This document shows positions 1 through 34,540 of a stretch of 34,540 nucleotides of DNA, piece after piece. The number at the start of each line of letters is the position of its first letter. The first letter of the stretch is position 1. Position numbers and translations under genes: made by a program. The notes under the pieces were generated by a model. It was not told the DNA's origin. It worked only from the letters and a program-made list of their open reading frames with translations, and did not search any database. The stretch comes from a bacterium. Lineage in GTDB: Bacteria; SZUA-182; JBHHXV01. The stretch covers positions 1 to 34,540 of the forward strand of contig JBHHXV010000001.1 in the NCBI GenBank assembly GCA_046757225.1, read 5' to 3'.

Positions 1-744
1 CTGGCCGTTATAAGTTCCGCTACCGACAATCTGGCCCGAGGAATTGATAGCTTCCGCATTCCAAAGATGCCAGCCGACCCCGGAGTCGTCCAGCAGGGAG
101 TTCAGGCTCAACATCCCGTCCCCGGCGCTCCAGAGAAAGGCCTCCTGACCGGCGTCGCTCCAGACCCATCCCACGACCTGTCCGCTGTCGTTGATTCCGT
201 ATGCATTGCTGTCAAGCGCCCCCCCCCCGGGGAGGCTGCCCAGGCCGGTCATGCCGCTGACCGGATCCCAGAGAAAGGCCTCCTGACCCGAGGCGCCGAT
301 GCCCCATCCCACGACCTGCCCGCTGTTGTTGATCCCGTATGCCCGGCTGTAAAACGACCCCCCGGGGAGGTCACCCAGGCCGGTCATGCCGCTCCCGGAA
401 TCCCAGAGAAAGGCCTCGTAACCCGAGGCGCTTTTGCCATATCCCACGACCTGCCCGCTGTCGTTGATACCGTATGCAGAGCTCCTAAACGATCCCCCGG
501 GAAGGTCGCCCAGGCCGGTCATGCCGCTCCCGGAATCCCAGAGAAAGGCTTCCTGGCCCGAGGCGCTGTAGCTTCTTCCCACGACCTGCCCGCTGTTGTT
601 GATCCCCTCTGCCCAGCTGAAAAACGATCCCCCGGGGAGGTCGCCCAGGCCGGTCAGGGAATAGGTGGGGGCGGCCTGGGATATTCTCCCCGCGCCCAGG
701 ATCATGACTCCGGTAAAAAGAATAGATAAAACCCTTTTCCTCAC
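1..744 (-). CDS. Secreted HAF-family tandem-repeat protein; N-terminus complete, C-terminus runs off the left window edge
   Basis: Absent from the ORF track because it has no stop in the window. The minus-strand frame is open from GTG at 744 (preceded by aaaGGAGaaagag) to base 1. Translation: MRKRVLSILFTGVMILGAGRISQA/APTYSLTGLGDLPGGSF... This is a signal peptide followed by at least 4 copies of a 45-aa unit, LPGGS..AYGIN(N/D)SGQVVG....SG.EAFLWD..SGMTGLG. That unit matches my recollection of the HAF extracellular repeat family. The track ORFs 67..729(+) and 485..832(-) are off-frame shadows of this gene. Confidence 0.8.
   Translation of the reverse strand, partial: MRKRVLSILFTGVMILGAGRISQAAPTYSLTGLGDLPGGSFFSWAEGINNSGQVVGRSYSASGQEAFLWDSGSGMTGLGDLPGGSFRSSAYGINDSGQVVGYGKSASGYEAFLWDSGSGMTGLGDLPGGSFYSRAYGINNSGQVVGWGIGASGQEAFLWDPVSGMTGLGSLPGGGALDSNAYGINDSGQVVGWVWSDAGQEAFLWSAGDGMLSLNSLLDDSGVGWHLWNAEAINSSGQIVGSGTYNGQ
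100..665. repeat. Coding tandem repeat, period 135 nt (one unit 138 nt), inside the HAF-repeat gene
   Basis: The landmark ccagagaaagg recurs at 130, 268, 403 and 538, and the flanking cccacgacctgcccgctgt(c/t)gttgat blocks are also repeated. Confidence 0.85.
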
Positions 745-846
745 CTCTTTCTCCTTTTTGCTTGAGGGTTGATTTACGATGTTTCGGGTGAGTCCCCAGT
801 CTGAAACAGGGAAAACCACTTTCGCGTAACATTTAAGCAATCTATT

Positions 847-874
847 ATTTTACCACCCCCACCCCGCATGTCAA
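847..874 (-). promoter_or_regulatory. Sigma70-type promoter for the HAF-repeat gene
   Basis: Minus strand reads TTGACA (874..869), a 16-nt spacer, then TAAAAT (852..847). It lies about 100 nt upstream of the GTG at 744. Confidence 0.5.
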
Positions 875-887
875 GGTTTTTCTCGGT

Positions 888-964
888 ATTTCGGCTTGTC
901 CCCAGGCCGAAATTTTAAGGGCTTCGATATCCTTTCCTGGTTTCGGCTTGAGACAAGCCGAAAC
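888..964. repeat. Two adjacent palindromic hairpins sharing the TTTCGGCTTG / GCCGAAA arms
   Basis: 888..913 is aTTTCGGC-ttgtccccag-GCCGAAAt. 940..964 is GTTTCGGCTTG-aga-CAAGCCGAAAC, an 11-bp perfect stem. They lie between the mutS stop and the HAF-gene promoter. The same TTTCGGCTTGA word recurs at 16843 and 34038. Confidence 0.6.
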
Positions 965-1001
965 ACCGAAACCTCTCAACCGCCTATGAAAAAGGAGTGA
1001 C

Positions 1002-3524
1002 TTACCTTTTTATCCCTGAAAAAAGGTTCAGCTGTCTGGTACTGATCTTAGATTTTCTACCTTGTCTGTGCCGGTCCGATTTACGGATCAGGTGCATTTT
1101 CCGCTGCCGGTCTTCCAGGCCGTCCAGCACCTCCAACGCCCGGGCGATCAATTCCCCGGGCAGCCCGGCCAGCCGGGCCACCTGAATCCCGTAGCTGCTG
1201 GTGGCGTGTCCGGGAACGATCTTGTACAGGAACACTATCTCCTGTTCGCTTTCCTTGACCGCCACGTTATAGTTGATGATTCCCGGCAGGCGGTCGGCCA
1301 GATCGGTCAGCTCGTGATAGTGGGTGGCGAACAGGGTCTTTAAACCCGGTCTTTCCACCAGGTGCTCGGCCACCGCCTCGGCAATGCTCACCCCGTCATA
1401 GGTGCTGGTTCCCCGGCCGATCTCGTCGATAATGATCAGGCTTCCGGGAGCGGCGTTATTTATGATATTGGCGGTTTCGCTCATCTCCACCATAAAGGTG
1501 CTCATCCCCTGGCTGAGATTGTCCGAAGCCCCCACCCTGGTAAAGATCTGCCTGACCGCCCCGATCTCCGCCCGCTTTGCCGGAATAAAACTGCCCGCCT
1601 GAGCCAGCAGCACCAGCAGCGCCACCTGGCGCATGTAAGTCGATTTTCCCGCCATATTCGGGCCGGTAATCATCAACAGACGATTCTCTTCCCCGTCCAG
1701 CAGGCAGTCATTGGGAATAAAGCGCTCAGTAAGCCTTTCCACGACCGGGTGTCGTCCGGCCTTTATACATATCCGGCTGGTGCCGGTAATTTCCGGCCGG
1801 GTGTAATTATACTCGGCGGCCAGCTCCGCCAGACCGCTCTGGCAGTCGATTTCGGCCAGCTGTTTCGAAGCACTCTGTATCTTCGGAGTGGAGGATAAAA
1901 CCTCCCCGCGTATTTTCAGGAAGATTTCGTATTCCAGACGGCCCAGCTCTTCTTCGGCGCTGAGCAGCCTGGTCTCGTAACTCTTCAGTTCAGGGGTGAT
2001 GAAACGCTCGGCATTAACCAGGGTCTGTTTACGGATATAATCGTCAGGCACCTGGTTGAGGTTGCTTCTGGTGATCTCGATATAATAACCGAACACCTTG
2101 TTGTATTTTATTTTCAAGGAGTTGATTCCGGTGCGCTCCCGCTCGGCCTGTTCCATTCTGGCCAGGGCCGCCTTGCCGCTGCCGCGCAGTTCCCGGAGTT
2201 CGTCCACCTCTTTTGAGAACCCCGGTTTAAGCAGGCCGCCTTCCTTGATGGTCTGGGGAGGGTCATCTACAAGAGATTCCTCAAGAAGCGCGACGATTTC
2301 CGGCAGGTCGGGCAGCTTTTCCCGTAACCCGTCAAGAACAGGTTGATCTAAACCGGACAGGATTTATTTAATTCCGGGAATTCGGGCAAGAGAGTTTTTT
2401 AAAGCGACCAGGTCGCGGGCGCTGGTGGCGGATAAGGAGAGCCGGCTGATCAATCTTTCGATATCCGAAAGCTCTTTCAAAAATTTTCTCAGTTCGTTCC
2501 GCTCTCTGAACCGGCTGAAAAAGGCCTCCACCAGATCCAGCCGCTCATTTATCGCTCCGGGGTCGATCAGGGGATGGAGGAGGCGGTTTTTCAACATCCG
2601 GCTGCCCATCGGGGTCCGGCAGAAATTGATAACTTTAAGCAAGGTTCCCCGGGAAGAGCCGTCATAACCGGAACGGACCAGCTCCAGGTTTCTCCTGGTG
2701 GCCGGATCGATGGTGATATGCTCATCCAGGGAATAATAAGAAAGATGGTGGATATGGGCGCAGCTGCTTTTGAGGGTTTTTTCTATGAAACTCAAGGCCC
2801 CTCCGGCGGCGGAGATGGCCATCGGCTTGTCCTGACAGCCGAAACCCTTGAGATTGATCACTCCGAACCCTTGGGTCAGCCGATGATAGGCTGTCTTATG
2901 CTCAAATTCGTTCCTGTCCTGAATCTCCACCGGCACACCCAGATTTTTCACCAGTTTTTGCAGGCCGGCCGGGGATTGTCCGGGAATAAGAATCTCTTTC
3001 GGTTCCAGCCTGGTCAGCTCGCCGGCCAGGATCTTCCAGTCCGGCGAGTCCTCAAACTCGGTGATCTGAAAATCACCGGTGGAAAGATCGACCACCGCCA
3101 GCCCCACCCGGCAGTCGGGATCGGCGGTCAGGGAAACCAGGTAGTGATTGCTTCCTTCTTCCAGCAGGTTGGCGCTTACCACCGTTCCGGGCGAGACGGT
3201 GCGGACGATTTCCCTCCTCACCAGCCCCTTGGCGTCCCTGGGGTCTTCCACCTGCTCGCAGACCGCCACCTTGTATCCTTCCTTGAGCAGCTTGGAGATA
3301 TAATTTTCCAGGGCGAAATGGGGAAACCCGCACAGGGGAACGGAGTTATCGTTTTTCTTGTCGCGGGCGGTGAGGGCGATCCCCAGTATTTTCGAGGCTA
3401 TTACCGCGTCTTCATGGAACATTTCATAAAAATCACCCATCCGGAAAAAAAGGATGGCGTCTCCGGCCTCTTTCTTGACAGCCAGATATTGACGCATCAG
3501 AGGGGTGGTTTTATCTTCAGTCAT
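1002..3524 (-). pseudogene. mutS: DNA mismatch repair protein MutS, full length (841 codons) but interrupted by one in-frame TAA at 2364..2366
   Basis: ORF 2364..3524 holds the MutS N-terminal mismatch-binding, connector and core domains (MTEDKTTPLMRQYL..FFRMGDFYEMF). ORF 1002..2207 holds the clamp and ATPase domains (GPNMAGKST Walker A, DEIGRGTSTYDG, THYHEL, C-terminal QLNLF clamp motif). I checked that both are in the same frame. The 52 codons between the TAA and the GTG at 2207 read ILSGLDQPVLDGLREKLPDLPEIVALLEESLVDDPPQTIKEGGLLKPGFSKE, which is normal MutS core sequence. Confidence 0.85.
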
Positions 3525-4369
3525 CGGGGAAGCAGGAAGCGGAGAACCCTTTCCACGGTATCCCGCAGATGCTTCCGGTCCACGATCATATCGATCATGC
3601 CGTGCTCGACCAGGAATTCGGAGCGCTGAAATCCGTCGGGAAGGGTTTTACGGATGGTTTGCTCGATCACCCGGGGGCCGGCGAAACCGATCAAGGCCTT
3701 CGGCTCGGCCATGATCACGTCCCCCAGCATGGCGAAACTGGCGGAAACACCTCCCATGGTAGGGTCAGTAAGCAGGGAGATGAAAGGGAGGCCGGCTTCC
3801 CCGATCTTCTTCACGGCCGCCGAGGTCTTGGCCATCTGCATCAGGGAAAAGATCCCCTCCTGCATCCGGGCTCCGCCGGAAGAGGCGATCGTCATAAAGG
3901 GGGTCTTCGTTTCAATCGCTTTTTCAATCCCCCGGACGATCTTTTCCCCCACCACCGAAGCCATGCTTCCCCCCATGAACTTGAACTCGAACACGCAGGC
4001 GATCAGGGGACGGCCCTTCACCTTTCCCAGGCCGTTGATCAGGGCGTCGTTTAGACCGGTCTTTTCCCGGTAGTTCTGGAGGCGGTCTTTGTATTTGACC
4101 GTGTCTTTGAAGTTCAGGGGGTTTTCGCTGACCAGGTTGGCGTCGAACTCCTCATATCCGCCCTCGTCGAACAGCAGTTCCAGGCGCTGCCGGGCGCTGA
4201 TCCGGAAATGGTAATCACACTTGGGGCAGATATTGAGATTCCGCTCGATCTCTTTTTTGTAGATAATCGCTTTACAGTTGTTACATTTCTCCCATAACCC
4301 TTCCGGAATGGTCAGGCGCTTGTCGCTGATCAGTACTTTGGGAAACCGCTCTTTTTTAAACCAGCTCAC
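3521..4369 (-). CDS. accD: Acetyl-CoA carboxylase carboxyltransferase beta subunit
   Basis: N-terminal zinc ribbon CNNC..CPKC followed by the carboxyltransferase domain (GGSMG-like FMGGSMASVVGEK, SGGARMQEG). Its TGA stop overlaps the mutS ATG (ATGA). Confidence 0.9.
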   Translation of the reverse strand: MSWFKKERFPKVLISDKRLTIPEGLWEKCNNCKAIIYKKEIERNLNICPKCDYHFRISARQRLELLFDEGGYEEFDANLVSENPLNFKDTVKYKDRLQNYREKTGLNDALINGLGKVKGRPLIACVFEFKFMGGSMASVVGEKIVRGIEKAIETKTPFMTIASSGGARMQEGIFSLMQMAKTSAAVKKIGEAGLPFISLLTDPTMGGVSASFAMLGDVIMAEPKALIGFAGPRVIEQTIRKTLPDGFQRSEFLVEHGMIDMIVDRKHLRDTVERVLRFLLPR

Positions 4370-4372
4370 GAG

Positions 4373-5017
4373 TTAGACTTTTCTTTTTTCCCAGTCAGCC
4401 AGGAATTTATCTATGCCGATATCGGTGAGGGGGTGTTTGAGCAGTTGCATCACCACCTTGTAAGGAACCGTGGCGATGTCCGCTCCGATCAGGGCCGCTT
4501 CCAGCACATGCAGGGGATGACGCATACTGGCGGCGATGATTTCGGTATGCAGGCCATAATTCCGGAAGATCGTCAAGATCCGCTCGACCAGGGCCATCCC
4601 TTCGTGGCTGATATCATCCAGCCGCCCCAGAAACGGGGAAACATAGGTGGCGCCCGCTTTGGCGGCCAGCATCGCCTGAGTGGGGGAAAAGACCAGGGTG
4701 ACGTTGACCTTTATCCCCTCGGAAGTAAGCGCTTTAGTCGCTTTCAACCCCTCGGCGGTCATCGGTATCTTGACCACCACGTTTTTACTGATTTTCACCA
4801 GTTCCCGGCCTTCCCTGATCATCCCCCCGGCTTCCAGGCTGATCGCTTCCAGGCTGATGGGGCCGTCCACTATTTTAACGATTTCCCGGGAAAGCTCCTC
4901 AAAGGTTTTGCCCTCCCGGGAAATCAGCGAGGGGTTGGTGGTCACCCCGTCCAGAATCCCCAGGTCGTTGATCTCTCTGATTTGATCGATATTAGCGGTA
5001 TCAAGAAATATCTTCAT
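4373..5017 (-). CDS. tal: Short-type transaldolase / fructose-6-phosphate aldolase family protein (214 aa)
   Basis: [31 protein letters not shown]...VKIPMT...VNVTLVFS is the classic TalC/Fsa family signature. I place the start at the internal ATG 5017, which has a GAGGA SD 8 nt upstream. The 51-aa N-terminal extension of track ORF 4373..5170 overlaps the upstream gene and has no homology. Confidence 0.85.
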
Positions 5018-5027
5018 GTTGTAATCC

Positions 5028-5483
5028 TCATCCGTCTTTCCGTTCCCAGTCATAGGGAATGTTGTTATGGTGCGGGTGCGCCCTGAATTCATCGGGGTTT
5101 TCGTAATTATAGGGTTCGGTGGGAATGTTGACGATAACCGTTTCGCAAAGACTGATTCCTTTAAACCCATGGAATACCAGGGGAGGAATCTTTAACATAA
5201 TCGGGTTATGCTCTCCCATGAAGAATTCGGTGATCTCTCCCTTGGTCGGGGAGTCGTCACGGGAATCATACAACACCACTTTCGCCATTCCCTTGACTAC
5301 TGCCACGTGGTCCCATTGAAGCCGGTGATAATGCCAGCCCTTTACCACTCCCGGCATGGTGGAAGTCATGTAAACCTGACCGAATTCTTTAAAAAAATCT
5401 TCATCGCAGCGCAGGATCTCCATCAGCCGGCCGCGCTCGTCCGGTATCACTTTTAATTTTTTGGTCTCCACTCCTTCAATCAT
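5028..5483 (-). CDS. dTDP-4-dehydrorhamnose 3,5-epimerase-like cupin protein (short RmlC-like)
   Basis: 151 aa, [32 protein letters not shown]...VVKG..KVVLYD, an RmlC-type cupin pattern. It has an ATGA overlap with the upstream MBL gene. Confidence 0.65.
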
Positions 5484-6259
5484 AGGGCTTCTCCTGAAAA
5501 ACCGGTTGAAATCAAGAGACCGTCATAGGCGAAGGCCATCCCCTCCGGGAGCAGTTTGCCGTCCTCCCGATGACTGATCTCATGGCAGATATGGGTAAAA
5601 AAAGTGCGTTTCGCCTTGATTCTCTCAGCCGCCTCGATCGCCTCATCCAGAGAAAAATGGGTGGAATGGGGTCTCTTTTTAAGGGCATCGAGAATCAAGA
5701 CATCCAGATTATGCAACTGAGCGTAAGTCGCTTCCGGAATGGCGCTGCAATCGCTTAAATAAGCGAAATCAAAGATTCGATAACCGTAAATAGGGGTTTG
5801 GCCGTGCATTATTTCCAGAGGTCTCACCGGTATACCGCAAACCTCGAAAGGACCGGTAACCGGCTCCAGCCGGATATCCGCCTTCCCTCCGCCCGTCTTT
5901 CCCTGTTCAAACAGGTAATAAAACTTACGTTTGATATCCTGCACTGTCCGGGAGTCGCCAAAGGCCGGTATCTGTTTCCTTTGCAGTTTGTTGAAAGAAC
6001 GGATCTCATCGATACCGCTCACGTGATCAGCGTGAGCATGGGTGAACAACACCGCGTCCAGGCGCTCTATCCCCCAGGCCAGGGACTGCCAGCGCAGATC
6101 GGTGGTCGCGTCGATCAACAGGTTGCCGCCGCCATGGCTCACCAGTACCGAGGAGCGGCTGCGGCGGTCTTTGGCATCGTCGGAGCGACACACCGGACAA
6201 TGACAGCCGATGGAAGGAACCCCGTCAGAGGTGCCGGACCCTAATACTCTGATTTTCAA
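5480..6259 (-). CDS. MBL-fold metallo-hydrolase, PhnP-like
   Basis: N-terminal Cys cluster GCHCPVC, an HAHADH (HxHxDH) motif, and overall collinearity with PhnP-type phosphodiesterases. Confidence 0.7.
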   Translation of the reverse strand: MKIRVLGSGTSDGVPSIGCHCPVCRSDDAKDRRSRSSVLVSHGGGNLLIDATTDLRWQSLAWGIERLDAVLFTHAHADHVSGIDEIRSFNKLQRKQIPAFGDSRTVQDIKRKFYYLFEQGKTGGGKADIRLEPVTGPFEVCGIPVRPLEIMHGQTPIYGYRIFDFAYLSDCSAIPEATYAQLHNLDVLILDALKKRPHSTHFSLDEAIEAAERIKAKRTFFTHICHEISHREDGKLLPEGMAFAYDGLLISTGFSGEAL

Positions 6260-6265
6260 GACACC

Positions 6266-7474
6266 CTACTGCCTGTCCAACACCAGGTTGCGGTAATTCC
6301 GTCCCGGAGCGACGACCCCCAGGATAGTGCTTTTTTCCGCTCCGGTAACCCTCGGCAGATTTCCCGGCCGGCCGGCCCAGGTCTCGTAGGCCAGCAGAGC
6401 GAATCCCACCGCTTCCACCGTTCCGGGCGGCAGAGGCCCGCCCCTGGTTATCTCCAGCCCCGTCTGCTCCTTTATCTCTTTATTCAGCATATCCATGAGC
6501 AGGTCATTAAAACTGCCGCCCCCGCAGATATATATCCTGGTACTGTCATAATAAGGAAAAACATGTTTGGACAAGGCCAGCAGAACCGTTTCCGCGGTGA
6601 ACCTGGTTACCGTGTATAAAATATCAGCCGGGTCCAACCCTTCCATTCCCTTGATGGCCTTATCCAGGCAGCTTTCGGCGAAAGCCTCTTTATCGACGCT
6701 CTTGGGCGGTCTTCTATCTAAAAAGGGATGGGCCAGCAACCTTTTTAAAACCTTTTCCAACAGCTTTCCCTGGGCTCCCAGTTTTCCACCGTTATCATAA
6801 TCCTTTCCCCAGTAACGTTTGCTCACCAGGTCCATCATCACGTTTCCCGGTCCGGTATCGAAAGCCATAACCTCATCTACCGAAGCACCCGGAGGGATGA
6901 TAGTCAGATTGCCGATTCCCCCGATATTCTGAACCACCACCGCGCTTTCCGGGTCTCCGTACAGCCGGTAATGAAGATAGGGAAGCAGGGGAGCCCCTTC
7001 CCCTCCGGCCGCCAGATCAGCCGCCCGGAAATCGGCGATCGTGGTAATGCCGGTATCGTAAGCGATTACCGATGGGTTTCCGATCTGCAGGGACGAGCCT
7101 TTGACCCTTATCCTCCGCTTGTCCTTGGGAAGGGGGACATACTCCGGGGGAAGGTGTTTGATGGTCTGGCCGTGAGAGCCGATCAGGGAAACCGCTTCCG
7201 GCTCCACCCTCGCTTTTCGGCAGACATTAAAAGCGGCGGTGGCAAACATCCGGCCGATCTCAAACCCGAGAGAACAAACCTCCCGGGCGCCGCCCAGCCC
7301 CGGCTGGGAAACCTCGTTGATTCGCCGGCGGAGAGTTACCGGATAAGGGGTTGTCTCAAAATCGATCAATTCCGGCTGCGGTTTTTCCTCAATGCTGTCA
7401 AAGGCGGTCAAAGCAGCGTCGATTCCATCGGCCGAGGTGCCGGATATCAATCCGATAACCAGCTTTTTTCTCAT
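6266..7474 (-). CDS. anmK: Anhydro-N-acetylmuramic acid kinase
   Basis: GLISGTSADGIDAAL N-terminus, NIGGIGN, DTGPGN and the ~400 aa length are typical of AnmK. Confidence 0.85.
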   Translation of the reverse strand: MRKKLVIGLISGTSADGIDAALTAFDSIEEKPQPELIDFETTPYPVTLRRRINEVSQPGLGGAREVCSLGFEIGRMFATAAFNVCRKARVEPEAVSLIGSHGQTIKHLPPEYVPLPKDKRRIRVKGSSLQIGNPSVIAYDTGITTIADFRAADLAAGGEGAPLLPYLHYRLYGDPESAVVVQNIGGIGNLTIIPPGASVDEVMAFDTGPGNVMMDLVSKRYWGKDYDNGGKLGAQGKLLEKVLKRLLAHPFLDRRPPKSVDKEAFAESCLDKAIKGMEGLDPADILYTVTRFTAETVLLALSKHVFPYYDSTRIYICGGGSFNDLLMDMLNKEIKEQTGLEITRGGPLPPGTVEAVGFALLAYETWAGRPGNLPRVTGAEKSTILGVVAPGRNYRNLVLDRQ

Positions 7475-7502
7475 ATTCTTTTTAATCGGTCGCTCCCTAT
7501 GA

Positions 7503-8066
7503 TTATTTGGCCCGTTCCAGATATTTCCCTTCAGCCGTGTCCACCCTCACTTTCTCCCCCTGGCTGATAAAGGGGGGCACGCCCAGGGAAAGCCCGGTTT
7601 CCAGCGTAGCCGGCTTGTAGCTGGTGGTAACCGTGGCGTTCTTCAGGGCCGGGCCGGTCTCGGTCACCTCCAGATCCACGGTTTTAGGCAGTTCTATCCC
7701 CACCGGCGACCCGGCATAGAACTCAACCTTCACCTGAAGATTGGAAATCAGATAAAGTTTATAGTCTCCTAAAAGCTCATCGCTCAACTGAGTCTGCTCA
7801 TAGTTTTCCATGTCCATAAAATGGTACTGGCCGTCCGTTTCATACAGAAACTCCATCGGCCGGGCGTCCAATTCCGCTTTTTCCAGCTTTTCATCAGAAC
7901 GGAAGCGGTTTTCCGCCTTGGAACCGGTAGCAAGGTTTCTCATCTTCACCTGAACCATGCCGCATCCCTTGCCGGGAGTGACGTGCTTTACCTCGGTCAC
8001 CCGGCAGAGACTCTTGTTGAAAACCACGATCATCCCCGCTCGGATCTGGGTTGCGATTATAATCAT
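7503..8066 (-). CDS. efp: Translation elongation factor P
   Basis: 187 aa, with a ..VKHVTPGKGCGMVQVKMRNL.. loop carrying the conserved Lys, and three OB/KOW-like domains collinear with EF-P. Confidence 0.9.
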   Translation of the reverse strand: MIIIATQIRAGMIVVFNKSLCRVTEVKHVTPGKGCGMVQVKMRNLATGSKAENRFRSDEKLEKAELDARPMEFLYETDGQYHFMDMENYEQTQLSDELLGDYKLYLISNLQVKVEFYAGSPVGIELPKTVDLEVTETGPALKNATVTTSYKPATLETGLSLGVPPFISQGEKVRVDTAEGKYLERAK

Positions 8067-8081
8067 ACTCTTTTTTTGTCC

Positions 8082-8546
8082 TTAAGTTCTGTTTTTGTAA
8101 GCCCGCTCCATATCCCGCTTATGCTGGCGTTCCTGAAGATCGTGCCGCTTGTCGTAAAGCTTCTTGCCCCGGCAGAGCCCTAATTCCACCTTGGCGTAAT
8201 TCCTTGTAAAATACACCCGGAGCGGTACCAGAGTAAGACCCTGTTCCTTGGTTTTTCCCAAAAGCCGCTTGATTTCCCCTTTTTTCAAGAGCAGTTTCCG
8301 GGTGCGGGTCGGGTCATGGTTCTGCCGGTTGGCCTGCTTATATTCGCTGATATGACAGTCATATAAAAAAACCTCACCCTGACTGATACCGGCATGACTT
8401 CCTTTCAGATTGATCCGTCCCTCTCTTAAAGATTTCACCTCTGACCCGGCCAGCATGATCCCCGCTTCTAATTTATCCAGCACATGGTAATCATGGGCGG
8501 CCTTCCGGTTGACCGCTATGACCTTAATCCCTTTTGCTCGCTCCAT
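8082..8546 (-). CDS. smpB: SsrA-binding protein SmpB
   Basis: 154 aa, NRKA.HDY.....EAGI.L.GSEVKSLR...NL..S.. and a basic C-terminal tail, the canonical SmpB pattern. Confidence 0.9.
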   Translation of the reverse strand: MERAKGIKVIAVNRKAAHDYHVLDKLEAGIMLAGSEVKSLREGRINLKGSHAGISQGEVFLYDCHISEYKQANRQNHDPTRTRKLLLKKGEIKRLLGKTKEQGLTLVPLRVYFTRNYAKVELGLCRGKKLYDKRHDLQERQHKRDMERAYKNRT

Positions 8547-8578
8547 AAGAATTTAAAAAGGTAAGGGAAAGAAATAAT

Positions 8579-8652
8579 TGGCTGGGGGAAGAGGATTCGA
8601 ACCTCTATAGCTGAATTCAGAGTCCAGAGTCCTGCCATTAGACGATCCCCCA
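8579..8652 (-). tRNA. tRNA-Gln (anticodon CTG)
   Basis: The reverse complement folds as a cloverleaf. Acceptor is TGGGGGA/TCCCCCA followed by G and an encoded CCA. Anticodon arm is CTGGA-CTCTGAA-TTCAG. T arm is GAGGTTCGAATCCTC. Confidence 0.85.
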
Positions 8653-8728
8653 AGAATAATTAACGACACGGTCTTAGGTAGACAGGGGGCGGGGTTGTTC
8701 AGAAACATTCCGCTGTTCCTGGTTGTTT

Positions 8729-9391
8729 TTATTTTGCGTGAGCCCCGTGCTTCTTTTCTGATTTTTCATGACTTTCAGCGGCTGCGGGTTTTGCCGCCGT
8801 CTTGCCTGCGAAGTCGTTCTTCAGGGTAATAGCGTACAGGTCATGCTCAAACGCGTGCATGTCGGGAAATTTGGCGAACAGCCAGCCAGAGTATTTCTCG
8901 GCTTTTCCTTCCAATATTTTAGCGAACAAAGCCGGATTGTTCGGTTGGTTGCTGGCGGAAGTCAACACCCCCGGAGGCATGGTGAAATCCGGCAGGAACG
9001 CCCCTATCTTAACCACCAGCTTGGTGTCAGGAACCTTGAACTCGGAATTTACCGGAACCTCGTATGTTTTCGAGTTACCGGTCTTCTTGTTTTTTACCAG
9101 CAGCTTAATGGTTTTCCAGGTGGCTTTAACCTCATCAGACACTACCAGCCGCCTGGCTTTTTTCACTGCTTTCCCCCCGGCTATCGCCTGGTGATCGGCC
9201 GGCATTTTTCCGGTTTGCATCATGGCCTGGTGATTGGCCGGCATTTTACTGGTGTTTATGGAAGGAGCGACGGTTCCATCCTTAAGAGGGTCTTTCCTCT
9301 GGGCGCTTTCTTCTTTTTTACTGCAAGCGGCGCTAAGCAACAAAAGACTCACTGCCAGTACAGCCAGCACAACGATACTTTTATTTTTCAT
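8729..9391 (-). CDS. Lipoprotein with a Met/His-rich duplicated motif and a DUF2155-like C-terminal domain
   Basis: Signal peptide plus lipobox (LLLLSAAC). Duplicated KMPA(N/D)HQA motif. The C-terminal ..YSGWLFAKFPDMHAFEHDLYAITL resembles the GWMFA..P.L.A.EHP.YDVW motif that I recall for DUF2155. Confidence 0.6.
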   Translation of the reverse strand: MKNKSIVVLAVLAVSLLLLSAACSKKEESAQRKDPLKDGTVAPSINTSKMPANHQAMMQTGKMPADHQAIAGGKAVKKARRLVVSDEVKATWKTIKLLVKNKKTGNSKTYEVPVNSEFKVPDTKLVVKIGAFLPDFTMPPGVLTSASNQPNNPALFAKILEGKAEKYSGWLFAKFPDMHAFEHDLYAITLKNDFAGKTAAKPAAAESHEKSEKKHGAHAK

Positions 9392-9518
9392 CTTTTAAAA
9401 GAGATCTCCTTTTGGGAAAAACATGTTAATGGAATAGTTCTTTCTATATGAAAATTCTACAGATACAAGAGATCTGTCTGTTAAGGGGGATTATTTCTAT
9501 TGATAACGCCGGGGAGGC

Positions 9519-9800
9519 TTATTCCTCTCCTTCGGCTCCCGGAATTTTTTCCTCAACTTCCGGGCCGGATTGAGACAAGGTCGTTCCTTCATGCACTTCA
9601 TCCTCCTTGGTCGCGGAAACTTCTCCGATTCCGCTGTGATCGTGGGCGTTGGGCAGGAAGGCGGTTTTGGCATATTTACCTAATGAACCGGCAATCTCCG
9701 CTCTTTCTTCCTCAGGACTTTTGGAACAGCCCGTACCTCCCAGAGAAAGGGAAGCGACGGCCAGACAAGCGATAAACACGGTAACCCCTTTTTTATGCAT
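9519..9800 (-). CDS. Small acidic lipoprotein, unknown function
   Basis: 93 aa, signal peptide with lipobox (SLGGTGC), low-complexity acidic tail. I recognise no homology. Confidence 0.45.
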   Translation of the reverse strand: MHKKGVTVFIACLAVASLSLGGTGCSKSPEEERAEIAGSLGKYAKTAFLPNAHDHSGIGEVSATKEDEVHEGTTLSQSGPEVEEKIPGAEGEE

Positions 9801-9831
9801 AAAATTTCCCCCTATTTAAGAAATATTGCCG

Positions 9832-9921
<90 letters not shown>

Positions 9922-10073
9922 CATTCAATCCTTAGAATAAATAAATCTATAGTATTACCGTTAATATGTCAAGTCTTAGTTATTTGTGCAGCAGTTAATC
10001 TTTTTTCCCGCTGGAAAGGAAAAGCTCCTTGTGGCATAATGTCGGATAATTTATAGGAGGTATAGAGAGAACC

Positions 10074-11927
10074 ATGCTTAATGTAATGAGAACAAATGTA
10101 AAGTGGCTGATCGGGCTGATAATCTTTTTCTTTATCGGCACTATCTTTGTCGCCTGGGGAGTGGGCGGCGGGGCGGCTGACCGGCGGAATAAAAATTACG
10201 CGGCCAGGGTTTACGGCCGGATTATCAGTGTTGAGGCCTTGAACCGGGCCGAAGAAAACAACCGGGCGCTTTACCGCCGGATTTACGGGGAGCGGTTTAA
10301 CAGTAAACTGGCTAAAGCATTAAAACTCAGAGAGAACGCTTTAAGAGGGTTGATCAAACGCGAGCTGTTGATCATCCGGGCCGGTGAGATGGGAATCATG
10401 GTATCAGACCGGGCCGTAACCAACAACATCAAAACTGACCGCAATTTTCAGACAAACGGCCGCTTTGATATGCGCAAATACAAGATGGTATTAAAATATA
10501 ACCGGTTAAGCCCGGAAATGTATGAGGCCAAGATTAAAGAGGATCTCTTGTCCCGATACCTGGAGGAGATAATCTCCGCTCAGGCCAAGGTCTCCTCACA
10601 AGAGACGAGGGAGGCGTATATCCAGCAGAATGAAACCGTAAAAGCGGAGCTGATCAAGTTTGAAGGCAAGGACTTCCTGGACCGGGTAAAGGTGACTGAC
10701 CGGGAGACCGGCGATTATTTTTCCAACCATAAAACCGAATTCAGGATTCCCGAACAGAGAAGGGGGGTAACCCTTCTGGTCGATCCCGCCGGCCTGAAGG
10801 TCTCACCGGCTACCGAGCGGGATATAGAAGAATACTATTTATTGAACAAATCGGATTTCCAGGTGGCTGAGCAGGTGAAAGCCAGCCATATTCTTTTCAA
10901 AACCGCTGACAAGGAAAAGGTCAAAGCAAAGGCGGAAGAGGTTCTAAAGAAAATCCGCCAGGGAAAAGATTTTGCCGAAATGGCTAAGAAATATTCGGAA
11001 GATACAACTGCCAAAGATGGCGGAGACCTCGGTTATTTTCAGCGGGGGGTGATGGTGTCGGAATTCGACCGGGCCGCGTTTGCCATGAAGAAAGGGGAGG
11101 TGAGCGACCTGATAAAAACCTCCTTCGGTTACCATATTATCAAGGTTACCGATCTGGTAGAGGCTCATATAAAAAGCCTGGAGAAATCCAGGAAAGATAT
11201 TGTTTCCCGGTTGAGGGAGGAGCGGCGGCTGAATAAAGCCGAAAAGCTGGTGGAAACCTGTTACGACCAGCTTTTGAGCGGAGCTGATATCAAACAGGTG
11301 GCTGACCGGAACTCCGTCAAATTGAAGGAGGGAATATTGAAGCCGCTCAATAATAAATCGCCCAACCGGGTGCTGGCCTCTTTAAAGCTGAACGAGATCA
11401 GCCAGATAATCCGAAATCCCAAAACGAATATCTATAAAATAGTTAAACTGGTGGAGATAAAAGAAAGCTATATCCCGGAATTGAAGGAGGTTGCGGCTAA
11501 GGTCGAATTGGCCCTCAAGCGGGAAAAGGCTCTTTCCCTGGCCGGGAAATCCGCTCAGGATTTTTTTGATAAGGTCAAAGGGGGAAAGAAATTCACCGAA
11601 CTGGCCCGGAAACTTAACAAAAAGATCGAAGAAACCAATGCTTTCACCTCCACCGGTTTTATCACCCCTGTGGGAAGGCTGGCCGGAACTGACTCCTTAT
11701 TTGACTTGAAAGAGGGGGATCTTTCTCTGCCCCTGAAAAAGGGAAACAACTATTATCTGTTTAAGATAAAAAAGCATAAAAGATTCGATGAAAAAGAGTT
11801 TCTGGCCCAGAAAGAAATCATTGAAGAGCGATTACAAAGGGAAAAAGGGAGCAAACAGGTGCTCGCCTGGCTGCAGAAGGAGTTGCAGTCATCGGAGATC
11901 GAAATCCAGCAGCAGGTTTTAAGGTAG
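10074..11927 (+). CDS. ppiD: Periplasmic chaperone / peptidyl-prolyl isomerase, PpiD-like
   Basis: N-terminal membrane anchor, a SurA-N-like region and a central parvulin domain (ASHILF...DGGDLGYF..G.MV.EFD.AAF....GEVS..I.T.FGYHIIKV). Confidence 0.8.
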   Translation: MLNVMRTNVKWLIGLIIFFFIGTIFVAWGVGGGAADRRNKNYAARVYGRIISVEALNRAEENNRALYRRIYGERFNSKLAKALKLRENALRGLIKRELLIIRAGEMGIMVSDRAVTNNIKTDRNFQTNGRFDMRKYKMVLKYNRLSPEMYEAKIKEDLLSRYLEEIISAQAKVSSQETREAYIQQNETVKAELIKFEGKDFLDRVKVTDRETGDYFSNHKTEFRIPEQRRGVTLLVDPAGLKVSPATERDIEEYYLLNKSDFQVAEQVKASHILFKTADKEKVKAKAEEVLKKIRQGKDFAEMAKKYSEDTTAKDGGDLGYFQRGVMVSEFDRAAFAMKKGEVSDLIKTSFGYHIIKVTDLVEAHIKSLEKSRKDIVSRLREERRLNKAEKLVETCYDQLLSGADIKQVADRNSVKLKEGILKPLNNKSPNRVLASLKLNEISQIIRNPKTNIYKIVKLVEIKESYIPELKEVAAKVELALKREKALSLAGKSAQDFFDKVKGGKKFTELARKLNKKIEETNAFTSTGFITPVGRLAGTDSLFDLKEGDLSLPLKKGNNYYLFKIKKHKRFDEKEFLAQKEIIEERLQREKGSKQVLAWLQKELQSSEIEIQQQVLR

Positions 11928-11929
11928 AC

Positions 11930-13015
11930 GTGAGTTTCAGTTGCGGTATTGTGGGGCTGCCCAATGTGGGGAAATCGACGATTTTCAGCGCCCTCTCCAG
12001 CGCCGAAGCGGAGGCGGCCAATTATCCCTTCTGCACGATCGATCCGAATGTCGGGGTGGTGAAGGTTCCTGACCGCCGCCTGGAAAAGCTGGCTGAGTTA
12101 TATAAATCAGCCAGGATTATCCCCACTACCATTGAGTTTGTCGATATCGCCGGCCTGGTGAGGGGCGCCAGCAGGGGAGAGGGGCTGGGCAACAAGTTTT
12201 TAGGCAATATCCGGGAAGTGGATGCCGTGGTTCAGGTGGTGCGCTGTTTTCAGGACGGCGATGTTGCCCATGTGGAAGGTAAAACCGACCCGGCCGGAGA
12301 CGTGGATATTATCAGAACCGAACTGCTGCTGGCCGACCTGGAAACAGTGGAGCGGCGGATGGAAAAAACCAGGAAAACCGCCAAAAGCGGAAACAGGGAA
12401 GCGGCCGCTCTGATGGAAACCCTGCTGCAATTGCAGGCCGGTCTTTCGGACGGTAAAATGGCGGTTTACCAGGATCTGAACCGGGAACGGATATCCGACC
12501 TGCACCTGCTCACCGACAAGCCGGTTCTTTATGTGGGAAACCTGTCCGATAAAGACTCTCCCGTAGAGCGGGAATACCTGAAGGCTTTGAAAGCATACAC
12601 CGAACCCGACGGTTCGCCGGTGATTGAGATCGCGGGCAAGATAGAAGCGGAGCTGACGGAGCTGGATCCGGCAGACCGGGCCGCTTTCAAAGAGGACCTG
12701 GGGATCAGCGAAAGCGGGCTGGAGCGGATGATTACCGCCGGTTACCGGCTGCTGGATCTGATCACCTTTTATACCTGCGGGCCAAAGGAAGCGCATGCCT
12801 GGACCATTACCCGGAACACCCGGGCGCCCCAGGCGGCCGGGGTTATCCATACCGATTTCGAGCGGGGGTTCATCCGGGCGGAAATCAGCAAATCCCGTGA
12901 TCTTCTTGAGCTGGGATCGGAAGCGGCGGTAAAGGAAAAGGGGCTGCTTAAACAGGAAGGCAAGGATTACCTGATGTGCGACGGCGATATCGCCCATTTC
13001 AAGTTCAATGTCTAA
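11930..13015 (+). CDS. ychF: Ribosome-binding ATPase YchF
   Basis: GIVGLPNVGKSTIF, the TGS/YchF C-terminal domain (FFT.G..E.RAWTI..G..A..AAG.IH.DFE.GFI.AE) and a 361 aa length. GTG start. Confidence 0.9.
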   Translation: MSFSCGIVGLPNVGKSTIFSALSSAEAEAANYPFCTIDPNVGVVKVPDRRLEKLAELYKSARIIPTTIEFVDIAGLVRGASRGEGLGNKFLGNIREVDAVVQVVRCFQDGDVAHVEGKTDPAGDVDIIRTELLLADLETVERRMEKTRKTAKSGNREAAALMETLLQLQAGLSDGKMAVYQDLNRERISDLHLLTDKPVLYVGNLSDKDSPVEREYLKALKAYTEPDGSPVIEIAGKIEAELTELDPADRAAFKEDLGISESGLERMITAGYRLLDLITFYTCGPKEAHAWTITRNTRAPQAAGVIHTDFERGFIRAEISKSRDLLELGSEAAVKEKGLLKQEGKDYLMCDGDIAHFKFNV

Positions 13016-13952
13016 AGCTCAAGATATATCCGATCTGCCGGCTCTCGTGCGAAGATCGACCGAAAGCATCCAGGTAAACCTTGGAGGGCTGTGCAATCAG
13101 GCCTGCCTTCACTGCCACATTGACGCCGGCCCCGACAACCGGAAAATAATGGGCAGGGGGGTGATGGATGAGATCATCGAGGTTTTGAAAAGCCGCCCCC
13201 GGAAAACCCTGGACATCACCGGCGGGGCCCCGGAACTCAATCCTGATTTCGATTATCTGGTCAACTCCTGCCGGCCGCTGGTGGAGAAAATCATTGTCCG
13301 CTGCAATCTGACGGTGCTCTTTGAGCCGGGTAAAGATTATCTGCCGGATTTCTATAAGGAAAACCGGGTGGAGCTTACCTGCTCCCTTCCCTGTTACCTG
13401 GAAGAGAACGTGGACAGGCAGCGGGGCCGGGGGGTCTATCAGAAAAGCGTCAAAGCCCTCAAACTCCTTAATGGGATCGGTTACGGCCGGGAAAAGAGCG
13501 GGCTGATCCTCAACCTGCTCTACAATCCCGGAGGCCCATACCTTCCGGGAAATCAGGGGGAACTGGAAAAAGCCTATAAAAGGGAATTGAAAAACCGGTT
13601 CGGTATAGAGTTCAACCGCCTGTACTGCCTTACCAACATGCCGATCAGCAGGTTCAAGCGGGAGTTGGTAAGGACCGGGGCTTATGACAGCTATATGGCT
13701 CTGCTTAAAGAAAATTACAACCCTGCCACCGAAGAAAACCTGATGTGTCTCGATCAAATCAGCGTGGGGTATGACGGCGCGGTTTACGACTGCGATTTCA
13801 ACCAGATGCTGGGGCTGCGGCTGGTAAAGGAGGGCCGTCCCCTGTCAGTCTCTCAAATCAGCCGGTGGGAACCTGATTATATCATGGTAAAGGAACACTG
13901 CTTCGGCTGCATGGCCGGTTCCGGCAGCAGCTGTACCGGTTCCCTTTCATAA
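13008..13952 (+). CDS. arsS: Radical SAM / Cys-rich-domain protein of the ArsS (arsenosugar biosynthesis radical SAM, DUF3641-containing) family
   Basis: CNQACLHC (CxxxCxxC) cluster. The YNP.G..LP..Q..LE..YK..L...FGI.FN.L...TNMPI.RF block, then YDCDFNQML and the C-terminal CFGCMAGSGSSCTG, match my memory of this family. It overlaps the ychF stop by 8 nt. Confidence 0.7.
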   Translation: MSKAQDISDLPALVRRSTESIQVNLGGLCNQACLHCHIDAGPDNRKIMGRGVMDEIIEVLKSRPRKTLDITGGAPELNPDFDYLVNSCRPLVEKIIVRCNLTVLFEPGKDYLPDFYKENRVELTCSLPCYLEENVDRQRGRGVYQKSVKALKLLNGIGYGREKSGLILNLLYNPGGPYLPGNQGELEKAYKRELKNRFGIEFNRLYCLTNMPISRFKRELVRTGAYDSYMALLKENYNPATEENLMCLDQISVGYDGAVYDCDFNQMLGLRLVKEGRPLSVSQISRWEPDYIMVKEHCFGCMAGSGSSCTGSLS

Positions 13953-13954
13953 GT

Positions 13955-14773
13955 ATGATGTCTCCTCCCGTAAACAGGCGGTTTATCCTTCCCGTTTTAC
14001 TGACGGTCTGCCTCTCGGGTATCACTTCTCCGGCCCGGGCTTTCGATTATACCGGCTACGCCGGTGTCCTGAGGAAGTATGTTCATAACGGTCTGGTCGA
14101 TTACAAAAGATTGAAACAAAACCGGTCGGGCCTGGACAGTTTCATAGAAAGCGCAGCCAGGCTCAGCAAAAAAGAGTTGCAAGGCTGGCCCCGGTCCGGT
14201 CAGCTGGCTTTTTACCTGAACGCCTATAATGCCATCACCCTGCAAAGAATCATCGATCACTATCCTCCGGTAAGCCACCAGGGAACTCCTGAAATCTCCA
14301 TTCGGAATATCGAGGGGGTCTGGGACAAAATCAAAAACAACGTGGCCGGAGAATCGGTTACCTTGAACGATCTGGAGCATAACATTATCAGGAAGAGATT
14401 CAAGGAGCCCAGGATCCATTTCGCCCTGGTCTGCGCGGCCCGGGGCTGCCCGGTTCTGATTCCCGAACGCTACTACGGAGATCGGCTGGAAACCCAACTG
14501 ACCAGGGCGGCCAAGCTGTTTCTGGCTGACAAAAAGAAAAATTACATCGATTTTTCCCGGAAGATTATCTTTCTCTCCCCTCTCTTTGACTGGTATGGGA
14601 ATGATTTCGTGGAAAAGTACGGCGGAAAAGCAAGCGGGCCTCATGGTAAAAAGCTGGGGGCCATTTTGAGTTTCTGCTCTCAATATGTTTCGCCCCGGGA
14701 AGCCGCTTTTATCCGCGACCAATCCTACCAGGTAAAATTCTCCTCCTACGATTGGTCGCTGAACTCTCTCTGA
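13955..14773 (+). CDS. DUF547 domain protein with signal peptide
   Basis: Signal peptide, then ..AFYLNAYNA.T...I......SI..I...WD.......G...TL.D.EH.I.R..F.EPRIHFALVCAA.GCP, the characteristic DUF547 core. Confidence 0.7.
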   Translation: MMSPPVNRRFILPVLLTVCLSGITSPARAFDYTGYAGVLRKYVHNGLVDYKRLKQNRSGLDSFIESAARLSKKELQGWPRSGQLAFYLNAYNAITLQRIIDHYPPVSHQGTPEISIRNIEGVWDKIKNNVAGESVTLNDLEHNIIRKRFKEPRIHFALVCAARGCPVLIPERYYGDRLETQLTRAAKLFLADKKKNYIDFSRKIIFLSPLFDWYGNDFVEKYGGKASGPHGKKLGAILSFCSQYVSPREAAFIRDQSYQVKFSSYDWSLNSL

Positions 14774-14780
14774 CCAGATT

Positions 14781-16589
14781 TTATTTTTCTTGAAGCCTTT
14801 TCTGAAGGTCCTCTAATTTTCCCTGAGCCTCCAGCCACAGATTCTCCTGCTTCTCCAATGATTTTTTTAATTGCGCCAGCCGTTTGCTCTTTTCCTGAGA
14901 ATAGACCGAAGGGTTGTCTCTAAAATATAAGAAGATCTCCTGCCGCTCATGCTCCTGTTGCTCAATCGATTTTTCAAAATCCCTGATAAGCTTCCGCTGC
15001 AACCTTATCTCCTCCTGGGTCTTCTTCCGGTTCGCCTGTTTCTTCGGTTTTGGGGCCGGCTTTCCGGGAAGCTTAAGCCGATGTTGCGCGCCGCCTGCCT
15101 CGACATCAGCGCTCCTTTTCTTTAAGTCATTCACATAATCCTGATAATCACTGTGATAATACCTTATTTCTCCATCTCTTACCTCCATGATGCCGGTAGC
15201 CAGCATATTGACAAAGGTCCGGTTATGGCTGATAAACGAGATGGTGTTGTTGCACTTTGATAAAGCGGCTGCCAAGGCTTCCACTGTCTCAAAATCCAAA
15301 TGGTTTGAAGGCTCGTCCAAAAGCAGTACCTTGGTCTTTTTCAAGAGCAGGCCGGCCAGATACAGCCGGGCTTTCTCTCCGCCGCTTAACATCCCGATCT
15401 TCTTTTGGGTGTCTCGAAACAGGAAATTTCCCGCCATTTCATAGATCTCTTCAGTGGTCACCTCAGGGGCGGCGCATTCACATAAATAGTCAAAGACCTG
15501 TTTCTTGGGGTCAAGTGAGCCGGGAACATGCTGAGCATAATAGGCGATATCGCTATCCTTTGACCAGCTGAACTCCCCATGAAGCGGTTCGATCTCCCCG
15601 GCCAGTGTTTTCATAAAGGTCGTCTTTCCCTGGCCGTTATCCCCCACGACTGCAATATGTTTTCCCCGCTCGATTTCCTGATTTATCTCTCCCGCTACAA
15701 CCTTGGATTCGCCATAACCGATATACAACTGCTTTGTTTTCAGAGCGATCCCCTTTCTCTGTTCAACCTTGGGGATACTGATACGAACATTACTAAGCGG
15801 ATTTAAGATTTCAATCGTTTTAAGGCGCTGGATCTGCTTTTGTTTTGATTTTGCTTGACTGGCTTTTGAGGCTTTGGCGGAAAAACGATCCACAAATGTC
15901 TGTAAATGCTTTTTCTGCCGGGCAATATTCTTGTTGGTCTTTTCCTTTAACTCAAGCTGTTCCCTTTTATAGGCCAGATAATCCTCTAAAGGCCTGGGAA
16001 AAAGAAAGAGACTCTGGTTTTCTATGTCCAGGGTATGCTCAGAGACATTTTTTAGAAATTCCCGGTCATGCGAAATAACCAGATACGACCCCCGAAAAGA
16101 GAGCAGAAATCGCTCCAGCAGGAATTGAGTGCTTAAATCAAGATAATTGGTAGGCTCATCCAGTAACAGGAGGTTCGGCTCTCCCAGCAGCATGGCGGTA
16201 AGCTTGACCCGCATCTGATACCCTCCGGGCAAACCGCCTATTACCGAATGAAGAATATCGCTGCCTAATTGAAATTGCGCGGCTACTTTACCGCATTCCC
16301 ACTCTTGTTTTCCGGTATACCTTACTAAGAACTCAAGAACCTTTTCGGTCGGGTCAAAGGGATCATGCTGCTCCAAATATCCCAGTCTGGTTTGCTTACC
16401 GAGGGTAACAGCCCCGGAATCAAGAGCCTCTTCCTGGGTTATCATTTTAAAAAGAGTCGATTTTCCCGCTCCGTTCCTCCCGATAACCCCTATCTTCTTT
16501 TTTTCGGAAACCGTCAGATTGGCTTTGTGAAAAAGAACCTGATGATTATAGGATTTTGAAAGGTTTTCTATTTGCAGTAACATAGGCAT
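14781..16589 (-). CDS. ABC-F family ATPase with C-terminal coiled-coil extension (Uup-like)
   Basis: Two ABC cassettes (GRNGAGKST and GDNGQGKTT Walker A; LPGGYQ and LSGGEK signatures; LLLDEP twice), no TM domain, Lys-rich linker, long charged C-terminal coil. I place the start at ATG 16589 (MPMLLQIENLSKSY); 16583 is also possible. The 40 upstream in-frame codons of the track ORF are encoded by repeat S copy A. Confidence 0.8.
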   Translation of the reverse strand: MPMLLQIENLSKSYNHQVLFHKANLTVSEKKKIGVIGRNGAGKSTLFKMITQEEALDSGAVTLGKQTRLGYLEQHDPFDPTEKVLEFLVRYTGKQEWECGKVAAQFQLGSDILHSVIGGLPGGYQMRVKLTAMLLGEPNLLLLDEPTNYLDLSTQFLLERFLLSFRGSYLVISHDREFLKNVSEHTLDIENQSLFLFPRPLEDYLAYKREQLELKEKTNKNIARQKKHLQTFVDRFSAKASKASQAKSKQKQIQRLKTIEILNPLSNVRISIPKVEQRKGIALKTKQLYIGYGESKVVAGEINQEIERGKHIAVVGDNGQGKTTFMKTLAGEIEPLHGEFSWSKDSDIAYYAQHVPGSLDPKKQVFDYLCECAAPEVTTEEIYEMAGNFLFRDTQKKIGMLSGGEKARLYLAGLLLKKTKVLLLDEPSNHLDFETVEALAAALSKCNNTISFISHNRTFVNMLATGIMEVRDGEIRYYHSDYQDYVNDLKKRSADVEAGGAQHRLKLPGKPAPKPKKQANRKKTQEEIRLQRKLIRDFEKSIEQQEHERQEIFLYFRDNPSVYSQEKSKRLAQLKKSLEKQENLWLEAQGKLEDLQKRLQEK

Positions 16590-16636
16590 ATAATATTCTC
16601 TATTTATCTGAAAAGACAGGATTAAACAGGTAATAT

Positions 16637-16719
16637 GGAGTGGAGTCTTCCCAATCTTGGGGGATAACTGGCTTTTTTCATCATGAGGGGGTGACGGATG
16701 GCCCGTCATGAAAAGTTTT
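16637..16719 (-). repeat. Repeat S, copy A, in the 5' region of the ABC-F gene
   Basis: Sense (minus) sequence: AAAACTTTTCATGACGGGCCATCCGTCACCCCCTCATGATGAAAAAAGCCAGTTATCCCCCAAGATTGGGAAGACTCCACTCC. Outer stem is CTTTTCA/TGAAAAG and the inner hairpin is TGACGG-GCCAT-CCGTCA. It differs from copy B at 5 positions by hand alignment. Confidence 0.8.
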
Positions 16720-16873
16720 GATAAAAAGACCCTATCATTTATGAACCGGTTTTACAAGAGCTAACCCGAATTATTTGGAAACCATAACCGGCGAATCGAT
16801 ATTTACCAGAAACAGGTAACCGGAAATGACAGACGTGGGGGTGTTTCGGCTTGAGACAAAATGCAAAAAAAAC

Positions 16874-16923
16874 TTGACAAGGGGCAAAAAACCGTTATAA
16901 TCATGATAACGATTATCATTATC
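16874..16923 (+). promoter_or_regulatory. Sigma70 promoter with overlapping Fur box, upstream of porin-feoB
   Basis: TTGACA (16874..16879), 16-nt spacer, TATAAT (16896..16901). Immediately downstream, GATAACGATTATCATTATC (16905..16923) matches the 19-bp Fur consensus GATAATGATAATCATTATC at 17 of 19 positions. Confidence 0.75.
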
Positions 16924-16940
16924 ATAAAAAGGTTGTGTTT

Positions 16941-18296
16941 ATGGAAAGAAAACTCACCCTGATCGGGAGCCTGGCATTCTACCTGACGCTTATCTGCGGG
17001 AATGTTCAAGCCGGGCCGCCCCTTGCTCAGGAATCACCGTACGATGGCGATCACAAGCACTTCTGGCGGGTAAAAACCCATGAGCATGAAATGGGCGATT
17101 TTTTCAAGGGACTGGATATTTCCGGGCAGATGACCGGTATTTACCAAAACAGCGGCCTTGATCTGCAACCGGGCGACTTGACCGGGAAAGCGGAAAATCA
17201 CCCGTACGCGACCGGAACCTTTTCCTCGGATCTGTTTATCGAAAAGGAATTCGACAATGATTATGTCATGTTCGATATCCAGTATGCCTCCGGGCTGGGA
17301 GTGGACGCTAACCTGCAGGGCGGTGGCATGGTCAACAACGATGTCATGCAGGACTTCGAGCATAATAATCAACCGTATATCGCCCGGGCCTATTATGAAC
17401 ATACCTGGGAAGCAGGCGGGGGATATAAGGCGCGCTTAGACATGGGCCGATTCAGTGTCGCCGATTTTTTTGACCTGGGAGAACGGGTGGCTGACCAGGC
17501 AGTCCGGTTTATCAATCAGGCGATCTGTAATAACGGCGCCTTCGATTACGTCCAGGACCTTCAGGGACACGGTTATACCTTCGGAACGAGAGTGGCCCTG
17601 GAAACCCCGTGGATAAACCTGTCCGGGGCAGCCCTGTCCTCCGATTCGGTTCTGGATAACCTTTCTGACAAATACTCTCTTATCGGCTCCCTGGAGTTTC
17701 ATCATCAGTTTACGGAAAATGTAACCGGAAAATACCAGATTTATTATTTCAAGAACTTCGGGGAATACGCCCGGTTCGATGACCAGGGTAACCTGGTTAC
17801 TGACGATACCACTCCCAATCATGATCTGATAAACACCTCCGACAATCCGGATAACTTGGACAAAGCCGGTTTCGGCATCAGTATCGATCAGTCCCTGCCC
17901 ATGGGGATCAACCTGTTCGGTAAATACGGAAAACAGGACGATGACCGGGACGTGCGCCATTATCAGGATATGGACGAAAGCGTCATGTTCGGCTTCGATC
18001 TCAGCGGGGAGCACTGGCGCCGGCCCAAAGATGTTCTGGGCATCGCTTACCAGATCGGCCGGTTGACCGGAAACCACCGGCTGGCCCACGAAAAGGGGTA
18101 TGAAAGTTTCTTCAGCCGCCCGGGAATCGGAGCGGGAAATTACGCTGACGAACGGGTGCTGGAGATTTATTACCGGTGGGCCTTGACCGACCATATCGGT
18201 ATCGGGCCGGATTACCAGCATATTGAAAACTTTTTCTACAGCCGAAAGATCGGCGGGGTCGATTTCTGGGGAGCCAGGATAAATGTCGGATATTAA
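16941..18296 (+). CDS. Outer-membrane porin, OprB-like family
   Basis: Signal peptide MERKLTLIGSLAFYLTLICGNVQA. Alternating beta-strand pattern with a C-terminal aromatic residue (..ARINVGY). The C-terminal E.YYRW.L.....I.PDYQHI.N resembles the OprB-family PD.QY..NP motif. ATG 16941 is preferred over the track's GTG 16935. Confidence 0.6.
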   Translation: MERKLTLIGSLAFYLTLICGNVQAGPPLAQESPYDGDHKHFWRVKTHEHEMGDFFKGLDISGQMTGIYQNSGLDLQPGDLTGKAENHPYATGTFSSDLFIEKEFDNDYVMFDIQYASGLGVDANLQGGGMVNNDVMQDFEHNNQPYIARAYYEHTWEAGGGYKARLDMGRFSVADFFDLGERVADQAVRFINQAICNNGAFDYVQDLQGHGYTFGTRVALETPWINLSGAALSSDSVLDNLSDKYSLIGSLEFHHQFTENVTGKYQIYYFKNFGEYARFDDQGNLVTDDTTPNHDLINTSDNPDNLDKAGFGISIDQSLPMGINLFGKYGKQDDDRDVRHYQDMDESVMFGFDLSGEHWRRPKDVLGIAYQIGRLTGNHRLAHEKGYESFFSRPGIGAGNYADERVLEIYYRWALTDHIGIGPDYQHIENFFYSRKIGGVDFWGARINVGY

Positions 18297-20550
18297 ACTT
18301 TTCATGACGGGCCATCCGTCACCCGCTCATGATGAAAAGAGCCGGTTATCCCCCAAGATTGGGGAGGCTCCACTCCGGTATTCTCACGGTAAAACAATAA
18401 CGGTCGCCCTGGCCGGAAATCCCAATTCCGGAAAAACCTCCATCTTTAATAACCTGACCGGCGGCCGCCAGAAGGTGGGAAACTGGGCCGGGGTAACAGT
18501 CACCAAAAAGGAGGGAAATCTTAAATACAAGGGGTATCAGATCAAGGTGGTCGATCTTCCCGGTATCTACAGCCTGACCGCCTACTCCATCGAGGAGATA
18601 GTAGCCCGGAACTACATAGTCAACGAAAAACCGGATATTATCGTCAATGTGGTCGATGCCGCCAACCTGGAACGGAACCTTTACCTCTCCACCCAGTTCA
18701 TCGAGTTGGGAGCGAGGATGGTAATCTCTTTGAATATGGTGGATACCGCCCAGGGTCAGGGAATCGAGGTGGATAAACATAAACTGGGGCGATTAATCGG
18801 GGTTCCCCTGGTGGAAACGGTGGGCAGTAAAAACCAGGGCACGTTCGAGCTGTTGGATGAGGTGCTGGCGGTTTACCAGCATGATGACCCGGTCAGCCGC
18901 CATATTCATATCAACTACGGGCAGGATATCGAGGAGGAAATTCATAAAATTCAAGGCGAAATCCGTCAGCATCCGGAACTGCCGGAAAAGTACTCCACCC
19001 GCTGGCTGAGCGTGAAGCTGCTGGAAAAGGATCCGAAAATCCTGGAACTGCTGGAGGAAAATCGCTCTCATTACCCCAATGTCATCTCCCAAAGCGAAAA
19101 AAGCCGAACATATCTGGAAAACATCTATAAAGAAAACCTGGAAGAGGTAATAACTGACCGGCGTTACGGTTTTATTGCCGGCGCCTGTCAGGAAGCAGTT
19201 CGTTTTACCAGGCAGGACCGGCTTACCCTGTCGGAAAAAGCGGACCGGGTGATCACCAACCGCTGGCTGGGGTTCCCGCTGTTCATTCTGGCCATGTGGC
19301 TGATGTTCCGCTTGACCTTCGGTATCGGGGATATACCCAAGGGATGGCTGGAAACGTTTTTCAGCTGGTCGTCCCTGACCGTCCGGCAGGTCATGTCTCC
19401 GGGGTTGCTGCGTGACCTGATCGTGGACGGCCTGATTTCCGGGGTGGGAAGCATCATCTCGTTTCTGCCGGAAATTTTTATGATATTTTTGTGCATCTCT
19501 TTTATGGAAGATACCGGTTATATGGCCCGGGCCGCCTTTATCATGGACCGGGTGATGCATACCCTGGGTCTGCACGGCAAGTCTTTTATCCCGCTGTTAA
19601 TGGGGTTCGGCTGCAATGTCCCGGCGATCATGGGAACCCGCACCCTGGAAAGCCGCAGGGACAGAATCCTGACCATCTTACTGATTCCCTATATGAACTG
19701 CAGCGCCCGGTTGACCGTTTTCGTCCTGCTCACCGGCGCCTTTTTCCCCAACAACGCCGGAAATGTGATTTTCCTCTTATATATGACCGGAATTCTCTTT
19801 TCCATTCTATCGGGTCAGCTGTTCAAGAAGCTGTTTTTTAAGGGAGAGACCGCCCCTTTTGTCATGGAACTGCCGCCCTACCGGCTTCCCAGCGTGAAAA
19901 GTCTTGTTATTCACATGTGGAACAAGGGGGTTATCTTTATTAAGAAGGTCTGGAAGGTGGTTTTGTACGGCTCGATACTCATCTGGTTTTTGAGCGCCTT
20001 TCCCCAGCAGGTGAACTATTCGGTTGATTACGGCTCCCTGATTAACCGGGTGGAACGGAAATACGAAAAGATTGACCCAGGTGATCGAACTTTGGCGGCG
20101 AGGAAAGCTATGGAAATCAGTAAAATAGAGAATCTCCGTTCAGAAGAGCATATGGAGAAATCGTTCCTGGGCCGGGTCGGCCGGCTGTTCGAGCCGCTTA
20201 TCAGCCCGCTTGGTTTCAGTTGGAAGGAGGGAGTGGCTTTAATAAGCGGCTTTATCGCCAAAGAGATCGTGGTAAGCAGTATGGGGGTGCTGTACCGTGT
20301 CGGTTCCCAGGTGACCGAAGAGAGCAAGAGCCTGGTGGCAGCGGTCCGGGGTTCCCATATGACCCGCTTGAGCGCCTTTTGCCTGATGCTGTTTATCATG
20401 CTGTATGTCCCCTGCCTGGCCACCATCGGAGCGATCACCAAGGAAACCGGCTCCCGCAAATGGACGTATTTTTCAATTCTCTACAGCCTGACTTCCACCT
20501 GGCTGCTGGTTTTCGTCATTTACCGGACCGGGCGGCTGTTTGGTTTATAA
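18283..20550 (+). CDS. feoB: Ferrous iron transporter FeoB (start uncertain: ATG 18283 or ATG 18304)
   Basis: G-domain VALAGNPNSGKTSIFN..DLPG..NVVDA.NLERNL, followed by a polytopic membrane domain with gate motifs. There is no ATG, GTG or TTG in frame between 18304 and the G1 motif, so the S-repeat-encoded ~35 aa must be part of the ORF. Confidence 0.85.
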   Translation: MSDIKLFMTGHPSPAHDEKSRLSPKIGEAPLRYSHGKTITVALAGNPNSGKTSIFNNLTGGRQKVGNWAGVTVTKKEGNLKYKGYQIKVVDLPGIYSLTAYSIEEIVARNYIVNEKPDIIVNVVDAANLERNLYLSTQFIELGARMVISLNMVDTAQGQGIEVDKHKLGRLIGVPLVETVGSKNQGTFELLDEVLAVYQHDDPVSRHIHINYGQDIEEEIHKIQGEIRQHPELPEKYSTRWLSVKLLEKDPKILELLEENRSHYPNVISQSEKSRTYLENIYKENLEEVITDRRYGFIAGACQEAVRFTRQDRLTLSEKADRVITNRWLGFPLFILAMWLMFRLTFGIGDIPKGWLETFFSWSSLTVRQVMSPGLLRDLIVDGLISGVGSIISFLPEIFMIFLCISFMEDTGYMARAAFIMDRVMHTLGLHGKSFIPLLMGFGCNVPAIMGTRTLESRRDRILTILLIPYMNCSARLTVFVLLTGAFFPNNAGNVIFLLYMTGILFSILSGQLFKKLFFKGETAPFVMELPPYRLPSVKSLVIHMWNKGVIFIKKVWKVVLYGSILIWFLSAFPQQVNYSVDYGSLINRVERKYEKIDPGDRTLAARKAMEISKIENLRSEEHMEKSFLGRVGRLFEPLISPLGFSWKEGVALISGFIAKEIVVSSMGVLYRVGSQVTEESKSLVAAVRGSHMTRLSAFCLMLFIMLYVPCLATIGAITKETGSRKWTYFSILYSLTSTWLLVFVIYRTGRLFGL
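18295..18376 (+). repeat. Repeat S, copy B, between the porin stop and the feoB G-domain
   Basis: AAACTTTTCATGACGGGCCATCCGTCACCCGCTCATGATGAAAAGAGCCGGTTATCCCCCAAGATTGGGGAGGCTCCACTCC. It is in inverted orientation relative to copy A and starts at the porin stop codon. Confidence 0.8.
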
Positions 20551-20565
20551 TTTCCTTTTGATAAT

Positions 20566-20641
<76 letters not shown>

Positions 20642-20720
20642 AGAAAATAAAGAGCTGTCACGAAAAATCCTGCGCAATCTTGTACGGCTTGTTTCATGAC
20701 AGCACCGGAAAAGGCTTTAT

Positions 20721-20833
20721 GCCAACGTCCGGATAAAATTTATCGGCAAACAGAAGTTGAAGGGAAACTGATAAAAAGTAACTATTTTCAACAACATATC
20801 ATCTGCTTTGCTATGATTCCCGAATTATTCGGG
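20721..20833. repeat. Repeat D, copy 1 (intergenic, between lepA and tRNA-Thr)
   Basis: gccaacgtcc...agttgaagggaaactga(taaaa)agtaactattttcaacaacatatcatctgctttgctatgattcccgaattattcggg. The core is identical to copy 2 apart from a 5-nt indel. Three potential hairpins: GTTGAA/TTCAAC, ATCAT/ATGAT and CCCGAA-TTA-TTCGGG. Confidence 0.8.
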
Positions 20834-20842
20834 CTAAATAAT

Positions 20843-22642
20843 CTACTTGTCAATTTTAAGGACCGCCATAAAGGCTTCCTGGGGAAGTTCCACTTTACCG
20901 ACCATCTTCATCCGTTTTTTACCGGCTTTTTGTTTTTCCAGTAACTTACGCTTGCGGGTAACGTCTCCCCCGTAACATTTGGCGGTTACGTTCTTCCGCA
21001 TGGCGCTGATGCTTTCCCGGGCCTGAATCTTGCTGCCGATCGCCGACTGGATGACCACTTCATACATCTGCCGGGGGATTACCTCCTTGAGTTTTTCGCA
21101 GATCCTGCGCCCCTTATACTGAGCTTTATCCCGGGGGACAATCACCGATAAAGCGTCCACCGGACTGCCATTGATAAGAATATCCATCTTGACCAGCTTG
21201 GCTTCCTGCATACTCGAGAATTCATAATCAAAGGAGGCGTACCCTCGCGACAATGATTTCAGACGGTCATAAAAATCGACCACAATTTCATTGAGGGGCA
21301 GCTCATAGGTTACCATAGCCGTTTTTTTATCCAGGTATTCGAACCTTCTCTGGATTCCCCGTTTCTCCTGCAGCAGGCCCAGCAGACCGCCCAGAAACTC
21401 ATCCGGCAGAATAATGGTGGCTTTGATAATCGGCTCCTCTATCTTGTCGATATACTGGGGGGAGGGAAACTTGGAGGGGTTGTCCAGTTCGACCTCGTTG
21501 CCGTCGATCTTGGTGACTTTATAGATAACCGTGGGAGCGGTAGTCAGCAGGTTGAGGTTGAATTCCCGCTCCAGGCGCTCCTGGATGATTTCCAGGTGCA
21601 GCAGCCCCAGAAAGCCGCACCGGAACCCGAATCCCAGAGCCAGCGAGGTCTCCGGCTCGTAACTGAAGGAGGAATCGTTCAGGCTCAACTTTTCCAGAGC
21701 GGTCTTGAGGTTTTCATACTGGTCGGTGTCAGTGGGGTAAAGCCCGGCGAACACCATCTGCTTGGCTTCCTTGTAACCGGGAAACGGTTCCCCGGCAGGG
21801 TTATCCTTATGGGTGACCGTATCCCCGATCCTTACCTCATTGATATTTTTGATATTGGCGGTAAAAAAACCGACCTCCCCGGCCGAGAGTTTTTTGATCG
21901 GTTTCATTTGCGGGGAAAAAAAACCGGTCTGCGTGACATCATAGCTTTTCCCGGAGGCCATCATGGTAATGGCGCTTTTAGGAGCGATCTCTCCGTCCAC
22001 CACCTTGAGGTAAGGCACCACCCCCTGAAAAGAATCAAAGAAAGAGTCGAACACCAGCGCTTTCAGCGGCTTGTCTTTATCTCCCGGAGGACAGGAAATC
22101 CTCTTAACGACCGCTTCCAGGACATCCCCGGTGCCGATTCCGTTCTTAGCGCTGGCCAGGATAATATCCTGCCTGTCGATGCCCAGGATATCCTCTATCT
22201 GATCAGAGACCTTTTCCACATCCGCGTGGGGCAGGTCTATCTTATTGAGAACCGGGATTATTTCCAGGTCATGTTCCAGGCTGAGGTAATAATTGGCCAG
22301 GGTCTGGGCCTGAATCCCCTGGGATGCGTCCACGATTAACAGAGCCCCTTCGCAGGCGGCCAGGCTCCGGGAAACCTCATAGGAGAAATCGACATGGCCG
22401 GGGGTATCGATCAAATTCAGCAGGTAAGTCTCCCCATTCCGGGCAAGGTAACTGATCCTGACCGCCTGGGCTTTGATGGTGATTCCTCTTTCCCGCTCGA
22501 TATCCATTCCGTCGAGAAGTTGAGACTGCATTTCCCGGGCGGTAACCGTCTGAGTATACTCCATCAACCGGTCGGCCAGGGTGGACTTTCCATGATCGAT
22601 ATGGGCGATAATGGAGAAATTTCTGATTCTGGTTATATCCAT
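20843..22642 (-). CDS. lepA: Translation elongation factor 4 (LepA)
   Basis: [34 protein letters not shown] and the LepA-specific C-terminal domain. Start is placed at ATG 22642 (MDITRIRNF), consistent with LepA N-termini. The track start 22669 would overlap the upstream gene. Confidence 0.9.
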
Positions 22643-22658
22643 TAATTGACGACACGAC

Positions 22659-23567
22659 CTAATGGTCATCCTGCCATTTCTGCCAGGCGGCCGGAGCCAG
22701 GCCGAAATCCTGGCCGGTAATGGTTTTGAGGGCCTCAGCCGCTTTAGTGGCTACTACCGTTTCATGATCGCTTAAGGCTTTGATTAACGGCCGGACCGCC
22801 TGCTGGGTGCCGATTTCCCCCAGCGAACCGGCCGCGTTTTCCCGAAGCCACGCGCTTTTACCGGTAAGAGCGGCTATCAGAGGTTTTTCCGCTTCCTCGC
22901 TGCCTATTTTGCCCAGCGCCCAGGCCGCGTTTTCCCGGGCGTGGATTTCACCGTGTTTCAAGTCGTTGATTAAACGTTTTTCCGCCACTCCGCCAAACTT
23001 CTGCAAGGAGGAAGCTATCTGCCTGTGAACCCCCAGATCATGATCATCAAGCAAATGTATCAAGGGGTCTATCGCCTGGTGGTCACCGATATTTCCCAGA
23101 ACCGTTACCACGTTTTTCCGAATATCCACGTTTTTATATTTTAAGGCGGCCAGCAAAGGCGTAACCGCCGGCCGGCCTATTTTGGTCAGGGCTTCAACAG
23201 CTTCGCCGGTTACATAACGGTTTTTTTCATTCAACAGCCTGATCAAGGGTTCGATCGCCCGGGGGTCTTCCAGCCTTCCCAGAATCCAGGCCGCTTCTTT
23301 TCTGACAAACCAATCGTTGTCGCTCAGAATGCCTATTAAAAACGGTACCGCCGGTTCCGAGCGCTTTCCCAGGATGGTCAAAGCCTTGATGGCGAATACC
23401 CGGTCCTTGGCGTCGGGAAGATACAAGGCTTCAATATGTTTTCTCACCTCTTGAGGAATGTTCTGGGAAATCTTTTCCCGGGAAACAGCGGGTTGAGCGT
23501 AAGCCGATCCCCCTATTGCAAAGATAAGGCTTATTACCATGAACAGAAAGTCTTTTATCTTTTTCAT
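22659..23567 (-). CDS. Periplasmic HEAT-repeat (PBS-lyase HEAT-like) protein
   Basis: Signal peptide [24 protein letters not shown], then about 7 repeats of the pattern VR..AA.ALG.IG...A..PLI.AL.D. Last gene of the ccmE-F-H string. Confidence 0.7.
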
Positions 23568-23586
23568 CTATCCGCCCTCAGCAAGG

Positions 23587-24069
23587 TTAATCTTCAAATT
23601 TGTCCAGTTCTTTTTCCAGTTGATCATTGTAATCGGCGTCCTCTTCTTCCCAATCTTCTTCCAGCTCTTTGTCTTGTTTTTTCTTCCATTTTTTCAGAAA
23701 ATAAAAGAGGATAAAGACCGAAACTATCGGCAGGATATAAGGAATGAAAATCCAGAGGATTTGATTGAACCCTTTTTTCGGGGGAGCGGACAAGACCACC
23801 CAGCCTTTTTCCGCAATAAAGATATCCAGAATCTCCTGCTGGGTCTTGCCGCTCTGCAGATAGTTTTTGATCCGCTTTCTTTCCTTGGCCGCCACCGCGC
23901 AGGTACAGACGTCCAGCACCTGGTTGCCGCAGCCGCACAGGCAGACCAGCTCATGGGCCACTTTTTTCACCTTCCGGTTAAGCTCCACCTCATTGTTGGC
24001 CCAGGCGGAAACAGTAAAAGCAAGAATCACGAACCAGGCGACCGCTAAGAACCGACGATCGATTTTCAT
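23587..24069 (-). CDS. ccmH: Cytochrome c maturation protein CcmH/NrfF-like, atypical Cys motif
   Basis: Signal/anchor, then CLCGCGNQVLDVCTCAVAAKERKRIKNYLQSGKTQQEILDIFIAEKG..VLSAPP, then a TM helix. This is collinear with the CcmH pattern (RCPVCQNQS..DS.A..A.DLR..I......G.S..EI......YG..VL..PP). However, it has CxCxC plus CxC in place of CxxC. ATGA overlap with ccmF. Confidence 0.65.
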   Translation of the reverse strand: MKIDRRFLAVAWFVILAFTVSAWANNEVELNRKVKKVAHELVCLCGCGNQVLDVCTCAVAAKERKRIKNYLQSGKTQQEILDIFIAEKGWVVLSAPPKKGFNQILWIFIPYILPIVSVFILFYFLKKWKKKQDKELEEDWEEEDADYNDQLEKELDKFED

Positions 24070-26054
24070 GCTGAAACCTCGCTGGCGAACCGGGCTAACA
24101 GCCGCAGCTTTTCCCTTTTATCCGGCCAGATGGCGATGGTTGACCCGATTGCCATGACGATTCCCCCGATCCAGAGCCAGACCACCAACGGGTTGATCAC
24201 CGCCTTGAACGTAGCCGAGCCGTCCCGGTTCAAGGCGTTTAGAATAATATAGATATCCTTGCGCAAATCCCAGGAGATGGCTACTTCGGTGGTGGGCTGT
24301 TCGGGCCGCTTTTTCCAGTAATCCTTTTGCGGGTAGATTACATCTATTTTCCGCCCGGCCTTGTAAACCTCCATGATGACGGAGATGCTGAGCTTTCCGG
24401 CGCTTTCATAGTCGCTGTATTTGACATAGCGCAGATTGTACTCGCCCAGTTGAAAGCTCTCTCCCGGTCTGACGGTGATCTCCTTTTCCACCTGATAGGC
24501 GGAGGAGCCGGTGATACCGATAAAGACCAGGATTACCCCTATATGGACTATGTAACCGCCGTAACGCCGTTTGCCCTTCCAGATCAGCCGGTAAAGGGCG
24601 ATCAATGACGGTTCACCGGTGATTCTGTACCTGGCTCGGGCGCCCTTTACCACCTCTATGATGATGGTAGCCAGCACGAATACGCATAAGCAGAAGGAGG
24701 TTAAGGGGTAACCCTCTCTGATGCCGGTAATGAACAGAAGGACCCCGGAGACCGTCATTATAATTGTAGGCAACACAAAATTCTCCCTGAGGTTTTTGAC
24801 CGAGCTTTTCCGCCAGGCGATCAGGGGGCAGAAAGCCATGACCAGCAGCAGGGCCAGACCGATCGGCACATTGGTCTGGTTGTAGAAGGTGGAAGTGACT
24901 ACCGATTGCTGGCCCAGCACCGCTTCGGAAATGAACGGCCAGGAGGTTCCGAAGAAAACGATTACCAGCATGGCCACCAGTACCAGGTTGTTGTACAGGA
25001 ACATGCTTTCCCGGGAGAGGAGCGAATCCAGCTCATTGTCGCTTTTCAGCTCCTTGAGCCGGTTGAACAGCAGGGTGAGCGTCACGGCCATCACCGCCAG
25101 CAGGAAGACTCCGAAGATCGGCCCCAGGGAAGAGACCCCGAAGGAATGCACCGAAGAGATCACCCCGGACCGGGTGATAAAGGTGCCGTAAATGGTAAGG
25201 ACGAAGGTGAGGATAATCAAGACCATGTTCCAGACCTTGAGCATATCTTTTCTTTCCTGAATCATCACCGAATGAAGATAAGCGGTGCCGGAGATCCAGG
25301 GCATGAAAGAGGCGTTTTCCACCGGGTCCCAGGCCCAGTACCCGCCCCAGCCCAGCTCAACATAAGCCCACTGTCCTCCCAGGATGATTCCGGCGGTGAG
25401 AAGCGTCCAGGCGAACAGGGTCCAGCGCCTGGTGCTCCTGATCCAGAGGTCGTTCAGGTTTCCGGTGATCATGGCGGCCAGGGCAAAGGCGAAGGGGATG
25501 GTAAACCCCACATACCCCAGATAAAGAGAAGGGGGGTGCCAGGTCATTCCCAGGTTCTGCAATAAGGGGTTCAAACCCTTACCGTCAAACGGGATCATGG
25601 GAAGCAGATCAAAAGGGTTGGTCTCCCCGCGGATCATAATGCTGGCGAAAAAGAAGGAGACTATCGAAAGAATCCCGGTGATATACGGCATCATCCGCCG
25701 GTTGATTTTGCGGTTTTGGGCGATTACGATCATGGTAAACAGGGAGAGAAACCAGACCCACATGAACATGGAACCCTCCTGGCCGGCCCAGAACGCGGCT
25801 ACCTTGTAAAACATCGGCAGGGCCCGGTCGCTGTATTCGTAAACATATCTCAGCTGAAAATTCCCCGTGACGAAGGCGTGGATTAACAGGCCGGCTCCCA
25901 GGGTAAACAGGGCAAAGTAGCCGAAAACCGCGTTCTCGCAGCTTCGGATAAGCTTCTGATTATTGATTCTGGCTCCCACGATGGAAAAGATCGAAGCGTA
26001 GGCGGTCAGCAGGAAAGCCAGAACAAGGGAAAAATTACCTAATTCAGCGGTCAT
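24066..26054 (-). CDS. ccmF: Cytochrome c-type biogenesis heme lyase subunit CcmF
   Basis: 662 aa polytopic membrane protein with the WGGYWAWDPVENAS tryptophan-rich (WWD) motif and conserved His residues. Confidence 0.9.
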   Translation of the reverse strand: MTAELGNFSLVLAFLLTAYASIFSIVGARINNQKLIRSCENAVFGYFALFTLGAGLLIHAFVTGNFQLRYVYEYSDRALPMFYKVAAFWAGQEGSMFMWVWFLSLFTMIVIAQNRKINRRMMPYITGILSIVSFFFASIMIRGETNPFDLLPMIPFDGKGLNPLLQNLGMTWHPPSLYLGYVGFTIPFAFALAAMITGNLNDLWIRSTRRWTLFAWTLLTAGIILGGQWAYVELGWGGYWAWDPVENASFMPWISGTAYLHSVMIQERKDMLKVWNMVLIILTFVLTIYGTFITRSGVISSVHSFGVSSLGPIFGVFLLAVMAVTLTLLFNRLKELKSDNELDSLLSRESMFLYNNLVLVAMLVIVFFGTSWPFISEAVLGQQSVVTSTFYNQTNVPIGLALLLVMAFCPLIAWRKSSVKNLRENFVLPTIIMTVSGVLLFITGIREGYPLTSFCLCVFVLATIIIEVVKGARARYRITGEPSLIALYRLIWKGKRRYGGYIVHIGVILVFIGITGSSAYQVEKEITVRPGESFQLGEYNLRYVKYSDYESAGKLSISVIMEVYKAGRKIDVIYPQKDYWKKRPEQPTTEVAISWDLRKDIYIILNALNRDGSATFKAVINPLVVWLWIGGIVMAIGSTIAIWPDKREKLRLLARFASEVSA

Positions 26055-26063
26055 GGTACTGTC

Positions 26064-26326
26064 TCATGCTTCATACTTATCAGGGCAGCCGGTCATCAGT
26101 TTGGTGGCGTTCATAAAACCGTCCTTGCTCAGTTTTCCTTCTACGACTACATGCACGCCGTATTTAAAGCTGTCGGGAACTGTTTTAGAATAATATATCT
26201 TCTTTGATTGGTAATAACCTGGGAGACTGAAAGGTAACCGTTGTTACGGGATAAAAACCAGTAAAAAATAAACGAGGCGGCGACCGCCATTATCGGTATA
26301 ATTATAAGGAGCTGCTTTTTTTTCAT
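26064..26326 (-). pseudogene. ccmE: CcmE-like heme chaperone remnant (CXXXY type): frameshifted and missing the central OB-fold segment
   Basis: Frame a, from ATG 26326, gives the membrane anchor MKKKQLLIIIPIMAVAASFIFYWFLSRNNGYLSVSQVITNQ and stops at 26147. The -1 frame, from about 26205, reads KKIYYSKTVPDSFKYGVHVVVEGKLSKDGFMNATKLMTGCPDKYEA* (stop 26064..26066). That is the CcmE C-terminal third, with C-PDK-Y replacing H-xxx-Y. About 45 aa expected between the two pieces are absent. Confidence 0.6.
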
Positions 26327-26354
26327 CTTCGATACTTTTACCGTGGAAGACCTT

Positions 26355-26435
26355 GTGTGGAGCTGGCTTTCCACGGGGGTTGACAACCTTTTTTCATCAC
26401 CTGGGGATAATGAAAGGCCCTTCATGAAAAGTTTT
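26355..26435 (-). repeat. Repeat S, copy C (diverged), in the 5' UTR of the ccmE-like gene
   Basis: Sense (minus) sequence: AAAACTTTTCATGAAGGGCCTTTCATTATCCCCAGGTGATGAAAAAAGGTTGTCAACCCCCGTGGAAAGCCAGCTCCACAC. It keeps the outer stem CTTTTCAT/ATGAAAAG, the CCCC tracts and the ..CTCCAC end. The inner hairpin shows a C-G to A-T paired change relative to copies A and B. Confidence 0.65.
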
Positions 26436-26447
26436 AAAATGAACCAA

Positions 26448-26476
26448 ATAGTACCACATTCATCAGATTGCTTCAA
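26448..26476 (-). promoter_or_regulatory. Candidate sigma70 promoter for the ccm string
   Basis: Minus strand reads TTGAAG (26476..26471), 17-nt spacer, TACTAT (26453..26448). The predicted TSS lies a few nt before the first base of repeat S copy C. Confidence 0.45.
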
Positions 26477-26549
26477 TAACCCTTCTTTAGCCCGGTTTAT
26501 TCAAGCATAAACTTGGCTGACATTTGCCAGACCCCAGAAAATGAATCAG

Positions 26550-26657
26550 GCCAACGTCCATACAAAATTTGTTAGCCCAAAAAAGTTGAAGGGAAACTGA
26601 AGTAACTATTTTCAACAACATATCATCTGCTTTGCTATGATTCCCGAATTATTCGGG
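26550..26657. repeat. Repeat D, copy 2 (intergenic, between the ccm promoter region and the pheT promoter)
   Basis: Same sequence as 20721..20833. The ~80-nt core agttgaaggg...attcggg is identical apart from the absent taaaa. The 5' 35 nt are about two-thirds identical. Confidence 0.8.
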
Positions 26658-26674
26658 TTAGTGATCCGATGTTG

Positions 26675-26703
26675 TTGACGTGCGGCGTAAGAACAGCTAC
26701 AAT
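26675..26703 (+). promoter_or_regulatory. Sigma70 promoter for pheT, implying a leaderless or near-leaderless mRNA
   Basis: TTGACG (26675..26680), 17-nt spacer, TACAAT (26698..26703). The pheT ATG is at 26712, only 8 nt after the -10 element, and there is no SD. Confidence 0.55.
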
Positions 26704-26711
26704 TATCAGCT

Positions 26712-28838
26712 ATGATTATAAGTTATAATTGGTTAAAAGAATATGTCGATTGTTCCCTGTCTCCCCGGGAGTTGGCCCAAAACCTCACCATGTCCGGTCA
26801 GGAGGTGGAAAAAATTACCCTTATGGAGGATGACGCCCTCCTGGAAATCGGGGTTACGCCCAACCGGGGGGACTGCCTGAGCGTTTACGGCATTGCCCGT
26901 GATCTGGCCGCCTGTCTGGAGCTTGAGCTGAAAGAACCGGCAGCTCCCTCCCCGGTCAGGGAAGACGGCGGCTCCCTCCCGGAAATAAAGATATCCGAGC
27001 CTGATCACTGCTTTCGCTATGTCTGCCGCCGGATATCGGGGGTCACGATTTCTCCTTCCCCGGACTGGCTGTCCCGGCGGCTGGTTGCTGCCGGAATCAG
27101 ACCGGTGAACAATGTGGTGGATGTCACCAACTATATTCTGCTGGAATTCGGCCAGCCCCTGCACGCCTTTGATTACGAAAAACTTTCGGGAGATCTTATA
27201 AATGTCCGGCTGGCGGAACAGGGAGAGGTCTTTTCGGCCCTGGACGGCAGAGTAATCGAGCTGGATTCCGATATGCTGGTGGTGGCCGATGATCGGCAGC
27301 CGGTCGCTCTGGCCGGTATCATCGGCGGAGCCGGCTCAGAGGTAAGCTCTCATACTACCGAAATCCTGCTGGAGGCCGCCTGTTTTAATCCGGCCACGGT
27401 CAGGCGCTCGGCCAGGCGGCTGGGCTTTCAGACCGAATCTTCCTTCCGGTTTGAAAGGGAAATAGATCGGGAGGCGACTGCTGACAGATTAGCCAGGGCC
27501 GTTGACCTGGTTGCCCGGCTGTGCCCGGAAGCCAGGATAGGAAAGCGCCGGGAACTGACCCCCCGGCCTTATGAAAAGGTAACAATCGGTTTTCGCTCCG
27601 AACGGGCCAATCAACTGCTGGGAACCTCTCTTTCCCGGGAGCGGATGGAGAAGATCCTTGCTGATCTGGGAATTATCATGCAAAGTGACCGCTCGGTTTC
27701 TCTCCCTTCCTGGCGGCCTGATTTAACCAGAGAGGTGGACTTGATCGAAGAGATCGCCCGGGTTTATGGCTACGACAACATTGTCAGCCGCCCCCCCAAA
27801 GGGGTTCAAGCCCGGCCGGCCGACTCCCTGGTTCAGCGGATTGAAACCAAGGCAAGGAAAACGCTGGCTGCCTGCGGTTTTAATGAAACTATAAATTTTA
27901 GCTTTACAAAAAAAGACGCCTATTATAAACTGTTACAAAGGGGAGGGGATGATGACAGGCCGCCAGGCCAGGAGGGGGAATCACTCTGTGAGAGGGAACG
28001 ACTCTCCCGGCACTTGAAGCTCTTTGCCCCTGATGGCGGAGTGGAACTGGTTTGCCTGCAGAACCCTTTAAGCGGCGACCATGAGGTTATGCGTCCTGAT
28101 CTGCTGGCTTCCCTGCTGGATAACGCTGATTGGAACCGTAAACACCACGACCGGGAGACCGCCCTTTTTGAGATCGGAGCTTGTTATCTCAAACAGGCCG
28201 GCAAGATTAAAGAGTTGCGGTATGTCGGCGGGATTGCCGCCGGTGCCCTCGGTTCGGCCGGGTGGAGAAAAACTGAGAAACCGGTTGATTTCTTCACTTT
28301 AAAAGGGGTGGTGGAAGTTGTGCTGGACTGCCTTGGGATTGATGAGTGTAAAAGCCGCGCATCCGATTACCGGTTTTTACACAAAACCCGTCAGGCGAAT
28401 ATCTATTGTCACAATAGATTGATCGGTTTTTTAGGAGAGGTGGTTTCGGAACTGCTCCCTGATATGCGGGAACGGGTTTACCTGTTTCAATTGGAACTGG
28501 GGGCTCTCACCGAATTCGCTCTGAAACCGGTCACCTACCGGCCGGTTTCCAGGTATCCGGCTGTCAATCGGGATTTAAGCGTGGTTGTTCCCAGAGGAAC
28601 AAGCTCTCAGGAAGTAAAAGACTATATCCTGGAGAAAAAGGTTTCTTTTTTGCAGGGAATCGAACTTTTCGATCTCTTCGAGGGAGAGCAGGTTGGCCCG
28701 GGAAACAAAAGCCTGGGGTTTTCCCTGCGTTATCAATCGGAAAAGGGAACCTTGACTGACGACCGGGTCGATTCGGTCCACCAGTCGATTATCCTGGATT
28801 TGCAGGAGCGGTTTCAGGCACATTTAAGAAAGGCCTGA
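26712..28838 (+). CDS. pheT: Phenylalanine--tRNA ligase beta subunit, short form lacking the N-terminal OB-fold tRNA-binding (B2) domain
   Basis: MIISYNWLKEYV...MSGQEVEKI runs directly into ..LLEIGVTPNRGDCLSVYGIARD. The E. coli protein has about 105 aa of OB fold between these blocks. B3/B4, B5 (SWRPDL..E.DLIEE.AR.YGYDNI), the catalytic-like domain and the C-terminal FDX-ACB domain (SR.PAV.RDLS..V) are all present. Confidence 0.85.
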   Translation: MIISYNWLKEYVDCSLSPRELAQNLTMSGQEVEKITLMEDDALLEIGVTPNRGDCLSVYGIARDLAACLELELKEPAAPSPVREDGGSLPEIKISEPDHCFRYVCRRISGVTISPSPDWLSRRLVAAGIRPVNNVVDVTNYILLEFGQPLHAFDYEKLSGDLINVRLAEQGEVFSALDGRVIELDSDMLVVADDRQPVALAGIIGGAGSEVSSHTTEILLEAACFNPATVRRSARRLGFQTESSFRFEREIDREATADRLARAVDLVARLCPEARIGKRRELTPRPYEKVTIGFRSERANQLLGTSLSRERMEKILADLGIIMQSDRSVSLPSWRPDLTREVDLIEEIARVYGYDNIVSRPPKGVQARPADSLVQRIETKARKTLAACGFNETINFSFTKKDAYYKLLQRGGDDDRPPGQEGESLCERERLSRHLKLFAPDGGVELVCLQNPLSGDHEVMRPDLLASLLDNADWNRKHHDRETALFEIGACYLKQAGKIKELRYVGGIAAGALGSAGWRKTEKPVDFFTLKGVVEVVLDCLGIDECKSRASDYRFLHKTRQANIYCHNRLIGFLGEVVSELLPDMRERVYLFQLELGALTEFALKPVTYRPVSRYPAVNRDLSVVVPRGTSSQEVKDYILEKKVSFLQGIELFDLFEGEQVGPGNKSLGFSLRYQSEKGTLTDDRVDSVHQSIILDLQERFQAHLRKA

Positions 28839-28869
28839 GAGAACAGATTACATTGGGTGCAAGGGGAAA

Positions 28870-29304
28870 ATGGCTTTCGCTACTCTCGATAGTTTAGAGC
28901 AGAGAATCGCTCAGTTCAGGCAGCAGTTTCAGCAGATCAAAGCGGAGAAAACCGAGCTTTCCCACCAGCTGAAGCAGTTGCAGAATGATCTGGTGGAAAA
29001 GGGAAAGCTGGCCAGTAAGGTTGACCGCCTTCGGGATGAGTCGGCTGAAAAAGACGGTCAGCTTGACCAGCTCCGGAATGAGTTGGCCGAGAAAAACAGC
29101 CGGATCGATTACCTGCAGAATGAGCTGGCAGAGAAAGACGGCCGGATTGCCGAACAGGATCAGAGAATAACCGATTTACAAAACCAGGAAGGCCACCTGA
29201 AAGAGATTGAGCGGCAATTCAATCAAATCAACGGTGAACAACATGAGGTCCAGGATAAACTGGAGATTCTGTTGAAAGACCTCGATGAAATCGACGCTGA
29301 ATAA
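28870..29304 (+). CDS. Coiled-coil protein, ZapB-like (cell-division associated)
   Basis: 144 aa, almost entirely heptad coiled coil with internal NELAEK(N/D)(S/G)RI repeats, located directly upstream of zapA. Confidence 0.45.
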   Translation: MAFATLDSLEQRIAQFRQQFQQIKAEKTELSHQLKQLQNDLVEKGKLASKVDRLRDESAEKDGQLDQLRNELAEKNSRIDYLQNELAEKDGRIAEQDQRITDLQNQEGHLKEIERQFNQINGEQHEVQDKLEILLKDLDEIDAE

Positions 29305-29376
29305 GGGTTTGAGCAAAAAACCCCGAGTTTTAATCGGGTAAAAGAGAAGGAACAATAACGTAAAGTAAGGTGTAAC

Positions 29377-29682
29377 TTGACTGCCAAGACAAGGGTCGAA
29401 GTTAACGTTTTCGGCAAAAGCATTATCATCCAGAGTGAACTGGATCATGAATATATTAAAGAGATTGCCGAATACGTGGATCAAAAAATGGATGAGATAA
29501 ATTCTTCCGCTAAAATCAATTCAGAAGTCAAGCTGGCGATTTTAGCCTCTCTGAACATCGCCGAAGAAATGTTCAGGTTAAAGAAGATCAAAGATGATAT
29601 GGTGGATAAGCTAGAAGAAAAGAGTTCAAGACTGATTAATCTGTTGACGGATGATCCATGGGAAGCGGAAGTCAACGATTGA
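29377..29682 (+). CDS. zapA: Cell division protein ZapA
   Basis: 101 aa, V.V.IFG..Y.I....D.EYI...A.YVD.KM.EI pattern. TTG start with an AAGGTG SD 4 nt upstream. Classic position upstream of 6S RNA and 5-FCL. Confidence 0.75.
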   Translation: MTAKTRVEVNVFGKSIIIQSELDHEYIKEIAEYVDQKMDEINSSAKINSEVKLAILASLNIAEEMFRLKKIKDDMVDKLEEKSSRLINLLTDDPWEAEVND

Positions 29683-29689
29683 TCGGTAT

Positions 29690-29880
29690 AAGGGTTTCCC
29701 CCTGTAGTGCCCGTGATGCAGGGAAATTTTTTGGACCTATAAATCTTACAAAGGGAGTCTGATTCCTGGCCGTGGGCGCCCTCTCCGGAGGGTACTTTAA
29801 CGATCAGCGGAGATGGCACCCACCTGGTTTTCCAGGGTCAAAAAATTACCTCACACGACAGTACGGGGGGACTTTAATTC
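29690..29880 (+). ncRNA. ssrS: 6S RNA (ends approximate)
   Basis: Conserved synteny zapA - ssrS - 5-formyl-THF cyclo-ligase. By hand, 29697..29737 pairs with 29836..29871 as a long interrupted helix (CCCCCTGTA/TACGGGGG; CGTG/CACG; TTTTTTG/CAAAAAA). Inner helices GTGGGCGCC/GGCACCCAC and CCCTC-tccg-GAGGG leave a central asymmetric bubble. This is the rod-like 6S architecture. Confidence 0.65.
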
Positions 29881-29965
29881 ATGCTTTTCCCCCCCCTATC
29901 ATAAATTCTCGCCCGCTCTAATTTCCCCCTTGTAAAAGTCGGGTTTGCCCTTCCGGCAGACATAC

Positions 29966-30574
29966 ATGACTGACGAACCAAGCCTGTCAATACGATATCG
30001 GAAGAAACTGGTCCGGGACCGGGTCTTGAATATTCGCAACCGTTTGTCGGATGCCGGGATCGCGGTCAAGAGCCGGAGGATTACCGATCTCCTGTTAAGC
30101 AGGCTTGATCCGGTAAAAAAAGCCTCGGTTGTAATGGGGTATTTATCTTTCGGGAGCGAAGTCCGTACCGACTCTTTTCTCCAGGAAATGTTCAAATCCG
30201 GGAAAGAAATCGTTGTTCCGGCGGTTTACCCTGACACGAAGAAAATAAAGGCTTATCCGATTAATAATCTGGATAAAGACCTGACCAGGGGACATTATGG
30301 AATAAGAGAACCGGTAAACCGGCGGTATCCGGCCGGTTTGGGGAAGATCGACCTTGTTCTGGTGCCGGGAGTGGCCTTTGACCTGTCAGGAAACAGAATC
30401 GGCTATGGAGCCGGATATTACGACCGGTTTCTGGCGGGTGCAGATCCTGGTTTGTCAAAGGTTTCAGTTTGTTTTGAGTGTCAGTTGAGGGAATCGATTC
30501 CCGTGGATGATCATGATATCGGAGTGGATTTTATCGTTACTGAAGACCGGCTGATAAAATGTGACGCATGCTGA
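29966..30574 (+). CDS. 5-formyltetrahydrofolate cyclo-ligase
   Basis: R..........S..I...L.......A..V..Y.....E........GK....P.......GHYGI.EP........IDL.LVPG.AFD..G.R.GYG.GYYDR.L, the canonical MTHFS pattern. ATG 29966 is preferred over the track's TTG 29945. Confidence 0.8.
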   Translation: MTDEPSLSIRYRKKLVRDRVLNIRNRLSDAGIAVKSRRITDLLLSRLDPVKKASVVMGYLSFGSEVRTDSFLQEMFKSGKEIVVPAVYPDTKKIKAYPINNLDKDLTRGHYGIREPVNRRYPAGLGKIDLVLVPGVAFDLSGNRIGYGAGYYDRFLAGADPGLSKVSVCFECQLRESIPVDDHDIGVDFIVTEDRLIKCDAC

Positions 30575-30594
30575 CTGGTTCAGCATGCTTTTTT
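30566..30594 (+). terminator. Rho-independent terminator overlapping the 5-FCL stop codon
   Basis: GCATGCTGA-ctggt-TCAGCATGC, a 9-bp perfect stem, followed by TTTTTT. Confidence 0.8.
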
Positions 30595-30622
30595 AATATC
30601 TCTTAATAAGGGGGCGAAGCCC

Positions 30623-32182
30623 GTGGAAGTTTATTATTTTATTGCTTTAGTGATAGTCTCTTCGTTTTCGGTTTTTGTGGGATATCAAATTCGCCGTAAT
30701 TTAACGGAAAGCAAGCTGGTTAACGCTGAAGAGCTTTCCGACAAGATTGTCAAGGAGGCGGAAAAGGAAGCGGAGACCAAACGCCGGGAAGCCAGCCTGG
30801 AAGCCAAAGACAAGTTCGGTAAAAGAAAATTAAAGTTTGAACAGGAAATAAAGGAGCGCCGCCAGGAACTCGCTTTACAGGAGAACCAGTTGAACTCCCG
30901 GAAGGAAAACATCCGGAAACGCTACGAACTCCTGGATAAAAAGGAATCCGACTTATTGAATAAGGAAGACAGTATCCGCTCGCTGCAGGAGAATCTGGCG
31001 GAAAAGGAGCGTGATTGCGACGAGCTTCTGGTCAGTCACCGGGTGGCGCTGGAGCGGGTATCCCAGATAAGCGCCGAAGAAGCCAAGGAAGAATTGAAAA
31101 AGCTGATGGAGGCGGAAGCCAGACGGGAATCCGCTATCAAGCTCAGAATGATTGAGGAGGAAACCAAGGAAACCGCTCATAAACAGGCTCATAAAATCAT
31201 TTCCACGGCCATCGGCCGGATAGCTTCCGAACAGGTGGCGGAAACCACGGTTTCCGCGGTTGTGCTGCCCAGCAATGATATGAAAGGGCGGATAATCGGC
31301 CGGGAAGGCAGAAATATCCGGGCTCTGGAAAAGGCTACCGGAATCGATCTGATTATTGACGATACCCCCGATACCGTAGTTCTCTCCGGATTTGACGCAG
31401 TGAGAAGGGAGGTCGCCAGGATATCCCTGGACCGCCTGATCAATGACGGCCGGATCCACCCGGCCCGAATAGAAGAAGTAGTCAATAAAGTAAGAAAAGA
31501 AATGGATCAAAACATCAAAGAAACCGGAGAGCAGGCGACTTATGACGTCAATATTCATGGAATACACCCGGAACTGATAAAAACCCTGGGACGGCTCAAA
31601 TATCGGACCAGCTATTCTCAGAACGTGCTGCAGCATTCTCTTGAGGTGGCTTTCCTGGCCGGCATGATGGCGTCCGAATTAGGGGTGGACGGCAAGCTGG
31701 CCAAGCGGGCGGGTCTGCTGCATGATCTCGGCAAGGCGATAGATCATTCCATCGAAGGCCCGCATGATCAGATAGGAGCTGATTTAGCCAGGAAATACCG
31801 TGAATCTCCCGTGGTGGTTAACGCCATTGCCGCTCATCATGAAGCAGTCGAGTACAAAAGCGTGGAAGCGGTGCTGGTTCAAGCGGCTGACGCTCTTTCC
31901 GCCGCCCGTCCGGGAGTTCGGAGGGAAAATCTGGGGTCTTATATCCAGCGGATGGAAAATCTGGAAGAAATCGCCCGGTCATTTTCCGGAATAAATCGTT
32001 CTTATGCCATCCAGGCGGGCCGGGAATTACGGATAATGGTGGATCAGAAGAAGGTATCCGATAAGGATTCCGGGATTCTGGCCCGTGATATCGCTCATAA
32101 GATAGAGGGTGAGCTGAAGTATCCCGGACAGGTGAAAGTGACGGTTATCCGGGAATCCCGGGCAGTGGAATATGCCAAATAA
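30623..32182 (+). CDS. rny: Ribonuclease Y
   Basis: N-terminal TM helix, coiled coil, KH domain (GRIIGREGRNIRALE) and HD domain (HS.EVA......A.ELG......A.LLHD.GK). 519 aa, GTG start. Confidence 0.9.
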   Translation: MEVYYFIALVIVSSFSVFVGYQIRRNLTESKLVNAEELSDKIVKEAEKEAETKRREASLEAKDKFGKRKLKFEQEIKERRQELALQENQLNSRKENIRKRYELLDKKESDLLNKEDSIRSLQENLAEKERDCDELLVSHRVALERVSQISAEEAKEELKKLMEAEARRESAIKLRMIEEETKETAHKQAHKIISTAIGRIASEQVAETTVSAVVLPSNDMKGRIIGREGRNIRALEKATGIDLIIDDTPDTVVLSGFDAVRREVARISLDRLINDGRIHPARIEEVVNKVRKEMDQNIKETGEQATYDVNIHGIHPELIKTLGRLKYRTSYSQNVLQHSLEVAFLAGMMASELGVDGKLAKRAGLLHDLGKAIDHSIEGPHDQIGADLARKYRESPVVVNAIAAHHEAVEYKSVEAVLVQAADALSAARPGVRRENLGSYIQRMENLEEIARSFSGINRSYAIQAGRELRIMVDQKKVSDKDSGILARDIAHKIEGELKYPGQVKVTVIRESRAVEYAK

Positions 32183-33245
32183 TGATGAACCCAGAAGTAA
32201 AAAAACTGTTTTCGTCCTTATTTTAGCGCTTTCTCTGTTACTTTTAGCGGAAATCGGTTCCCGGACGATTTGGGTGTTGCTGTATGATGTTCCTTTCTTC
32301 CAGCCGGAAACCATCCCTCTTCACCGTTACTACCCCCAGCTATACTCTAACGTAAGTCAGGAACCGATCAAAAAAGGTGATGGATTTTTCGATATCTTAC
32401 TGCTGGGCGGTTCGGTCCTGGCGCAGGGCAAAATAAAAAAGCTGTTACTGGAAAAGTGCGCTTCCCGCACCGGTAAAAGAGTACGGGTTCATAATCTGGC
32501 TTTTTGCGCCCATACTTCGTGGGACAGCCTCTATAAATACCAACACCTGTCAGACAAGAACTTTGACCTGATTTTAGTCTACCACGGGATTAATGACGCC
32601 AGAACCAATAACTGCCCTCCCGAATTTTTTAAAAGCGACTATTCACATTATTCCTGGTACAGTGAGATAAAGCTGTTCGAACGCCATAAGGAGATCGGAA
32701 TCTTAACCCTTCCCTGTTCGCTGGATTATCTGCGGTACAGCCTGGAAAAACAGCTCGGTCTGACCAGATACCTCCCCCGACACAATCCTATTAGGAAATG
32801 GACTGAGTATGGAAAAGACGTTAAGACCTATCTCCCGTTTAAACATAATCTGACTCAAATAGTAAGAATTGCCCAACAGAAAAAAGAGAATCTTATTTTA
32901 ATGAGCTTTGCCTCTTATTTACCGAAAGGGTACACGTACCGGAAATTTATCCGTAAGGCGATTGATTACGGTTTCAAAGGTAATCCCTCTTGCCCTGCTG
33001 AACTATGGGGAAAACCCAAGTTTGTAGCTAAAGCGATCTCCAAGCATAACACCGCCATCAAGGAAACCGTAACCCATTTTAATTTTGTCAGATTTGTGGA
33101 TCAGAAGAAACTTATTCCCCGAAGCGGTCTCTATTTTAAAGATATCTGCCATCTTACCCCCCGGGGCTGCCGGAAATTCGTGGACAACCTTTTACCGGTT
33201 ATTGTAAAGTTGGCGGGAAACAGAGATTTACGGGCAAAGCGATGA
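32172..33245 (+). CDS. Membrane-anchored SGNH/GDSL-like hydrolase-fold protein, unknown function
   Basis: N-terminal TM helix, then degenerate SGNH blocks: LLLGGSV (block I, GGS rather than GDS), YHGINDA (block III) and KDICHLT (block V, DxxH). It overlaps the rny stop by 11 nt and has an ATGA overlap with ymdB. It looks more AT-rich than its neighbours by eye. Confidence 0.5.
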   Translation: MPNNDEPRSKKTVFVLILALSLLLLAEIGSRTIWVLLYDVPFFQPETIPLHRYYPQLYSNVSQEPIKKGDGFFDILLLGGSVLAQGKIKKLLLEKCASRTGKRVRVHNLAFCAHTSWDSLYKYQHLSDKNFDLILVYHGINDARTNNCPPEFFKSDYSHYSWYSEIKLFERHKEIGILTLPCSLDYLRYSLEKQLGLTRYLPRHNPIRKWTEYGKDVKTYLPFKHNLTQIVRIAQQKKENLILMSFASYLPKGYTYRKFIRKAIDYGFKGNPSCPAELWGKPKFVAKAISKHNTAIKETVTHFNFVRFVDQKKLIPRSGLYFKDICHLTPRGCRKFVDNLLPVIVKLAGNRDLRAKR

Positions 33246-34021
33246 AGATACTTTTTATCGGAGATATAATAGCCAAGGCTGGCCGCCGGCTTACCTCCCG
33301 ACTGCTGCCGGAGGTGGTCGAAAAGCAGTCGATCGATTTTATTATCGCCAACGGGGAGAACAGCGCCGGGGGAAACGGGATTACCCCCAAAGTCGCCCGG
33401 GAATTATTTTCCTTGGGGGTAGATGTTATCACCACCGGCAATCATGTCTGGGACAAGAAAGAGGTGCTGGAAATCATGGGGCAGGAGCCGTATCTTCTCC
33501 GTCCGGCCAACTACCCTCCCAGGGTTCCCGGAAAGGGGTACTGCATAAAAGAAACGTTTCCCGGCGAAACCAGGGTGGCGGTCTTGAATATTTCCGGCCG
33601 GGTGTTCATGCCTCCCCTGGACTGCCCTTTTCAGGTAATCGACAAATGCCTTAAAGAGATGAAAGCGGATGTTGTCATTGTGGATTTTCACGCTGAGGCC
33701 ACTTCGGAGAAAATGGCCATGGGGTGGTATCTGGACGGCCGGGTTTCCGCGGTAATCGGTACCCATACCCACGTTCAGACCGCTGATGAACGGGTTCTTC
33801 ACGGAGGAACCGCTTACATAACCGACGCGGGGATGACCGGCCCCTTAGACTCGATTATCGGGGTGGAGAAAGAACCGGCCCTGAACCGTTTTCTGCTGGG
33901 AATGCCCGCCAAATTCCACCCGGCCAGAGAGGATTTGATTTTCTGCGGGGTGATCATAGAGGTTAATGAGAAAACCGGGAAGGCGGCCGGGATAAGCCGG
34001 TTACAGATTCCCGCTCCCTGA
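33242..34021 (+). CDS. ymdB: YmdB-family metallophosphoesterase (2',3'-cyclic-nucleotide phosphodiesterase)
   Basis: MKILFIGDI....GR........LP.......DF.IANGEN.AGG.GIT......L...GVD.IT.GNH.WD, and ..DFHAEATSEK.A.GWYLDGRVSAV.GTHTHV.TAD.R.L..GTAYI.D.GMTG. Confidence 0.85.
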   Translation: MKILFIGDIIAKAGRRLTSRLLPEVVEKQSIDFIIANGENSAGGNGITPKVARELFSLGVDVITTGNHVWDKKEVLEIMGQEPYLLRPANYPPRVPGKGYCIKETFPGETRVAVLNISGRVFMPPLDCPFQVIDKCLKEMKADVVIVDFHAEATSEKMAMGWYLDGRVSAVIGTHTHVQTADERVLHGGTAYITDAGMTGPLDSIIGVEKEPALNRFLLGMPAKFHPAREDLIFCGVIIEVNEKTGKAAGISRLQIPAP

Positions 34022-34045
34022 ATTCCCTGATGTACGGATTTCGGC

Positions 34046-34074
34046 TTGACAATTACTTGTTTTTTAGTTAATAT
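34046..34074 (+). promoter_or_regulatory. Consensus sigma70 promoter for the initiator tRNA
   Basis: TTGACA (34046..34051), 17-nt spacer, TAATAT (34069..34074), about 24 nt upstream of the tRNA 5' end. The -35 element is embedded in the recurring word ATTTCGGCTTGACA. Confidence 0.7.
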
Positions 34075-34097
34075 CTTTCTTTAGAGTCAAGGCTTGA

Positions 34098-34174
<77 letters not shown>

Positions 34175-34185
34175 AACAAACTCAA

Positions 34186-34216
34186 GGGGTTGGCAGATTT
34201 GCCAGCCCCTTTTTTA
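34186..34216 (+). terminator. Rho-independent terminator after tRNA-fMet
   Basis: GGGGTTGGCA-gatt-TGCCAGCCCC, a 10-bp stem with one G:U pair, followed by TTTTTT. Confidence 0.8.
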
Positions 34217-34245
34217 TGAGCATTAAGAAGCAGGATACCCGCCGG

Positions 34246-34540
34246 TCAGGTGAGGGTTTCGTCTAAACCACGCAATATACCCTCTATTTGATCCGTACCC
34301 GGCAACCCGCCCTGTCTGCCGATTTCATAGGAACGGCGCAACACCTTGACCCCCTCTTCCTTCTGCCCGTTTGCAGCCAGAACCTGGCCCCAGACCCGCC
34401 CTACCTGAAACAGTCCCATACCGTTCCCGGTTTCCTCTGCCAACCGGTAAGACTGGCGTTCCAGGGCAAGAAACGTTTCATGATCTTCTTTCTGGTCGGC
34501 TATCATCGCCATATTATGCAAGATAGCCATCTCCCCGCTT
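34246..34540 (-). CDS. TPR-like repeat protein, C-terminal fragment (N-terminus beyond the right window edge)
   Basis: The frame stays open upstream of the track ATG 34530 to the window end. A helical-repeat pattern (..AMIADQKEDHETFLALERQSYRLAEETGNGMGLFQVGRVWGQVLAANGQKEEG..) suggests TPR-type pairs. Confidence 0.4.
   Translation of the reverse strand, partial: SGEMAILHNMAMIADQKEDHETFLALERQSYRLAEETGNGMGLFQVGRVWGQVLAANGQKEEGVKVLRRSYEIGRQGGLPGTDQIEGILRGLDETLT

Follow-up and report, generated by a model that had tools for sequence, protein, structure and literature searches.

Three copies of a short repeat in the window

The DNA analysed here, a stretch of 34,540 nt that is referred to as the window, comes from the genome of an uncultured bacterium and contains three copies of a short repeat, termed S, at an ABC-F gene, at feoB and at a degraded ccmE gene. 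Copy A precedes the start of the ABC-F gene by ~47 nt and lies between this gene and a divergent gene for an OprB-family porin. Copy B is found at the junction of the porin gene with feoB, and copy C lies upstream of ccmE-ccmF-ccmH, ending 10 nt upstream of the ATG of ccmE. The copies and the codons that define their surroundings are as follows:

16587..16589, minus strand: start codon of the ABC-F gene that follows copy A, in exact agreement with NCBI MFQ5645310.1
16637..16718, minus strand: copy A, comprising 79 nt of the unit preceded by AAA; covariance model score 108.7 bits
18283..18285, plus strand: feoB's own start ATG, with an AGGA Shine-Dalgarno sequence at 18276-18279
18294..18296, plus strand: TAA with which the OprB-family porin gene ends; the S unit begins 2 nt later
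18298..18393, plus strand: copy B, complete 96-nt unit; covariance model score 118 bits
26324..26326, minus strand: ATG that opens the ORF of the ccmE membrane anchor, which follows copy C
26337..26431, minus strand: copy C, diverged 95-nt unit with a 1-nt deletion; covariance model score 91.3 bits

A repeat comparison of the window aligns A with B at 94% identity over 82 nt (18295-18376, plus strand, in B) and C (26375-26435, minus strand) with A and B at 73-77% identity, in agreement with an earlier note on this DNA that had reported copies at these three places. The 16-mer CTTTTCATGANGGGCC occurs exactly three times in the window, only in A, B and C, and a covariance model search of the window returned no additional or degenerate S copies beyond them. 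None of the window ORFs that were compared with Pfam encodes a transposase.

The NCBI annotation of the ABC-F protein (602 aa, MFQ5645310.1) begins at the ATG at 16589 and excludes copy A. This copy has lost its 3' tail (~17 nt) or diverged there, and the 27 residues that it encodes are identical to those of a copy within the SPOR protein P0121. FeoB is annotated from the ATG at 18283 as a protein of 755 aa (MFQ5645312.1), and copy B is flanked by feoB codon 5 (AAA, 18295-18297) and by ACA (18394). The first 14 nt of feoB, from the ATG at 18283, are shared with the end of the porin gene, an overlap that is older than the S insertion. Copy C shares 92% identity over 60 nt with copy F on the Logan contig L012. 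Owing to its 1-nt deletion, the 3' half of copy C is read in another frame, and of the related peptides that had been described for the three copies, those of A and B stand as such and that of C matches them in its first half only. The ccmE gene behind copy C (26064-26326, minus strand) is itself degraded, with the membrane anchor in one frame and the CcmE domain in another; the latter covers positions 44-97 of 99 of the Pfam profile (E 3.7e-11), the first 43 positions being missing.

Several further features of the window were recorded. A second repeat, T, is present at 20705-20836 and 26534-26660 in the same orientation, with 83% identity over 132 nt. Its copies lie upstream of tRNA-Thr (20566-20641, minus strand) and of S copy C, and T may represent a duplicated promoter region or a further mobile repeat. 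The palindrome CCCGAATTATTCGGG is part of repeat T (20819-20833 and 26643-26657), recurs in degenerate form at 16761-16786, upstream of copy A, and directly follows the AttH stop codon on Logan contig L011 (L011:1255-1276). It resembles a family of REP-like or terminator-like hairpins in this genome. The mutS gene is present as two ORFs (1002-2207 and 2364-3524, minus strand) split by a single in-frame TAA at 2364-2366, which is either a nonsense mutation (a possible mutator or a pseudogene) or an assembly error. A tandem repeat at 130-656, with a period of 135 nt (45 codons), 3.9 copies and 84% match, lies in an ORF (67-729) with no Pfam match. The window also carries a 6S RNA gene (29696-29873; Rfam RF00013, 71.5 bits) and four tRNA genes, for Gln, Ser, Thr and Met.

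Anatomy and reading frame of the unit

The full S unit comprises 96 nt (32 codons) from CTTTTCATGA to CACGGTAAA, a length found exactly in copies B, D and E, with 95 nt in C. The earlier estimate of ~80 nt proved too short, as the 3' tail ending in TTYYCACGGTAAA is common to B, C and two further copies and is gone from A. The unit is arranged as CTTTTCATGAC, GGGCC, GATGAAAA, CCCCC and CACGGTAAA, in this order and with intervening sequence. AAA is found on both sides of S in nearly all copies, forming a Lys codon in the translated ones, and TAAA flanks copies B, C and E. Such flanks could point to preferred target sites, whether or not a short duplication takes place.

Among the six reading frames of copies A, B, D and E, only the sense frame f+0 is free of stop codons. 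This frame encodes KLFMTGHPSPxHDEKSRLSPKIGETPLRYFHGK, a segment of 32 residues that is rich in Pro, Ser, Gly, His and Lys and probably disordered. One open frame in a unit of 32 codons explains why all intragenic copies that survive are read in the same frame. The five differences between A and B (four nonsynonymous, one synonymous) confirm the earlier hand count, and substitutions from copy to copy are spread evenly across codon positions, with pN/pS of 0.57-1.10 and no excess of third-position changes. The S peptide is therefore not under noticeable selection and evolves in a near-neutral manner, which upholds the earlier argument that selection does not act on the peptide. The motifs HDEKS and PLR.FHGK recur among the S peptides, and the best conserved residues are those that lie over the inverted repeat of the nucleic acid.

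Further copies within unrelated proteins

A set of 1.84 billion representative proteins was searched with a profile of the S peptide, no word index being used. Six real matches were obtained (E 5e-15 to 1.5e-4), all at internal positions, all carrying KLF[MI]TGHPSPxHDEKSRLSPKIGETPLR.FHGK and all from the window's own NCBI MAG. By Pfam, the six hosts are a SPOR-domain protein, a STAND-NTPase/TPR protein, a Lipoprotein_16 protein, an AttH/CrtC lipocalin, a beta-helix lipoprotein and a metallophosphoesterase. The S peptide is placed at host residues 119, 805, 144, 48, 7 and 84, and at residue 6 in FeoB. At least seven S copies thus reside within the coding regions of unrelated proteins, a count that covers translated in-frame copies, which a protein search detects, and not intergenic, antisense or out-of-phase ones. 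The link to iron or heme that the genes of the window had suggested dissolves with this list, as the other hosts are unrelated to iron. In three of the intragenic copies (P0122, P0123 and P0126) the ATG of the element is replaced by an Ile codon (AUH), and the copy in P0126 is truncated. At the DNA level, two of the protein-hit genes were recovered from Logan, with copy D on L011 and copy E on L012/L013; the latter contigs added one more copy, F, which is cut by the contig end. Including these contigs (~6 kb) and the 34.5-kb window, ~40 kb of DNA from this organism was examined.

Searches beyond this organism were negative. The pattern CTTTTCATGANGGNCN{12,26}TGATGAAAA gave two matches in GTDB species representatives and eight in JGI metagenome contigs, all of which were chance matches on reading; the source genome is therefore absent from these two collections, as is any close S copy from elsewhere. 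A looser S pattern had no matches in viral contigs, and blastn of S against plasmids returned none either. Applied to 27.7 kb of the nearest relative with accessible DNA (SRR24270831), the covariance model detected no copy, its best score of 14.8 bits belonging to a sequence that shares only AAAACTTTTCA. The nearest FeoB to that of the window is 56% identical, and the nearest LepA is 68% identical, followed by several phyla at 64-67%, with named matches in Nitrospirota, Acidobacteriota and Schekmanbacteria. The host lineage is poorly sampled and deeply branching.

Removal of S restores ordinary proteins

Three host proteins permit a comparison with and without the unit. In AttH, residues 16-46 and 82-383 can be aligned with PDB 2ICH, and the 35 residues in between (47-81) face three in 2ICH; in silico deletion of 96 nt yields a loop of the same length as in 2ICH. 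Deleting copy B from feoB leaves the N-terminus MSDIKTITVALAGNPNSGKT, which is normal (MSDIKTITVALAGNPN) and corresponds to that of 119 homologues. These begin ~10 residues before GNPNSGKT, and the S extension is present in none of the 119. Similarly, deletion of S from the lipoprotein produces MKLFRLKRYPVFLGVWLAVAGC, a textbook lipoprotein signal peptide. In an AlphaFold2 model of FeoB, residues 1-35 have pLDDT < 50 and the first strand starts at residue 38, the low values being partly expected because the alignment has no homologue that covers the insert.

As excision of 96 nt restores an ordinary FeoB N-terminus, copy B sits inside feoB as an in-frame insertion after codon 5. The proposal that every copy marks the 5' end of an unrelated gene thus applies to A and C, which are upstream of genes, and not to B. 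Likewise, the ATG of the element does not serve as the start of feoB, which has its own ATG with AGGA five codons upstream of the insertion.

RNA folding, promoters and reading phase

The earlier description of S as structured was weakened by a comparison among copies. Their RNA MFE folds differ, the z-scores against shuffled sequences are -1.1, -1.4, +1.1 and -2.5, and there is no significant gain in stability over the shuffles. A single inverted repeat recurs among the copies; it is internal, in the 5' half (CTTTTCATGACGGGC/GCTCATGATGAAAAG; 12-15 nt, 80-83%), and no terminal inverted repeats join the ends of the four complete copies when their flanks are included. In the alignment fold, an outer AU-rich stem of 6 bp is invariant, and the inner hairpin has one compensatory change from C-G to A-U (copy F) and several changes from G-C to G-U. 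RNAalifold on six sequences, a small sample, found a double change in 2 of 17 pairs and a covariation term of +0.42 kcal/mol, which is unfavourable. As the earlier note had anticipated, no Rfam family is recognised: cmscan gave no match over the copies, either at gathering thresholds across the whole window or at E<=10 in both S neighbourhoods. A scan for sigma-70-like promoters yielded none on the gene strand within A or C or immediately ahead of them; the sole strong promoter (TTGACA-16-TATAAT, 16874-16901, plus strand) is that of the porin gene.

The ATG within TTTTCATGA was reported to lie in phase with each downstream gene, and its distances are as given: 40 codons to the ABC-F start (16589) and 33 codons to the ccmE ATG (26326), both in phase, with a frame that is continuous with FeoB. 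The further claim that three such junctions are unlikely by chance has to be narrowed. Copy B is necessarily in phase, being inside feoB. For A, the chance of phase (1/3) and of an open 47-nt AT-rich spacer (0.26 by shuffling) multiply to ~0.09, and for C, with its 10-nt spacer, the chance is ~0.3. That both are in phase by chance has a probability of ~0.02, a value that was calculated post hoc for only two cases and is suggestive.

Comparison with known repeats

The closest parallel is found in the Rickettsia palindromic elements (RPEs). An RPE measures ~105-150 bp, codes for a conserved peptide and occurs as an in-frame insertion in dozens of unrelated genes (PMC10969869, PMC3184786), and RPEs are grouped into the families RPE-1 to RPE-10 (Ogata et al. 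2000, reviewed in PMC10969869, PMC3184786). S resembles them as a dispersed repeat in the range of ~100-150 bp with one open frame, which is found in-frame inside unrelated genes without destroying the host protein and also in intergenic positions; for both, no transposase has been identified. Differences lie in the host, which does not belong to Rickettsiales (best LepA identities 66-68%), and in the unit itself, which has 96 nt, is only weakly palindromic, shows no significant fold and has AAA or Lys-codon flanks that are peculiar to S.

Other short bacterial repeats share part of these features. MITE-ORF fusions are documented for QMITE1/2 of Coxiella (PMC5896051), and further MITEs include ERIC/YPAL, BOX and those of Anabaena (PMC3184786). 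Like S, they are small non-autonomous repeats. Most are intergenic, and some form in-frame fusions to host ORFs, prolong the ends of genes or provide stop codons. The defining features of MITEs are terminal inverted repeats and target-site duplications corresponding to those of an IS, whereas S is devoid of the former and has a possible duplication of 3-4 nt (AAA/TAAA). Internal in-frame insertion is apparently the rule for S and the exception for MITEs, a comparison biased by the protein search through which the S copies were found. The MIRU, which Supply and colleagues reportedly described in 1997, are said to be repeats of 40-100 bp at the gene junctions of operons that are oriented with the genes and contain small ORFs with ends overlapping the neighbouring stop and start codons. 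Copies B and E are similar in that both start 2 nt after the TAA of the upstream gene (in E, on L012, the order is likewise TAA, one A and the S unit). However, MIRU are intercistronic and often in tandem, in contrast to S, which is located inside the downstream coding sequence as a single copy per site and also deep in genes. Finally, REP/REPIN sequences, mobilised by RAYT transposases, are extragenic GC-rich palindromes of 20-40 nt with GTAG or CGTC heads (PMC3733652). S and REP/REPIN are alike as abundant short bacterial repeats with hairpin potential, yet S has 96 nt, is translated and largely intragenic, and presents neither GTAG/CGTC heads nor a strong hairpin.

Interpretation and alternative explanations

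These observations are best explained by S being a short, non-autonomous dispersed repeat that is translated in the manner of RPEs and has multiplied in the genome of one uncultured bacterium, a reading to which we assign a probability of roughly 85%. Among the explanations in the earlier note, the translated palindromic element analogous to RPEs is the one that is supported, by the six additional internal copies, the 32-residue insertion of AttH relative to 2ICH and the normal proteins that result from excision. With a host other than that of the RPEs and no terminal inverted repeats, S would represent a new family within a known class of behaviour, that of RPE-like translated dispersed repeats, and neither an RPE proper nor a MITE.

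Its mobility is suggested by dispersed copies at 75-94% identity. Insertion would take place at AAA or TAAA sites, perhaps with a duplication of 3-4 nt. A unit that lands inside a gene in sense and in-frame would leave the gene intact and add 32 residues, so that the S peptide is presumably made; copies in the other five frames would bring stop codons and were presumably purged. Copy B would have inserted in frame after feoB codon 5, and A and C in A-rich upstream regions. The clustering of copies near gene 5' ends may result from the A-richness of initiation regions and from Lys-rich N-termini, an A-rich target thereby creating an apparent preference for 5' ends. Splicing or translational bypass of S was set aside, since a unit that is removed or skipped would need neither an open frame nor a length that is a multiple of three.

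That S instead acts in cis as a regulatory 5' leader RNA (for example a riboswitch, a thermosensor or a leader bound by a protein), with its AUG sequestered in the CUUUUCAUGA/UCAUGAUGAAAAG stem, is very unlikely. The sense orientation of A and C just upstream of start codons speaks for it, as do the invariant 6-bp outer stem and the inner hairpin with its compensatory change and several G-C to G-U changes, but most copies are intragenic (at least seven within coding regions, up to residue 805) and the AUG has become AUH in P0122, P0123 and P0126. Furthermore, the MFE folds vary by copy and are no better than those of shuffled sequences, the RNAalifold covariation term is positive and thus unfavourable, Rfam has no match, and an identity of 94% at unrelated genes fits recent copying and not an ancient conserved leader. 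Hardly any weight can be given to the 32-residue peptide being a functional module (a tag, degron, metal-binding or interaction motif) spread by selection. Here, the frame that is open in all copies seen, the recurrent HDEKS and PLR.FHGK and the His, Asp and Glu residues of the peptide would fit, and are offset by a pN/pS of 0.57-1.10 with third-position changes not in excess, and by the coincidence of the conserved residues with the inverted repeat of the nucleic acid. The segment is predicted to be disordered, C shifts frame midway, P0126 is truncated, and the noncoding copy A retains the same 'peptide'. The position in the host also varies between the N-terminus, a linker, a loop of the lipocalin barrel and the interior of a signal peptide, and with residues as far apart as 7 and 805 the shared N-terminal tag that had been put forward is not supported.

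Another alternative accepts S as mobile and holds that A and C were co-opted, their in-phase AUG acting as an upstream start for extended isoforms or in the tuning of initiation. Both copies are in sense, in phase and stop-free to the downstream start, a combination with the joint chance of ~0.02 given above, and C ends close to the ccmE ATG. On the other hand, no Shine-Dalgarno sequence precedes the AUG of the element (AAAACUUUUCAUG), 16589 is the ABC-F start in the NCBI annotation, the ccmE gene downstream of C carries a frameshift, is shortened and leaves little to regulate, and the argument concerns two cases that were noticed after the fact. We regard co-option as unlikely. As copies of a mobile, RPE-like repeat, A and C would presumably be passengers and not regulators.

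Implications

Short repeats that colonise genes in frame are known in detail mostly from Rickettsia, with sporadic cases among a few MITEs, and S, as an unrelated family in an uncultured lineage, would indicate that this behaviour is more widespread. It would offer clean cases, before and after insertion, of the tolerance of a de novo loop in the FeoB N-terminus, in a barrel loop of the AttH lipocalin and in a lipoprotein signal peptide, and would explain odd N-terminal extensions and 'hypothetical' segments in the annotation of this MAG. It also serves as a warning against taking repeats of this sort for riboswitch-like leaders. More tentatively, S may belong to an independent RPE-type system, active at present, in a free-living and uncultured deep lineage, one that lacks terminal inverted repeats, targets AAA (Lys-codon-like) sites, which are enriched near translation starts, and thereby remodels protein 5' ends and loops systematically, with A and C maybe co-opted; we consider this extended reading possible, although doubtful. 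If true, it would provide a second natural experiment, governed by a defined target rule, in how selfish DNA gives rise to parts of proteins.
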